Assembly: GCA_034670305.1 (NCBI GenBank)
Contig: JAXMNT010000006.1
Coordinates: forward strand, 32,001-96,000
Source of the DNA: Deltaproteobacteria bacterium
Lineage (GTDB): Bacteria; Myxococcota_A; Polyangia; Polyangiales; Houyiibacteriaceae
Reading direction: 5' to 3'
DNA length: 64,000 nucleotides
Shown: positions 1-64,000 of the stretch, one piece after another
Layout of the letters: each line of letters opens with the position of its first letter
How positions within the stretch are numbered: position 1 is the stretch's first letter
Notes under the pieces: model-generated
Told to the model about the DNA's origin: nothing
Database searches by the model: none
What the model saw: only the letters and a program-made list of their open reading frames with translations
Program-made: the position numbers and the translations under genes

Positions 1-869
<869 letters not shown>

Positions 870-873
<4 letters not shown>

Positions 874-1757
874 CGCGCCCTCGCCATGCGTTTCTGGCGG
901 CGGCGGAACAGCTCCGCGATCGGCTTCACGAGGTCGCCGTCGGTCCGCAGCGTGACGTGGTCCACCTTCAACCGCCGAAACAGCTGCTCGCGTTTCGCAC
1001 GCGTCGTCAGCACCTGCCGCGCGAACGCGCGCCGCACGCGCGGATCGGACGTGTCGACTTCGAGCACTTCCCCGGTCTCGAGATCTTCGACGAGCGCGAG
1101 GCCCACGTCGGGAAGTTCTTCTTCCCGACGATCGATCACCTGCACCGGGATGAGGTCGTGCCGCGTCGACGCGACCCGCAGCGCCTTCTCGTAGCCCTCG
1201 TCGATGAAGTCGCTGATCATGAACGCGACGCTGCGGCGTTTGTTGAGGCTGCCGAGCAGGTCGAGTGCGGCGCCGATGTTCGTGCCTTCGCCCTCCGGGT
1301 TGGCGTTCAAAATTTCGGTCACGACGCGCATCACGTGACCGCGGCCCTTCTTGGGCGGCACGAAGCGTTCGATGCGATCGGTGAAGAGGATCAATCCGAC
1401 GCGGTCGTTGTTCTTGATCGCGCTGAACGCGAGGAGCGCCGCGACTTCGGCCACCGCTTCGATCTTCGGTCGTCCGACGGAACCGAACCGCTCCGAGGCG
1501 CTCAGATCGACCATCAACATGACGGTCATCTCGCGCTCTTCGGTGAACATCTTCACGTACGCTTCGTTCATGCGCGCAGAGACGTTCCAGTCGATGAACC
1601 GAACGTCGTCGCCCGGCTGGTACTGGCGCACTTCGCTGAACGCCATGCCGCGTCCCTTGAAGACGGAGTGGTAGCTGCCCGCGAGCTGGTCGTTGGCCAG
1701 TCGAGACGTGTAGATCTCGATCTTCCGGAGCTTCTTGACGAGTTCGCGCGGGATCAT
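870..1757 (-). CDS. DUF58 domain protein (vWA-like MoxR partner)
   Basis: GSYHSVFKGRGMAFSEVRQYQPGDDVRFIDWNVSAR; VDLSAS; MISDF; directly downstream of MoxR. Confidence 0.93.
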
Positions 1758-1764
1758 CGAACGC

Positions 1765-2784
<1,020 letters not shown>

Positions 2785-3158
2785 GGCTCGCTTGGACGGT
2801 TCGGGGTGACACGGAAAGGCGCGGTGGGAAGCCACACAGGTGGTGGGACGGTCCAGAGACCGCCGAATTCCTGAGCGATGCCGCAACCCTGCATCGGATA
2901 GGGCGGCTTACACGAGGGCAGTGGACGGGGCAACAGACCGTTTTCGGTCGGGACATGGGAAAGCGGCCCAAGGGGCCGGGGCAGAACGCCAGGCTCCCCG
3001 AGATCGTCCTACCGGTGCGGCGTCGTTCACATTCCCGTCAACAACCCATCTCGTGGATGATTTCCGGAACGCGGGAGTTTTCTCGCCCGATTGCCGGCGT
3101 CGCAGGGTTTCCGGTCCATTCAGTGGAACGGCCCGCACGGCTTTCCGAACCCTGCTCG

Positions 3159-4163
3159 TCAGAAGCGGCGTTCGAGGGTCAGCTCCGCGGAGAGCAAGGG
3201 CCCAAGCCGTCCAAGATCTTCGCCAGAGGCGTACACGCGGTGGTGGCGCCGGGTCTGGACCAGCCGGCCTTCGACCCCGACCGCCCAGGGCCCCAGGCGG
3301 TGCTGCAGCCCAGTGCCCAGGTAGAACCCCGGTGCGACCCGGCGGGCGCGGGTGCGGGTGTCTTCGTTGGCCTGATGGGTCTCGAGCGGAGGGAGCAGGG
3401 CGCGGCTCCAAGCCAGCGCGAATCCGCCGCCCGCGAACCAGCGGGTGCGTTGACCGATGCCAGCCCGAAGACCGAGTTCGGCGGACCCGAGCGCCACCGT
3501 GCGGTTGCGACCGCCGCGGGCGCCGACCCGCACCGAGAGGTTCGGACGGAGCGCCAGCCGGAGCGACCCACCCGCGACGAGCGCGAATCGATGGGCGCGA
3601 TCGACGAGGGTCCCGGCGCTCAACTGGAGGGTGATGGGGAACGGGCGCGGGGTCGGGGGCTCACCGGCTTTGGCCGGACCTGCGAGTTGTGGGCGAGGCC
3701 GCTGCCACCGCTCCGGTTCGATGGGCTCGTTCTGCGCACGCTCTGCCGCGCCAGGTGGAGAGGCGGGTTCCGCGCACGCCACCCGCAGGTGCGCGTGGAT
3801 GAGTTCGGCGGCCAGCAGCGAGGCGCGACCAGGAGAGGGCGCGGAGGGCAGTTCGAACGTGCGCACGGTCGCATCGCACCGTCTCAGATGCAGCGCGACG
3901 GTGTCGCCCGCCACCACGAGCACCCGGGCGTTCCACTCGTCCAGGCGCGCCTCGACATCGGCCGGCCCCCCCGGGGTCCCCGCCCAGCCCGGCGAGAGTT
4001 CGAGATCCAACATCGCCAACTCGGCGGAGAGCATCTCCGTCCAGGGCGTCTGTTCGCCGACGACGACGATGGTATGCGTGGACGCAGGGGCGGCTTGCCC
4101 GGCAGCGGCGTGCGCCGTGCCGAGCCAGATCAACACCACCGCGGTCAGTCGACGGGCGCCCAC
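3159..4163 (-). CDS. Secreted hypothetical protein with possible C-terminal outer-membrane beta-barrel
   Basis: C-terminal part of the 795-aa ORF. Signal-like LTAVVLIWLGTAHAAA, alternating beta-strand pattern, terminal Phe (LTLERRF); overlaps the FecR gene end. Start uncertain. Confidence 0.6.
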   Translation of the reverse strand: MGARRLTAVVLIWLGTAHAAAGQAAPASTHTIVVVGEQTPWTEMLSAELAMLDLELSPGWAGTPGGPADVEARLDEWNARVLVVAGDTVALHLRRCDATVRTFELPSAPSPGRASLLAAELIHAHLRVACAEPASPPGAAERAQNEPIEPERWQRPRPQLAGPAKAGEPPTPRPFPITLQLSAGTLVDRAHRFALVAGGSLRLALRPNLSVRVGARGGRNRTVALGSAELGLRAGIGQRTRWFAGGGFALAWSRALLPPLETHQANEDTRTRARRVAPGFYLGTGLQHRLGPWAVGVEGRLVQTRRHHRVYASGEDLGRLGPLLSAELTLERRF

Positions 4164-5431
4164 CTGGCTTCCGGACGGCTGGGCACGGTGGCGATCGGTT
4201 CCTCGGGCGAGGTCGCTGGACCCGGGAACGGCGCCGGTGCCGCACGTTCGAGCAGCGCTCGGGCCGCGTCGCTGTGGGCGCCTCGAGGATGCGCATTCAA
4301 GTAGGCGCGCGCGGCACGCCCGGCGGCGATCTCGTTCCCGGCCCGGTCGTAGGCTTCCATGCGGCGTCCCGCGGCGACCGCCGCGTAGGGGCCGGAAGGA
4401 TCTTCGGCGAGCGCGCGCTCGAACCACGCGGCCGCGTCGGCCGGCTGGGAGGCAAGGGCGAGGCGGCCCAGCCGAAACGCAGCCTGCGCAGCTTCGGGGG
4501 TGGCTTCGAATCGGGTTCGAATCGCGGTCAGGGCGACTTGGGCCCGCCGCGGCTGGCGTCCGAGCCGCGCGGTGTCCGCCAGCAAGAGCAGGTCGCCCGC
4601 GGTGCCGGTGGCCAGCTCTCGATCCCAGTTCACTGCCGCGAGCGCTTCGGCGTAGCGGGCTTCGCGCGCCAGATCGCGCCAGTCGATCCGCAGACGGTTG
4701 TTCGGTGTCCGCACGCGCGGCTGCTGCACCGTGCCCTCGATGTCGATCGGATCGAGCTCCCATCCGAGGTGCTCTTCTTCGCTCGGGCCCTGCACGACTT
4801 CCATGCGCCGCTCGGGCAGCTCGACCGTCACGGTCTCGCCGGCTTCCACGGTGCGCCGGGCGATGGTCGGTCCCTCGATCACGACGCGGCCTTCGACGAG
4901 GTGAAGCGCGAAGCGTTCCCCCCGCGGATCCCATGCGACGTCGAACTGCGTGCCGACGACGTGTACGTCGAAGGGTCCAGCGTGCACCCGCCACCTCGTG
5001 CGGGCGTCGTGGTGGACCACCGAGACCCGGGCCGAACCGCGCTGCAGATCGAGCTCCGCGCCTTGGGCCGAGAGCGCCGCGACCCGAACGCCGCTCTGCG
5101 CGGCGACTTCGACCTCCGAGCCATCGCTGAACCCAAGCGTCCGGGCTTCGCCGTCGGCGCCGACCCACGTACCCGCGACGACCGGGGCACCATCCACGCT
5201 CGCGGTGAGGGCATCCGGCGATGGGCCGACGAAGAGCACCCACGCGGCGACCACGGCCGTCGGGAGCGCCAGCCACAACATGGACCAACGCCGCTGGGGC
5301 TTGTGCGCCTTCAGCAGACGGGAGCGCACGTCGTGAAGATCGTTGCGGGCGTCGAGCACCCCGTCTTGCAACGAGGCCACCTCGGCGCCGAGGCGTTCGA
5401 ACGCCTCGGTGTTCGGGTCGAGATCGGTCAC
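4145..5431 (-). CDS. FecR-domain anti-sigma factor with C-terminal TPR repeats
   Basis: Single TM helix, then LGFSDGSEVEV...LDLQRGSARVSV...VHVVGTQFDVAWD (FecR motif) and a TPR-like tail; GTG start overlaps the sigma stop. Confidence 0.85.
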   Translation of the reverse strand: MTDLDPNTEAFERLGAEVASLQDGVLDARNDLHDVRSRLLKAHKPQRRWSMLWLALPTAVVAAWVLFVGPSPDALTASVDGAPVVAGTWVGADGEARTLGFSDGSEVEVAAQSGVRVAALSAQGAELDLQRGSARVSVVHHDARTRWRVHAGPFDVHVVGTQFDVAWDPRGERFALHLVEGRVVIEGPTIARRTVEAGETVTVELPERRMEVVQGPSEEEHLGWELDPIDIEGTVQQPRVRTPNNRLRIDWRDLAREARYAEALAAVNWDRELATGTAGDLLLLADTARLGRQPRRAQVALTAIRTRFEATPEAAQAAFRLGRLALASQPADAAAWFERALAEDPSGPYAAVAAGRRMEAYDRAGNEIAAGRAARAYLNAHPRGAHSDAARALLERAAPAPFPGPATSPEEPIATVPSRPEARWAPVD

Positions 5432-6087
5432 GACGCGTCCTCGGTCCACCGGCTGCGGTCGAGCCAGTCGCGCAACACCGGCTGTGCGCGCGCGAGCACC
5501 ACGAAGCGGTTCTCCGCTTTGGCCAAGTGCCGTTTGATCGTGGCAAGCGACACGTCGCACGCGTCGGCGACCTCGAGCAGCTGCATGCCTTCGAAGTAGC
5601 GCAGCGTGAACGCGAGGCGTTCCTTCTCGGGCATCGCGTCGAGCACCAGCGAGACCGCCTGAAGCGCGGCGCGGCCGGAGACGTCCTGGGTCGCGACCTG
5701 GGTCTCGGGCAGGGTCTCGGGCGCGCCGAAACGCAGCCAGCGTTTGCGGCGGCGTTTGCGGATCACGCCGCGCGCGGTGAAGACCGCCACCCGCACGAGC
5801 CAGCCCTTGAGCTTCTTCGGATCGTCGAGCGATTCCACCGACGCGAACACCTGCGCGAAGGTTTCGTGCAGCACATCGGCCAGTTCGTCGTCCGCGCCGA
5901 GCACCCGCGCCAGCACGCGCCGGAGATAGGGCGCATGGCGGTCGTAGAGCGCGGCTGGTGCTCCGGGTTCACCGCGCCGCAGCGCCTCGACCAGCGCTTC
6001 GTCGTCGCCCGCGAACCCGCCGCGTCCAACGGGACGGACGTCGCCGCCCGATGCTCCGCCTCGCTTCATCGATCGCACGGCTCCCAT
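5428..6087 (-). CDS. ECF-type RNA polymerase sigma-70 factor
   Basis: ALYDRHAPYLRRVLARVLG, DVLHETF, LKGWLVRVAV (region 2); LRYFEGMQLLEVADACDVSLATIKRHL (region 4). Confidence 0.92.
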   Translation of the reverse strand: MGAVRSMKRGGASGGDVRPVGRGGFAGDDEALVEALRRGEPGAPAALYDRHAPYLRRVLARVLGADDELADVLHETFAQVFASVESLDDPKKLKGWLVRVAVFTARGVIRKRRRKRWLRFGAPETLPETQVATQDVSGRAALQAVSLVLDAMPEKERLAFTLRYFEGMQLLEVADACDVSLATIKRHLAKAENRFVVLARAQPVLRDWLDRSRWTEDAS

Positions 6088-6170
6088 AGGTTCCGGGAGT
6101 AGAGTGTCATGGGACGCCGCGGGCGGCTCACCTTCGAGCACATGCTTGTGGGAGCTGCATCTACATGTAG

Positions 6171-8264
6171 TCAGAGGCCGGGCACTGGCGCCGGTTCGTT
6201 GCGCATCGCCTCCGGGACGTCGCCGAGCTGGCCGTCGGCCCCTGATCCCCAGCACCAGACGTCGCCGTCGCTGCGAATCGCACAGGAGAACGAGCGCCCG
6301 ACGTCCACCGCGATCGCGTCGTCGATGCCCAGCACCTCGACCGGGCTGCTGCTCGAATCGAAGCTTCCATCGCCCAGCTGTCCCACGTCGTTCGAGCCCC
6401 AGCAGGAGACCGCGCCGCCACTGAGCGCGCAGGCGTGACTGAATCCGATGGCGATGTCCTCGACGTCTTCCAGCGTGCCGACTCGCGCAGGGGTGCGCGC
6501 GGGCGAGGTGGTGTTCCCGCGACCGAGCTGTCCGTCCGCATTGTTTCCCCAGCAGTACGCGCGGCCGTCCATGCGGATGCCGCAGCTCGTGGAGTGCCCG
6601 AGCGAGAGCTCGACGAACCGGTGCCCACCCGCGACGTCGCGGTAGCTGGTGCTGCGGGTTCCGGTGAAGCCCGGGTCACCGAGTTCGCCGAGCCGGTTGC
6701 TGCCGAGACAGTGTGCAGCGCCGGTCAGGTCGAGCGTGCACGTGTGATCGTTGCCCGCGAAGACTTGGTCCACCGGACCGAAGGCGCTCGGCATCGAGTA
6801 CGGGTCGGGGCTCGAGTCGTCCGTGCCAAAGTTCGCGCCTTCGCCCCAGCACAACCCTGCTTGCGGAGACAAACCGCTGACCTTGCGGATGCAGGCATGC
6901 CCCCCTCCGACGGTCAACCGCTCGACGGGATCGGTGGTGTCGTCGACGGTGGGTGGGATGCCGCGGACGGCGGTCGGACGAACTTCGATCGCGTAGTTCA
7001 TGTTGTTCCCCATCTGCCCGCCGCGGTTGCAGCCCCAACACTGAACGAGCCGTCCATCAAAGGCGCACGCGAATGGGCACTCGGGGTGAAACGTGGTGAC
7101 CGGCAGGCCGAGCGAACCTTCGACGTCCAGCGCCCGCACTCCGGTCGCCACTGGGGTCCGGCGGTCGATCGTGGTCCCATCGCCGAGTTGACCGAAGTCG
7201 TTGCGGCCCCAGCAGACCACCGGACCGGGTTCGTCGACCGTGCCTCGCCGCGCGCAGCCGAAGCCGTGGCCGAGGCCGATGTCGACCACTCCGTCGCACA
7301 TGCCCGCCGTGCAGACCCCTGCCACCCCGCAGAGACTTCCGCAGGCGCCGCAGTGGTTCACGTCCGCCCGCGTGTCGACCTCGCATCCGTCGCTGCGTTC
7401 GCCGTTGCAGTTGGCGAACCCGTCCGCGCACGCGGGGATGGTGCAGTCGCCCGCGTCGCACGCGAAGAACGTGTTGGGCGGTGACCCGAAGCGCGCCGTG
7501 CAGGTCAGCGCGGTGGTCTCCGGGTCGTCGGTGATGCCGTTGCAGTCGTTGTCGAGCCCGTCGCACTGCTCGAGGGCGCTCGGGTTGATCGCAGCAACCT
7601 CGTCGTCGCAGTCCCGGTCGTTGTCGGAGATCCCATCCATGCGGAAACACGCGAGCATGACGGGGCTGTCCGCCGCGCCGAATCCGTCCCCGTCCTCGTC
7701 CACGAAGAACTGCCGGAGCACGCCCTCGTCCACGCCGCCGTCGCAGTCGTCGTCGATGTCGTTGCACAGCTCGGCCGCGTCGGGGCGCACGGCCGGATCG
7801 CTGTCGTCGCAGTCCGGTCCGCAGTCGGCGCCGTTGCAGCACATCGCGTCCTCGAACCCGTCGCCGTCTGCGTCGCGGCCGCCGAGCGTGGTCGGGTCGC
7901 AGTCTTGATCGACCAGGTCGCAGACCTCGGTGTTGCCGGGGAAGCGGTCCGCGTCGGCGTCGTCGCAGTCGGCGCCGCCGCAGAGCGCGGACTCCACGCC
8001 GTCTTCGTCCGCGTCGGGGAAGTCGCAGCCCGGCGACTCGCAGCGGTCCATGGACTCGTTGCAGAGCAACACGCCGGTGCATGGCGGTGCGCCAGGGCTG
8101 CAGGCGCCGGCGATGCACGCTTCGGTGCCGTTGCAGAACAGGCCGTCGTCGCAGCTGGTGGGATCACAGCCGCCGCCGTCGAACGTCGTCCCGTCGTCGT
8201 CGCCGCCACACGCGAGCCCGCACGAGACGGCCACAACAAAAAACCCCACCCACCGCCAGTGCAT
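6171..8264 (-). CDS. Cys/Asp-rich surface lipoprotein with putative metal-binding (MopE-like) repeats and an RCC1-repeat beta-propeller
   Basis: Lipobox-like GLAC; repeats DCDD...PG..E.CD..D.DCD; RCC1 repeats CWGRNDFGQLGDG, CWGNNADGQLG, CWGSNDVGQLGDG. Confidence 0.85.
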   Translation of the reverse strand: MHWRWVGFFVVAVSCGLACGGDDDGTTFDGGGCDPTSCDDGLFCNGTEACIAGACSPGAPPCTGVLLCNESMDRCESPGCDFPDADEDGVESALCGGADCDDADADRFPGNTEVCDLVDQDCDPTTLGGRDADGDGFEDAMCCNGADCGPDCDDSDPAVRPDAAELCNDIDDDCDGGVDEGVLRQFFVDEDGDGFGAADSPVMLACFRMDGISDNDRDCDDEVAAINPSALEQCDGLDNDCNGITDDPETTALTCTARFGSPPNTFFACDAGDCTIPACADGFANCNGERSDGCEVDTRADVNHCGACGSLCGVAGVCTAGMCDGVVDIGLGHGFGCARRGTVDEPGPVVCWGRNDFGQLGDGTTIDRRTPVATGVRALDVEGSLGLPVTTFHPECPFACAFDGRLVQCWGCNRGGQMGNNMNYAIEVRPTAVRGIPPTVDDTTDPVERLTVGGGHACIRKVSGLSPQAGLCWGEGANFGTDDSSPDPYSMPSAFGPVDQVFAGNDHTCTLDLTGAAHCLGSNRLGELGDPGFTGTRSTSYRDVAGGHRFVELSLGHSTSCGIRMDGRAYCWGNNADGQLGRGNTTSPARTPARVGTLEDVEDIAIGFSHACALSGGAVSCWGSNDVGQLGDGSFDSSSSPVEVLGIDDAIAVDVGRSFSCAIRSDGDVWCWGSGADGQLGDVPEAMRNEPAPVPGL

Positions 8265-8400
8265 GTCGGGGAGGGTACGAAGAAGTGCTGGGGAAGCGAA
8301 GCGGAAGCCGAAGGGGCCGAGGGCCGACGACGAGGCCAGCGATGGCCGATGCCGGTGGCGATGCCGATGGCCGATGGCCGATGGCGATGGACGCCGAGGC

Positions 8401-8430
8401 TTGACAGCGCTCTCGGCCGCCCCGTACGGA
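8401..8430 (+). promoter_or_regulatory. Candidate sigma70 promoter of hemL
   Basis: Perfect TTGACA at 8401, 18-nt spacer, weak -10 TACGGA. Confidence 0.35.
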
Positions 8431-8436
8431 GACGGT

Positions 8437-9744
8437 ATGGACGAAGTCTCTGCCAAGTTGTTCGAACGCGCATGCAAACACATTCCTGGCGGGGTGAACT
8501 CGCCCGTGCGGGCGTTCAGCTCGGTGGGCGGAAAGCCCATCTTCATCCGGTCCGCCCGCGGCGCGATGATGGTGGGTGCGGACGGACGCGGGTACGTGGA
8601 CTACGTCGGGTCGTGGGGACCGATGGTGGTGGGCCACGCGCACCCGCAGGTGGTCGCGGCGATCACCGAAGCGGCCGCCCGAGGCACGAGCTACGGCGCG
8701 CCGACCGAAGGCGAGATCACGCTCGCCGAAGAGATCCAGGACGCGTACCCCCACATGGAGATGAGCCGACTGGTCTCGTCCGGGACCGAAGCCACGATGG
8801 GTGCGCTGCGCCTGGCCCGAGGCGCGACCGGGCGCGACCTCATCGTGAAATGCGAGGGCGGCTACCACGGCGGCGCGGACTACTTGTTGGTCAAAGCGGG
8901 CAGCGGCGCGGCGACCCTGGGCACACCGAGCAGCGCGGGCGTGCCCGCCGCGATCGCAGGCACCACCGCAGTCACGCCGTTCAACGATCTCGACGCGGCC
9001 AAGAAGCTCTTCGCGGAGCGCGGTTCCGAGATCGCCGCGTTCATCGTCGAGCCGGTCGCCGGCAACATGGGTTGTGTGCCGCCCGCCAAGGGGTGGCTCG
9101 AGGGTCTGCGCGCGCTCTGCACCGAGCATGGCGCACTCTTGATCTTCGACGAGGTCATGACCGGATTCCGGGTCGCGTACGGCGGCGCCCAAGAACGCTA
9201 TGGGGTCACGCCCGACCTGACCTGCCTCGGCAAGATCGTCGGCGGCGGACTCCCGGTCGGCGCGTACGGCGGCCCCAAGAAGATCATGAGCCACGTGGCG
9301 CCGCTCGGTCCGGTCTACCAGGCCGGGACGTTGAGCGGGAACCCGCTGGCGGTCGCGGCCGGCCGCGCGACGCTGGCGCTGCTGCGCACCGACGAGGCGT
9401 ACGAGAAACTCGAGGCGATCGGCGCGCGCGTCGAAGAAGAGATCCTGAACGCCGCGGGCGCCGCGAAGGTCACCTGCACGGTCCAGCGGGTGGGCGCAAT
9501 GGTCACGTGTTTCTTCCGAGAGGGTGCAGTCACCCGCTGGGAGGACGCGGACGGCTGCAACCGCGAAGCGTTCGGTGCTTGGCATGGGGCCCTGTTGGAG
9601 AACGGTGTCTACTGGCCACCCAGCCAGTTCGAAGCCGCGTTCCCCTCGTTGGCGCACGACGAAGAGAGCCTGCTCATGACCCGCAAAGCGATGAAGGCGG
9701 CCTTCCAGGTGGTGGCCGCCGGCGGGTGGACGAGCGGAGGCTGA
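8437..9744 (+). CDS. hemL: Glutamate-1-semialdehyde 2,1-aminomutase
   Basis: IPGGVNSPVRAF, YVDYVGSWGP, SSGTEATM, FDEVMTGFR, LGKIVGGGLPVGAYGG, YQAGTLSGNP, PPSQFEA. Confidence 0.97.
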   Translation: MDEVSAKLFERACKHIPGGVNSPVRAFSSVGGKPIFIRSARGAMMVGADGRGYVDYVGSWGPMVVGHAHPQVVAAITEAAARGTSYGAPTEGEITLAEEIQDAYPHMEMSRLVSSGTEATMGALRLARGATGRDLIVKCEGGYHGGADYLLVKAGSGAATLGTPSSAGVPAAIAGTTAVTPFNDLDAAKKLFAERGSEIAAFIVEPVAGNMGCVPPAKGWLEGLRALCTEHGALLIFDEVMTGFRVAYGGAQERYGVTPDLTCLGKIVGGGLPVGAYGGPKKIMSHVAPLGPVYQAGTLSGNPLAVAAGRATLALLRTDEAYEKLEAIGARVEEEILNAAGAAKVTCTVQRVGAMVTCFFREGAVTRWEDADGCNREAFGAWHGALLENGVYWPPSQFEAAFPSLAHDEESLLMTRKAMKAAFQVVAAGGWTSGG

Positions 9745-9800
9745 ATCACGGCTCTGAGCGAATGGTCTGAACGAATGGTCAGGCCCAGGCCCATTCGGGT

Positions 9801-9920
9801 GCTTGCCCGTTCCTTGCCCGTGCCCTTGCCCTTCGTTCCCGATCCGCCGCCGAAGCCGATCCCGAAGCCGATCCCGAAGCCGATCCCGAAGCCGACGCCG
9901 AAGCCGACGCGCCGAAGCCG
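9801..9920. repeat. Composite simple repeat: (TTGCCC/GTGCCC)n followed by (GCCGAA/GCCGAT/GCCGAC)n
   Basis: Hexamer arrays read directly between hemL and rpsT. Confidence 0.85.
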
Positions 9921-9954
9921 CCGCCGCCCCCGCTCGTTCAAACGCCTTCCGCGC

Positions 9955-9983
9955 TTGACTGCGCTCCGGACCAATACTAAACC
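9955..9983 (+). promoter_or_regulatory. Candidate sigma70 promoter of rpsT
   Basis: TTGACT - 17 nt - TAAACC upstream of the GAGG RBS and ATG 10035. Confidence 0.4.
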
Positions 9984-10034
9984 GCCGCTCCCTACGGGAT
10001 TTTTCCCGACGTTCGAGGATATTCGAGGAATCTC

Positions 10035-10298
10035 ATGGCCAACCATGCCAGCGCCAAGAAGCGCATCCGCCAGACCAAGAAGCGCACCGCGCGCAACAAG
10101 CACGTCCGCAGCACCGTTCGGGGCTTCGTGAAGGCCGTGCGCGAAGCCATCAGCGAGGGCGACGCCGCCGCCGCCAAGGCCGCACTTCCGGCCGCGCTTC
10201 GCCGCATCGACATGGCCGTCAGCAAGGGCGTCTTCCATCGCAAGACCGGCAGCCGCTACATCTCGCGCCTGGCCAGCCAGGTCGCCGCGCTCAAGTAG
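10035..10298 (+). CDS. rpsT: 30S ribosomal protein S20
   Basis: MANHASAKKRIRQTKKRTARNKHVRSTVR...KGVFHRKTGSRYISRL. Confidence 0.98.
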   Translation: MANHASAKKRIRQTKKRTARNKHVRSTVRGFVKAVREAISEGDAAAAKAALPAALRRIDMAVSKGVFHRKTGSRYISRLASQVAALK

Positions 10299-10472
10299 TC
10301 CGCGACCCCAGTCGACTTCCTCTTCGCCCGGTCTGCCCCGCAGTCCGGGCGTCGACGCGTCCGGTGTAGGCATACCCTACGTGTACCCACGTGGGCACCA
10401 AGTGCACCCGTCGGTTGAATGAAGACCTGGATCGCGGCCTCGCCGTCGCGAAACACACGGCGTCCACGACGC

Positions 10473-10505
10473 GGGCAAGGGCACGGGCAAGGGCAACGGC
10501 AAGGG
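10473..10505 (+). repeat. GGGCAAGGGCACGGGCAAGGG hexamer repeat (G-quadruplex consensus)
   Basis: Four GGG tracts with 3-nt loops between the convergent rpsT and holA genes. Confidence 0.8.
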
Positions 10506-10529
10506 AGCAGGTCGCTTTTCAGCGACCTG

Positions 10530-11516
10530 CTAGCGGCAGAGGCGCAGGACGGTGTCGAGCAGGATGACGTCGTCCGGCGCTTTGCTGCCTTTGAGCAGCA
10601 TGTCCGCTTCGGCGATCGTGGTGAACGCGCTCGTCAGCTTGGGCAGCGAGAACTGTTTGGCGGCGAGGCGGAGCTCCCGCGCCTTGAACGGTGGCGCACC
10701 GGCGGCGCGCGCGGCGTCGGCGTCGGAGGCCCCTTTGGCGAGCGCCTCGCGCATCTTGGCGACCATTCTCAACTGGCGGGCGAGCATGAAGACGATCCGG
10801 AGCGCGGGCTCTCGGTTGGCCAGCAGCGCGTTCGCGGCCTTCGTGGCGCGCCCCGCGTCCCGCCCGCTGACCGCGTCGACGAGTGCCCAGATCGAGTCGC
10901 TCGGGACCCGCGTGATGCAAGTGTCCACTGCAGTCTGATCGATGCGCCCTTCGGGTCCCACGTAGAGTGAAAGCCGCTCGAGCGCGTCGTCGATCGCCGC
11001 CAGATCTTCGCCGACCGCGTCGACGATGGAGCGCGCGGCACTCGGTGCGATCGCGTGACCGCGCGACTTGGACTCGGTGACGGCGAGCTTCTCGAGTTGG
11101 TGGCCCTTGAGACGTTTGGCATCGAAGCGGTGGGCCTTGGCGGCGCGCCCAAACTTTGTATTGCCCGGGATCTTGTCGGCGGTGACCACGAAGCACGTAC
11201 TCGGGTTCGGATCCTTGAAGTACCCGACCAGCGGCGCGTGCGCGTCCGCGTTCATCGCTTCGGCGTGGCGCACCAGGATGAAGCGCTTGTCGGCCATCAT
11301 CGGCAGCGTGGTGGCCGCCGAGACGATCTTGTTTCCGTCGAGTCCCTTCGCCCCGTGGAAGACGTCCTCGTTGAAGCCGGCGATGCCCTCACCGACCGTC
11401 GCCGCCCGCAGCATCTTCACCGCGCGGTCGATCAGGAACGTCTCGTCGCCGACGAAGACGTACACCGGACGCACGGTCCCCTTGCGCACCTCATCGATCG
11501 CTTCGAGCACGTCCAT
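10530..11516 (-). CDS. holA: DNA polymerase III delta subunit
   Basis: RPVYVFVGDETFLID, TLPMMADKRFILVR, ALERLSLY, IWALVDAV, ADMLLKGS; lies next to rpsT as is typical. Confidence 0.92.
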   Translation of the reverse strand: MDVLEAIDEVRKGTVRPVYVFVGDETFLIDRAVKMLRAATVGEGIAGFNEDVFHGAKGLDGNKIVSAATTLPMMADKRFILVRHAEAMNADAHAPLVGYFKDPNPSTCFVVTADKIPGNTKFGRAAKAHRFDAKRLKGHQLEKLAVTESKSRGHAIAPSAARSIVDAVGEDLAAIDDALERLSLYVGPEGRIDQTAVDTCITRVPSDSIWALVDAVSGRDAGRATKAANALLANREPALRIVFMLARQLRMVAKMREALAKGASDADAARAAGAPPFKARELRLAAKQFSLPKLTSAFTTIAEADMLLKGSKAPDDVILLDTVLRLCR

Positions 11517-11549
11517 GTTGCGAAGTACGGGCGCCGAGGCGCCCCGTGA

Positions 11550-12128
11550 TCAATCGAAGGAGACGACGCCCGAGTTCTGGATGACTTCGCCGCGGGTCTC
11601 GAAGCGAGCGCGTCCGACCTCGTTGCGGCGCACGACGACGACGAGCTCCATGCGGTGGTTCGGCTCGAAGCGCGGGCGCTCGAGGTTGATGCGTCGAACG
11701 AAGGTCTTCTCGTCGCGGTTGTTGATGAAGGTGCTCAGTGGCGGCTCGATGAATCGGCGCGCGCCGTCTTCCAGATCGTAGAAGAGCACCTGGTACTCGA
11801 GGTCGCCCGGGGAGCGGTTGAACGCCGTGACCATCTCGGCCCGCCAGGTGCGCTCCGCGATGGGACCGGAGGTCTCCTGAAGTCGGCGGGCGTTGTGGCT
11901 CCGAGCAAATCGGATGAGGCCACGCTCGGTGACGTTCCGCGGGATGCGGGCCTGGGTGAGGTAGATCTGCGCGCGCAGCCGCTGCGCTTCGGCCGGTCCT
12001 TCGAGGATGACGCCTGCGCCTATGAGGAGCGCGAGGGCCGTTCCCACGATGGTCCCTGTGCCGTGCCGTTTCTTCTGCGATCCCTGCCTCAACGTCATTC
12101 GTCCGCCTCGTCCATTCTGAACGCCCAC
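11550..12128 (-). CDS. Conserved hypothetical exported protein
   Basis: 192-aa ORF with an N-terminal hydrophobic signal ending PAEAQ; start uncertain. Confidence 0.7.
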   Translation of the reverse strand: MGVQNGRGGRMTLRQGSQKKRHGTGTIVGTALALLIGAGVILEGPAEAQRLRAQIYLTQARIPRNVTERGLIRFARSHNARRLQETSGPIAERTWRAEMVTAFNRSPGDLEYQVLFYDLEDGARRFIEPPLSTFINNRDEKTFVRRINLERPRFEPNHRMELVVVVRRNEVGRARFETRGEVIQNSGVVSFD

Positions 12129-12249
12129 ACCGCATCAGCGCGAGCCGCGCAAGACTACCAGAGGCAGCCCACCACCGACCACCTCGGGCCGCAACGCGAT
12201 CCGATGGACCGGGCACGACCGCCGTTGGACGCAGTGTCCGGAACTTGAT

Positions 12250-13668
12250 TCAGCTCTGGGGCGACTTTCGGCCGAGCGCCTTCGTCTTGGTCGCCGAAGC
12301 CAGAATGAGGAAGCCCACCCCACCAGAGAGCATGGAAGCCGCGAGAATGCCGATCTTGGCCGCGTCGATTTGCGCGATGTCGGTGAACGCGAGCTCGGCG
12401 ATGAAGAGCGCCATGGTGAAGCCGATGCCGCCGAGCGCGCCGACCCCGACGATCTGTTTCCACGTGACGCCCGTCGGGAGATCGGCGAAGCCGAGCTTAA
12501 CCGCCAGCCAGGCGAAGCTCGTGATCCCCACCGTCTTGCCCACGAAGAGCCCCAGTACGATGCCGAGTACCAGCTGGCTCCCGAGGCTCGCTCCGATGTC
12601 TCCGCTCAAGGTCACGCCCGCGTTGGCAAACGCAAACACCGGGAGCACCACGAACGTCACGGGCCCGTGCAGCATGTGTTCGATGCGCTGCAGCGGGGCG
12701 CTCGCGAAACCGATCGTTTCGTTCATCTTGCCGAGCAGGTGCTGCTGTGCGGGGCTGTTCATCTGCGTGTCCTGCGGCACGTCGCGTTCGATCCGCCCGA
12801 CGAGCAGGGACACGCGGGCGAGGAAGTCTCCGCCGTCGATGCGCGTGCGCGCCGGGATGGTGAACGCCATGAGGATCGCCGCCACCGTGGCGTGCACGCC
12901 GGACTCGAGGAACCCGAGCCAAGCGACGACACCCACCAGCAAGTAGGTCATCGGGTTGCGGGTGCCGAGCAGATTCAGCCCAACCGAGATCCCAGCACAC
13001 ACGAACCCCACCGCGAGCGCCACGAGCGAGAGCTCCGAGGTGTAGAAGACTGCGATCACCAAAACCGCGCCGATGTCGTCAACGATCGCGAGGGCGGTGA
13101 GGAAGACCTTGAGGCCGAGCGGCACGCGGTCTCCGAGCAGCGCGAGCACACCGAGCGCGAACGCGATGTCGGTCGCCATCGGGATCCCCCACCCAGCTTC
13201 GGCGGGTCCCGACTGGTTGAGCGCGTAGAAGATCGCTGCGGGCACGAGGATGCCCCCCAGCGCCGCTATCGCGGGCAGCGACGCTTTGCGTAGAGACGAC
13301 AGCTCGCCGACCAGTACCTCACGTTTGATCTCGAGACCGACGAGGAAGAAGAAGATCCCCATGAGGCCGTCGTTGACCCAGTGGTGGAGGCTCTTCGCGA
13401 AGGTGTGGCCCCCGAGGTGAAGTCCGACGTCCAGCTCCAGCAGGTGGTGGTAGCTGTGCTGCCAGCGGGAGTTCGCCCAGACCAGCGCGACCGCCGTGCC
13501 GATCATCAGCAGCGCGGCGCCCGCCAACTTGTGGCGGGCGAAGAGGGTGACCGGTTTGAGAATGCGGTCGATCGGCCGGGGGCGCGGAGACAGGGCTTTG
13601 GTGAGCGATGTGATCAGCGAATCTTCGGTCGACACAGGATCCTTCCGTGGGTACGTGCGGCCGCCCAT
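12250..13668 (-). CDS. nhaA: Na+/H+ antiporter NhaA
   Basis: HWVNDGLMGIFFFLVGLEIKRE, GWGIPMATDIAF, LTALAIVDD, LGGIGFTMALFIAELAF. Confidence 0.97.
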   Translation of the reverse strand: MGGRTYPRKDPVSTEDSLITSLTKALSPRPRPIDRILKPVTLFARHKLAGAALLMIGTAVALVWANSRWQHSYHHLLELDVGLHLGGHTFAKSLHHWVNDGLMGIFFFLVGLEIKREVLVGELSSLRKASLPAIAALGGILVPAAIFYALNQSGPAEAGWGIPMATDIAFALGVLALLGDRVPLGLKVFLTALAIVDDIGAVLVIAVFYTSELSLVALAVGFVCAGISVGLNLLGTRNPMTYLLVGVVAWLGFLESGVHATVAAILMAFTIPARTRIDGGDFLARVSLLVGRIERDVPQDTQMNSPAQQHLLGKMNETIGFASAPLQRIEHMLHGPVTFVVLPVFAFANAGVTLSGDIGASLGSQLVLGIVLGLFVGKTVGITSFAWLAVKLGFADLPTGVTWKQIVGVGALGGIGFTMALFIAELAFTDIAQIDAAKIGILAASMLSGGVGFLILASATKTKALGRKSPQS

Positions 13669-13714
13669 GCCTGGGCACGGGCTTCACTTGGCGGTTGTGG
13701 ACTGCCGGTCAGGG

Positions 13715-14050
13715 TCAGGTGCCGGCGGTGACGCGGCTGCGTTCGACTCGCTCGATCCCATCCTGCAGCTGTCGGCGGGCCCGCTTGAGCGACTTCGAGA
13801 CCGCGTCGACGCGCGTTCGCTCCAACGCTCGGGCCACGACCGGTTCGCCGGCGTACCTCGGCGTGATCGTGAGCACACACTGCTGGTCGATTCCGCCCTT
13901 CGGGCCGTTCACGTCACTGAGCGAGACGCCCACTTCGCGGATCCGGTCCGCCAGTCGATCGAGGGCGTGACCGACCCGGCGCTCGATGTCGAGGATGGTG
14001 GCTTCTGGGTCGCTGGGTGCGACACCGACAAAACGTACGAGAACTTTCAC
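13715..14050 (-). CDS. HPF/RaiA-like (ribosome-associated family) small protein
   Basis: GGAGG RBS plus GTG start; ERRVGHALDRLADRIREVGVSLSDVNGPKGGIDQQC motif typical of the HPF-like subfamily. Confidence 0.75.
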   Translation of the reverse strand: MKVLVRFVGVAPSDPEATILDIERRVGHALDRLADRIREVGVSLSDVNGPKGGIDQQCVLTITPRYAGEPVVARALERTRVDAVSKSLKRARRQLQDGIERVERSRVTAGT

Positions 14051-14071
14051 TGCGACCTCCTGGGTGAATGA

Positions 14072-14206
14072 CGGGTCCGTTCGTCGGACCCGAGCCAAAG
14101 CAAGCAAGCGGTCACGTGGATCGACAGCCGCGGGTGCGGCTGGATCCTCGGGATGCGTGACCAGAGAAGCTCAGAGCCGACTTCGCCCGTGGGCGAAGGC
14201 GGCTCT
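14072..14206 (-). promoter_or_regulatory. Three consecutive strong hairpins in the 5' leader of the HPF-like/nhaA operon
   Basis: Inverted repeats at 14072-14092, 14110-14162 (nested) and 14173-14206. Confidence 0.5.
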
Positions 14207-14277
14207 CAGTGTCGTCGTGGAAGGAACACCCTCACGTCGCAGAACCTAGGGCCACCGCACCCCAGGACCAGTCCCGA

Positions 14278-14640
14278 CCAAGAATATTCGGAAGCTCCTG
14301 GAGCAGGGAGTGTCTTCAAAGCCCGGCGAAGCCGGGGCTCACGTACACGTGCACGTACTCGTAGACGTGCACGTATTCGTGAGCGTCCTCGTACCCGTTC
14401 AGCACATCTTGGAGAGCATCGAGACCACCCGAACGAGGAGCTGCCCTCGCGGTGAGTCTGCTCGCCCCCAAGAAATATTCGGAAGCTGGGAGTGTCTTCA
14501 AAGCCCGGCGAAGCCGGGCTCACGTACACGTGCACGTGCACGTACTCGTAGACGTGCACGTATTCGTAAGCGTCCTCGTACCCGTTCAGCACATCTTGGA
14601 GAGCATCGAGAGCTTTTTGCCCTCGCAGTGAGTCTGCTCA
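14278..14640. repeat. Imperfect tandem duplication (two ~180-bp copies)
   Basis: CCAAGA(A)ATATTCGGAAGC...GGGAGTGTCTTCAAAGCCCGGCGAAGCCGGG...CACGTACACGTGCACGTACTCGTAGACG...CAGCACATCTTGGAGAGCATCGAG occurs at ~14278 and ~14468. Confidence 0.9.
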
Positions 14641-14707
14641 TCGAGCAACTCGATCACGCGCAGGGCGTCAAGGAGCGCCCCGCACTCCATCGCGGAGCCG
14701 CGCGAGC
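14398..14707 (-). pseudogene. Remnants of the 3' end of a four-helix-bundle (23S rRNA IVP-like) gene, two fragments
   Basis: Minus-strand hand translation SRGSAMECGALLDALRVIELLDEQTHCEGKKL-SMLSKMC* (14707-14587) and QLLVRVVSMLSKMC* (~14442-14398) resemble the RGSAxEC...LLxRIVxML C-terminus of this family. Confidence 0.7.
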
Positions 14708-14709
14708 AT

Positions 14710-14773
14710 TTCTTGGGAGCACAGCCGTCCCGGTGACGCCGCTGGCTCGCTTCGCGAGGCTGCACGCTGTCGA
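14710..14773 (+). repeat. REP/MITE-like dispersed repeat, copy 1
   Basis: TTCTTGGGAGCACAG-CCGTCCCGGTGACGCCGCTGGCTCGCTTCGCGAGGCTGCACGCTGTCGA, near-identical to 46352-46423. Confidence 0.85.
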
Positions 14774-14981
14774 ATATTCGAGGTGCGCTTGCGTTGGTTC
14801 AGAGCGACCGTGATACCCAACGCCAACCCGCGCCGTTCGCAGTGTCCGCACGTTGCGCCACGGCCAGAGCGCATTTCGCGATCCTTCTTCTCGGGCATAC
14901 CGAAAACTGGCCCAGGTGGGTTTCGCTCGGTACCAGCAAGGTGGGCCGGTCGCGCGTGTGCGTGGCCCCCGCGGAGGTTCG

Positions 14982-17426
14982 ATGGACGTGAACGGGATCG
15001 TGGCGCAGGCGAAGCGACAGGCACGGAGGCGCAACCAGCTGCCTTCGACCGCGCACCTGCTCTTGGTGATGCTCCAGCGCGGATGTGTCGCGGGAGATCT
15101 GCTGGGCCGCCACGGGGTCCGCGAGAGCGATCTTCTAAGCGCCCTCAAAGTCATCGATCCCGAAACGGACAGCACCCTCGATCGCGTCATCGAACGCACC
15201 CGAAAGATCGCGTCCCGCCACGGCGATCTGCCGCCCGGTCCGCTGCACCTGCTCTTGGCGATCACCAAAGACACCCGCACCGCCGGTCACCGCAGCCTCG
15301 ACAAGATCGGCGCGGGCCCAGGTCGCGTCGCGGATGAGCTGCGGCAGCGCCTGCAGGTGCCCGATGCGCAACCGCCTGCACGCCCCCGGGAGCGCGACGA
15401 GGTCGCGGGCACCCGCGCGCCCCGCCGTCAGCCGACCATGCCCCGCCGGACGCGGCGTGGACCGGCGAACGCGAAGATCCCGAAGCACGACCCGCTACCG
15501 GACGCGAGCTCGCTGATGGCGAGCTTGGAGCCGTCACCGATCGAGTCGCAACCACCGCCTCCGATGCATCCCAAGCGGACCAGCGACCGCAAGAGCAACC
15601 GGCCGCGCGCGCGCCGTGACGCGGAGTCGAGTGCGCCGCTGCCGCCGGATCTGAACGTGCCGATGGGTCCGTTCGATCTCGATCCGAAACACTTCCCCGT
15701 CCTCTGCGGTCTCGGTCGCAACCTCACCGCGCTCGCCGCGGACGGCCGGTTCGACCCGGTCGTCGGCCGCGACGAAGAGATCGAGCTGTTGCTCGATGTC
15801 TTGGCGCGCCGGCGCTCGAACAACCCGGTCGTCGTCGGTCCGCCCGGCGTCGGCAAGACCGCCATCGTCGAAGGGCTGGCGCAGTGTCTCGCCGATGGCG
15901 GCGACGGAGTGCACGGGCTCGAAGGCAAGATCGTCATCGAGATGTCCGCCGGCAGTCTGGTCAGCGGCACCGGCGTGCGCGGTGCGCTCGCCGACAAGAT
16001 GCGTGCGCTCCGGGAAGAAGTGCTCCGCGCCGCAGGCCGCGTGATCCTCTTCATCGACGAGATCCACGCCATCGTCGGTGGCGACGGTCCCGACGGACTC
16101 GCGAGCGAACTGAAGTCGTCCCTCGCGCGCGGCGAACTTCCCTGCATCGGCGCCACCACCGACGCCGAGTACCGACAGCACTTCGAACGCGACGCCGCCC
16201 TCGCGCGCCGGTTCAGTCCGATCCGTGTCGACGAGCCAAGCCACGAAGCGACCGCGTCGATCCTCGCGGGCGTGGCGCCGCGCTACGCGTCCCACCACGA
16301 GGTGAAGTACGACGACGACGCGCTGCACGCGTCCATCGCACTGAGCGTGCGTTTCCTTCCGGAGCGCCGCCTGCCCGACAAAGCGATCGGCGTGCTCGAT
16401 CTCGCTGGCGCGCGGGTGCGCCGGCGAGGCGGAAAGCGCGTGGACCGCGCGGCGGTGGCTTCGGTCATTGCCGAGCAGGCCCGCGTGCCCGTCGAGCGCC
16501 TCCTGATGCGCGACGGAGAACGGCTCGAACGGCTCGAGTCGTTGCTCGGTGAGCGCGTCGTCGGACATGGCCACGCGATGACCCGCATCGCGGACTCGTT
16601 GCGCCGAGGCGCCGCGGGCTTTCGCGGCAAACGCCCGCTCGGCACGTTCTTGTTTCTCGGACCGACCGGCGTCGGCAAGACCGAGACCGCCAAAGCGATC
16701 AGCGACGTGTTCTTCGGCTGCCCGATGACGCGCCTCGACATGAGCGAGCTCGGCGAGTCGCACTCGGCTGCCCGCATGCTCGGTGCGCCGCCCGGCTACG
16801 TCGGCCACGACTCCGGCGGCCAGCTCACCGAAGCGGTCCGCCGCCGTCCGTACCAGCTCGTGCTGCTCGACGAGATCGAGAAAGCGCACCCGGAGGTGTT
16901 GCTCTCGCTGCTTCCGTTGCTCGACGAAGGCCGACTCACGGACGGCAAGGGACGCACCTCCGACTTCACGAACACCATCATCGTGATGACCTCGAACCTC
17001 GGCGTGCAGGTGTCCACGAAGCGCCGGGTCGGGTTCGGGGAAGAAGCGTCCAGCGTGAACCCGATCGCCGAAGCCGCGCGCCGCGCGCTCCCGCCCGAGT
17101 TGTGGAACCGCATCGACGAACCGATCGTGTTCGCGCCGCTCGACCGCGACGAAGTCCGCGAGATCGGCCGCCGCCTGCTCGGCGCGGTGGGCCGCGATCT
17201 CATGGCGCGCGCCCGCATCGAACTCGAGATCGACGACACCGCCGTGGAGGCGTTGCTCGAGGCGGGCGGCTTCGACCCGACCCTCGGCGCGCGCCCCATG
17301 CGCCGCACCGTCAGCCGGCTCGTCGAGTCCCCGCTCGCATCGCTCATCCTGTCCGGGAAGATCGACGCAGGCGCGAAAGTTCGCGTCCGTGGCGACGGAG
17401 CGAGCGTCGAGTTCGACGTGGTGTAG
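14982..17426 (+). CDS. ClpA/ClpC-family AAA+ chaperone ATPase (two NBDs, Clp-N domain, Pro/Arg-rich linker)
   Basis: DPVVGRDEEI, NNPVVVGPPGVGKTAIVEGLA, FIDEIH, RRLPDKAI, FLGPTGVGKTE, GAPPGYVG, LLDEIEKAHP, VGF ClpP-docking loop, GARPMRR; GGAGG RBS. Confidence 0.93.
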   Translation: MDVNGIVAQAKRQARRRNQLPSTAHLLLVMLQRGCVAGDLLGRHGVRESDLLSALKVIDPETDSTLDRVIERTRKIASRHGDLPPGPLHLLLAITKDTRTAGHRSLDKIGAGPGRVADELRQRLQVPDAQPPARPRERDEVAGTRAPRRQPTMPRRTRRGPANAKIPKHDPLPDASSLMASLEPSPIESQPPPPMHPKRTSDRKSNRPRARRDAESSAPLPPDLNVPMGPFDLDPKHFPVLCGLGRNLTALAADGRFDPVVGRDEEIELLLDVLARRRSNNPVVVGPPGVGKTAIVEGLAQCLADGGDGVHGLEGKIVIEMSAGSLVSGTGVRGALADKMRALREEVLRAAGRVILFIDEIHAIVGGDGPDGLASELKSSLARGELPCIGATTDAEYRQHFERDAALARRFSPIRVDEPSHEATASILAGVAPRYASHHEVKYDDDALHASIALSVRFLPERRLPDKAIGVLDLAGARVRRRGGKRVDRAAVASVIAEQARVPVERLLMRDGERLERLESLLGERVVGHGHAMTRIADSLRRGAAGFRGKRPLGTFLFLGPTGVGKTETAKAISDVFFGCPMTRLDMSELGESHSAARMLGAPPGYVGHDSGGQLTEAVRRRPYQLVLLDEIEKAHPEVLLSLLPLLDEGRLTDGKGRTSDFTNTIIVMTSNLGVQVSTKRRVGFGEEASSVNPIAEAARRALPPELWNRIDEPIVFAPLDRDEVREIGRRLLGAVGRDLMARARIELEIDDTAVEALLEAGGFDPTLGARPMRRTVSRLVESPLASLILSGKIDAGAKVRVRGDGASVEFDVV

Positions 17427-17516
17427 TGGCCGTAGCCAGTTCGTGACGGAAGCAACGGCGGCGGCATCAACGCCGTCGGTACTGCCGCACGCGCTCGGCG
17501 TGGGTATGCTCCCGGC

Positions 17517-18179
17517 GTGGCAACCTCCATCCCCCCGGTCCCCACGCGACGCATCACCGCAACCGCGTTCGCGCTGCTCGCACTGACGGGATGCCCCGAC
17601 GCCGAGGTCGGTCCAGGCGCCACGCCGGAGTCGCCATTCGCGCCGAGGGGCGTCGCGGCCAATGGCAACGGCGCTGACTTTGGGAATCGCAGCGCCGGCC
17701 TGCCTGGCATCGCACCCGTGGCCGACGACCGCCCACGCCACGCGACCGAGTCCCCCGCCCTACGCCCGGCGCTTCCCGACGGAGTCGATGTACGCGTCAC
17801 GCGCGTCACCGACGGCGACACCGTGCACATCGAATACGAAGGCCGGGACGAACGGCTTCGCTACATCGGCGTGAACACCCCGGAGACCGCGCACTCGCCG
17901 CGCGGCCTCGAGCCCTACGGCAACGAAGCCACCGAACTCAACGCCTCCCTCGTGGGCGGCCAGACCGTGCGCCTCGTCCTCGGCCGCGACCCGCGCGACC
18001 GCTACGACCGGTTGCTCGGTTACGTCTACCTCCAGGACGGAACGTTCGTGAACGCGGCGCTGGTCGAACGCGGCTACGCCCGCGTGATGACCGTGCGCCC
18101 GAACAACGAGTTCGAACCCCTCTTCCGCCGCCTCGAGAACGAAGCCCGCACCGCCCGCCGCGGCCTCTGGTCGCGCTGA
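17517..18179 (+). CDS. Thermonuclease (SNase) family lipoprotein
   Basis: Lipobox LTGC; VTRVTDGDT, LRYIGVNTPE, DRYDRLLGYV, NAALVERGYA, ARTARRGLW. Confidence 0.93.
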   Translation: MATSIPPVPTRRITATAFALLALTGCPDAEVGPGATPESPFAPRGVAANGNGADFGNRSAGLPGIAPVADDRPRHATESPALRPALPDGVDVRVTRVTDGDTVHIEYEGRDERLRYIGVNTPETAHSPRGLEPYGNEATELNASLVGGQTVRLVLGRDPRDRYDRLLGYVYLQDGTFVNAALVERGYARVMTVRPNNEFEPLFRRLENEARTARRGLWSR

Positions 18180-18195
18180 CGCTCGCATCGGACGG

Positions 18196-18320
18196 GCATC
18201 GGTGTCGGCTTCGGGATCGGTGTCGGGATCGGCGTCGGATTCGGCTTCGGATTCGGCTTCGGATTCGGCTTCGGGATCGGCTTCGGGTTCGGGTTCGGCT
18301 TCGGCTTCGGCTTCGGAGTC
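18196..18320. repeat. (TTCGGC/TTCGGA/ATCGGC)n hexamer array
   Basis: Read directly between the convergent nuclease and dusB genes. Confidence 0.9.
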
Positions 18321-18393
18321 CGCCTCGGAGCCTCACGTACACGGGATCCCTCCTGCCGAGCCCTCGTCACGTCAAGCGAGTGTCTCGTGCTGC

Positions 18394-19623
18394 TCAGCCG
18401 CCGCTGTGTATTTCGTCGGCGCCTTCGGGGGGTTGGGCGTTTGTCAGGCGGTCGATGAGGAAACCCTCTGGGAGACTGACCTTTTGCGTGCCCGCCGTCT
18501 TGCCTCGCTGCACGCGCATCGCGGTAGGGGGGAACGGCTCGTCGGGGTCGCGGGCTCGGAGGATCTCTTCGAGCTCGACCAGGGTCTTGGTTTGCATGAG
18601 GCGCTGGCGGAAGGACGCGCTGCCGCGGAAGCCCTTCGTGTACCAGGTGGCGTGGCGGCGGAAGGCGCGCATCGCGGGGCCTTCGCCCATCCACTCCGCG
18701 AGGTCTTTCGCGTGGCGGAGCATGGCGTCGACGATGGCGCCGAAGCGGGGCGGGTCTTGCGGCTGTCGGCCTTCGAAGACGTCGGTGAGATCGCGGAACA
18801 GCCAGGGGCGGCCGAGGCAGCCGCGGCCAACAACGACTCCGTCGCAGCCGGTCTCACGCATCATGCGCAGCGCGTCCCACGCTTCCCAGATGTCGCCGTT
18901 GCCGAGCACGGGGATGGAGGTGACGAGCGACTTGAGGTGCGCGATCGCATCCCAGCGGGCTTCGCCGTCGTAGAGCTGCGCCGCGGTGCGCGCGTGCAGC
19001 GCGATGGCCGCGCAGCCTTCGTCTTCGCCGATGCGGCCGGCGTCTTCGTACGTGAGCAAGTCCTCGTCGATGCCCATGCGGAACTTGATCGTGACCGGCA
19101 CGTCTCCTGAGTTCTTCACTGCCGCGCGCACGATGTCGCGCAACAAGAGGGGCCGCGCGGGGATGGCGGAGCCGCCGCCTTTGCGGGTGACCTTCCGGAC
19201 GGGGCAGCCGAAGTTCATGTCGATGTGATCGACCCGCCCTTCGCCGACCAGACGTTTGACCGCTTCGCCGACGTAATAGGGATCGACCCCGTAGAGCTGG
19301 AGACTGCGCGGGGATTCTTCGGGTCCGAAGTCCGCGAGACGGAGTGTCTTCTCGCGCCCGTCGACGAGTGGGCGCGCGGTGATCATCTCGGAGACGAAGA
19401 GTGCGTTCGCGCTGGTCTCCGCCGCGCTGCTGTCAGCCCGCGGTTCGGGGCTGCGGGCGAAGTCGGCGCAGAGGGTGCGAAAGGGCCAGTTGGTCACCCC
19501 GGCCATCGGCGCGAGCACGACCGGCGGCCAGACACGGATCGGTCCCACGTCGAACGAGGAGAACTCGCCCGCCTTCGCCACCGTGACGTCGCGGTTGATG
19601 TTGCCTTTGTAGATGGGATCCAT
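18394..19623 (-). CDS. dusB: tRNA-dihydrouridine synthase DusB
   Basis: [57 protein letters not shown]; true start MDPIYKG (the upstream extension is repeat-derived). Confidence 0.95.
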
Positions 19624-19666
19624 CGGGAGCCCTCTCCATAACGCGTGGAGACCGATCGCGCCCGGA

Positions 19667-19875
<209 letters not shown>

Positions 19876-19885
19876 CCGACGGGGG

Positions 19886-21253
19886 CTACCGCTTGGAGGT
19901 GAACCGCAGGTTCGCGCGGAGCGGCTTTTTGCGGTTCTGTTTGGCCAGCCGCTTCGTCAATCGATGGACCCGGCGGTCGCGGGGTTCTTCGTCTTCTTCC
20001 GCGGCCGTATGGAGCGCGTGCACGAGCGCGGGCACGGTGCGTTTTTGGCGGCGCTCGTACATCTTGCTGAGTTCGAGGTGGACGAACGCGCGGCGTTCGG
20101 GCGGTGCAGCTTCGAGTGCCTTTTGGAGCGCGAGTTGTTCTGCCGCGATGAGGCCGCCGCGTTTGGCGGTGCGGGCGAGGACGAGCAATGCGTCGAGGGT
20201 GTTGTCGGCGTTGCCGCCGCCTTCGGCTGCAGCGGTGGCGAACTGCTCCGCGCGCTCCATGTCGCCGGCGCGTTCGGCGACGCGGGCGAAGGCGAGGTGG
20301 TCGCGGGGATCGTCTTCTCGGCGGACTTGTTGGAACCGGCGGGCGAGCTCTCCGAGGATGGCCGCGAGGGCGACCAAGTCGTGGCCGTTGTGTTCGAGCA
20401 CTCCGTCGAGACGGCCTGGATCGGCGGTGCGCAAGAAACGGAGGTAGATGCCGGGGATCTCGGCGCCACTCACGTCGTGTTCGCGCACGAAGCCGAGCAG
20501 CTCACGCTCCATGTCGACGAGCCGCACCCGGTCGAGGCGTTTCTTGAACACGCGACGTGCGCAGTGCAGCAAGTCGAGGTGCGGCGGGATCGGCGGGGTG
20601 GGCACGCGGTTCATCACGTAGCGGGTGCGGAGCAGCGGCCAGTCGAAGCTCTTGCCGTTGTAGCTGACGATGCAGCTGGCGTTGCGGATGCGGTCGGCGA
20701 GGTGTTCGAGCATCGGTCGCTCGTGGCCGAGTTTGGTCAAGACCAGCTGCTCGACGCAGAGCGATTCGTCTTCGAAGAACGCGACGCCGATCAGAAACGC
20801 GACGGTGCCGGCTGCGGTGCTCAGACCGGTGGTCTCGGTGTCGATCAAGAGCATGCGCGAGAGGTCGACGCCGTCGAATACTGGATCGAGCGCGAGCTCC
20901 GCGACCAAGGTGGAGGACGCTTCGAGCGCGCTCGCGGCCCGCACGACGCCGTGGGTGTCGGCGGGCTGCAGCCAGGTGCGCGCGAAGTGCACCGGACCGT
21001 GCGGCGTCTCTTCCACCGCGCCGGGCAGCTCCTTGCCGGAGTGCACCGCGGGCAGACGCGCGGTCCGGGACAGGCGCGAGGCGAGCAGCGAACCGGCGCT
21101 CGCGGGCGGACGCTTCTCCTGCGCCGCCGCCATCTTCTGAAGCAGCTCGCGGGCGCGATCGAGACGCGTACCGACCGAGTCTTCCTCCACCGGGGGTGCC
21201 GGCATCTTCACCACCGGCGCGAGCCGATCGAGTTTGTCGCGGAAGCTGCCCAT
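19886..21253 (-). CDS. mrfB: YprB/MrfB-like DEDDh exonuclease (RNase H-like) with TPR tail
   Basis: [44 protein letters not shown]; directly downstream of a DUF1998 helicase. Confidence 0.85.
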
Positions 21254-21272
21254 CAGAACTGCGAGTCCCGCT

Positions 21273-23714
21273 TCACTGGAGCACCTGCGAGCCGAGGAAC
21301 TTCAGCAGCGCCGCGACGAGCGGGCGGCGTCGGGTTGGGTCCGCGGTCGGCTCTTCTCCGCGCGCTGGCATCACGCAGGTGCCGGGACCAATGCACGCGG
21401 GGCAGCCGGCTTGGCAACCGCAGCCGAGGATCGAGGTGTGCGCGCGCCGGAAGAGCGATTCGCGTTCTTCGAAGAGGCGCGACGCGAGGCCGACGCCGCC
21501 GGGCACGCGGTCGAAGAGAAAGAGGGTGGGGTCGAAGCCGCCACCGCCGCCGGTGCCGGCCGGGCCATCGGGATCGGAGTGATCGCCGAGCACTTTGCCG
21601 AGGTCGCGTGGATCGATCATCAGGCCGAGCGCGCCGACGACGTGCATCGCGTTCAGCAGCCCTCGGAGCGCATCGATCACGGAGGCGCGCTGCACGTGGG
21701 CATGCAGCACGAACGCTTCGACCACGTCTTCGGGCACCGTCAGCCAGAACGCGGTGGTGTGCATCTGCATCTCGGGCAGATCGACCTCGCCGTACCCGAC
21801 GTTCTCGTGGGTGTTGTATTTGATCTTCTTGTAGCCGACGACCTTCTCGATCACCGACACCTCGCCGAAGCCGGCCTGCAGCACCCGCGGGCTGCCTTCC
21901 ACCGTGGCGCCCCAGGACATCGGCGCGTCGATCTCTTCTTCGGTGACGGTGACCTTCGTGTGGGTCTGCGCGGTGGTGTAGTAGTCCGGCGCGACCTTGC
22001 GCACGTAGGCTTTGTGGTTCTCGAAATCGAGCCGCTCGACTTGGTACTGCTCGGCCGCGTGTTGGTAGATGGCCTGCTCGTGCAACATCGTGTGGGTGCT
22101 GCGCCAGTCCATCTCCGCGATGGTCCGGTCGCCGTCGAGATCGATGACCACGAAGTTGTCCCAGCCGACGCTGCGGAGGGACACGGCGCTCGCGGGGTAC
22201 GCGTCGCTCGCCCAGTGCCAGACTTCTTTGCCGGCGCTGTTCACGCCGAGGTGCAGGACCTCGTGCTGGGTCAAGTACCCGAGCGCATCGACCAGCGTCT
22301 CGATGGGCAGGTCGCCGAAGCGGTCGTCGGCTTCAAAGGGCAACTCGAACGCGGCGCACTTCAGATGCTGCAGCAGGATCTCGACGTTGTTGGGATCGAT
22401 GCGCGCGTGTTCGACCCCGGCGCTGAGCAGTTGCGCGGGATCGCGCGCGACGAACTGGTCGAGCGGTGCGCTGGAGGTCACGAGCAGGCCGAGCGACTTG
22501 CCTTCCCGGCGGCCCGCGCGCCCGAAGCGCTGCCAGGTGCCCGCAAGGCTGCCCGGGTAGCCGGCGCAGACCACGGCATCGAGGGCGCCGATGTCGATGC
22601 CGAGTTCGAGCGCGTTGGTCGCGACCACGCAGCGGATGGTGCCGGAGCGGAGCGACTTCTCGATCGCGCGCCGCTGCTTCGGCAAATAGCCGCCGCGGTA
22701 GGCGTGGATGGCTTCCGGGCCGATCTCGGGCGCCAGCCGTTCCCGCAGGTACTTGAGCATCACCTCGACCGAGTTGCGGGACTGGCCGAACACCAGCGTG
22801 GTCACCCCAGCGCGCACGAGATCCGCGCTGAGCCGCACCGCGCTCTTGAGGTAGCTCGCGCGCATGCCGAGCTCCGCGTTCACGATGGGCGGGTTGTAGA
22901 CGACGATGCGGCGTTCGCCGGTCGGCGCACCGTTCTCGGCGACGACTTCGGTCTTGCGGCCGAACACCCGCGTGGCGTGTTCTTCCGGATTGCCGATGGT
23001 CGCGGACGCGCCGATGAAGACCGGGTCGCTGCCGTGAAAACGCGCGATGCGCACCAGGCGCCGGAGCACGTTGGCGAGGTGCGATCCGAAGACGCCCCGG
23101 TACCCGTGCAACTCGTCGACGACCACGAACCGGAGGTTCGCGAAGAAGCGCGCCCAGCCGGCGTGGTGCGGCATGATGCCGGCGTGCAGCATGTCGGGGT
23201 TGCTCAGGATGACCCCGCCACGCTCGCGGGCGGCCCGGCGCGCATCGCCCGGCGTGTCTCCGTCGAAGGTGATGGCGCCGTGGGTGAGCTGGGCGTCGGT
23301 GAGCAAGACGCGCAGCGCTTCTTCTTGGTCGCGGCTCAGCGCTTTGGTCGGGAAGAGGTAGAGCGCGCGCGCGTCGGGTTCGGCCGCGAGGCGCTCGAGG
23401 ACCGGCAGGTTGTAGCAGAGGCTCTTGCCGCTCGCGGTGGGGGTGGCGACGACGAAGCTCTTGCCTTCGGTGGCCAGCCTCAGCGATTCGATCTGATGGG
23501 TGTAGAGCTGGGTGATGCCGCGGGCCGCCAGCGCACCGCGCACCTGCGCCGAGAGGTTCTGAGGGATGGGCACACTGCGGGCAGGCCGGGCCTGCAGGGT
23601 CTCATCCAGCCCGATGTCGCGGGTGATGCCGCGCTCGTCCCAGACCGCGAGCAGCTCGTCGATCCCGCGCACCCCCGCCGCCCACGGGGTGGTGCCTCGG
23701 CCGAACGCGCTCAC
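21273..23714 (-). CDS. mrfA: DEAH-box helicase with DUF1998 and C-terminal Zn site (YprA/MrfA/Hrq1-like)
   Basis: [74 protein letters not shown]. Confidence 0.93.
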
Positions 23715-23766
23715 GCGTCGGATCGTTTGGGAAGTGGGTTTTGCGTGGAATGCATGGCGAGAGGCA

Positions 23767-23817
23767 CTGTACCGCTGTACAGCATCGACTGTACGGGCGC
23801 ACAGACGTTCAGGTCAA
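23767..23817 (-). promoter_or_regulatory. mrfA promoter overlapped by tandem LexA(SOS)-like boxes
   Basis: CTGTACCGCTGTACAG (23767-82) and CTGTACGGGCGCACAG (23789-804), both CTGT-N8-ACAG; minus-strand TTGACC-18nt-TACAGT. Confidence 0.7.
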
Positions 23818-23844
23818 CCAATCCAGTGCCGGCCCATCGCGTCA

Positions 23845-24101
23845 TCGGCTTCGGGCGTTGGCTTCGGCTTCGGCTTCGGGCTTCGGCTTCGGCTTCGGGG
23901 ATCGGCTTCGGCGGCATCGGCGTCGGCATCGGCGTCGGCTTCGGCTTCGGCGTCGGCTTCGGCTTCGGGATCGGCTTCGGCTTCGGCGTCGGCTTCGGCT
24001 TCGGCTTCGGCGTCGGCTTCGGCTTCGGCTTCGGCTTCGGCTCAGCTACGGACCCGCGCCCGAAACAGGGCAAGGGCACGGGCAAGGGCAGGGGCAAGGG
24101 G
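23845..24101. repeat. Composite repeat (TTCGGC)n + (GGGCAA/GGGCAC)n, inverted relative to 19667-19875
   Basis: TTCGGC array at 23845-24042, GGG tracts at 24068-24101. Confidence 0.9.
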
Positions 24102-24113
24102 CCCGAAGGGCAC

Positions 24114-24938
24114 CTACACGAAGAAGTCCGGGGCCAGCTCCATCGTCGGGTCGACGGCGTACTTCGTGAGATCCTTGATGCCCAGCTTCTCGGTCGCGAC
24201 GTCTTCGTCGATGAAGAAGTTGCCGGTGCACTCCTTCGAAGGCTGGGTGAGGATCCAGTGCGCCGTGTCGCCGATGATGTCCGGGGTGCGGCTGCGGCGC
24301 ATGAGATCGTCGCCGCCGAGCAGGTTCTTCACCGCGGCGGTCGCGATCGTGGTCTTCGGCCAGAGCGCGTTGGCGGCGATGCCGATGCGGCGGAACTCGC
24401 CGGCCCATCCGAGCACGCACATGCTCATGCCGAACTTCGCCATCGTGTAGCCGACGTGTGGGGCGAACCAGCGCTCGTCCATGTTGAGCGGCGGCGAGAG
24501 GTTCAGGATGTGCGCGTTGTCGCTCTTCTTGAGGTGCGGCAGGCAGAGCTTGCCGCAGAGGAAGGTGCCGCGAAGGTTGATCGAGTGCATCAGATCGAAG
24601 CGCTTCATGTCGATCGCACCGGTGTCGGTGAGGTTGATGGCGCTCGCGTTGTTCACGAGGATGTCGATCCCGCCGAACTTCTCCACGGCCTGATCGATCG
24701 CGTCCTGGATCTTCACCTCGTGGCGAATGTCGACCACGCAGGGGAGCGCTTTGCCGCCCGCCGCTTCGATCTCTTCGGCTGCCGTGTAGATGGTGCCCTC
24801 GAGTCTCGGGTGGGGCTCCGCGGTCTTGGCCGCGATCACGATGTTGGCGCCGTCCTTGGCCGCGCGCAGGGCGATGGCCTTGCCGATGCCTCGGCTCGCG
24901 CCCGTGATGAACAGCGTCTTGTCTTTCAGCGATCCCAT
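24114..24938 (-). CDS. Short-chain dehydrogenase, HSDL2/citronellol dehydrogenase-like
   Basis: [49 protein letters not shown]. Confidence 0.92.
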
Positions 24939-25178
24939 CGTGTCTCCATGCGTCTGAGGGCATCCGCCGCAGCGGACGCACGGGCGTAGCGTGGGAGCGG
25001 GCGGCCGTCCACCGTCCCCACAAACGGGCGACCGCACCCGTCAGCAAACGTGGGGCGGCTGGCGCCTGGAGTCGCCAGCGGCTGTAGGGGCGGCACCACA
25101 AGGCGATCGGAACATGGGGGGAAATGCCCGACAACGTTCGCGGTCATGGTTGGCCCGATGTTTGCTTTCTCCTCGCCC

Positions 25179-25466
25179 ATGGCCGACCTCCGACTCTTCA
25201 TCACCCGCAACCGCGAGTACATGATCCAGGACGAGGTGTGTGTGGGGGTTCGTGATCGGCGAACGGGGGCCTGGCTGCACCACTCGGCCGTGACCCAGCG
25301 CGCGTCGATGGTCCGTTCGCACGGAGGTCGGGTCGTGGCCCACCCGCTCAGCGCGCGGGTCGGGTCGTCGCTGTACTTTCCAGCCGGCCCGGTGGTGACG
25401 AGCAAGGTCCGACAGGTTCGCAACGCGTCCCGCCAGACCACCACCGATCTGGCCGCGATCGCCTGA
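25179..25466 (+). CDS. Small hypothetical protein (myxobacterial T-R/Q-N-x-x-Y domain)
   Basis: LFITRNREYMIQDEVCVGVRDRRTG; weak similarity to the C-terminal domain of 46469-47092. Confidence 0.65.
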   Translation: MADLRLFITRNREYMIQDEVCVGVRDRRTGAWLHHSAVTQRASMVRSHGGRVVAHPLSARVGSSLYFPAGPVVTSKVRQVRNASRQTTTDLAAIA

Positions 25467-25469
25467 GCT

Positions 25470-26549
25470 CTACGCCCGCTCGAGCATCGATTCGCGCCGA
25501 CGCGAGACGGCGGCGGGGCGGCCTTCGGTCAAGATCAGCGTCAAGGCGAGCAGCTCCAAAAAGCCGTGGAAGACCGCGGCGCGCAGGTAGCCGATCCGCG
25601 CCTCGGCCAGATCGACACACGCCCAGACACCGACCACGAGCGCGGTGACGGCCGCACCCCCGAGCAGCAAGGGTCCGAGGTCTCGGTAGAGCGCGGCCCA
25701 GCTCGCCCGGAAGGTGCGCGGCGTGGCGCGTCCACGGTCGTCCTCGGGCATCAGCCGCAACCACACCGCGTAGTGGATCGACTGAGCGAATGCGAAGGCG
25801 AGCATCAGGCGCAGGCCGAGCTCGGGGCTCAGGCCCGGGGCGAGCGTCCATTGCATCTGGTGGGCGTCGAACGGACCCCACGCGGGGCTCAAACCCCCGG
25901 CTGCGATCACGACGGGTTCGGTGGCGCCAAGAAGGATGAGGGCCATCGCCAACGCGTACGCGAGCACCGGCCAGAGGATCAGGCGACCGCGCGGACGCCA
26001 GATGAGCCAGAGCAGCACACCGATGAGGTTGTGCGCGTGGGCGAAGACGACATCGCCCCAGTAGCCGAAACGCCACGAGGCGAACGCGACGCCACCCACG
26101 CCCATGGCGACGAGCAAACGACGCCAGCCGGGGGCGCGCGCCACCAGGGCGACGCCAACGCAGGCGATGAGCGCACCGAGCAGGCTGCCTTCCACCCAGG
26201 CCGCGATCAGGGGACCGCCCGCGAGGGCGACCAGCAACTTTCGTTTGTGGGCGCCGCGCCGGACGACGAGGTAGCGCACGTCGCCGAGCACGTGCGGCAC
26301 CCCGAGCACGATCGGACCGAGCGCGAGCATCCACATCGGGATCGTGGCGGACCCGATGAGCGCGATCGAAATGGCCAGCAGTGCGGTCGCCGCCACCCGC
26401 ATCTCGCGGTCTCGGACGAGGCGGCGGCCTGGCGCGCCGAGCCAGGCGATGAAACGACGGCGTGCGGCGTCGAAGGGGCGCCACACCCCCTCGAGCGGTA
26501 CTGGCCCGTTCTTCGGGAGCGCGGGGCGTGTTGCGGTCGCGGAACGCAC
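25470..26549 (-). CDS. Integral membrane hypothetical protein
   Basis: Multiple TM helices with conserved-looking His motifs (GVPHVL, AHAHN, QSIHY, AVFHG); start uncertain. Confidence 0.7.
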   Translation of the reverse strand: MRSATATRPALPKNGPVPLEGVWRPFDAARRRFIAWLGAPGRRLVRDREMRVAATALLAISIALIGSATIPMWMLALGPIVLGVPHVLGDVRYLVVRRGAHKRKLLVALAGGPLIAAWVEGSLLGALIACVGVALVARAPGWRRLLVAMGVGGVAFASWRFGYWGDVVFAHAHNLIGVLLWLIWRPRGRLILWPVLAYALAMALILLGATEPVVIAAGGLSPAWGPFDAHQMQWTLAPGLSPELGLRLMLAFAFAQSIHYAVWLRLMPEDDRGRATPRTFRASWAALYRDLGPLLLGGAAVTALVVGVWACVDLAEARIGYLRAAVFHGFLELLALTLILTEGRPAAVSRRRESMLERA

Positions 26550-26568
26550 GGCTACGGCCGCGGGCGTT

Positions 26569-27285
26569 TCACCACGCGCAGAACTCGAGCAGGCGCTCCG
26601 CTTTCTCGAGCTCCAGACAACCGGCCTTGAGCAAGGCGCTGGCTTCCGCGACCCCAACCGCCACGAATGCTTCGCGTTCTCCGTCGCCGGCCAGCGGGAC
26701 GAAACGCGCCCGGACGTCCATCTGGCCGAGCAGCACATTGACCGCCACCACCAGTCCACGAATGGTGACGCTTGGGTTGTCGAGCTCGCTCAGGTCGATC
26801 TCACCGGTGTCGAGGTCGTCGTCTTCCATGTCGGTGACGGCGGCGAGGTGATCGCCGTGGCGGAGCACCAGTGGTCCTTCCGAGGAGCCGATGCGCTCCA
26901 GCTCCACGTGCCCGAGCTCCGGTGCGAGTCCACAGAGCCGCGCCACGAACTCGGGCGCGCTCTGAGGATCGTTCCCGTCGTGCATGAGGAATCGGTCCGA
27001 GGCGATCCGTCGTTGGGCCGCCTCCGCGTCGCCCGCGCCTCCGAAGTACGCGAGGAGGAGATCCAGGCGCCGGGCGTCCGAGTTCGGGTTGGGGGCGATG
27101 CCTTCCAGCAGGACCGCGAGCAGTCCGTCGCTCATGTCCTCGATGAGGTGGGCACCGCGAAGCGCCTGAATGAACCGCTGGTCGGCTTCTTCGGGCGTGG
27201 GCGGTGGTGCGGCTGAGGGCGGTGGCCGGCTCGCGGGGGGCGGGGCACCACTGGGGGAGGATTGCTCTTCGCGCTCTGTCTCCAT
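26569..27285 (-). CDS. Hypothetical acidic protein
   Basis: 238-aa ORF with natural composition, co-oriented with the membrane protein. Confidence 0.7.
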   Translation of the reverse strand: METEREEQSSPSGAPPPASRPPPSAAPPPTPEEADQRFIQALRGAHLIEDMSDGLLAVLLEGIAPNPNSDARRLDLLLAYFGGAGDAEAAQRRIASDRFLMHDGNDPQSAPEFVARLCGLAPELGHVELERIGSSEGPLVLRHGDHLAAVTDMEDDDLDTGEIDLSELDNPSVTIRGLVVAVNVLLGQMDVRARFVPLAGDGEREAFVAVGVAEASALLKAGCLELEKAERLLEFCAW

Positions 27286-27438
27286 GCGCCCGTAGGTTCC
27301 CGCACTTGGGGCCCTACGTCGAGAGCGCTTGAACCCTGGGCTGCAACCCGGGATGCTGCACCCGTGGTTCGGTCACCTCTCCATTCTGTTGCCAGCAGCT
27401 CAGAAAGCCTCGGGAACGCGCTCTTGGTGCGACGTGGC

Positions 27439-27936
27439 ATGGCGGGCCGCGGCCTCGGCGCCGATCAGCGCGGACTCTCGACGGTCGAATACATCATTCT
27501 TTTCGTGCTGGTCGCCATCATCGGGATCGTGACCTGGCAGCTCTTCGGGGGCGCGCTCGAGGAGAATGTCACGGACGCACGGGACGAAATCGCCCAAGTG
27601 GGCGTCGGCGGAACCGGTCGCGGCACCGGCATGACCAAGCAGGTCGCCGGTGCGCGATCGGCGGAGGAGGGCGGCTCCGAAGCCGGCACCATGGCGGGTG
27701 GACCCAACATGGCCGACGGCATGAACATGAACGCAGCTGGCACCGCCAGCATGGGCACCGGCGCGGCGGGTGTGGTGTCGCGGCCGAGCGCGGGTGGACC
27801 GAGCGTCTACACGGTCGCGCCGGAAGAGGAATCCAGCGCGGGCAAGATGTGGTTTCTCGTCGCGATCCTCGTATTTCTGTTCCTTGGCGGATTCGTTTTC
27901 TACAGCAAGGCGAAGCGGGGCAACACCGGGGCGTAA
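27439..27936 (+). CDS. Flp/type IVb pilin-like protein with long extension and C-terminal TM anchor
   Basis: DQRG/LSTVEYIILFVLVAII prepilin motif (G|xxxxEY), Gly/Met-rich linker, WFLVAILVFLFLGGFVFY plus a basic tail. Confidence 0.7.
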   Translation: MAGRGLGADQRGLSTVEYIILFVLVAIIGIVTWQLFGGALEENVTDARDEIAQVGVGGTGRGTGMTKQVAGARSAEEGGSEAGTMAGGPNMADGMNMNAAGTASMGTGAAGVVSRPSAGGPSVYTVAPEEESSAGKMWFLVAILVFLFLGGFVFYSKAKRGNTGA

Positions 27937-27966
27937 CCTTTGGGTGGCCCCGATCGTGGAGTGTTC

Positions 27967-28947
27967 ATGCGCACTGGTCCGACGCCCAGCGACAACACCT
28001 CCGACCCGCTCGAGTCCGCCTTCGCCCGAGATCGCGCCCGCCTGTGGGGACTCTGCTACCGGATGACGGGAAGTGGCGCGGATGCCGACGAGATCGTGCA
28101 GGAGACATTCGTGCGGGCGCTCGAGAAGCGGCCCGACGCGTCGCGTTCGCTGACGCCCTGGCTGTTTCGGGTCGCGACCAACCTCGCGCGGGACCGGCTG
28201 CGCTTGCGCAAGTCCCGCGCGTACATCGGCCCGTGGTTGCCCGAACCGATCGAGACCGCCGAGATGGCGTTCGACCAGCTCCCCGACGCGCGGTACCAGC
28301 AGAAGGAGAGCCTGACGTTTGCGTTCCTGGTCGCGCTGGAAGCGTTGACGCCCAAACAGCGCGCCGTGTTGCTCTTGCGGGACGTGTACGAGTTGAGCGG
28401 GCGCGAGACCGCGGACGCGGTGGGCACCTCGGAAGGCAACGTGAAGGTGCTCTTGCATCGGGCGCGGGCGGCGATGGCGCGGCACGACGCGTCGCGGGTG
28501 GTGCCCAGCCCGGAGCGGAACGCACAGACCCAGCAGGCGTTGATGGCGTTTCTGACCGCGCTGGCCTCGGGCGACGCGGCCGCGATGACCGCGGCGCTCT
28601 CCGAAGACATCGTCATGGCCAACGACGGGGGTGGCGAGTTCTCCGCTGCCCGGAAGCTGGTGGTCGGTCGCGCGCGCGTGGTGCGCTTCCACCTGAAGGT
28701 GTCGGAGCCGGGGGTGCCCCAGGTGCGGTTGACCGAGCTGAACGGGGTGCCGGGGCTCATCGTCCGCCGCCCGCCCGCGCCGGAGAAGCCGCCCCCTCGA
28801 GGTCGTGGTCCGCGCCAGCCGGTGGCGCGCCGAGTGGTGATCCTCGTGGATGGGGGCGAGACCCTGACCCACCTGTGGTCGGTCCTGGCGACCCCGAAAC
28901 TGGCGGGTTTGTCCTTTCCGGGCTTCGAACCGGCCGTCCCGGGCTGA
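27967..28947 (+). CDS. ECF41 (SigJ-like) sigma factor with C-terminal SnoaL-like domain
   Basis: LCYRMTGSGADADEIVQE, YIGPWLPEP, NDGGGE motifs diagnostic of ECF41. Confidence 0.9.
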   Translation: MRTGPTPSDNTSDPLESAFARDRARLWGLCYRMTGSGADADEIVQETFVRALEKRPDASRSLTPWLFRVATNLARDRLRLRKSRAYIGPWLPEPIETAEMAFDQLPDARYQQKESLTFAFLVALEALTPKQRAVLLLRDVYELSGRETADAVGTSEGNVKVLLHRARAAMARHDASRVVPSPERNAQTQQALMAFLTALASGDAAAMTAALSEDIVMANDGGGEFSAARKLVVGRARVVRFHLKVSEPGVPQVRLTELNGVPGLIVRRPPAPEKPPPRGRGPRQPVARRVVILVDGGETLTHLWSVLATPKLAGLSFPGFEPAVPG

Positions 28948-29029
28948 ACTCACCGGCACGCACCGGGCGGGAAGGGCGGGAACAACGCCCCTGCAATTCG
29001 ACAGACCTGGATCGCTCGTGTCACAACCC

Positions 29030-30538
29030 ATGGCGGCAATGCCTCTGGGGGAGCGAACAGAACGAGCCGATGGCGCGGGGGAACTCCCGCGATCGTTTGG
29101 ACGCTATGTGCTCTTCGACCACATCGGTCGCGGTGGCATGGCCGACATCTTCCTGTGTCAGCTCCGCACCTCGCTGGGTGGCGCCCGCAACGTGGTCCTG
29201 AAGCAGGTCCTTCGTCGCCTCGGGGACGATGCGAGCTTTCGCGCGATGTTGACCGCCGAGGCGAAGCTCGCCGCGAAACTCAACCACGCCAACGTGGTTC
29301 AGGTCTTCGACTTCGGAGAAGAAGACGGCCGCCTCTACATTGGTATGGACTACGTCGAGGGGTTCGACCTTCGAACGCTGCTCGGTCGGCTCAGCAAAGC
29401 GAAGATCCCGCTCCCCGCAGAGTTCGCCCTGCTCGTCATCCGCGAGACCCTCAAAGGGCTCGACTACGCGCACCGCGCCCGAGACGAAGAGGGACGCAGG
29501 CTCGGCATCGTGCATCGAGACGTGAGTCCGTCGAATGTGCTGATCTCCTTCGAAGGCGAAGTGAAGTTGTGCGACTTCGGGATCGCGCGCGCGATGCACC
29601 GCGACGACGAGCGGGAGGAGCCCGGGTCGGGCGTGAAGCCCGCGCCCCGGGTCGTCGGCAAGAGCGCGTACATGTCGCCCGAGCAGGCGAAGGGCGAGAA
29701 CCTCGACGCGCGGGCGGATCTCTTCGCCGCAGGGATCTTGTTGTGGGAGACCTGTGCGGGTCGCCGCCTCTACCGCGGGACCGAAGCGCAGATGCTCGAG
29801 CTCGCGCGCGCCGGCGACGTGCCGGAACTTCCCGATCGTGGCCTGCCCAACCAAGCCCGGCTTCAAACGATCCTCTCGAAGGCGACCGAGAAGGACCGCG
29901 ACGCGCGGTACGCGAGCGCCGCGGATTTTCTCCACGACCTCGAGAGCTACGCCATCGAGACGAAGCTGATGGCTTCGCCCCTTCGGCTGGGCACATTTCT
30001 CACCGACCACTTCGCGGAAGAGATCGTCTCCACGCGGCGCGCGCGAGAAGCGAGCGCCAAGAGCCTTCCGGACGCCGATCCGAAAAGCTACGGACCTTCG
30101 TCGGCGCCGCCGCCTTCGGGCGCGGCCAGTGACGTGAAGATGCCGCCGCCCCCCGCGGTTCCGCCGGAACTCTTCGGCATGGCGCGGACCGTTCCTGCGC
30201 CGGAACATGAAGAAGCCGACGCTGGCGCGACGACCGTGGAACCTTCGGGTCCAGTGATCGAGGCGCTGGCGGTCGCGGATGCGATCGCTGCGACGGAACG
30301 TCCTTCGCCGAAACCCGCATTCACGCCCTCCGGCGGCACGGCGATCCCGCTCGGCACGCCGGATCCCGAAGTGTTGCGCCGCCTCTCCAGCCGGCCGCCC
30401 CCGAGCCCTGCGCCGGAGTCGTCCCGCACGCCGCCTCGGAACGCTGGCCCGCTTCAGCCGTTCACGCCCGCTTGGTACGCGCTCGTCGGAGCAGGCGCGG
30501 TGTTGTTCGGCCTCGCGGTGTACTGGCTGCTGCACTGA
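29030..30538 (+). CDS. Membrane-anchored Ser/Thr protein kinase
   Basis: IGRGGMADIF, VLKQ, VHRDVSPSNVL, CDFGIA, YMSPEQ, DLFAAG; Pro-rich linker; C-terminal TM. Confidence 0.95.
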   Translation: MAAMPLGERTERADGAGELPRSFGRYVLFDHIGRGGMADIFLCQLRTSLGGARNVVLKQVLRRLGDDASFRAMLTAEAKLAAKLNHANVVQVFDFGEEDGRLYIGMDYVEGFDLRTLLGRLSKAKIPLPAEFALLVIRETLKGLDYAHRARDEEGRRLGIVHRDVSPSNVLISFEGEVKLCDFGIARAMHRDDEREEPGSGVKPAPRVVGKSAYMSPEQAKGENLDARADLFAAGILLWETCAGRRLYRGTEAQMLELARAGDVPELPDRGLPNQARLQTILSKATEKDRDARYASAADFLHDLESYAIETKLMASPLRLGTFLTDHFAEEIVSTRRAREASAKSLPDADPKSYGPSSAPPPSGAASDVKMPPPPAVPPELFGMARTVPAPEHEEADAGATTVEPSGPVIEALAVADAIAATERPSPKPAFTPSGGTAIPLGTPDPEVLRRLSSRPPPSPAPESSRTPPRNAGPLQPFTPAWYALVGAGAVLFGLAVYWLLH

Positions 30539-30561
30539 GCGCTGCTGCGCCCGTCCGATTC

Positions 30562-30672
30562 TGAAGCCGACGCCGACGCCGAAACCGAAGCCGACGCCGA
30601 AACCGAAACCGACGCCGAAGCCGACGCCGACGCCGACGCCGAATCCGAAGCCGAAGCCGAATCCGAAGCCGA
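30562..30672. repeat. (GCCGAA/GCCGAC/ACCGAA)n hexamer array
   Basis: Between the convergent kinase and DUF2520 genes. Confidence 0.9.
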
Positions 30673-30685
30673 CTTGGCTCCCGAT

Positions 30686-31498
30686 TTAGTCTTCGCGGAG
30701 GGCGCGTTGGATTCGGCGGATGGCGGCAGGGGAGAGGCCGCGGGCGCGGGCGGCGGCGAGGATGGCGGGCGCGACTGCGTCGTAGACGTGGAGCGCGCGT
30801 TTGGGGAGGACCGCGCGGTGGCGGCGGACGGTGTCGGCGTCCCCGCGTGCGATGGGGCCGGTCAACGCGGCGGGCGTGCCCATCGTGCGGACGTTGCTGG
30901 CGACGCTCTCGAGCAACGCCGCGACGCCGTGTGCGGCGTCGCGGCGGCCGATGCCGAGACCGACCAGCAGATCCACGCCGACGTGCGCGAGGGAGGCGGT
31001 GCCGTTGGCGATGAGGGCTGCGGCTGCGTGGTAGGCGGGGCCGGGTACGGGGCCCGGATGCGCGGTGATCGGTCGGGCGCCGAGCGCGCGCGCCAACGCA
31101 TTGGCCATGGATCGCGCGTGGCGGTCGCCGGAGATCCCGATGCATGCACCGCGCATGTCGGGCGGGTGTCGGGGATCGGCGAACGAGAGCAGGGGGTGAA
31201 ACGCCCCGAAGGCGACGCCGCGCTTCTGGAACGTGCCGTACGCGTCCTTGCCGAGCGCGCCGGCGCAGTGAAGCAGGACCGCGGGGGTGCGGTCGGCGCA
31301 GACGCGTCGAGCGACGGATTCGATCGCCTGGTCGGGCACCGCGAGCACGGCGCAGTCGAGCCGGGCTGGGACTGGACCGTCTCGGCCGGCACGAACGTCC
31401 GCGTGGATTCCTGCCGCCTTCCACGCGGTGGCCAACGCGCGTCCAACCCGTCCTCGGCCGAACACCCGTACCCGGACCCCGCGACTACGGATCGTCAC
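30686..31498 (-). CDS. Rossmann-like + DUF2520 protein (PanG-like ketopantoate reductase family)
   Basis: GRGRVG, LAVPDQAI, LHCAGA, FHPLLSF, YHAAAALIAN, ALTGPIARGD. Confidence 0.88.
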   Translation of the reverse strand: MTIRSRGVRVRVFGRGRVGRALATAWKAAGIHADVRAGRDGPVPARLDCAVLAVPDQAIESVARRVCADRTPAVLLHCAGALGKDAYGTFQKRGVAFGAFHPLLSFADPRHPPDMRGACIGISGDRHARSMANALARALGARPITAHPGPVPGPAYHAAAALIANGTASLAHVGVDLLVGLGIGRRDAAHGVAALLESVASNVRTMGTPAALTGPIARGDADTVRRHRAVLPKRALHVYDAVAPAILAAARARGLSPAAIRRIQRALRED

Positions 31499-32105
31499 GG
31501 TAGAGCCCGTGTTCGTCGATGTAGGCTCGGACGTCGGGCGGCACGAGTCCGGAGGTCGGCTCACCCGTGGCGAGGCGCCGGCGGATCTCGGTGGAGCTCA
31601 GTTCGGGCATCGCGATGGTGACGTGCGGACCGGGCGGCGGCGGGAACCCTCCGCGTCCCACCACGAGCGGCGGCGCCCACTGCACGATGTCGTTCCAGCG
31701 GAACCAGCGCTCTGTCTCCTGCAGAATGTCGGCGCCGATGACGAGTCGCCACTTCGCCTTCGGATGGCGCGCGCGGAGCGCTGCGAGCGTGTGGTAGGTG
31801 CGCGACTCTCCTCCGAGCTCGCGCTCGATGTCGCTGACGTACACGTTGCGCAGGTCGGCCATTGCAATCTTCGCCATCGCCCGCCGGTCTTCGTAGCCGA
31901 CGCTCTTCTTCCCGAAGGCATGCGCAAAGGTCGGTACGACCAGCACCCGGTCGACGTCGCCCGTCAGCTGTGCCCAGCACGCGACGAGCACGTGGGCGAT
32001 GTGTGGCGGATCGAAGCTGCCTCCGAAGATCGCAAACGTGCCCTCGTCGTCCGCCGCGATGCCCTCGAGCCCATCGTCCGTTGCAGGATCGACCAAGACG
32101 CTCAT
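31485..32105 (-). CDS. nadD: Nicotinate-nucleotide adenylyltransferase
   Basis: IFGGSFDPPHIAH, SRTYHTL, LVIGAD, RWFRW, ELSSTEIR, YIDEHGLY. Confidence 0.92.
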   Translation of the reverse strand: MSVLVDPATDDGLEGIAADDEGTFAIFGGSFDPPHIAHVLVACWAQLTGDVDRVLVVPTFAHAFGKKSVGYEDRRAMAKIAMADLRNVYVSDIERELGGESRTYHTLAALRARHPKAKWRLVIGADILQETERWFRWNDIVQWAPPLVVGRGGFPPPPGPHVTIAMPELSSTEIRRRLATGEPTSGLVPPDVRAYIDEHGLYRDDP

Positions 32106-32701
32106 CCGCTGACCGAGACCTTGCTGGACTTGCGGCCCTGCAAGACTTCGCGCCACAAGGGCTCACCGGACGGCGCGTACGCCGCGACCGCGATGCGGCC
32201 GTCTTCCTCGAGTTCCAGGAGGCCGACCTTGCCGGCTTCGAGTGGACCGGGCGTGAAGAAGTAGCGCGGTCCGAAACGCTTGAGCAGCATCTCCTGGCTC
32301 TCGCCGTAGACGATGACGGCGGCGTTCGCGATGTCCTCCTCGTCGAGCACCTTCTTGTCGTGGATCACCAGCACGATGCGATCCCCGATCATCTCGATCG
32401 CACGGGCCGGGGCGGGCGGGAGGGTTCGCACGGCGTCGAGTCGGCTGAGCTGTTCGTCGACGCTGAGGAAGGTCTCGATCTCATCCGCGGTGCCGACGGC
32501 GGCGACCTCGGCGGCCAACGTCAGGAAGTCGCGTGTCTCTCCTTCACGCAGTTCGGCTTCCCACGCCAGGGTCATCTCGCGGGCCGCGTCGTCCGCACCA
32601 AGGTAGATGGCCTGGTCCACGCCCGCGTCCCCGAGCAAGAATTCGGCGGCTTCCCGGAGCACTGTCAGATCGTGCGCGGGACCGATGAGGCCGATCCGCA
32701 C
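32102..32701 (-). CDS. Hypothetical protein with degenerate metallophosphoesterase-like fold
   Basis: MRIGLIG, AIYLGADD, VLVIHDK, IVYG, FFTPGP resemble calcineurin-like motifs without full metal ligands; translationally coupled to nadD. Confidence 0.6.
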   Translation of the reverse strand: MRIGLIGPAHDLTVLREAAEFLLGDAGVDQAIYLGADDAAREMTLAWEAELREGETRDFLTLAAEVAAVGTADEIETFLSVDEQLSRLDAVRTLPPAPARAIEMIGDRIVLVIHDKKVLDEEDIANAAVIVYGESQEMLLKRFGPRYFFTPGPLEAGKVGLLELEEDGRIAVAAYAPSGEPLWREVLQGRKSSKVSVSG

Positions 32702-32704
32702 CGG

Positions 32705-35700
32705 TCAGTTCCGGTCCGCGCCGGCCCGCTGGCGCGCGTCGAAGTGGGCGTCGCTGATCGCGAAGTGCACGAGCTCTCGGGCCTCGGGCACCTTGTCGAG
32801 CAGCACCACCCGGTCGGCGGACTCGTTGCCGAGGCCCGCGAGCTGAAGCAGCGCCTCTACGCCAGCTGGCACCGAGCCGAGCGCGAGGAGCGCCAACCGG
32901 TCTCCGAGCTCGGCCGCCGCCACCCCGAGACGCGTCGGATCGTATCCGGGCGCGTTGACCATCTCGAGCAACACCAATCCGAGTGCGTCGCGAGAGCGAC
33001 GCGAGATCCCCTTGGTGAGCTTCTTGGTCAGGTCGTCGACGAGTTTGGGGTCGTGCGCGCCGATCTGGATGTGCGGGTCGTACACGCGGTGCAGCGCCGC
33101 CAAGAGCGGTGCCAGAAGCTCCGGGCCCGTGCGCATGGCCACCGTGAGGTGCGACTGGGCGATCGAGATCGCGCGGGCGAAAAGGAACGCCCGCTGCCGC
33201 TCGTCGGTGCCACTCGCGAGGTCGTCGCCGATGAGCAGCGTCACCGGGCTCGAACCGACCGGCAAACAGAGTCGCGGCGCGGCACTCGTGACGAGCAGCT
33301 GCACGTCGGTGGCGCCGAAGAAGGCCCCCACCCGCTGCGCTTCGGACCGAAGGGGTTCGGTGCGGTACTTCTGCGCCCGCCACGCTTTCGCGTCGAACGG
33401 GGCCGCCTTGTCGAGCGCCTCTTGCGAGAGCCGGAACACTTCGAAGATGGCGCGGCCGAGCGGGGCGGGTGCGAGCATGTCGCGCAGATCCGCGTCGAAC
33501 GCACCCGCGCCGGCGCCGGGGATCTCACCGAGTGCGCCTACGCGGGCTGAGAGTCCGACGTCCTGCACGCCGTAGGCGACCGATGCGGAGGCGGCGGCTC
33601 GGGCTGCGTCCGGCCGGCCCTTCCAGTCGAGCACATCGACCAGGCCGGTCCACGCCATGACGTCGCTTGGGGCATCTCGTACGCCCCGCCGGAAATCGCT
33701 CAGCGCGCGCCCGAGGTGCATGGCCAATGCGCTCGGTGCGTTTTGGCGCTCGTAGAGGTCGGCCATGGCGCGGAGCACGACCAGGTCGGTCGGGTCGACG
33801 CGCCGCGTCTCGTCGAGCACCCGTTCCGCGGTGCGTGCATCGCCGCTGGCTTCGTGTGCCCGCGCGATCCGCAACCGATGTCGGCGACGTTCGTCTGGGT
33901 CGATCTCGATGTCGTAGAGCCGCTGCAGCATCGGGACGGCTTTCTCGAGGTTGTTCTCGCGGATGTACAACTCCGCCAACCGGTCCATCGTCTCGAGGTC
34001 TTCGGGCAACAACTTCAACACGCGAGAAAACGCGGCTTCGGCGCGTCGCGGATCCGGCATGTGCCGGTCGTACAGATCGCCCAGCGTGAAGAACACCCAG
34101 CGCAACTCTTCGCGGTCCTGTCGAAGTCGGGCGATTCGAATCAGCGTCTCGGCGGCGGCGCGGTAATCCTGTTCTTCCAGACTCAGTTCCGCGAGCTTCC
34201 GCAACGTGCCGATGCGGTTCGGTTCGAGTGCCAGCGCGCGCCGGAACGCTTCGCGGGCACCGTTGCGATCCCCGGCTGCCAAGGCGAGCGCCGCGTGGGT
34301 CTCGTGCAGCTCCACGAGCGTCGATGCGTCGCCGCCGGCGTCGAGCCTCCGCTGGGTCAGGTCCGCCAGCCGTCCATGGTGGCCGCCGCGCTCCAGCAGG
34401 ATGCGCGCCCGCTCGAAGATGTCGGCGTAGGTCACGTCGATCTCGGAAGCCTTCTCGTACGCGCTCATGGCGTGCTCGACGTCTCCCGCTTCTTCCCATG
34501 CGCGACCCGCCGCGTAGAAACATGCGACCCGGTGGGTGTCGAGCTGGCTGGCGGCCGCCGCGAGTTCGAACGCATCTGCGGCCTGGGCGTGTTCTCCATC
34601 GGCGAGCAACGCGTCGGCTTGGGCTTCGGCGAGCAAGGGGTGGCGCGGCAACGCGGCGACGGCAGGTCCGAGCATCGCTGCAGCCTCGCCGGCATCGCTC
34701 GCAGCACGAACCGCTTCCGCGGCACGCAGCACGAACGCCGCTTGTTCTTCATCGCTCGCCGCGACGCCATCGATCACGGCCGCCCACGCGGTGGCGCGCG
34801 TCTGAGGATCTTCGGTCACGGCGAGCAGCCGCCGCGCAACCCAGGTCTCACCCGCCGGCCAGGCGTCACCGGTCAGCCGGTCGAACGCTTCCCGGAGCGT
34901 GGCGTCTCCGACCGTCGCGGGCGCATCCGCCCGAAGCAGCGCGAGACGCGCGCGCAAGCGCGCGGCGATCGCCACGCCGCGGCGATCGAGGTGCTCCATC
35001 AGTCGACCGCAGATCCGCGCGAGTTCGTCGTCGCGATTGTCGGTCATGAAGTGCCGCTCGAGCACCCGAAGGGTGGGCAAGTGGCCGGGCGCATCCTCCA
35101 GGATCGACTGAAGCGTGAGGACCGCACTGCTCATGTCGCCGCGTTCGTAGAGATCGAGGGCAGCGAGATCTTCGAGCGCCGCAAGCTTTTGCGCCGGGTC
35201 CGACGCTTCCTTCACTGCGACGAACCGTCGCTCGCCCACCCGCGCGTGCTGGTTCGACGCAAGCTCGGCGCGCTCGAGTGCGGCGGAGGTGATGGGATCT
35301 GGATGTTCGGCGAACAGCGTTCGGTAGAGGTTGGCGGCGGCAGCGTGGTCACCGGCCGACTCGTACGCCGCCCCCGCCCGCCAGACCGCGATGCGTCGGG
35401 CGCCCGGGTCCGAAGAGTCCTGTGCGCGCAGTTCGTAGAGTGTGGCGAGCGCAAGCGGATCGGTCCCGCTCGCGACGCTCAACATCGACTCCAGCACGGG
35501 GTCGTGCGACCCCCCGCCCTCGAGGTGGTCGTGGGCCTGCTGAAGCGCGGCGCCGTCGCCGCCCTTGGCGAACGCCAACTGCACGGCCAGCAGCGCCGAT
35601 TGTTTCGGCCCCGAAGCGGCATCGATTTGCTGCTCGAGCAAGACCCGCTGACCCTCGGCGTCGCCACGCTCGAGGTACGCACGTTCCAGCGCCCAAGACG

Positions 35701-38700
35701 CCGGGTGCGCGCCGGGGACTTCGTCGAGCGCAAACTTCCAGGCTTCGATCGCAGCGTCGGGATCCTCGCCCCGCCACTTGGCCCGACCAGCCTCACACCA
35801 CTCGAAGAACGCGGCGTCACCGGTCGAGTCAGAGGCGGCCTGTTGCCAGAGCGCGCCGGCGGCTGCTGGTTCGTTGGCCTCGAGCATCCGGACGAGCGCG
35901 CGTCGTGCCGGTGCGCCGCCCTCGTCCGCCGCCAGCTGCAAGGCGGCGCGTCGGTCGTCGCCCGCGAGTCGGGCCGCGAGTGCGAGAAGCACCCCCAGGC
36001 GCTGTTCGGGGGCCGCGCGCTCCGTCGCCGCCCGAAGGTGGGTCACGACTTCGGCGTCGTCGCCGGCCTTGGCGGCCAGGTCCAGCAAGAGGAGCGCTGT
36101 GGTGAGCGGTGCCTCGCCCCGTTCCGCGGCGGCCAGCAAGTACGCCCGCTCGTTGGATGGATCCGAGGTCGCGAGTTTGGCAGCCGCTTCGACCGCGGTG
36201 CCCTCCCCCTTGTGTTCCTCGCTCGGCGCGCTGAGCAGGGCGCCGTGTTTGCGCGTGAGGATCTCGCGGACCACTCGGATCGTGTCGAGGGTCTCGTCTG
36301 CGAGGGCCGCGTCCTTGAGGGCGGTCTGCGCGCCTTCGATGTCTTCGTTCTGTGCCCGGGCTTCGGCCAGGTCCAGCAACGCGAGCGCCCGGTTCGCGCC
36401 GCCGGTGGCTTCCGCAAGGGCGGTCAGCGCGGCGGTGCGTGCGTCCGCATCGCCCGCCCGGAGGGCCGCGAGTGCCTTCAACTTCAACCCCGCCGGTCGG
36501 GTGGCACCGTCGAGCAACGCCGTCGCTTCCGCCGGCTTCTTGGCGGCGAGCAACCAGCGCGCGGCGAGGCGGCGAAGGCCTTCCTGCAGGGAGGGCGTCT
36601 GCATCTGCGCCGATGCGGCCGAGAGCGCTTCGGCCCGGTCGACGGGATCTTCCGCCACGCGTGCCCGACCGAGGTTCGCTGCAAACCCCGCATGCCGAGC
36701 CGCCGCTTCGGTGTACGCCGTTCGGGCGCGGGCGGTCTGACCGGCCCGCTCCGCGTCTCGCGCCACGCGGGTCAACAAGGTGGAGGCGGCGACGTCGTCC
36801 TTCCAAACCTCCGCGGCCTTCTGGAGGGACACGGCGCCAGGGAGCCCGCGTCCCTGCGCACGCGCGGCTTCGTTCCACAGCAGGCCGGCCGGCACGCTGG
36901 GGTGTGCGGCCATCGCGGCGCGGCACGATCGTTCCGCGCCCTCCGCGTCGTCCATGCGCGACAGCTGGATCTCCGCGAGCAGCGTCAGCACGAGGCTCTT
37001 GTCGAGTGCGGAGAGCGGAAGGGCGGCCTCCGCTTGCAGCCGGGCCACGACCTCGTCCCAATCGCCGCGGTGCATGGCGGCGCGCCGGAGTGCGCGCAGG
37101 GCGAGCAGGTCGCGCGGGTCCGCCTCGTTGGCTTCGACGAACAGCGCGTGTGCTTCGTCGTGGCGCGCGAGCCGTTCGAAGATCTCGGCGGCGGCGACGA
37201 GGCACCGCGCTTTGCCTGTCGTGGGGCCGGACGCCGCGAGGCGCTTGAGCATCTCGCCCCGCTTGAGCAGCGTCTCGGGGTCGGTTCCGACGAACTCCAG
37301 CTTCTCTTCGCGGGGCTTGCGGTGTCGGACCGTTCGCTGCGCGGTGGCTGCACCTTGGTCTCGGGCGGCCGCCGCAGGATCCACGGCGGCCTCTGCCGCA
37401 TCGGCGTCGAACTCGAGCTCGGGCCCGTCGTCGTCTTCCTCCGCGACCTCGAGGGCTGGGGCATCGTCGCCCTCGTCGCCGAACTCGAGCGCTGGGCCGT
37501 CGTCGGATTCGCCGAACTCGAGCTCCGGGCCGTCGTCGTCGGGCTCGCCGAACTCGAGCTCCGGGCCGTCGTCGTCGGGCTCGCCGAACTCGAGCTCCGG
37601 GCCGTCGTCGTCGGGCTCGCCGAACTCGAGCTCCGGGCCGTCGTCGGGCTCGCCGAACTCGATCTCCGGGCCGTCGTCTTCTGGTTGGCCGACCGCGATC
37701 TCGGGCTCGTCGTCCAGTGCGGGCGGGTCCACGCGAAGCATGGGCGGGACCGGAATCTCTGTAGATATCGGCTCGAGCGATTCCCCCTCTGCGAGGGAGA
37801 CCTCCATCGTCGGCTCGTCCTGGCGAGGCGGCTTGGAGGACGTGCCGACGCGCGGCGCTGCGTCCGCCTCTGCCACGGCGTCTTCTGCGTCCTTGTCGAG
37901 GTCCCCGAAGAGAAGGTCGAGTTCTTCGTCCGGCTCGGCGAACGGGTCGAGGAGATCGTCCTCGCCGCTGGCGCTCGGACCCAGTTGGCTGGGCGTTGGC
38001 AACGAGAACGCACCCTTGGCTTGCGGACGTGGGAGCTCCGCTTGCGGAAGGCTGGGCGCGGGCAGGGCAGGCTGCGGCAGCCGGGGCGGCTTCGGTCGCG
38101 GCAACCCAGGCTTGGCCAGGGGCGGCGGCGCGGGCGGACGGGCGATGACGGGCGGTGGAGCGACCGGGGCGGCGACGGGCGGAGGCGCGACGGCCGGCGG
38201 TGCGACGGCCGGGGGCGCGACGGGCGCAGGCGCGATTCTCGTCGACTCGTCGTCGTCTTCGTCCTCGCCGAAGAGACCATCCAGATCCAATTCGACCGCA
38301 TCCCGGTAGTCGTCTGGGACTTTGCTTGCGCGCGGCGCGTCGCCTTCGTCTCCGGTCGTGCGGAGCTCCTGCAGCGAGGCGATGAGGTCTTCGGGCACCG
38401 CTGCGATGGCGGTGGCTTCGTCGCTGTCGTCGTCGCCAAACGAAGGGAATGCCTCGCGTACCTTGGCGGGGCTTGGCGGTGTGATCTTCGGCGCCTTCGG
38501 CTGCGGGATCTGCGGGACGGGCTTCTTCCGCGCTTCCAATCCGGGATCGGGCTGGTAGAGCGGACCTCGGCCGGCAGGGCGCGGTTTGGGCTTCGGCGCG
38601 GAGGGCTCCGGTGCAGGCGGTACGGTTTGCCGGAGCGGCGCGGCTTTCGCCTGCGCGGCGTCCTCGAAATCTTTCTCCCACGCGTCCAGCGCGTCGTCGA

Positions 38701-38740
38701 GATCCAGGTCGAGCTCGAAGTCGTCGTCTTCGGTACTCAT
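32705..38740 (-). CDS. Giant TPR-repeat protein (~2011 aa) with acidic/Pro-rich N-terminal region
   Basis: Many TPR-like helices (ALALEPNRIGTLRKLAEL etc.); ATG 38740 overlaps the stop of the upstream gene (ATGA). Confidence 0.85.
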   Translation of the reverse strand: MSTEDDDFELDLDLDDALDAWEKDFEDAAQAKAAPLRQTVPPAPEPSAPKPKPRPAGRGPLYQPDPGLEARKKPVPQIPQPKAPKITPPSPAKVREAFPSFGDDDSDEATAIAAVPEDLIASLQELRTTGDEGDAPRASKVPDDYRDAVELDLDGLFGEDEDDDESTRIAPAPVAPPAVAPPAVAPPPVAAPVAPPPVIARPPAPPPLAKPGLPRPKPPRLPQPALPAPSLPQAELPRPQAKGAFSLPTPSQLGPSASGEDDLLDPFAEPDEELDLLFGDLDKDAEDAVAEADAAPRVGTSSKPPRQDEPTMEVSLAEGESLEPISTEIPVPPMLRVDPPALDDEPEIAVGQPEDDGPEIEFGEPDDGPELEFGEPDDDGPELEFGEPDDDGPELEFGEPDDDGPELEFGESDDGPALEFGDEGDDAPALEVAEEDDDGPELEFDADAAEAAVDPAAAARDQGAATAQRTVRHRKPREEKLEFVGTDPETLLKRGEMLKRLAASGPTTGKARCLVAAAEIFERLARHDEAHALFVEANEADPRDLLALRALRRAAMHRGDWDEVVARLQAEAALPLSALDKSLVLTLLAEIQLSRMDDAEGAERSCRAAMAAHPSVPAGLLWNEAARAQGRGLPGAVSLQKAAEVWKDDVAASTLLTRVARDAERAGQTARARTAYTEAAARHAGFAANLGRARVAEDPVDRAEALSAASAQMQTPSLQEGLRRLAARWLLAAKKPAEATALLDGATRPAGLKLKALAALRAGDADARTAALTALAEATGGANRALALLDLAEARAQNEDIEGAQTALKDAALADETLDTIRVVREILTRKHGALLSAPSEEHKGEGTAVEAAAKLATSDPSNERAYLLAAAERGEAPLTTALLLLDLAAKAGDDAEVVTHLRAATERAAPEQRLGVLLALAARLAGDDRRAALQLAADEGGAPARRALVRMLEANEPAAAGALWQQAASDSTGDAAFFEWCEAGRAKWRGEDPDAAIEAWKFALDEVPGAHPASWALERAYLERGDAEGQRVLLEQQIDAASGPKQSALLAVQLAFAKGGDGAALQQAHDHLEGGGSHDPVLESMLSVASGTDPLALATLYELRAQDSSDPGARRIAVWRAGAAYESAGDHAAAANLYRTLFAEHPDPITSAALERAELASNQHARVGERRFVAVKEASDPAQKLAALEDLAALDLYERGDMSSAVLTLQSILEDAPGHLPTLRVLERHFMTDNRDDELARICGRLMEHLDRRGVAIAARLRARLALLRADAPATVGDATLREAFDRLTGDAWPAGETWVARRLLAVTEDPQTRATAWAAVIDGVAASDEEQAAFVLRAAEAVRAASDAGEAAAMLGPAVAALPRHPLLAEAQADALLADGEHAQAADAFELAAAASQLDTHRVACFYAAGRAWEEAGDVEHAMSAYEKASEIDVTYADIFERARILLERGGHHGRLADLTQRRLDAGGDASTLVELHETHAALALAAGDRNGAREAFRRALALEPNRIGTLRKLAELSLEEQDYRAAAETLIRIARLRQDREELRWVFFTLGDLYDRHMPDPRRAEAAFSRVLKLLPEDLETMDRLAELYIRENNLEKAVPMLQRLYDIEIDPDERRRHRLRIARAHEASGDARTAERVLDETRRVDPTDLVVLRAMADLYERQNAPSALAMHLGRALSDFRRGVRDAPSDVMAWTGLVDVLDWKGRPDAARAAASASVAYGVQDVGLSARVGALGEIPGAGAGAFDADLRDMLAPAPLGRAIFEVFRLSQEALDKAAPFDAKAWRAQKYRTEPLRSEAQRVGAFFGATDVQLLVTSAAPRLCLPVGSSPVTLLIGDDLASGTDERQRAFLFARAISIAQSHLTVAMRTGPELLAPLLAALHRVYDPHIQIGAHDPKLVDDLTKKLTKGISRRSRDALGLVLLEMVNAPGYDPTRLGVAAAELGDRLALLALGSVPAGVEALLQLAGLGNESADRVVLLDKVPEARELVHFAISDAHFDARQRAGADRN
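37400..37715 (-). repeat. In-frame 33-36 bp tandem repeat encoding (PELEFGEPDDDG)n
   Basis: GAACTCGAGCTCCGGGCCGTCGTCGTCGGGCTCGCC repeated; about 9 peptide units including degenerate ones. Confidence 0.9.
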
Positions 38741-41700
38741 GTACCCAGGCTCCGTCGAAGTTCGATCATCTGTGGAGAGATCCAGAAGTGAATGAGGTCG
38801 TTGGCATCCGCGGTGGCGCGGACGACCGCAAGCGATGGGTGTTCGTCGATGAGCGCCGTCACGATCGAGGTCAGGTCGCCGCCGACGAGCGCGCCCGCGC
38901 GCATGGCCCCTCGTCGCACGCCCACGCAGAACGCTTCGACGTCGCGGCCGCCATCCGGCACCTGCGCCGCCAGCGTCGCCGCGGCCTTTCGGGTCTTGCG
39001 CGGCATCGCTTTGTGGAGGCGTCGCGTCCAGTCGACGAGCCCTGCTCGGTCCATGCCCGCCGCGAGTGGGTGATCCGACGCCGCCGCCACCGCATGCAGC
39101 ATGGTCGCGCCATCGCTCGGCATGCGGCGCACGAGCGCGCTGAACCCGAGTCGAAGCGCACAGGCTTGCTGGGCCACGAGGAACCGGTGCACGGGATGCA
39201 GTGGCGACCGCACGCCGTCCCCGATGACCCACGCGTGTCGCTTCTTGCCCGGCATCGCGAGCAGTCGACCCGGGTCGTCTCCACCCACGAAGGTGTCCAT
39301 CTCAGGCAGGGCGAACAGACGCGACAGCACACCGATTTCATCGCGCACCGGATGCGGACCCGAACCGACCAGTTCTCGGCGTCCCACCCCGAGCGCCGTC
39401 GGGGTCAAATCGATGAGTTCGCACAGTACGGGATCGAGCAGGCGGGCGAGCTCCGCGAGCGGGCCGACGGCTTCGGGCATCATCACGCGCAGACGGGCGT
39501 CGTCGATCGACTCGATCGCCGCCCGCGTCATGATGCCGGTCTCTTCTTCGGCCGCGCGGGACTCTTCGGGCGTTGCTGCGCCAATGGCTTGCAGGGCTTG
39601 CAGCACCGTCTGCTCGAACACCCGGTCGCCCCGCCAGTCCGCCACATCGCGCAACCCGCGGAGCAGATCCGCAGCCAATCCGTCGCGTTGGATCATCGCG
39701 CGGATGGTCCCCTCGACCTCGTCGGCCAGCGCCTCGCGCGACGACGGGTCCGGCAGCAGTGCGGCAAGCGCCCGCGCGGCTTCGAGATCGGTCGGCGTGG
39801 ACTTCAGTGCACTTCGGTACGCCGCCTGGGCCGATGTGTGGTCCCCCGCCGCGACGTGAAGTTCTGCGGCACGCCGGGCATGGGCCGCCTTGTCCGCGCC
39901 CTCCGCGCCCGCGGCCGCCTTGGTGAGTGCCGCCGCGGCCGCTGCGGTGTTCCCCGTGCGCTCGGCCAGCCCGGCCATGCGCACGAAGAGATCGACCGTG
40001 CCGTATCCGAGGCCATCCACCGCAGCCAGCTCGACGAGCGCGCCGGCGGGATCGTCGAGTTTGTGCTCGAGGAAGTCGGCCGCGCCGAGACGCGAGATGC
40101 GTTTCTGTTTCGCGGGCACGTCCGCCTTGGCGATGAGGCGCAGTCCGTCGACCGCAGGCGCCCAGCTGCCGCGGGACACGTTGATCTCCACCGCGAGCGC
40201 CAGGCCGCCGACGTGCTGTTCGTCGAGCAGCACCAGGTTCTCGATCGCCTCGAGTGCTTCGTCGAGCTCGCCACGGCTGCGGTGCAGCCGCGCCAGTTCG
40301 TAGAAGAGCCGCTCCAGACCTTCGTCGGTCGCCTCGATCCGCCGCTTCACGATTCGGACGAGCGCTTCGGCGTCGGCCCGCTCGGCCAGAAGATCGTGCA
40401 ACCGATGGAACGCGTTCGGGCGTCCCGGGTTCTCGTCGAAGACCGCGGCGAGTCGCGGTTCGGCCCCCGCCGGATCGTCGAGGTGATCGAGCAGCACCGC
40501 CGCCGCTTCTTCTTGCAGACCGTGCGCCGCATCTCCATCGAGGTGGGCGAGCAGCTGGTCGCACGCGCGCACCACGTCTTCCCAGGCGCCGGCTGCGCGG
40601 GCCGCTGTGCGCAGCGCTTCCCACCCCGCCAGGTCCCAGGGATCGGCTTCGACGACGGCCCGGTTGATTTCGAGCGCTTGCTGACGACGCGCCGCGGAGA
40701 GCGCACGGCCTGCTGCCGCGCGGAGGACCGGCTGAGTGGATGGGCTCGCGTGTTCCAGGACCCCGAGCAGCGAGGCCGCGCGCGCGTCCGGATCGTCGCC
40801 CGGTTCCAGCGTCTCTTCGATCCCCGCCCGCGCCGAAGCGGTGTCCGGCGCACGGGCACCAAGGTCTTGCGCCAGGAGGAACACGTCGTCGGCTGCGTCG
40901 TTGCCTTCGACGACGAGTTTCGTGCGCAGGCCGTGGAGGAAGATGTCCGCGGACGCGACCTTGTCGCTCGTCGCGTCCGCCAGTCGCAACCAGACCTCTC
41001 CGCGCAACGTGCGGTCGCCGTCGGTGGTCAGCGCCAGGGCGGCCAGCATGGCCCAGACGTCGTCCTTGACCGGTTCGCCTTCCGCGACTTCGTCGGGCGC
41101 GAGTTCGCGGATCGCGTGTTCCACCGCCGCGAGGTCCAGCAGGTCGACTTCGGCCGTTTGGCCATGTTCCCGCCGCAACTGGATGCGGTCCGCACCCTCG
41201 GCGACCGCCAGCAATTTCTCGAGTCCGATGAGCCGCACGGCGGGCTCGGCCCCGTCTTCAGGGAGGGTGCTCAGCGCGAGCGCGGCTTCGACGCCGACGT
41301 GGGATTCGAGACACGACTGCAACGGCGACTCGGCGAGCGCCCCCTTGCCGAGCAGCGCGTAGTGTTCGCCCATCTCGAGCGTGGCGATGCGCGTCTCGCC
41401 AAGTGCGAGCTCTCGTGCCGAGAGTCCCTCCTGGGCCCGCAGCATCAACTCGTCGTCGTCGTGGGTCCGCGCCAGCCGCTCCAGTGCACGCAGTGGAGAC
41501 GGCGAATCGGGCGCTTGATCGGCGGCTTGCTCGTAGGTCTCTTTGGCCGTGTCGACGTCGTTGGCGGCTTCGGCTGCGGCACCCGCGAGCAGCAGCTCGA
41601 CGACCGCCGCGCGTGTGCCGCCGTGCGCCTCCGCCGCTTCGCGGAGCAACTTCACCACCGCGGCCGAGTCGCCCCGCGCGCGGTAGAGCATCTCGAGCAG

Positions 41701-43845
41701 CGCCACCGCGTAGGCATGTCCCGGCACCCGTTCGAGGGCTTGCTCCAGGGTGCTCACGGCGTCGTCCGTGGATCCAGCCCGTGCGAGCGAGCGGGCTGCG
41801 GCGCACAGATGGGCAGCGGTCAGGTCGTCTTCTTCGGCGCGTCGCGCGAGCGCGAGGTGGGCCTTCGCGACAAGCGCGTCGTCTCCGCCCGCCGCACCCA
41901 CGAGGCGTGCTTCGTCGGGCGCCCACGCCCGCACCGCGTCCACCCCGAGCAGCGCGCCGAGGGTGGCCGCGCGCTCGCCCGCAGGTCCGAGCCCGAGTTG
42001 TTCGAAGATCCAAGTCGAACGCTCGGCCGGTTCGAGGTCGTGCGCGAGCAACTGAGTCAGCGCTTCGCTCGCATCGGCCTCTCGACCGGCGCGCAGCATG
42101 GCGTTGCACCACGCGCGCAGGATCGGTGCCGGTCGAGGGGCGCGCTGTACGGCCTTCGCGAACAGGCTGTGCGCGCGATCCATCTCTCCGAGCGAGGCGG
42201 CGATCTCCGCGCCCCGCCACGCCGCCAGACTGCGATCCTCGTCTGTCCCGAGATCGGCGCGGGCTTCGAGCGCGTCGATCCAACCGGTGGACGCCCCGGT
42301 GGCAAGCCACCACGAATCGAGCGTCGCCTCGGCGACCACCGAGTCCGGGGCGAGTTGCAGTGCTCGGCCGGCCAGGGCCAGCGCCTCGGCTTCGTGTCCT
42401 CCGGCGGCCGCCGCTTGGGCTGCGTAGTAGAGCAGCACCGCGTCGGTGGACGACCCGGCCGCAGTTGCGACAACGGCGGCCGGGGAGGGCGATCCCGTTT
42501 CGGTGGCCGCGCCGACTTCGAGTTCCGGGGTTTCCGCCGCACCGGCTTCGGTGTCGGTCGCGTCCGGGGCGTCCGGGTCGGCCGACCCGACCAAGGCGGC
42601 CGGGGGCAGCAGGTCGGCCAGCGGGTCCGCTTCGACCGCCGCTCCGAACTCGATGTCGAGACCGTCGTCGTCCTGCGAGGCCTGGCTCTCGGCCGACGCA
42701 GGCTCGGCAGGAGTCGCTTGGTCCGCGACTGCTTCGGAGGGCGCCTGTGCGGCGGCCTGGAACAGTTCGACGGCGCGCGCCACCGTTTCGCCGTCGCCGG
42801 CCCGGAAAGCGGCTTCGACGTGGAGCAAACGGAGGAGCGGATCGTCGGGCACCAGCGCGGCGGCGCGTCCGAGCAGCGACACGCCGCGGGGCGCGTCGTC
42901 CAGACGTTGCAGCGCAATGGTGGCCGCCTCCAAGAAGTACGCGCCCGCTTTGCCAGCCGCGCGGCGCTGATCGGTGAACCGGTCCACGCTGAACGCGCCC
43001 GATTCGCCGCCTCCCTGACCCCGTGCCGCAGCCGCCGCCAGATCGCCGAGTCCTTCCAAAGCGGTGACGAGGCCATCGAACCGTTCGTGCCGTCGGCCGA
43101 TGCGCTCCATCGCTTCGAAGACCCGAAACGACACGGTCTCGGAGGCGAGGGCTTGCTCGAGGATCCCAAACGCTTCGTCGACTTGGCCTTCACCACCTTC
43201 CGAGAGGTGTTCGGCGAGGTCGATCTGCAAGAGGGCCCGCCACACCGGATGGGTGGTCGAGGCGACCCGGCTGCGCATCGCCTGGGTGATGAGTTCGGTG
43301 TCGTTCGTACGTCGGGCGGCCCGCTCCAGAAAGAGCGCCGCGGCGCCCCCTCCGGGTCCATCGGTGTCTTCGACCGTCAACGCTTCCGCGAGCCGATGAC
43401 TCGCTTTGGCTCCATCCCGCTCCCGATCCTCGATGAGTGCGGCGAGGTCGGCGGCGGCGGAGGCGGCTTCGTCGGGACGGCGCGCCGCAGACTGCTCGGC
43501 GTCGTACAAGCGGGCGAGGTTCTTGAATGAACGGCGTCGCTCGAAGATCCGAATGAGATCGTAGAGGGGCGGCCGGAACCCGGGCGCGAGGTTGTAGGCG
43601 TTGAGGTAGGCCTTCACCGCGCCTGCGGCGTCGAGGGCCCGTTCGGCCAAATGCCCGATCTGCCAGCTCAGGACCGCCTTGGTGTGCCGGTCTTCCTCGG
43701 CGTCCAGTCGATCGCGGAGAATTGCGATGTGCTCATCGAGGTTTCCGCCCCCGGACGGAGGCCGAGAGGGCCGGGGGGGATCGAGAGGTGCGGACCCGGA
43801 TGGAGATGCCCCGGGTGGAGCGGGAATGGACGGGGGTTTCGCCAT
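38737..43845 (-). CDS. Giant TPR-repeat protein (1702 aa)
   Basis: Helical TPR-like repeats throughout; C-terminal domain resembles that of the downstream paralogue. Confidence 0.85.
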   Translation of the reverse strand: MAKPPSIPAPPGASPSGSAPLDPPRPSRPPSGGGNLDEHIAILRDRLDAEEDRHTKAVLSWQIGHLAERALDAAGAVKAYLNAYNLAPGFRPPLYDLIRIFERRRSFKNLARLYDAEQSAARRPDEAASAAADLAALIEDRERDGAKASHRLAEALTVEDTDGPGGGAAALFLERAARRTNDTELITQAMRSRVASTTHPVWRALLQIDLAEHLSEGGEGQVDEAFGILEQALASETVSFRVFEAMERIGRRHERFDGLVTALEGLGDLAAAAARGQGGGESGAFSVDRFTDQRRAAGKAGAYFLEAATIALQRLDDAPRGVSLLGRAAALVPDDPLLRLLHVEAAFRAGDGETVARAVELFQAAAQAPSEAVADQATPAEPASAESQASQDDDGLDIEFGAAVEADPLADLLPPAALVGSADPDAPDATDTEAGAAETPELEVGAATETGSPSPAAVVATAAGSSTDAVLLYYAAQAAAAGGHEAEALALAGRALQLAPDSVVAEATLDSWWLATGASTGWIDALEARADLGTDEDRSLAAWRGAEIAASLGEMDRAHSLFAKAVQRAPRPAPILRAWCNAMLRAGREADASEALTQLLAHDLEPAERSTWIFEQLGLGPAGERAATLGALLGVDAVRAWAPDEARLVGAAGGDDALVAKAHLALARRAEEDDLTAAHLCAAARSLARAGSTDDAVSTLEQALERVPGHAYAVALLEMLYRARGDSAAVVKLLREAAEAHGGTRAAVVELLLAGAAAEAANDVDTAKETYEQAADQAPDSPSPLRALERLARTHDDDELMLRAQEGLSARELALGETRIATLEMGEHYALLGKGALAESPLQSCLESHVGVEAALALSTLPEDGAEPAVRLIGLEKLLAVAEGADRIQLRREHGQTAEVDLLDLAAVEHAIRELAPDEVAEGEPVKDDVWAMLAALALTTDGDRTLRGEVWLRLADATSDKVASADIFLHGLRTKLVVEGNDAADDVFLLAQDLGARAPDTASARAGIEETLEPGDDPDARAASLLGVLEHASPSTQPVLRAAAGRALSAARRQQALEINRAVVEADPWDLAGWEALRTAARAAGAWEDVVRACDQLLAHLDGDAAHGLQEEAAAVLLDHLDDPAGAEPRLAAVFDENPGRPNAFHRLHDLLAERADAEALVRIVKRRIEATDEGLERLFYELARLHRSRGELDEALEAIENLVLLDEQHVGGLALAVEINVSRGSWAPAVDGLRLIAKADVPAKQKRISRLGAADFLEHKLDDPAGALVELAAVDGLGYGTVDLFVRMAGLAERTGNTAAAAAALTKAAAGAEGADKAAHARRAAELHVAAGDHTSAQAAYRSALKSTPTDLEAARALAALLPDPSSREALADEVEGTIRAMIQRDGLAADLLRGLRDVADWRGDRVFEQTVLQALQAIGAATPEESRAAEEETGIMTRAAIESIDDARLRVMMPEAVGPLAELARLLDPVLCELIDLTPTALGVGRRELVGSGPHPVRDEIGVLSRLFALPEMDTFVGGDDPGRLLAMPGKKRHAWVIGDGVRSPLHPVHRFLVAQQACALRLGFSALVRRMPSDGATMLHAVAAASDHPLAAGMDRAGLVDWTRRLHKAMPRKTRKAAATLAAQVPDGGRDVEAFCVGVRRGAMRAGALVGGDLTSIVTALIDEHPSLAVVRATADANDLIHFWISPQMIELRRSLGT

Positions 43846-43923
43846 CGAGGCCTGGGCGGAACATAGCAGCAGCCCGTGTAGGATTGAACTGCGATTCCGA
43901 TCCCGAGAATCGATGCGGTGAAG

Positions 43924-43972
43924 TGGAGCGAGGCGTGTCCCCGGACGGGGTTTGAGGCCGTGCCCCCAGGAC
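43924..43972 (-). repeat. REP/MITE-like dispersed repeat, divergent copy
   Basis: Reverse complement TCCTGGGGGCACGGCCTCAAACCCCGTCCGGGGACACGCCTCGCTC aligns to the 46352 copy TCTTGGGGCACAGCCCCCAAACCCGTCCCGGTGACACCGCTGGCTC. Confidence 0.7.
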
Positions 43973-44002
43973 CCACACGGGATGGGGCTCGGGACGTCCG
44001 GA

Positions 44003-45556
44003 CTACTGCAGCGCGGTCGTGGCGGCTTCGACGGATGCCCGAAGTGCGCCGTTCTTCAGGAGATCCTCACAAGCCGAGATGTCGACGTGCAATGTGCGGT
44101 CGCCTTCGAGGGTCGGAACCGTGCGCCGGATGGTCTGGAGCGCGGCGCGCACGCCCACGCCGCCCTGCAGTGGCTTGCGCAAGTCGAGCCCCTGAGCCGC
44201 GACCATCGCCTCGATCGCCAGCACGATCCGCACGTGGCCGACGATGCGTTCGAGTTTGCGGGCCGAGATGCTGCCCATCGAGACGTGGTCCTCTTTGCCG
44301 GCGGAGCTTGGGATCGAATCCGTGCTGGCCGGATGACACAGTCCCTTGTTCTCGCTCACCAGCGCCGCCGCGGTCACCTGGGCCATCATGAACCCCGAAT
44401 CCAGCCCGGAGCGGGTGCCCAGAAACGGCGGAAGCCCCGAACTCATCGCCGGGTTCACGAGCTGTTCGATCCGCCGTTCGGCGATGTTGGCCAGCTCGGC
44501 GCACGCCATGGCGGCGGTGTCGAGCGCGATGGCGAGCGGTTGACCGTGGAAGTTGCCGCCGCTGATGACGTCCGCGCCGGCTTCGCTGTCGTTCACGAAG
44601 ATGAGCGGGTTGTCGGTGGCCGCGACCATCTCGCGTTCGAGCACTGTGCGCGCAAACGTGAGCGCGTCGCGGCTCGCACCATGAACTTGGGGCATGCAGC
44701 GCAAGGAGTAGGGGTCTTGCACCTTCCGACAGTCGCGGTGGCCCTCCATGATGTCGGAGCCCGCGAGGATCGCTCGGAGGTTGTTTGCGCTCGCCGCCTG
44801 CCCTGGATGCGGCCGCATCTGCTGGATGCGAGGATCGAACGGCCGCGCCGATCCCTCGAGCGCGTCGAGGGACATCGCACCCACGATGTCGGCCAGCGTG
44901 CACAGGCGCTCCGCTTCGAGCACCGCCAGGCCGCCGACCCCGAGCATGAGCTGGGTGCCGTTGATGAGCGCTAGGCCTTCTTTCGCCTGCAGCGCGAGCG
45001 GTTCGAGTCCGAGCTGCCGCAGCACGTCGCCGCCCGGTTGCCGGACGCCCTTGTAGAACGCTTCCCCTTCGCCGATCAGCACCAGCGCGAGGTGCGCGAG
45101 CGGCGCGAGGTCGCCGGAGGCGCCGACGGAGCCCTGCGCAGGAATCACGGGGACCGCATCCGCATCGATCAGCTGCACGAGCCGTTCGATCACCAACGGA
45201 CGCACGCCGCTGCACCCGAGCGCCAGGACCTGCGCCCGCAGCGCCATCATCGCCCGCGCGGACTGGGTCGAGAGCGCGGGGCCCACCCCACACGCGTGGC
45301 TGCGCAGCAGGTTGTGTTGAAGCGTCCGGATCTCCTTGGCGTCGATGCGCGTCTCCGCCAGCGCCCCGAAACCGGTGTTGACCCCGTAGACGTTGGGCGC
45401 GTCGTCGCCGGCATCCGCGAGCCGCTCGACGAACGCATGCGCCGCCTCGACGTTGGACCGGGCCCCCTCACCGAAGACAAGCCGCGTCGTGCCGTTGGCG
45501 ATGCGTTCGAGCTCCTCGAGGGACCAGGCGCTGCCGAGTTCGATTTCACGAATCAT
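44003..45556 (-). CDS. hutH: Histidine ammonia-lyase
   Basis: YGVNTGFG, NLLRSHA (SH His-specificity pair), GSVGASGDLAPL (MIO), KEGLALINGT, QDPYSLRC, GGNFHG, EDHVSMG. Confidence 0.95.
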   Translation of the reverse strand: MIREIELGSAWSLEELERIANGTTRLVFGEGARSNVEAAHAFVERLADAGDDAPNVYGVNTGFGALAETRIDAKEIRTLQHNLLRSHACGVGPALSTQSARAMMALRAQVLALGCSGVRPLVIERLVQLIDADAVPVIPAQGSVGASGDLAPLAHLALVLIGEGEAFYKGVRQPGGDVLRQLGLEPLALQAKEGLALINGTQLMLGVGGLAVLEAERLCTLADIVGAMSLDALEGSARPFDPRIQQMRPHPGQAASANNLRAILAGSDIMEGHRDCRKVQDPYSLRCMPQVHGASRDALTFARTVLEREMVAATDNPLIFVNDSEAGADVISGGNFHGQPLAIALDTAAMACAELANIAERRIEQLVNPAMSSGLPPFLGTRSGLDSGFMMAQVTAAALVSENKGLCHPASTDSIPSSAGKEDHVSMGSISARKLERIVGHVRIVLAIEAMVAAQGLDLRKPLQGGVGVRAALQTIRRTVPTLEGDRTLHVDISACEDLLKNGALRASVEAATTALQ

Positions 45557-46305
45557 GTGGTTGTCCAGCCGCCGTCCATCACGAGTGTCTGGCCGGTCAC
45601 GTACGCCGCGTCGTCGCTCGCGAGGAACACGGCACCGCCGGCGATGTCGCTCGGCTGTCCGATTCGTTTGAGCGTCGTCCGGTCGACGACCATCTGTTTG
45701 ATGGTCGGGTTCGCGACGAGAGCCTGCGCAAAACGTGTCTCGATGAGGCCCGGGGCGATCGCGTTCACGCGAATGCCGGACGGCCCGAGTTCGGCACCGA
45801 GCGTCTGGGTCATGGAGATCACCGCGGCTTTGGTCATGCCGTAGGCGCCCTGCAGTGGCGCGGCCATCTGTCCGAGCACGCTGGCGACGTTGATGATCGA
45901 GCCGGGGCTCTTGCGCGCGAGCAAGTGCTCCGCGACCGCCTTGGCGCACGCGAAGTACCCCTTCACGTTCACTTCGAACGTCTTGTCCCACGCCGCCCAC
46001 TCGCAGTTGAGCATCGGTCCGAAGTAGGGGTTGGTCGCGGCGTTGTTGACCAGGATGTCGACCTGCCCGAACTGTTTCACCGCGCCTTCGACCAATGCAG
46101 TCACCTGCTCGGGTTTGCCGGTGTGGCAGGCGATCGGAAACGCGTGATCACCGATCGATTCCGCCACCGGGACGAGGCCGTCGATCTTGCGCGATGCGAG
46201 CACCACGCGCGCGCCTTCTTCGGCCAATGCGCGGGCGATGGCCTCGCCGATTCCGCGGCTCGCGCCCGTGACGATCGCAACTTTGCCTTCGAGTCTGCTT
46301 CCCAT
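45553..46305 (-). CDS. Short-chain dehydrogenase/reductase (DHRS4-like)
   Basis: [39 protein letters not shown]; stop overlaps the hutH ATG. Confidence 0.93.
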   Translation of the reverse strand: MGSRLEGKVAIVTGASRGIGEAIARALAEEGARVVLASRKIDGLVPVAESIGDHAFPIACHTGKPEQVTALVEGAVKQFGQVDILVNNAATNPYFGPMLNCEWAAWDKTFEVNVKGYFACAKAVAEHLLARKSPGSIINVASVLGQMAAPLQGAYGMTKAAVISMTQTLGAELGPSGIRVNAIAPGLIETRFAQALVANPTIKQMVVDRTTLKRIGQPSDIAGGAVFLASDDAAYVTGQTLVMDGGWTTT

Positions 46306-46351
46306 GCGCGGGACCATACTCGACCTCGTGCGGATATGAAGGAGCCGGCTG

Positions 46352-46423
46352 TTTCTTGGGGCACAGCCCCCAAACCCGTCCCGGTGACACCGCTGGCTCG
46401 GTTCGCGAGGCTCCACGCTGTCG
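46352..46423 (+). repeat. REP/MITE-like dispersed repeat, most complete copy
   Basis: TTTCTTGGGGCACAGCCCCCAAACCCGTCCCGGTGACACCGCTGGCTCGGTTCGCGAGGCTCCACGCTGTCGA; GGGG-CACAG-CCCC hairpin. Confidence 0.85.
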
Positions 46424-46468
46424 AGACGCTACTATCCACCGCTGCTCGGTCTGGTTTAGGCTCGCCGG

Positions 46469-47092
46469 ATGGCCGGCGGCGACGACGACGACGGGGGCAA
46501 ACCCCCGCACAAGACCCATCGCGGGTACCACACGCCCGGCGTCGACGACCCGAAGGACATGTTCGGGGACGAGACGGTCGTCGAACCCGAGAAGGCCCGG
46601 CTGGACGAGAGCGGGGACTTCTACATCCCGCCCGGTGCCACCCTGAAGGCGCCGCGCCCTTTGCACGACGACGTGCCGCTGGTCGAAGTCGAGGTCGTAC
46701 ACCAGGTCGGGCGCGCCCCGCGGGTGGAACAGCCCGCCGGCGTGCTCGAGGTCTGGACCCAGAACCGCATCTACACGATGGACCCCGCGCTCACGTGCAT
46801 CTCCGTGGCCAACCGCGACAGCGGCAAGACCGATGAGAGCCACCCCTTCCTCGGCTACAAGATGGTCGGCGGGCAGCACCGCGACGGAGAGTCTTTCGAG
46901 ATCTCCTACCCGTATCCGCGGCCGGGCACCGAAGCGGTGTTCGAGCACCCCGACTCTCGGCGGGGTGCGTTCTCCCGCACCTCGACGGTGACCCGCGTCG
47001 TGCTCCGACTGCACGTCGTGACGGTTTCGCAGGGCGTCCTGGTTCCGACGTGGAGCCGCATCACCAACCACGATCTCAAACTTCCCGAGTAG
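46469..47092 (+). CDS. Hypothetical protein
   Basis: 207-aa ORF; C-terminal LEVWTQNRIY...CISVANRDSG domain. Confidence 0.75.
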   Translation: MAGGDDDDGGKPPHKTHRGYHTPGVDDPKDMFGDETVVEPEKARLDESGDFYIPPGATLKAPRPLHDDVPLVEVEVVHQVGRAPRVEQPAGVLEVWTQNRIYTMDPALTCISVANRDSGKTDESHPFLGYKMVGGQHRDGESFEISYPYPRPGTEAVFEHPDSRRGAFSRTSTVTRVVLRLHVVTVSQGVLVPTWSRITNHDLKLPE

Positions 47093-47095
47093 GCC

Positions 47096-47383
47096 GTGGA
47101 TCGCGACGCGCTCAAACGCTGGCTCACCGGGCCGAGCAAGACCTGGCGCTGGAACGACGGCGACCGGGAACGGTACCGCGGGGTGGAAGTGACGGCCGAA
47201 GGGCTTCGCTGGTTCCATTGGTCGCACATGCCGGAAGACGGCGGGCCCGAAGAGGTCGCCACCCAGACCGTGGACGCGTTTCTGACCTCGGGCCCGCCCG
47301 CTGGGTTCGAGATCGATTCGGCGCGCAGCCAGGAGATATCGGAGTGGATCGCGGCGAACCTGGAGCCCACGGAGTCCGAGTGA
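47096..47383 (+). CDS. Small hypothetical protein
   Basis: 95-aa ORF tightly packed between neighbours, Trp-rich. Confidence 0.65.
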   Translation: MDRDALKRWLTGPSKTWRWNDGDRERYRGVEVTAEGLRWFHWSHMPEDGGPEEVATQTVDAFLTSGPPAGFEIDSARSQEISEWIAANLEPTESE

Positions 47384-48435
47384 CTGAAGCGGCGGTGAAA
47401 GAACCGTTGCCCGCGGACCGGTTCCTCTCCGCCGGCCGCAAGACGCATCTGCGGCTCTGGAACGTGACCGAGACCGCTCGCGAAGTACGTTACGTGCGGA
47501 CCGCAGATGGCTGGCACCTCGCGCTCTCGCGCTACGGCGACCTCGGCAAGGTGCCAGGCGCACGACGGCATCCGGTGCTGCTGGTCCATGGCCTCGGATC
47601 GAACCGTCTCGCGTTCGACCTCGCGCCGGAAGTGTCGCTCTCTGCGTTTCTGGCGCGCCTGGGGTTCGACGTCTTCGCGCTCGATCTGCGCGGCCACGGA
47701 CGCAGCGAGAAACCGCGGCTCTTTCATCCGAAGGACTGGGGCTGGAACTTCCACGACTACGCGTCCAAAGATCTCCCCGCCGCGCTCGATGGCGTGCTCG
47801 CGTGGACCGGCGCGCCCGGTGTGCACGTGGTCGGGCACAGCATGGGCGGCATCGCGCTTCACACGCGGGTGGCGAAACTCGACCCGCGCATCCGGAGCGG
47901 CACGACCCTCGGCGCATCGATCGACTACAGCGGCACCAAGACCGTCTTTCACGCACTCATCAAGTGGATCTGGGCGACCTACCTGATGCCCGCGGTGCCG
48001 CTCGGCGGGTTCACGCGTTCGATGGCGCCGCTCGCGCTCGCGTTCGACAACCCGATCGATCGGGTGAACGTCTTCCCGTCCAACGTCGATCGGCGGCTCT
48101 ACCGCCGGCTCGTCGGCACCGCGTTTCACGGCATCAGTTCTCCGGTGCTGCGAAGTCTGTCGAAAGCCTTTCGACCCGGCGGGCTGTGCGACGAGAACGG
48201 AGACGGCTACTGCGACGCGGTCCCAGGCGAGACGCCGGTGCTTGCGCTGGCCGGCACCAAGGACGTGCAGTGTGCACCCGAAGCCGCCGCCCGCCGATGC
48301 ACCGAGATGCGCGCGTTCGGCCGCGCGTTCGACCACGCAGACGACTACGGCCACTTCGATCTCATCATGGGCAAACGCGCCGCCAGCGAGACGTGGCCGG
48401 TCCTGGCCGAGTGGCTCACCGCCCACGACTCGTGA
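47380..48435 (+). CDS. Alpha/beta-hydrolase
   Basis: VLLVHGLG, DLRGHGRS, VGHSMGG nucleophile elbow, GTKD, YGHFDL. Confidence 0.9.
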   Translation: MTEAAVKEPLPADRFLSAGRKTHLRLWNVTETAREVRYVRTADGWHLALSRYGDLGKVPGARRHPVLLVHGLGSNRLAFDLAPEVSLSAFLARLGFDVFALDLRGHGRSEKPRLFHPKDWGWNFHDYASKDLPAALDGVLAWTGAPGVHVVGHSMGGIALHTRVAKLDPRIRSGTTLGASIDYSGTKTVFHALIKWIWATYLMPAVPLGGFTRSMAPLALAFDNPIDRVNVFPSNVDRRLYRRLVGTAFHGISSPVLRSLSKAFRPGGLCDENGDGYCDAVPGETPVLALAGTKDVQCAPEAAARRCTEMRAFGRAFDHADDYGHFDLIMGKRAASETWPVLAEWLTAHDS

Positions 48436-48445
48436 GTGCATCGCG

Positions 48446-48787
48446 ATGGAACTGCATCACCTGGCGCTGAGGACCCGCGACGTCGAGCGGCTCGTCGCGT
48501 TCTACCGCCGGGTGTTCGATCTCTTGGTCGTGCGCGAAGGCCCGCACGGCTGCGGCCAAAGCGTGTGGCTACAGCTCGAGCATGGGGTGCTGATGATCGA
48601 ACCCGCAGCCGAAGACGAACCGTCGATCGATCCGCAGAGCCTCGAGCTCGTCGCGTTTCGGGTCGACCTCGCGCGGCGCGCGGAGATCGAAGCGCGGGTG
48701 TCGGTCGAAGCCCGCACCGAACACACGATCTACTTCCGAGATCCCGACGGCCGCCGCCTCGCCGTGTCCACCCACCCGCTCGACTGA
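48446..48787 (+). CDS. VOC/glyoxalase family protein
   Basis: [18 protein letters not shown]...[11 protein letters not shown]. Confidence 0.88.
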
Positions 48788-48809
48788 GCACGGGCGCGGC
48801 GACGCAAGG

Positions 48810-48955
48810 CCGGCATCGGCATCGGCATCGGCATCGGCGTCGGCTTCGGCGTCGGCTTCGGCGTCGGCTTCGCCTTCGGCTTCGGCTTCGGCATCGGCAT
48901 CGGCATCGGCTCCGGCATCGGCATCGGCTTCGCCTTCGGCTTCGCCCTTCGGCTT
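48810..48955. repeat. (ATCGGC/TTCGGC/GTCGGC)n hexamer array
   Basis: Between the convergent VOC gene and PurA-like gene. Confidence 0.9.
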
Positions 48956-48971
48956 CACGTGTTTGCTCGGA

Positions 48972-50351
48972 TCACCCGCCAGCGGCCACTTGGCGCCGCG
49001 CCACTGCAACCCCAGAGCGTGCCCCGCGCCAACGTTTGTCGGCCGCTCGGGCCCCGTGCGAGCGGAGCGACACCGGAAGCCCGGACGCGTCTTCGACGAA
49101 GCGCAGGAGCGCTGCTTCGCTCCCGACCGAAACCGTCCCGACCCCCACCTCGTTCAGGTGCGCCGTCAGCGCACTCTGGTGGTCCAAGTCTTCGGGACCG
49201 CCCAGCGGAAGTCGGTTCCGCAGCAGTCCCTCGTACCGGTCGACCGCACGCCACGACGCGTCGACGCGATCGAGGTGTGTCACCGCCAGCGCGTCCATGG
49301 GCGCGCAGTCGAGCGCGTAGCGGAGCAACACTCCGTCGAGCCAGCCGCGCCGGAACCCGCCCTGCCACCCCGTGTCGCCGTTGTGCGGTTCCGGTGTGCG
49401 TGCGTCCAGCGCACGGCACTCGGAGGGAAACGGCCCCTCTCCGTGGCGCGTCAGGTAGCTGCGCACCACCCCGAGCCGCACCGCCTCTCGGCCCGTCCCA
49501 TCCAGCATCTCGAGCGGGCGGGCGGCGGTGCAGGTGCTCCAGGTCGTGTGCGGATGGAAGCCGCGCCACTCGTCGAGCAGCACCCCCTGCGCGCCTTCGA
49601 ACAGGATCGGGTCGGGGCCCCGTGCGATCGCCTCGAAGTAGCCGCCGTCGACCAGCGCCGGTCGGTGCATGAGCGGCGCCAGCGCTTCCACGAACCGCTC
49701 GATCATCTCTTCGTCTTCGAGCAGGGCGAGTTCCACCGCGCTGAGCGGATCGGACGCATCGAGACCCAAGCCCGCGGCGATCGCCCGGGCCCGTTCGCGG
49801 ATGACGCGAAGCTTCCGGGGAAGGGCGGCCGGTCTCCACAGATCGGCCGCATGGAGGACCGCCGCGGGCGCTTCGAGCGACGACCGCACCGTCTCTCCGA
49901 CGCCGACTCCGACGGTGCCGTGGACCGGGACGCCCGCATGTGCGCGGGCGCGCTCCCGAAGCCGCACGAGCGCGCGTTCGTAGGGTGTGGTGACGAGCGC
50001 TCGGCCGTCGATGGTCCACCGTCCGAGCGCGTCGTGCACCCCGAGCCGCGCAAGCCGCGCCGCCTCTTCGAGGAGCGCAAGCGGCTCGAGAACGAAGTGC
50101 GGTCCGTGGTGGGTTCGCACGCTCGCAAGGAAGCTGGCCGCGCCGAACTGCGCGAAGCAGTGGTGACGCCCATCGCCGTCCACGACGTTGTGCCCGGCCT
50201 GTGCGCCGCCGTTCGCGCGCACGACGTGGATGGGCTGCAGGCCGCCCTCGGCATGGGCCAAGATGTCCCGCGCCAAGAAGTCGACGGTGGTGCCCTTGCC
50301 GCAGTCGCCGAACCCCAGGTCGACGACGATCCATGTTGCGCGTTCCGACAT
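48972..50351 (-). CDS. Divergent adenylosuccinate-synthetase (PurA)-like ligase
   Basis: DLGFGDCGKG, NGGAQAGH, HGTVGVGVGE, FEGAQGVLLD, YLTRHGEGPFPSE, FRRGWLD, THLD; lacks the canonical TTGR aspartate loop; GGAG RBS. Confidence 0.88.
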   Translation of the reverse strand: MSERATWIVVDLGFGDCGKGTTVDFLARDILAHAEGGLQPIHVVRANGGAQAGHNVVDGDGRHHCFAQFGAASFLASVRTHHGPHFVLEPLALLEEAARLARLGVHDALGRWTIDGRALVTTPYERALVRLRERARAHAGVPVHGTVGVGVGETVRSSLEAPAAVLHAADLWRPAALPRKLRVIRERARAIAAGLGLDASDPLSAVELALLEDEEMIERFVEALAPLMHRPALVDGGYFEAIARGPDPILFEGAQGVLLDEWRGFHPHTTWSTCTAARPLEMLDGTGREAVRLGVVRSYLTRHGEGPFPSECRALDARTPEPHNGDTGWQGGFRRGWLDGVLLRYALDCAPMDALAVTHLDRVDASWRAVDRYEGLLRNRLPLGGPEDLDHQSALTAHLNEVGVGTVSVGSEAALLRFVEDASGLPVSLRSHGARAADKRWRGARSGVAVARRQVAAGG

Positions 50352-50422
50352 CGTTCTCCTCCTCGAACGCGTCCGCCGCGGACGGTCCAGGCCTTTGGGA
50401 CCGGCGGCGGACGGTTCTCCGA

Positions 50423-51379
50423 CTAGCGGGTGTGGCCGCTCGCCATCGCGGCGGGCGGGAAGGGCGCGCGTTCGACCGCGCGTTCACCAAGCGTGTCCGC
50501 GAACGGACCGATGGCGGTGACGATCGCGCCGACCCGTTCGCGTTTCATGCCGGTCGCAGTGAGCCGTTCGGCCACCTCGTCCACATTCGCGAGCGCGCCT
50601 TCGCACAGACCCACGAGCGCGGCGGAGGCGGCGCAGGTGTCGGCGGCGCTCCCGAGCACAATCGCGTGTTCACCGAGCAGCTCGCGCCACTGGGCACCAC
50701 ACCGTCCCGCGCGGCGTTCGTCCGGAATGAGGAAGAACGGTTCGAAGCTGACCTGCAGCTCCGCGATGACGTCTTCGATCGGCATGTCGTCGCCCAGCGC
50801 GTCGCCGATGAGGCCGTCCACTTGAGACCGGGCGATGCGCGGGTAGGGGTGCTCGTCGCCGGTCATGAAGAAGTAGCCACGCTTCTTGCGCTTCTCCCAA
50901 CAGTCCATCGCCGTGTGCCGCGCCGCGAAGTACATGCCGAGCTCGTACGACTCCTGGAAGGTGCCGCCCCCGCCGCCCTCGAGAAAACTCCAGGTCAGCC
51001 ACTGGTCCATCAGCTCCGCTTCGGACTCGAACTGACCGACCTGCAGCGGCGCCCGATCGCTGTTCGCATCGCCGACGGCCATGAAGAGCACCTGCGGGCT
51101 CGCGATGCCGCAATCGAGCAGGAGCTTCATGAAGGTCGGAAGCTCCTTGCGCGCCAACAGATCCGGGATGTTGCCCATGGAGCCGGTGACATCGAGCGCG
51201 AACACGAGCCCGAGGCTGTTCGGATGTTCGTCGCTGTCGCGGCACTCCCGCACCCGCACCCCTTTGGGGTTCATCAGCGGATGGCAGGAGCGCTGCTTGA
51301 AGACCTCTTCGCGCGCGGTGTGCGCCCGGCCCGTCGTGAGCTTGTGGTGCGCATCAAAACTGTAACTTCCATATCCCAT
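50423..51379 (-). CDS. von Willebrand factor A (MIDAS) domain protein
   Basis: FALDVTGSMG, QVGQFES, EGGGGG...ESYE, FMTGDE; GAGG RBS before MGYGSYS. Confidence 0.85.
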   Translation of the reverse strand: MGYGSYSFDAHHKLTTGRAHTAREEVFKQRSCHPLMNPKGVRVRECRDSDEHPNSLGLVFALDVTGSMGNIPDLLARKELPTFMKLLLDCGIASPQVLFMAVGDANSDRAPLQVGQFESEAELMDQWLTWSFLEGGGGGTFQESYELGMYFAARHTAMDCWEKRKKRGYFFMTGDEHPYPRIARSQVDGLIGDALGDDMPIEDVIAELQVSFEPFFLIPDERRAGRCGAQWRELLGEHAIVLGSAADTCAASAALVGLCEGALANVDEVAERLTATGMKRERVGAIVTAIGPFADTLGERAVERAPFPPAAMASGHTR

Positions 51380-51416
51380 GGCAACCTCGCTTTCGTTCTC
51401 TCGGTGGTGGGGTTCC

Positions 51417-52448
51417 CTACGCGTGCTTGCGTGATGCAGGCAGAACGAAAGGAACGAACTTGGGTGGTCCCCAGACCGCCTCGGCGGCCTTCGAGACTTG
51501 GTCTTTGAGGGCCCATGCGTCGTCGGTCGGCGGGCGGTCTGCGCAGGTCTCGAGCAGCTTCCGGACCGGCGCCGGAGCGCGCGCGCCATGGGTGAGCCAG
51601 AGGAGGGTGCGAGCCAGCATCGCCAGATCGAGCGCGGGCTCGGGCGGCTTGGTCGCGGCGGTGGGGTAGAGCGCGGCGAAGCGCGTGCTCCGGGCCGGCA
51701 AGAGGGAGCGGGTGCGACCAAGCCGCCAGGTCGTCGCGCCCCATCCGAGCAGCACCACCGCGTGCGCGTCGGGGCGCACGAGCAGATGCGGTGGCAGCAC
51801 CGTGCCGTGCACGACGCCCGCACGGTGCAGCCAGCCCAGCATGTCGAGCACCCGCTTCCACATCCAGACCGCGTGGCGGGGATCCACCCCGCGCGGGAAC
51901 GCATTTCGGATGTCACAGGCCGTGGCTTCGAACCCAGCGCGGAATCGAAACGCCGTCGCCAGCGGACCGCCCGACCGGACCTTGCCGGGCGTGCGCGATC
52001 CCGCCGCGTCGTGCAGCCGGAGCGCCCCGTGGGCGATGGGTTCTGGGAGCAGTCGTCGGAAGAACTCGGCGCCTTCGGTCTCGGATGCGCGGAGCTCGCG
52101 GACCACCCGGACTTCCCGCGCGAGCAGGTCGGCGTCCGCTTCCGCGCGCAACACCTTCAAAGCCACCCGCTGGGTCAGCCGCGTGTCTCGGTGGGCGAGA
52201 AACACATCGCTCGAGTCGCCGCGGCCGAGCCGACCGTCGATCACGTAGACGTGTTTGCCGAGACCGCAGCGCGGTTTGCCGGCGTCTTCTTTGCGGCCCG
52301 CCCAGGGCGGCACGACCACAGGGCGCAGCCGCCAGGCGTCCGGGACGTCCACGACCACGTGGTCACAGAAGGCGCAGACGAGCGCCGTGGCGCGGGTCGG
52401 AGGGAGGGGCGCGGTGCACTTGGGACAGGTGAGGGCGGTGAGGGCCAT
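51417..52448 (-). CDS. Zn-ribbon + atypical (pseudo)protein-kinase-like protein
   Basis: CPKC...CAFC; LGRGDSSDVF Gly loop, VALKV, LAREVR; HGTVLPPH in place of HRDxKPxN; LLGW in place of DFG. Confidence 0.75.
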   Translation of the reverse strand: MALTALTCPKCTAPLPPTRATALVCAFCDHVVVDVPDAWRLRPVVVPPWAGRKEDAGKPRCGLGKHVYVIDGRLGRGDSSDVFLAHRDTRLTQRVALKVLRAEADADLLAREVRVVRELRASETEGAEFFRRLLPEPIAHGALRLHDAAGSRTPGKVRSGGPLATAFRFRAGFEATACDIRNAFPRGVDPRHAVWMWKRVLDMLGWLHRAGVVHGTVLPPHLLVRPDAHAVVLLGWGATTWRLGRTRSLLPARSTRFAALYPTAATKPPEPALDLAMLARTLLWLTHGARAPAPVRKLLETCADRPPTDDAWALKDQVSKAAEAVWGPPKFVPFVLPASRKHA

Positions 52449-52572
52449 GGCTTCGTGTGACAACTACACTAAGCAGCGGCGCGGGGCCGTCAAGACGGCT
52501 GGGGCGAATTAAGTGTCTTTTGGACACGAAGTCGGAGGGCCCTGCAATACAGGGTGGAAACTGCGGATCTCA

Positions 52573-52882
52573 GGCCGAAGCCGAAGCCGATGCCGACGCC
52601 GACGCCGACGCCGATGCCGATGCCGAAGCCGATGCCGACGCCGATGCCGAAGCCGACGCCGACGCCGAAGCCGAAGCCGAAGCCGAAGCCGAAGCCGACG
52701 CCGAATCCGAATCCGAAGCCGACGCCGAATCCGAAGCCGAAGCCGACGCCGAAGCCGAAGCCGAAGCCGACGCCGAAGCCGATGCCGATGCCGGCTGTGT
52801 CCGACTCCGACTCCGAAGGAGAGGATGTGCGGTTCCCGTGCCCGTGCCCGTGCCCGTGCCCGTGCCCGTGCCCGTGGCCGTG
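52573..52882. repeat. (GCCGAA/GCCGAC/GCCGAT)n array followed by (CCCGTG)7
   Basis: Read directly upstream of the kinase-like gene. Confidence 0.9.
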
Positions 52883-52895
52883 GTTCGAACGATCG

Positions 52896-54431
52896 TCAGG
52901 TTCGGCGGCGGAGCCAGAGCAGGGCGGCGAAGCCGAGTACGGGAAGCGGGCTGCCGGAGGACGACTGGGTTCGGCAGCTGCAGCCGCCGTCGGCGAGCCC
53001 GGTTCCCGCGTCCACCACACCGGCGTCCAAGGTGCCGCCGTCAGCGCTGCGACCCGCATCCGGATCGGTGCCAGCGTCCGTGCCCGGTCCCGCGTCTGCG
53101 TCTCCCACCGCGTCGAAGGTCAGCTCGAGTTCGAACGGGTCGATGTCCGAGTCGTAGGCGTCGAGGAAGAGGTGGTAGGTGCCGGTGGGCAAGGTCGCGG
53201 TGATGCGGGAGCCGCGATCAGTGTCGACGTCGATGTCGTCGTGGCAGTCGACTTCGCGCCCGTCGCAGCCTTCCCGCAGGTACAAGAGCGAGTCGAAGCC
53301 GCGGCTGCGCGCGACGAACCGGGTCGTGGACGAGAGCGTGAACTGGAACACGCGGTCGGGTCCGAGCCCACCACAGCTGCCCATCGCATCGGGGCCGTAC
53401 CCAACCAAGGTGCCGCTCACCGTTTGGTCGACCGCGTCGAGCGTCTCGGCCGCCTCGCAGCGATCGCCGAGGAGCGGTTCGACGCATGGCCCGTCGCATC
53501 CACACAGCTCGGAGTCCACGCCGGGCGTCGCGCACAACGCCTCGAGCGCAGGCCGCACGTAGGTGAGTCCTTCGCCGTCGTCTTCCGGCGGCGGATCGAT
53601 GACGTTGATCACGTTGCAGCCGCCCGCGTCGACGTAGTCGGTCTCGCCTCCGCGCAAGAGCGCGACGAGGTTGCCTTCGAGGTCGAACACCCCGGAGCCG
53701 GAGTTGCCATTGAACGCGTCGACCGACGCCGTCAGCCACGACGCGTCGCCGCTCGTCCACGTGACCTCGCCGGTCGTGTCGATCTTCATCGGGATGCCGT
53801 TGGGATGTCCGATGAGCGCGAGCGCTGTTCCGTCCGCCAGTCCGCTCGGCAAGAGCCGCACCGTCGCCGGCGTGTGGCCGACCACGGGCCGGTCGAGCTC
53901 CACGATCGCGTGGTCGACCCGGTCGTCGTCGAAGTACGCGAGCACCCGCGCGCAGCGGTAGACGTCGTCGGCGCCGAGGTCGACGAGTGCGCCATCCGCC
54001 ACGTAGCGCCAGCCGAAGATCCACACGCTCTCGCTGCAGTCGCTCGGCGTGTCCATGCAGTGTCCGGCGGTCAGCAGGTAGCGGTCGTCGATCAACGTGC
54101 CCGAACAGGTGCCGGGTTCGAGCTGCTCCCGAAACGCCACGCCCTCACACAGCGACTGCGCTTCGGCTAACGTGCGCGTGTAGTCGATGCCCACGACCGC
54201 GCCGGACTCGTCGAGGTTGTCCGGATCGATCTTCATCGCCACCGACTCGGCCGCCACCGACCTCAGTACTGCGCTCGGATGCGCGAACACTTCCGTGCGC
54301 CCATCGGTCTCGTACACCACCGGCTGTGCGATCGCCCCCGTGGGCTCGGGACCGCAGCCCATCCAGAGAAGGGCGGCGCACACCAAGCCGGCTCCGGCGC
54401 TTGCAGACATCCGACCGCGAGATGCGTCCAT
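52896..54431 (-). CDS. Secreted trypsin-like serine protease with PPC-like domain and MYXO-CTERM-type tail
   Basis: LTAGHC, VDHAIV, GNSGSG catalytic triad; lipobox-like WMGC; GGCSC...hydrophobic...RRRT C-terminus. Confidence 0.9.
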
Positions 54432-54535
54432 GGGCCCACGCTACCGCGACCTCCGGGTCTTGCCTACGCGTCTCGCGCCGCCGCTGTCGCGGCTTCGACC
54501 GTCGCGCTTTGCGCGCAGCCTGCTACACGCTGCCG

Positions 54536-55402
54536 ATGATCCGACTGATTCTCACGCACCCGGGCGGCGCCCACAAAGACGACCTACTCGCGGTGTGCGT
54601 CTTGATCGCCGAACACAACGCGCCCGTCGTCCGACGCGACCCGACCGAAGCCGAACTCGCGGACGCAAGCGTCGCCATTGTCGACGTCGGCGGCAGCCAC
54701 GACCCCGCGCTGAACAACTTCGACCACCACCACTTCCCGCGCGAACACGCGCCGACCTGCGCGCTGAGCTTGGTGCTCGACGGCATGGGCCTGTACCAAG
54801 ACGCGCTTCATTTCTGCGACTGGCTCGAACCCGCAGAGTGGTTCGACTCGCGCGGACCGAAGAAGACCGCCGAATGGCTGGGCGTGCCCCGCCGCGCGAT
54901 CTCCCAGCTGAACTCACCGATCGACATCACGCTCTTGCGCCGGTTCGCGCAAAAGTCGGAACTCGGCACGGACGATCCGCTCTACGCGTTCATGCGCTTC
55001 GTCGGCGAAGACTTGCTCGGCTACCTGAAGGTGGCGCGCACCCGCATCGACTTCGTCACCGAGCACAGCGCCCGCTGGTCGATCGCACACGGCGACGAGA
55101 CGATCGAAGCGGTGTACCTGCCCCGCACCGATCCGCCGGCCGACGAGCCGAGCACCGCCGTCGGCAACTTCATTCGCGCCGAGGGACTGGCCGACACCGT
55201 CGCCGCCATCGTGTATCCAGATCGCCGGGGTGACGGCTTCGGCATCGGCCGCTACGAAGACCACAAGCAGCTCGATTTCTCCCGGTGCGAGGGCGAACCC
55301 GACGTGCATTTCGCCCACAAGAGCGGCTTCATGCTCAAGACGAGCGCGACCGCCCCCGAACGATTGCAGGCGTTGATCCGCATGGCGTGGATCCCCGCGT
55401 GA
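54536..55402 (+). CDS. MYG1-like (DHH superfamily) metal-dependent hydrolase/nuclease
   Basis: LTHPGGAHKDD, IVDVGG, NFDHHHF, FAHKSGF. Confidence 0.8.
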   Translation: MIRLILTHPGGAHKDDLLAVCVLIAEHNAPVVRRDPTEAELADASVAIVDVGGSHDPALNNFDHHHFPREHAPTCALSLVLDGMGLYQDALHFCDWLEPAEWFDSRGPKKTAEWLGVPRRAISQLNSPIDITLLRRFAQKSELGTDDPLYAFMRFVGEDLLGYLKVARTRIDFVTEHSARWSIAHGDETIEAVYLPRTDPPADEPSTAVGNFIRAEGLADTVAAIVYPDRRGDGFGIGRYEDHKQLDFSRCEGEPDVHFAHKSGFMLKTSATAPERLQALIRMAWIPA

Positions 55403-55468
55403 CTTCCGTCGCGGCCGCGCGTCGAGCCCGCCTCGTGACTTCGTCGCGCGCCGCGTGACTTCGTCGCG
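55398..55468 (+). repeat. Three direct repeats CGTGACTT(C)CGTCGCG
   Basis: Copies at 55398, 55434 and 55454. Confidence 0.75.
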
Positions 55469-55480
55469 GTAGGCTAGGGC

Positions 55481-56197
55481 GTGGACCGGATCGCACCGAC
55501 AAAGCGCCCGGAGGGAAAGAACGCCGGCACTCAGAACTGGCGCGAGCTCTTGTTCCTCCATTGGCGTGTGCCCACCGAGGCGATGCGCGCGGTCGTGCCG
55601 GCGCCGCTCTCCCTCGACCTCTGGGACGGCGCCGCGTGGATCGGCCTCGTCCCGTTCCTCATGCGCGACGTGCGTCCCTCGTGGTGGCCATCGGCGTTCG
55701 CGTTCAACTTCCTCGAGTGCAACCTGCGCACCTACGTGCACGTCGACGGAGTGCCGGGCGTCTACTTCTTCTCGCTCGAGGCGAGTTCGTTCCTCGCGGT
55801 GAAGGCCGCGCGCATCGGGTGGGGGTTGCCCTACCACCACGCCGAGATGGCCCATCGCCGCGATGGACAGAGCGCCCACTTCGAGACCACCCGCCGCGCG
55901 GACGGCACCCGCTTCGCGGTCGACTACGACGTCGGCGAACCGCTCGGTCCCTCGGCGCCGGGCACACTCGAACACTTCTTCTTGGAGCGGTACCTCCTGT
56001 ACTCGGAGAAGGGCGGCCGCCTCGTGCGCGGGCAAGTGCACCACCCGCCGTACCCCGCGCACGCCGCCACCGTGCGATCCTGGGAGGACGGTCTGGTGCC
56101 CGCGATCGGCTTGCCAGCGCTCGAAGGCGAACCCGAGCTCGTGCATTTCGCGCCCGGGGTCGACGTCGAGGTGTTCGACCCCAGGCCTCTCGAATAG
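55481..56197 (+). CDS. DUF2071 (YqjF) family protein
   Basis: QNWRELLFLHW, WIGLVPF, FLECNLRTYV, GVYFFSLEA, FFLERY. Confidence 0.92.
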   Translation: MDRIAPTKRPEGKNAGTQNWRELLFLHWRVPTEAMRAVVPAPLSLDLWDGAAWIGLVPFLMRDVRPSWWPSAFAFNFLECNLRTYVHVDGVPGVYFFSLEASSFLAVKAARIGWGLPYHHAEMAHRRDGQSAHFETTRRADGTRFAVDYDVGEPLGPSAPGTLEHFFLERYLLYSEKGGRLVRGQVHHPPYPAHAATVRSWEDGLVPAIGLPALEGEPELVHFAPGVDVEVFDPRPLE

Positions 56198-56366
56198 CGG
56201 CTGCGAACATCACGGCACAGGCGTGAACCGGAGGTCACGTGCGGGGTCGCGTACTCCGCAAAAACACTGCTCGAACACCACGAAATGCACTGCGTTTCGA
56301 CCGGACGACACCGCAGCGCGGCGCGGCACGGTTGGTGCTTTGGCGGGCTGCCAGGAGGTACATGCG

Positions 56367-56891
56367 ATGGGTTCGAAATGGATGGTGGGCAATGCGCTCT
56401 TGGGTGCGCTGGCACTCTTGGGCTGCGGAAGCGATGGGTTGTCGGAGACGGAGGTGACCAACATTCCACCCGGCGACGCCGTCGGCATGGAGCACTCGGG
56501 CATGTACGAACTCGAGGCGGTCACGGTGGCCTGCGCAGGCTCCTGTGCGCCGGTGAACGCGTTCGGGCTCATCATCTCGCCCTGCGACGTCGGTGACCGG
56601 AACACCGAGTTCGCGGAGATCGTCCAGGTCGACGGTTCGCTTCAGGTCGACCTCGAAGACGTGCTCTGGGCGAGCCGGCTCGAGGGCGGCGTCTGGAACG
56701 ATGGCTCGTTCGAAGTGGGCGGCGTCAAGACCGAACTCGGCGGGCAGATCCGGTTCATCGCGCACTCCACCGGCGTGCTCTCCGGCGGGACCTGGACAAG
56801 CGATCTCGAGCTGCGCAGCGTCGGCACGATCGACGACCAGAGCCGCGACTGCACCGCGACGGTGGAAGTGACCGGCACCCGGCTCGAGTAG
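56367..56891 (+). CDS. Hypothetical lipoprotein
   Basis: GGAGG RBS; lipobox LLGC; beta-rich mature region. Confidence 0.75.
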   Translation: MGSKWMVGNALLGALALLGCGSDGLSETEVTNIPPGDAVGMEHSGMYELEAVTVACAGSCAPVNAFGLIISPCDVGDRNTEFAEIVQVDGSLQVDLEDVLWASRLEGGVWNDGSFEVGGVKTELGGQIRFIAHSTGVLSGGTWTSDLELRSVGTIDDQSRDCTATVEVTGTRLE

Positions 56892-56945
56892 CGCTGGCGC
56901 GAAACGCGAGCGGACGCGGCGCGCGGGTGTGGTTAGGGTCCCCGG

Positions 56946-57701
56946 ATGGCAAAGCTCAACACTTTGGTCGCAGCGCTTCCCGACGACGACGCGCCTGCGC
57001 TCTACGCCCTGATGGCGGAACAGACGATCGACGCGATCGGAACCTTCCACAACTTCGCGATCTCCCTGATGCAGGACCGCCCACTGGTCGCGATGCGGCT
57101 GATGGCGTGGGTCATCGACGCGGGTCCGGAGCCTTCTGGATTCGTGGCAAACGAGCCGTACGAGCAGGAGGAACTCCGCCGGCTTCACAACAACGCGACG
57201 TACCTTGCGGTGTTCCACGGCACCCCCGAAGAGCGTCGCGCAATCGTGGAGCGGGCGTTGCTGGTCGCGGCGGAGAACCCGGCCATCTACCACAACGCGG
57301 CGTGCGTCCTCTGCAAGCTCGGCGACGCCCGCGCGGCGATCGAGACCATCCGGGCAGGCGTGGCGAGCGGCTACGACGATGCAACGATCGCTTCCATTCG
57401 CGAGGACGAAGACCTGGCCCTCATCTCAGGCACCGAGGCATTCATGGAGATCCTGGAAGGACGCGGCGAGGTGGTGCTGCCGCCTTGGGCGGAGGGGCTA
57501 TCCACGTACCAGTACACCCAGTTCCGCGAGGCGGTTCGGACGACGCTTGCGGATCCCGACATGTCGGAGTTCGAGGCTGGACGGGTCACCTCGTTCGGCC
57601 AGACCTTCGAGCTGGCCGGGCTCGCCGGCACTTGTCGCGGAATGACCGCGCTCGAGATCACCGTGCAGGTGCACCGCCACCTCCACGGCCAGATGCGCTG
57701 A
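56946..57701 (+). CDS. Hypothetical protein with TPR motif
   Basis: IYHNAACVLCKLGDARAAIETIRAGVASGY...IREDEDLA (TPR end-of-group-like). Confidence 0.75.
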   Translation: MAKLNTLVAALPDDDAPALYALMAEQTIDAIGTFHNFAISLMQDRPLVAMRLMAWVIDAGPEPSGFVANEPYEQEELRRLHNNATYLAVFHGTPEERRAIVERALLVAAENPAIYHNAACVLCKLGDARAAIETIRAGVASGYDDATIASIREDEDLALISGTEAFMEILEGRGEVVLPPWAEGLSTYQYTQFREAVRTTLADPDMSEFEAGRVTSFGQTFELAGLAGTCRGMTALEITVQVHRHLHGQMR

Positions 57702-57814
57702 TTGCCCCGCAGTCGCGAGCCGTCGGCCGTCGGCGGCGGTCGGGTTTCGAAAGCACGCGTCCCATCGGCAGCCCGAGACGTTGACCGAGGGCGGCGTCGA
57801 GCCATGAAGACGTC

Positions 57815-58237
57815 ATGCACAAGCTGAAATCCGCGGCGCTCGGGCTGCTCTCGGCGGCGATGATCGCCGTGGGTGTTCTGCACTTCGTCGACCCCCAGCC
57901 GTTCGTTCGCATCGTGCCGTCCTGGTTCGTCGGCACGGGCCCGAACGCGGAGACCTACGCGCTCTGGCTCGTCTGGATCAGCGGCGTCGCTGAGGTCGCC
58001 GGCGGCGTCGGCGTGCTCGTCCCCCGCACCCGGCGCGCGGCCGCGTGGGGTCTCATCGCGCTCTACCTCGCGGTGTTCCCCGCGAACATCTACATGGCGG
58101 TCGAGCAGATCCAGCTCGACCCCGAACACCCGATGCCGAGCTGGCTCTTCTGGGTGCGCCTCCCCTTCCAGGCCCTCTTCATCGCGTGGGCCTACTGGTT
58201 CACCCGCCCCGAACCGAACCCGCCGCCAGCTCGGTAG
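57815..58237 (+). CDS. DoxX-like membrane protein
   Basis: GVLHF, SGVAEVAGG, VFPANIYMA, RLPFQ. Confidence 0.9.
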   Translation: MHKLKSAALGLLSAAMIAVGVLHFVDPQPFVRIVPSWFVGTGPNAETYALWLVWISGVAEVAGGVGVLVPRTRRAAAWGLIALYLAVFPANIYMAVEQIQLDPEHPMPSWLFWVRLPFQALFIAWAYWFTRPEPNPPPAR

Positions 58238-58270
58238 CGGTGGAGCTGTCTTCGATCGTAGCGTGTGCCG

Positions 58271-59215
58271 ATGTACGTCTGTCTCATCGAGGGCGGTGCG
58301 CGCTTGGCAACGAGCGACGCGAAACGAATCGTGTTGTGGGATCTGAGCGCAGCCGCGCCGGTCCAGATCGCGGAGGTCGCACAGGAGGGACAGATCCCCT
58401 TCTTCACGCGGTCACCAGCGGGCGAACGATTGACGGTGGCCGCGGGTCTCATCGCCCGCAGCTACACTCCGCTCGGATCCAAGCACTGGACGAGCGTGCC
58501 GTCGCACGTGGGCATCTACCGCGACACGGACCTCACCGAGGTCGTCCAACTCGAACTCGGGGTGCGCCTCGATCATGAGACGCTGGCGCTCTCGCCCGAC
58601 GGGTCGGCCCTGGTGTCGACACTCCGCGGAGCCGGGCCCATCGCATTCGACGCGAAGACGGGGGCCGAGTTGTGGCGCGTCGAAGGCAGCATCGGCTCCG
58701 GCGCGAGTTGGTCCTCGAATGGCCTGGTCGCCGCGGGCTCGACCGACCAAGGACCCGGCGAACTGTTCCTGGTGGACGTCGAAGATCGAACGAAGCGGTC
58801 GCTCCCCAAGCCCTCCTCGAAAGCACCACTCTACGACGCGCCCTTTCGTTCGGTGTTCAGCAAGGACGGGTCGGTGGTCGCGTTCTCGTGCCAAGCGTGG
58901 GGAAGCGCCGGGGTCACGTTGTACGACACCGAGACCCTCGCCGAACGATGGGCCCACACGCCCCAGGTGGTCGGGGACGAGGAAGCCGAGTTCTGGGACG
59001 CGCCCGAACTCGACTTCGCGTTCGACGACGCGTTGGTCCTGGCCGGACAGCATGGCCGCGTGGACGCCTACCGGACCGCCGACGGATCGGAGCGGACCCA
59101 GCTCGAGTTCGATCCGCCGGACGCGTCCTACTTCGCGGCCGACTCGGACAGGCGCTGCGTTTGGGTGACGCGCAAGGGTCAACCAACCCCCATCCCGATG
59201 CCGAAGGACTGGTAA
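58271..59215 (+). CDS. WD40/PQQ-like beta-propeller protein
   Basis: LALSPDGSAL, DAKTGAELW, VFSKDGSVVA repeats. Confidence 0.75.
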   Translation: MYVCLIEGGARLATSDAKRIVLWDLSAAAPVQIAEVAQEGQIPFFTRSPAGERLTVAAGLIARSYTPLGSKHWTSVPSHVGIYRDTDLTEVVQLELGVRLDHETLALSPDGSALVSTLRGAGPIAFDAKTGAELWRVEGSIGSGASWSSNGLVAAGSTDQGPGELFLVDVEDRTKRSLPKPSSKAPLYDAPFRSVFSKDGSVVAFSCQAWGSAGVTLYDTETLAERWAHTPQVVGDEEAEFWDAPELDFAFDDALVLAGQHGRVDAYRTADGSERTQLEFDPPDASYFAADSDRRCVWVTRKGQPTPIPMPKDW

Positions 59216-59273
59216 CGACCCCGAGGTGCCGTACATGCCGGGACCGTGGGATTGAGTTCGGAGCGCGGAGACC

Positions 59274-60131
59274 TCAGTCGGCGCAGCAGCGGAAGCCGAC
59301 CGCCGGGACCTGTCTGGTTCGCGGCCACGCCAACCTCGCGCCCATCGCGCAGCGGAGGCCGTGTTCGTTGTGTTCGAAGCTTCCGCCCCGAATGCGGCAG
59401 CCGTCTTCGGCTCCGTCGCCTTCGCAACTGTTGTCCCACTCGGCGGCGTTGCCACTCATGTCGTAGACCGCCGCGTAGCCGGCCTCCGGTGAGTGGCAGC
59501 CTTCGGAGCTGCCGACGTCGAGGTAGCCCCAGGTGGTGTGGTCCTCGGCGTCGGCGCCGCGGCAGATGGTCGTGTCGAGGTCGTTGCCGTACGGGTAGTC
59601 GTAGAGGCCGCCCGAAGTGCATGCCGCCTGCCACTCGCTGACCGCTGCATCCGCGTAGGACTCGAACGGGTACTCGGCGCCGTCGCCTACGCCGCCGCAG
59701 AGGCGTTTGCCCGCCGCTTCGCAGAATGCGTTCGCGTCGCACCAGTCGACACACACCACCGGGTACGCCGGGTCCGCGCCGCCGGGCGGCCACTGGCAAC
59801 TGGGCGTGAAGTCGTCGTTCGCCGCGCAGGCGCCGGTCTGGCCCGAGGCGTCGGGCGTCGTCTCGAGCCACGCTTCGTACTGCGCGCGGCTCACCTCGGT
59901 CGTGTCGATGCAGAAACCTTCCGGCATCCGCGCCATCTCGGGTCCGAGGCCGCCCTCGCTCATGCCCGCCGGACATCCGTCGGCGCCGAGTTCGGTCACG
60001 CGGTGGGTGTCGGGATCGGGCCGCAGTTCGTCTGTTTCGGAGGTCTCCGGTTTGAACAAGACATGCAGTACGAGCGCGGCGACCGGAATCAGCGCGAAGC
60101 CCATCAGCAACTGTTTGTGTGATGTACGCAT
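59274..60131 (-). CDS. FGE-sulfatase (SUMF1/EgtB/PvdO) domain protein
   Basis: FCIDTTEV, YPVVCVDWCDANAFC, YPYGN, DMSGNAAEW, RGGSF, VGFRCC. Confidence 0.9.
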   Translation of the reverse strand: MRTSHKQLLMGFALIPVAALVLHVLFKPETSETDELRPDPDTHRVTELGADGCPAGMSEGGLGPEMARMPEGFCIDTTEVSRAQYEAWLETTPDASGQTGACAANDDFTPSCQWPPGGADPAYPVVCVDWCDANAFCEAAGKRLCGGVGDGAEYPFESYADAAVSEWQAACTSGGLYDYPYGNDLDTTICRGADAEDHTTWGYLDVGSSEGCHSPEAGYAAVYDMSGNAAEWDNSCEGDGAEDGCRIRGGSFEHNEHGLRCAMGARLAWPRTRQVPAVGFRCCAD

Positions 60132-60136
60132 CTTGT

Positions 60137-61678
60137 TCACCAGAACACCGGTGAGGAGTTTCGGTAGGGCGCGTCGTCGGCCATCGGGAAGTGCATCTCG
60201 ACGTCGTCCTCGGCGGGGAACCCTTCGGTTCGGTTGAGAATGTTCCCGCTCGCGGTCCCTGCGACGTGCCGCAACTTGTAGTGCTCCCGCTGGGTGCGGT
60301 TGATGCGGTTGTCTTCGAGCCGCGTGCACGCGATGAGGTAGCCGAGGATGATGCCCTCGTTCAGCGTGTTGTTCGACACGTAGTAACGCATGTTGTGCGC
60401 CATGTGGATGCCGGCGTCGTAGAGCGTGTTGCCCGCGATGTAGTTGCCGATCGGGTTCTCTCGAATGGGTCCATCGCGCCGGGTGTACCCGAGGATGCCC
60501 CAGCGTCCGTTCACCGTCCCCATCGACATTCGAATCGAGTTGTTGAGGATGACGTTGTCCGTCTCTTTCCAGATGATGATCGGTCCATCGACCTGTCGTT
60601 CCAGGTCACAGGGAAGCGCCGGGTCGTACTCGCCCGCTTCGTTCACCTGACACTGCGTCATGGTGTTCTCTTCGATCCAGGTGTTGCGCCCGGACGACGT
60701 CACGATGTCGCCGCCCGCGTTGTGATGGAAGTTGTTCTGGAAGATGTGGATGTCTTGGTCGGTGCGGCCGGCGCCTTCGATGTCGACGCCGAACTGAGGC
60801 GAGGTGCCTTCGATGTGGTGGATGTGGTTGTTCGCGATGACCACGTTGTGCCCGCCGACCACGGAGACGCCCTGACGCCGGTTGTGATGGATCTCGTTGT
60901 TCCGAATCGTGATGTGGGTGCTCGGCACGCTCGGTTCTTCGTCGCCGCCTCGGCTGCCGACAATCAACACACCGTCGCCGGTGAGCTCGTGCATCTCGAC
61001 GTCTTCGATGAGAATGTGGTTGGCCGAGGTCCACACGCACACGCCGTGTCCTTCGTCGTGCGCGGTGTCGCCCGCGAACACGTGCGTCTCTCGGTCACCG
61101 CGGATCTCGCCGCCGCGGATCGTGATGTTGTCGTTGCTCTGCACGCTGATGACGCAGTAGTTGTGCCGGTCGTTGGTGGCCATCTGGATGACCGCGCCGT
61201 CGGAGAGTTCCAGCGTCATGTCGCCGACCAGCTCGATGCCGCCCGCGTAGATGTCGTTGGTCGGCTCGCCCAGGTGGTAGGTGCCGGGCGGGACCACGAT
61301 CTTGTCGAAGCCGTTGTCCGTCGCCCAAACGATGGCTTCGTTCATCCGGTCGCGGGTCTCGACCGGGTCGCCCGAGTCGTTGTCGATCATCCAGCGCTCG
61401 AGCTCGATGACGTACTCGTTCGTATGCTCCGGCGGCAACTCCGCGGTCGGCCGTTCGCCAGGCTCCCAAGCGCACTCGCCTTCGCCCGGGATCGGGATCA
61501 CACCGCTCGCATCGCTGCGCGTGGCATCTGCGGGGGTCGCTCCGTCGATGGGGCGTCCGCCTCCGTCGGTTCCGCCGTCGCCGCCATCGCAGTCGCAGGC
61601 GACGAGCATCGAGCAGAGCGCGACGTGCAAGCAGAGCGCACGAAGTCGGGTGTCTGCCGGTCTTGAGTCTCGGTACAT
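60137..61678 (-). CDS. Secreted right-handed parallel beta-helix (pectin-lyase-like) lipoprotein
   Basis: LVAC lipobox; IVVPPGTY, NITIRGGEIRG, IHHNRRQGVSV, GVDIE repeats. Confidence 0.85.
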   Translation of the reverse strand: MYRDSRPADTRLRALCLHVALCSMLVACDCDGGDGGTDGGGRPIDGATPADATRSDASGVIPIPGEGECAWEPGERPTAELPPEHTNEYVIELERWMIDNDSGDPVETRDRMNEAIVWATDNGFDKIVVPPGTYHLGEPTNDIYAGGIELVGDMTLELSDGAVIQMATNDRHNYCVISVQSNDNITIRGGEIRGDRETHVFAGDTAHDEGHGVCVWTSANHILIEDVEMHELTGDGVLIVGSRGGDEEPSVPSTHITIRNNEIHHNRRQGVSVVGGHNVVIANNHIHHIEGTSPQFGVDIEGAGRTDQDIHIFQNNFHHNAGGDIVTSSGRNTWIEENTMTQCQVNEAGEYDPALPCDLERQVDGPIIIWKETDNVILNNSIRMSMGTVNGRWGILGYTRRDGPIRENPIGNYIAGNTLYDAGIHMAHNMRYYVSNNTLNEGIILGYLIACTRLEDNRINRTQREHYKLRHVAGTASGNILNRTEGFPAEDDVEMHFPMADDAPYRNSSPVFW

Positions 61679-61870
61679 GAAGGCCTTCGTACACCGTCGG
61701 AAACGGACGGCGTGGGTGCCCATGCTAAGCGATGACAGCGCTCGAACCGCCGCGGGAATCGCACATCGTCCAGTTCACCCTCGGTGCCCGGTTGGCGAAG
61801 CGGCAGGGACGTGCTTTGTCGGCGAAGCGGCAATCGGACGGCGGCTGCGGTCTCGTTGTAGTCTGGAGGG

Positions 61871-62536
61871 ATGCGGGGACTGCTGAGTGTGTGTTTGGTC
61901 GGTGCGTTGTTCTCGGTCGCCCACGCGGATGTGGTCATGCCACCGCCGGACTGTCCGATCGCCGGCACCGTGCCGGGCAGCACCGCGGGCCAGTCGCACG
62001 GCTCGAGGCAGTTCTGCGCCCCGAGTCTCTGCCCGCCCGACGGCTGCGGCGACGGCTTCGAATGCGTCGAGCGCGCGTTCCTCATCGAAGCGGTCGAATC
62101 CACCGAGCGTCCACGAGCGGATCGCGGAGCCGTCGGCGCGCTTGGCTCGCCAGTGCAGCGCTACGCGAAGGTCGTGCAGCGCTGCGACGACCCGGACGAG
62201 AGCCCGTACGAGTACGACGGCGTCGAGGGCATGATCCTGTTCGGAACGTCGGTGCAGGCGGCCGGCGGGGAAGGGTGCCGCGCCATGCGCGTGTGTGCGC
62301 CGGCCGGCACCAACGCCGAACCGACACCCGAACCGGAGGCGCCGGAGCCCGAGGTTGAAACCCGAGCGGGAGGTGTGGTCGTTCCTGGTGCGAGCATCGG
62401 CGCACCGGGCGCGGAGACCACCCGCACGCCGCCGACCGCCGAGGTCGAAGGCTGCGCCGGCTGCGCGTCGACGCGCCCCACCGGCGGGTTGTTCTGGGTG
62501 TTCGCGGCGTTGCTGTGGGCCGTCCGCCGCCGCTGA
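61871..62536 (+). CDS. Cys-rich secreted protein with MYXO-CTERM-type tail
   Basis: Signal ending AHAD; EGCAGC...WVFAALLWAVRRR. Confidence 0.8.
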   Translation: MRGLLSVCLVGALFSVAHADVVMPPPDCPIAGTVPGSTAGQSHGSRQFCAPSLCPPDGCGDGFECVERAFLIEAVESTERPRADRGAVGALGSPVQRYAKVVQRCDDPDESPYEYDGVEGMILFGTSVQAAGGEGCRAMRVCAPAGTNAEPTPEPEAPEPEVETRAGGVVVPGASIGAPGAETTRTPPTAEVEGCAGCASTRPTGGLFWVFAALLWAVRRR

Positions 62537-62570
62537 GCTGCCGCGGTTGGTTGGGATGCTCAGTCCGTGA

Positions 62571-63884
62571 TCACGGCTCCCGCGTGAACAGGCAGCGCGT
62601 ACCATCTTGGTCGCGCACGCCGAACACCGCGTTCGAGAGGTACGGTGGCTCTTCGTAGTCGTCGTCGTACCCGCCGTCGTCCTCGTCCTCGTCCTCGTCG
62701 CCTTCGTCTTCTTCCGCACCCGGTGGAACCGGACACATCGGCAGGTAGCGGCCTGGCTCGCCTGGCGCGTCGAAGACCACCGGGGTCCCGAGCAGGACGG
62801 CGTAGCCAGCGATGCGGCCGTTCTCGACGATGGCTTCAAGCGACGGCGCGGCGCCGTGCGGATCGCCGTGGGGCCGCTGGGACACCGCCACCGGTTCACC
62901 GATTCGGGCGCCGCTCCGCGCGTCGTGAATCGAGAAGTAGTGCGTCCATCCGTCCACCGTGAAGTGCACGAGCAGCCGCCGGCCCAGGCGAGTCACGACG
63001 CCCTGGAAGAATCCTTGCTCGTCCAGGTCCCCGCGCTCCGCCAGCTCGAACGCCAGCGTGCGCCGCCGCCCTTGCTGCAGCAGCACGCGGGTGATCGCGC
63101 CCTCTTCGAGTTCGGCCGCTTCGATGCGCAGCTGCGGGTTGTCGAGCCGCTCTGCCCACCCGGCCCGCCACCGCGGTCGGTCGGGGCTCGGCTCGTAGCG
63201 CACCGGATCGACACGCCATCCGCCGGGCGTGTCCGCTCCGGGAATCGCCGCGAGCGCTTCGGCTGCGCCGAACACCATGCAACCGACATCCATGTCCTCT
63301 TGGTCGATCGCCGGGTCCGGCACGACTTCCACGTCACAGTCCCACGTGTGCCGAAGCTCCGCCGTGTCGTCGAGGCTCCCGTCGCCTTCCTGCACGAGCG
63401 GCACCCGCCAGCGAAGCGCGCCTTCGAACATCGGCACGACTTGCGGCTGGCCGCGAATCGCCACCACGTAGTGCGGCCACCGGTCCCCGATGAGCGCCGG
63501 CATCAAACGCGCTTCCACGCCGGGCGGCGCGGGGTCCGCCGTCAGCCGTCCGACCACGAACACCCCGTGGTCGTACCGGGTGATCACCGTGGCCTCGTCC
63601 GGCGAGGTCCAGGTCCGCAGCCCGTGGCCGAGCCGCTCCCGCCAGCTCGGGCGCATCTCGACCGCCGCCGCGAGGACCTCGGTCTCGAGCCGCAACGTTG
63701 CGATCCAGGCCTGAAGTGGGTCGGTCTCGGGCGCCGCGGTTCCTGGCGCGACCTGCGGCTCAGCGACTTCCAGTTCAGCAGTTTCCGCCTCGGTGACTGC
63801 CGTCTCGGCGGCCCCGGGGGAAACCACGGTTGCGGACGCAGACGCGCCACACCCGATCACAAGAAGCACCCACATTCCGCGCAT
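62571..63884 (-). CDS. Hypothetical lipoprotein
   Basis: 437-aa ORF, short signal LLVIGC, acidic C-terminal stretch. Confidence 0.65.
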   Translation of the reverse strand: MRGMWVLLVIGCGASASATVVSPGAAETAVTEAETAELEVAEPQVAPGTAAPETDPLQAWIATLRLETEVLAAAVEMRPSWRERLGHGLRTWTSPDEATVITRYDHGVFVVGRLTADPAPPGVEARLMPALIGDRWPHYVVAIRGQPQVVPMFEGALRWRVPLVQEGDGSLDDTAELRHTWDCDVEVVPDPAIDQEDMDVGCMVFGAAEALAAIPGADTPGGWRVDPVRYEPSPDRPRWRAGWAERLDNPQLRIEAAELEEGAITRVLLQQGRRRTLAFELAERGDLDEQGFFQGVVTRLGRRLLVHFTVDGWTHYFSIHDARSGARIGEPVAVSQRPHGDPHGAAPSLEAIVENGRIAGYAVLLGTPVVFDAPGEPGRYLPMCPVPPGAEEDEGDEDEDEDDGGYDDDYEEPPYLSNAVFGVRDQDGTRCLFTREP

Positions 63885-64000
63885 CGCCGGAGTCTACGCG
63901 CGAACCCGCGGGCGTTGAACTCCGCGCCTGCGTTGTTACCCTCCCTCGTGGAAAGCGGAACCGGTTGGAAGGGAAGCGTGTTCGTACTCGGCGTGCTCGC

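Follow-up and report, generated by a model that had tools for sequence, protein, structure and literature searches.

The operon at positions 48972-52448 of the 64-kb window (the whole stretch of DNA that was analysed) represents one copy of an accessory module that is both widespread and self-contained. The core of this module pairs a PurA-family ligase with a vWA protein that has a metal site, and an exchangeable adaptor completes it. NAD/ADP-ribose-responsive regulation is the best-supported context of the module, a context not foreseen in the initial annotation of this DNA. No published functional characterisation of the triad was found in the literature searched, in keeping with what that annotation had stated.

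Gene layout and distribution of the module

Three open reading frames on the same strand exactly fill the interval, display coding-type GC3, and are separated by gaps of 37 nt and 71 nt (Table 1). The gene calls confirm the initial description of three co-oriented, closely spaced genes, kinase-like, vWA and PurA-like, and none of the operon's neighbours in the window belongs to the purine pathway, also as described. These neighbours encode an aromatic amino-acid lyase, an SDR, an alpha/beta hydrolase, a MYXO-CTERM trypsin-like peptidase, a MYG1-like protein and a DUF2071 protein. Hexamer arrays at 48811-48956, 52574-52793 and 52835-52882 do flank the operon, but the bounding role once given to them does not stand. 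Eight arrays of the same GCCGAA/TCGGCT family are present in the window, and they therefore do not mark the operon as a unit; the arrays are genome-wide microsatellites and not module boundaries.

Table 1. Genes of the operon and operator-like palindromes upstream of it
Feature	Position	Strand	Remarks
Zn-ribbon pseudokinase	51417..52448	-	343 aa; ATG start; alignment and AF2/Foldseek
vWA-fold protein	50423..51379	-	318 aa; alignment and AF2/Foldseek
Divergent adenylosuccinate-synthetase (PurA) paralogue	48972..50351	-	459 aa; profile searches and alignments
NrtR-box-like palindrome 1 (TAGTGT-N7-ACACTA)	52453..52471	.	1 mismatch; 5-23 nt upstream of the kinase-like ATG
NrtR-box-like palindrome 2	52511..52529	.	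2 mismatches; 63-81 nt upstream of the kinase-like ATG

Relatives are encoded by 563 of 598 pattern matches (contigs, one genome per species). The triad is a conserved unit, as had been supposed: 68 of the 80 best loci, from many phyla, have all three genes on one strand and always in the order kinase-like, vWA, PurA-like, and eight of the other 12 end at contig ends. The vWA and PurA-like genes lie a median of 8 nt apart, and in 17 of 73 loci they overlap, by 1 or 4 nt. Of 301 genomes from the phylum, 26 have the vWA-like gene, and none of the 17 genomes from the family of this organism has it; plasmid records with the gene number 21 of 72,556. It is also found in 219 phage records, 200 of them from Mycobacterium phages, and in at least 475 IMG/VR contigs. 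All three genes occur together in about 200 Mycobacterium phages, and the full triad is present in phage Sauce and in lytic Bixzunavirus phages; among the best 80 viral contigs, vWA and PurA-like genes occur together in 75, with the kinase-like gene as well in 32.

The vWA-like protein is the best conserved of the three (mean column identity 50% over 46 sequences), and its family comprises 985 clusters at E<=1e-30. Searches with Pfam, NCBIfam and PADLOC profiles gave zero matches to it. Its AF2 model (pLDDT 91.1) is matched in Foldseek by vWA/integrin domains at E about 1e-4; it superimposes on an integrin beta I-like domain (VIA Z 15.5, rmsd 3.1 A, 197 residues), and all 50 matches listed in the structure comparison are vWA domains. 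Judged from the model, the fold is clearly vWA. The metal-site motif D63-x-T-G66-S67 and M1 are invariant in the 46 sequences, G2 is nearly so, and many polar residues are invariant; the alignment starts at residue 1 in most of the 150 best family members. A vWA-like part and PF00709 are joined in two database proteins of 722 aa and 578 aa, both of which could be frameshift or gene-calling artefacts.

The kinase-like protein has a CxxC...CxxC N-terminus followed by a kinase fold (AF2 pLDDT 88.6; top Foldseek matches VRK1 and PknB, E 1e-10). The Pkinase profile scores 16.8 bits, under its 31.7 cut-off, and covers the N-lobe alone. A 43-sequence alignment shows that the protein retains K98, the beta3 Lys, and E112, the alphaC Glu. 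It has lost the HRD Asp (H214-G215), and in the window copy a Gly stands at the position of the DFG Asp. The protein is catalytically dead, its catalytic aspartates being gone, and it may serve as a nucleotide-binding adaptor or regulator. This third component varies: it is a Zn-ribbon pseudokinase here, and a J-domain pseudokinase or a small helical protein elsewhere, with an HPD J-domain motif on the adaptor in Chloroflexota, Actinomycetota and phage versions. A related form in the phylum has only two genes, a Pfam-positive Zn-ribbon kinase and a long vWA protein without PurA, which indicates a modular architecture.

TerY-P triads are kinase and vWA signalling sets, and MoxR-vWA modules are chaperone pairs (PMC7824862, in part). 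The present module resembles both in placing the gene for a metal-site vWA protein beside one for a kinase-fold protein or an NTPase, and the two-gene sister form with its Pfam-positive kinase and long vWA adds to the likeness. The TerY-P analogy drawn initially is nevertheless loose. The triad has neither a MoxR AAA+ protein nor a PP2C phosphatase, the latter found in none of the scanned flanks; its kinase has no catalytic Asp, and its NTPase partner is a PurA-family ligase.

Substrate sites of the PurA-like enzyme

The PurA-like protein shares the fold of PurA (EC 6.3.4.4; PF00709; 1ADE, 3HID, 6BS7) over its whole length, and its profile aligns full length with PDB PurA structures at E 2e-55. 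PF00709 matches it with 165 bits (model positions 1-330 of 416), whereas the PurA equivalog model gives 124 bits against a cut-off of 402. Public records label it adenylosuccinate synthetase. A separate canonical purA, which it had been suggested should be looked for, is present at full length on another contig (582 bits vs 164 bits for the PurA-like gene), and the two proteins are only 28% identical.

The P-loop, the catalytic Asp and His, the Gln and Thr of the base/phosphate site and the Asp of the guanine-specificity motif are retained; G15-D16-x-G18-K19-G20, H54, T270 and D361 are invariant, and Q255 is nearly so. Residue roles and E. coli numbers (Asn38, Thr129, Arg143) follow the PurA literature, with the numbers checked against a residue count of chain 3hid_A. 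The equivalents of all three residues are altered, with Q51 for Asn, V147 for Thr (Cys in most homologues) and no Arg at the position equivalent to R143. The sequence G-W329-Q330-G-x, with a nearly invariant Phe nearby, stands in place of the canonical A-T-T-G-R aspartate loop, T-K-L-D of PurA becomes T-H-L-D, and R62-H63-H64 in the lid loop is new, conserved and basic. In each of the 46 aligned members, other residues take the place of the aspartate loop and of three IMP-phosphate ligands. Since these sites are replaced, the enzyme, with its GTP and catalytic residues kept, is probably not an ordinary adenylosuccinate synthetase. The initial proposal of a repurposed PurA paralogue is supported by these alignments, and the remodelled substrate sites make an altered purine-nucleotide product plausible.

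Phage PurZ of the 2-aminoadenine pathway is likewise a PurA paralogue adopted by phages for a new substrate, but the PurZ model scores only 30.4 bits on the PurA-like protein against a 300-bit cut-off, and matches residues 8-71 only. No DatZ, MazZ or DpoZ-type neighbours were found in the annotated phage regions examined, and PurZ is not known to have a vWA or pseudokinase partner.

NrtR-box-like palindromes and NAD genes

The NrtR motifs in the literature are palindromes of 21 bp around a GT-N7-AC core, and NrtR leaves the DNA in response to ADP-ribose (PMC2330246, in part). Palindromes of this type lie upstream of the module. The window has exactly two box matches, both within 125 nt before the operon (0.17 expected by chance), and none of 100 shuffled windows reaches two. 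The single perfect box in the 7.9-Mb genome directly precedes a NAPRTase-X-nadE-nrtR operon; the same box stands before the genome's own NAD salvage genes and before the window operon. Across 80 loci (903 kb), TAGTGT-N7-ACACTA with up to two mismatches is found 27 times, nearly always 30-310 nt upstream of the first gene of the module and often as tandem pairs, including at loci without an adjacent nrtR.

The NUDIX linkage that had been suggested as a check was found in the form of NrtR regulators adjoining the module. Orthologous NrtR-like genes (NUDIX and NrtR wHTH) are beside it in 9 of 80 loci, in several phyla and three arrangements, and NrtR-type regulators or NAD salvage genes adjoin it in at least 12 loci. 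NrtR-like genes are likewise adjacent on one plasmid each from Agrobacterium and, more weakly, Rhodococcus. Locus L080 has a single co-directional run of NAPRTase, nadE, NMNAT-NUDIX and the triad. Locus L072 has ARH, PnuC and a NadR-like gene, L064 has ARH, and a Rhizobium phage has PRTase-like and NMNAT/NUDIX genes 3 kb upstream. The NrtR regulons of Rodionov et al. (2008) resemble this setting in their NUDIX-wHTH regulators and differ in that PMC2330246 lists no PurA-like, vWA or kinase gene, with 0 occurrences of 'adenylosuccinate' or 'purA' in its main text. The phage NAD+ reconstitution pathways NARP1, NARP2 and NARP3 are also phage-borne metabolic modules tied to NAD breakdown products, and parts of NARP3, PnuC and NadR, adjoin the module in L072 (PMC13464706, in part). 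However, no triad protein belongs to the NARP enzyme families, and the words adenylosuccinate, vWA and kinase are all absent from the main text of the NARP1/2 preprint; the NAD role of the module is putative.

Several observations count against a role in NAD metabolism. Most of the scanned module flanks have no NAD genes, no nrtR adjoins the window operon, and phage Sauce and Vibrio phage Va1 encode neither NAPRTase nor NUDIX. Only about 10-14 of 68 full-triad loci have a box under this consensus, and the pattern is not over-represented genome-wide (10 sites; the reversed control has 53). Mainly viral loci totalling 1.23 Mb contain 33 matches, all with two mismatches; 31 are scattered, and the other two, about 70 nt upstream of an nrtR-like gene in L165 and L166, are the only boxes at viral copies of the module. 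A simple metabolic step also offers no obvious role for a vWA protein or a pseudokinase.

Alternative roles and the proposed function

The initial annotation favoured a defence, conflict or stress module. On a defence or conflict reading, the vWA/pseudokinase pair would sense an invader and release a PurA-like effector that depletes IMP/GTP or makes a toxic or signalling purine nucleotide. The patchy, horizontally spread distribution and the modular architecture are consistent with this, a few flanks have PIN, NB-ARC-TPR kinase, caspase or Uma2 genes, and the kinase-like N-lobe partly matches the PADLOC models PD-T4-6 (4e-11, residues 67-121), mad6 and PglW. These matches span just ~55 residues, however, and the vWA and PurA-like proteins match zero PADLOC models. 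The flanks are heterogeneous and mostly housekeeping rather than defence islands, lytic Mycobacterium phages and hundreds of large phage contigs carry the module, and NAD salvage genes share its operon in L080 and NrtR boxes precede it. A defence role now appears unlikely.

Distinctly unlikely is a protein-directed ligase, which would join a protein amine to C6 of a purine nucleotide, the amine being possibly the N-terminal Gly of the vWA protein after Met removal, with the pseudokinase bringing a client or DnaK. The invariant Trp-Gln and nearby Phe in the former aspartate pocket, the conserved vWA N-terminus, the obligate and often translationally coupled vWA/PurA-like pairing, the HPD motif on some adaptors and the two fused proteins would all suit such an activity. 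Against it, the fusions are possibly artefacts, contact between the triad proteins is hypothetical, a modification of this kind has no precedent, and the invariant polar residues of the vWA protein would suit a small-molecule site just as well.

Some viral neighbours fit a role other than NAD, namely RNA repair or protection of the translation apparatus, with the pair acting on damaged or edited RNA or nucleotide ends beside ligases, kinase-phosphatases and Ro-like proteins. Among 80 viral loci these include R2K ATP-grasp (14), HAD_SAK_2 (7), TROVE (6), RNA ligase (5), DNA/RNA ligase-like (4-5) and RtcB (3); a polynucleotide kinase is upstream of the module in phage Sauce, and two RlaP nucleotidyltransferases are downstream in L078. 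Large phages cluster many auxiliary genes, however, so that proximity is weak evidence, and each such neighbour is missing from most loci and rare in bacterial ones. PurA chemistry does not point to polymer substrates, and this role is quite improbable. Finally, an ordinary second adenylosuccinate synthetase (IMP, Asp and GTP), kept as a spare or stress copy, would accord with the PF00709 match, the full-length profile alignment to PurA structures, the retained catalytic Asp, His and Gln and the database name, but is very improbable given the low equivalog score, the divergence from the genome's own PurA, the replaced aspartate loop and ligands, the constant vWA partner, and a canonical purA that in L035 is even at the same locus.

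The reading preferred here, tentatively and at somewhat less than an even chance, is an NrtR-switched accessory module whose PurA-like ligase makes a non-standard C6-aminated purine nucleotide for adenylate/NAD homeostasis. The window operon is predicted to be repressed by the genome's single NrtR homologue. Accumulation of ADP-ribose from NAD breakdown would switch on the operon together with the NAPRTase-nadE-nrtR salvage operon. With the vWA protein as obligate partner subunit, the PurA-like enzyme would phosphorylate a purine nucleotide at its 6-oxo group with GTP, after which an amine would be coupled to C6. This amine is presumably not aspartate, because invariant Trp-Gln replaces the aspartate loop, and the nucleotide is probably not plain IMP in the usual binding mode, because the 5'-phosphate ligands are changed and the lid loop has new basic residues. 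The product may be an N6-substituted or adenine-type nucleotide with a role in adenylate/NAD homeostasis, and large phages that carry the module may thereby keep up adenylate/NAD pools during infection.

Organization and distribution of the three-gene unit

The window has a G+C content of 69%, and the genome is of myxobacterial type. By frame-specific GC3 and the ORF listing, the reported span is filled exactly by three minus-strand genes, which encode a kinase-like, a vWA-like and a PurA-like protein and are separated by gaps of 37 and 71 nt. The neighbours of the operon are an aromatic amino-acid lyase, an SDR, an alpha/beta hydrolase, a trypsin-like peptidase with a MYXO-CTERM sorting signal, a MYG1-like protein and DUF2071; no purine-pathway genes are found among them. 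A scan of positions 48300–53000 revealed no sigma-70 promoter, and the terminator-like sites around the operon, two in number, equal the shuffle expectation.

Table. Coordinates of the operon, hexamer arrays and NrtR-type boxes in the window, and of the NrtR operon on contig C1 of the same genome
Feature	Coordinates	Strand	Size, copies or match
Kinase-like gene	51417–52448	minus	343 aa from ATG
vWA-like middle gene	50423–51379	minus	318 aa
PurA-like gene	48972–50351	minus	459 aa
Hexamer array flanking operon	48811–48956		24 copies
Hexamer array flanking operon	52574–52793		37 copies
Hexamer array flanking operon	52835–52882
GCCGAA/TCGGCT-family hexamer arrays in window (eight)	405–764, 9844–9926, 18205–18316, 19731–19869, 23845–24042, 30563–30672, 48811–48956, 52574–52793		12–37 copies each
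Box 1 (palindrome scan)	52453–52471		1 mismatch
Box 2 (palindrome scan)	52511–52529		2 mismatches
NAPRTase-family gene	C1:280352–281806
ORF	C1:281803–282756		317 aa
nadE	C1:282805–284799
nrtR	C1:284796–285470

The hexamer arrays that the initial annotation described as bounding the operon are real, and the repeat units of the 24-copy and 37-copy arrays are mutual reverse complements. Arrays of the GCCGAA/TCGGCT family are found eight times in the 64 kb; thus the flanking arrays say nothing about the module, and this recurrence also rules them out as the ends of a mobile element. Longer tandem repeats are present at 37408–37714 and 38124–38235, with periods of 36/69/105/141 and 15/45, within a stretch of 72% G+C. 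These are probably coding repeats.

A pattern scan with one genome per species yielded 598 stretches, of which 563 are confirmed relatives of the PurA-like protein. In 68 of the 80 best genome loci the complete trio lies on a single strand, with the kinase-like gene first, then vWA and then PurA-like, and the triad proposed from the initial annotation is accordingly a conserved unit. Eight of the other 12 loci are cut by a contig end, two (L010, L011) are without the kinase-like gene, and two (L005, L073) have the PurA-like gene alone. The gap between the vWA and PurA-like genes has a median of 8 nt, with an overlap of 1 or 4 nt in 17 of 73 loci. Hosts of the module include Myxococcota, Beta- and Alphaproteobacteria, Chloroflexota, Planctomycetota, Verrucomicrobiota, Actinomycetota, Fibrobacteria and CPR lineages. 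Within the phylum of the window, the vWA-like gene is found in 26 of the 301 genomes searched and in none of the 17 of its own family. Thus, the module is an accessory, horizontally moving unit. On plasmids, the vWA-like gene is found in 21 of 72,556 records.

Phages also carry these genes. Within the phage collection, the PurA-like protein has matches in 224 records and the vWA-like protein in 219, the latter including 200 Mycobacterium, 10 Rhizobium and 6 Vibrio phages. Phage Sauce (Bixzunavirus) has the kinase-like (233 bits to the family HMM), vWA-like and PurA-like (407 bits) genes consecutively; Vibrio phage Va1 and Rhizobium phage RHph_TM30 have only the vWA and PurA-like pair. At least 475 IMG/VR contigs, many of them 100–420 kb in length, encode the vWA-like protein. 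Among the best 80 IMG/VR loci, the vWA gene is followed by the PurA-like gene in 75, and 32 of these also have the kinase-like gene. In 32 other loci of this set, a helical protein of ∼120 aa occupies the kinase-like position, and the two never co-occur there.

The small helical protein is conserved and is encoded directly upstream of the vWA gene (e.g. viral loci L162:1101–1556 and L100:4430–4807); in RHph_TM30 a HIRAN-domain protein is found at this position. The Sauce vWA-like gene (gp259, L083:4206–5993) has an insert of ∼257 aa annotated as an HNH endonuclease, and in other cluster C1 phages the tblastn match to the vWA-like protein is split in two pieces. The insert looks like an intein or a homing-endonuclease insertion at a conserved site. 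GIY-YIG homing-endonuclease genes lie between the vWA and PurA-like genes in eight viral loci.

Properties of the encoded proteins

The PurA-like protein matches PF00709 at 165 bits (cut-off 27), over model positions 1–330 of 416 only, and a profile of 13 members aligns at full length to solved PurA chains (E 2e-55). Residues were compared by alignment with the canonical PurA of the same genome and with 45 relatives (46 family members with the window protein). Canonical residues retained are G15-D16-x-G18-K19-G20, H54, Q255, T270 and D361; the P-loop residues G15, D16, G18, K19 and G20, as well as H54, are invariant in the 46 sequences, and Q255 is nearly so. The P-loop and catalytic Asp/His are thus present, and these residues suggest a capacity for GTP-dependent 6-oxo phosphorylation.

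The substrate pocket differs. We take the canonical IMP 5′-phosphate ligands to be Asn38, Thr129, Arg143′ and Thr239 (E. coli numbering) and the aspartate-binding loop to be Thr-Thr-Gly-Arg; the numbering was verified by counting along chain 3hid_A. Three of the four phosphate ligands are replaced (Q51, V147, A163) and T270 alone is retained. Q51, in place of Asn, is invariant; V147, in place of the Thr of the G-T-T motif, is Cys in most relatives; and the R143-equivalent position has no Arg. The aspartate loop A-T-T-G-R has become G328-W329-Q330-G331-G332, with W329 and Q330 invariant in the family, and the T-K-L-D motif is T-H-L-D. Gained features are the conserved R62-H63-H64 (lid loop) and the histidines in G-F-H-P-H-T-T-W-S.

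Of the three proteins, the vWA-like protein shows the strongest conservation. Pfam, NCBIfam and PADLOC give no match to it, and no Pfam family is found even at E ≤ 10; a weak DUF444 match is seen in one paralogous extra copy (locus L048). An AlphaFold2 model built from 46 sequences has a pLDDT of 91.1. With this model, Foldseek finds the vWA domains of collagen VI, integrin and TFIIH p44 (E about 1e-4), and a wide VIA search finds the integrin beta I-like domain 5ffg_B (Z 15.5, rmsd 3.1 Å, 197 aligned residues), all 50 rows listed being vWA domains. The middle protein is, as modelled, a vWA fold. The MIDAS pattern D-x-S-x-S plus distal Asp is represented by D63-V-T-G66-S67 and G174-D175-E176, the first Ser being Thr in the window, and these residues form a predicted metal site. 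D63, G66, S67, G174, D175, E176, M1 and many polar residues are invariant in the alignment, and G2 is nearly so. The family comprises 985 clusters at 50% identity (E ≤ 1e-30) among 1.84 billion representatives; the ESM Atlas has unnamed vWA-like clusters only. Three prediction runs for a complex between the PurA-like and vWA proteins gave 0.61, 0.00 and 0.01, against a mark of 0.32.

Several Myxococcota loci (L025, L038, L045, L048, L057, L092 (G175:C60), L086 and L087) have an extra gene of ∼300 aa between the kinase-like and vWA genes. In L092, L086 and L087 it is a tandem vWA-like paralogue (286–433 bits to the family HMM). In a Fibrobacteria MAG, codon 28 of the vWA-like gene (L075:4954–5931) is an in-frame TAG; the gene may be a pseudogene, or the codon may stem from an error in sequencing or in the choice of start. 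Two database proteins, P0125 (722 aa) and P0126 (578 aa), join a vWA-like part with PF00709; these may be true fusions, or frameshift or gene-calling artefacts of overlapping genes.

The model of the kinase-like protein (pLDDT 88.6) resembles VRK1 and PknB (Foldseek E 1e-10), and its Pkinase score of 16.8 bits is below the cut-off of 31.7. In an alignment of 43 sequences the alphaC Glu (E112) is invariant and the beta3 Lys (K98) nearly so (≥90%). In place of the HRD triplet all sequences have H214-G215-x, and H221 stands where the downstream Asn would be. The DFG motif has Gly for Asp in the window, and only some homologues keep the Asp. Either the kinase-like protein is a pseudokinase, or its kinase fold supports a different chemistry. 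Most relatives have an N-terminal CxxC...CxxC ribbon; the versions from Chloroflexota, Actinomycetota, mycobacteriophages and an Agrobacterium plasmid have there instead a J-domain-like segment that carries an HPD motif. TerY-P triads consist of a vWA protein, a PP2C phosphatase and an active kinase. The kinase-like protein, in contrast, is without the catalytic Asp, and no PP2C is found among the window neighbours or in the scanned flanks.

A sister two-gene system is found in the phylum of the window (L088–L091, i.e. G241:C75, G129:C16, G271:C2 and G297:C3, and L086:7184–8557). It consists of a Zn-ribbon protein whose kinase domain is above the Pfam Pkinase cut-off (35–50 bits) and a longer vWA-like protein of about 460–560 aa with an insert of ∼170 aa. 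This system has no PurA-like gene and adjoins the triad in two genomes.

Putative NrtR boxes and linkage to NAD genes

The flanks of the bacterial modules consist mostly of unrelated housekeeping genes, with NAD/ADP-ribose as the one recurrent theme. An orthologous group of regulators with NUDIX and NrtR-wHTH domains (33–43% mutual identity) adjoins the module in nine of the 80 loci, in arrangements that vary (upstream on the same strand, divergent or convergent). Two plasmids also have an NrtR-type regulator beside the module, one from Agrobacterium vitis and one from Rhodococcus, the scores in the latter being weak. In one locus (L080), NAPRTase, nadE, NMNAT-NUDIX, kinase-like, vWA and PurA-like genes form a co-directional run in which neighbouring genes are a few bases apart. 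Near the module, L072 has genes for an ADP-ribosylglycohydrolase and PnuC as well as a NadR-like gene, and L064 has an ADP-ribosylglycohydrolase. In phage RHph_TM30, PRTase-like and NMNAT/NUDIX genes are 3 kb upstream of the pair. NAPRTase or NUDIX genes are absent from phage Sauce and Vibrio phage Va1, which speaks against the generality of the NAD link. In four loci of separate lineages (L018:288–1118, L059:2941–4032, L071:2906–4027 and L047:3506–4711), the module adjoins a gene for an SPFH/Band-7 protein, in two cases with SHOCT, or for the NfeD partner of such a protein.

Enumeration of inverted repeats beside nrtR or the module revealed the palindrome TAGTGT-N7-ACACTA in L064, L072 and the window. 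Across the 80 genome loci (903 kb) it has 27 matches with at most two mismatches; nearly all are 30–310 nt upstream of the first gene of the module, often as tandem pairs, and boxes are also present where nrtR does not adjoin (L003, L004, L031, L033, L037, L041, L050, L051, L062). The mainly viral loci (1.23 Mb) have 33 matches, all with two mismatches; 31 are scattered and the remaining two are ∼70 nt upstream of an nrtR-like gene (L165/L166).

The window has exactly two boxes, both within the 125 nt that separate the start codon (ATG at 52448) from the hexamer array. The chance expectation is 0.17, and two were reached in none of 100 shuffles. In the whole 7.9-Mb genome there are 10 box sites as against 53 for a reversed control pattern, so that the box is not over-represented genome-wide as such. 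The single perfect box of the genome (C1:280334–280352) abuts the start of the NAPRTase-family gene that heads the operon containing nadE and nrtR. The only NrtR_WHD match in the genome (C1:285246–285428) marks its sole NrtR homologue. A box with one mismatch is found at C1:360564–360582, between two small ORFs.

According to Rodionov et al. (2008; PMC2330246), NrtR sites are 21-bp palindromes with a GT-N7-AC core, and NrtR is released from DNA by ADP-ribose. Both window boxes fit this motif, and the genome has an nrtR gene with the same box pattern at its own operon. The two window boxes, the perfect box at NAPRTase-nadE-nrtR and the published motif together point to the window operon as a predicted member of the organism's NrtR regulon, with the boxes as putative operators. 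The nrtX-nrtY genes, of unknown function in the same paper, may be parts of the module.

Proposed mechanism, alternatives and significance

The leading explanation, held tentatively, is an NrtR-switched module in which the PurA-like protein couples a non-aspartate amine to a 6-oxopurine nucleotide, with the vWA protein as partner and the pseudokinase as adaptor. What the analysis shows directly is how the proteins fold, that the unit is conserved and also carried by phages, that a separate purA exists, and that NrtR/NAD genes and boxes adjoin the module; the mechanism itself goes further. ADP-ribose from NAD cleavage would de-repress the operon along with NAD salvage genes. The PurA-like protein would phosphorylate the 6-oxopurine nucleotide with GTP and couple an amine other than aspartate; the acceptor, which may be a diphosphate-linked nucleotide, would be unlike IMP at its 5′ end. 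The vWA protein would be an obligate partner, and the pseudokinase, or in many phages the small helical protein, would serve as adaptor.

It is also conceivable, if rather unlikely, that the vWA and PurA-like proteins form a new enzyme system, triggered by ADP-ribose via NrtR, whose task is to rebuild or re-decorate the adenine ring on a nucleoside-diphosphate-linked 6-oxopurine, and so provide a further route of NAD/adenylate restoration. Candidate substrates are a deaminated analogue of ADP-ribose or NAD, or IMP, which would receive its amino group directly, with neither aspartate nor PurB involved. If true, this would be chemically unprecedented, and hundreds of large phages would carry the pair to outlast NAD-depleting or adenine-deaminating host immunity.

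A defence effector system, close to the reading of the initial annotation as a defence, conflict or stress module, is improbable. Pfam scans of the flanks (136, 84 and 67 ORFs, with 20 near-duplicate loci, mostly Variovorax, left out) revealed no consistent defence genes, although ORFs in high-GC loci were picked by a length/GC3 heuristic that may miss some real genes; a defence-island context is rejected on this basis. In PADLOC-DB 2.0.0, a library dating from 2023, the vWA and PurA-like proteins have no matches and the kinase-like protein has partial N-lobe matches only. A ligase directed at protein appears about as improbable as a defence system, or marginally more so. An accessory of RNA repair is very unlikely. 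In its favour, the genes that recur beside the module in viral contigs are of RNA-repair type, and in the 80 viral loci these are R2K ATP-grasp (14), HAD_SAK_2 (7), TROVE (6), RNA ligase (5) and RtcB (3). A plain PurA isozyme is scarcely credible: the protein misses the PurA equivalog cut-offs (NF002223, 124.1 against 402; TIGR00184, 93.2 against 395.6) as well as that of the PurZ model NF038379 (30.4 against 300 bits, residues 8–71 only), and has 28% identity to the genome's own canonical PurA. The latter is encoded on contig C4 (G000:C4:66359–67591; 582 bits, full length, model positions 1–416), so that the PurA-like gene is neither the sole purA, the case in which the initial annotation would have failed, nor the purine-pathway copy.

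The module, read as a PurA-family ligase in a predicted NrtR regulon, appears to have unprecedented partners. A literature search, whose scope stopped short of the RNA-repair survey by Burroughs and Aravind (2016) and of supplements, found no description of the trio; neither adenylosuccinate nor PurA occurs in the main texts of the NARP1/2 preprint and a jumbo-phage survey (PMC7824862). NARP1, 2 and 3, as defined in PMC13464706, consist of Adps and Namat, Nampt and Nmnat, and PnuC and a NadR-like protein, respectively, whereas the three window proteins belong to families other than those named there.

The proteins represent a discrete family, and no fewer than 563 species genomes and 475 viral contigs have relatives. 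The module unites three parts not known to cooperate, namely a dead kinase that bears a Zn ribbon or J domain, a vWA protein with a metal site and a ligase of PurA type whose substrate pocket is rebuilt, and is predicted to place them under a sensor of NAD breakdown. It can be tested directly, because all three genes are present in ∼200 cluster C1 phages that infect the laboratory host Mycobacterium smegmatis. If the proposed chemistry is true, the module would represent a new reaction in purine/NAD metabolism and would give phages a new strategy in the arms race centred on NAD.
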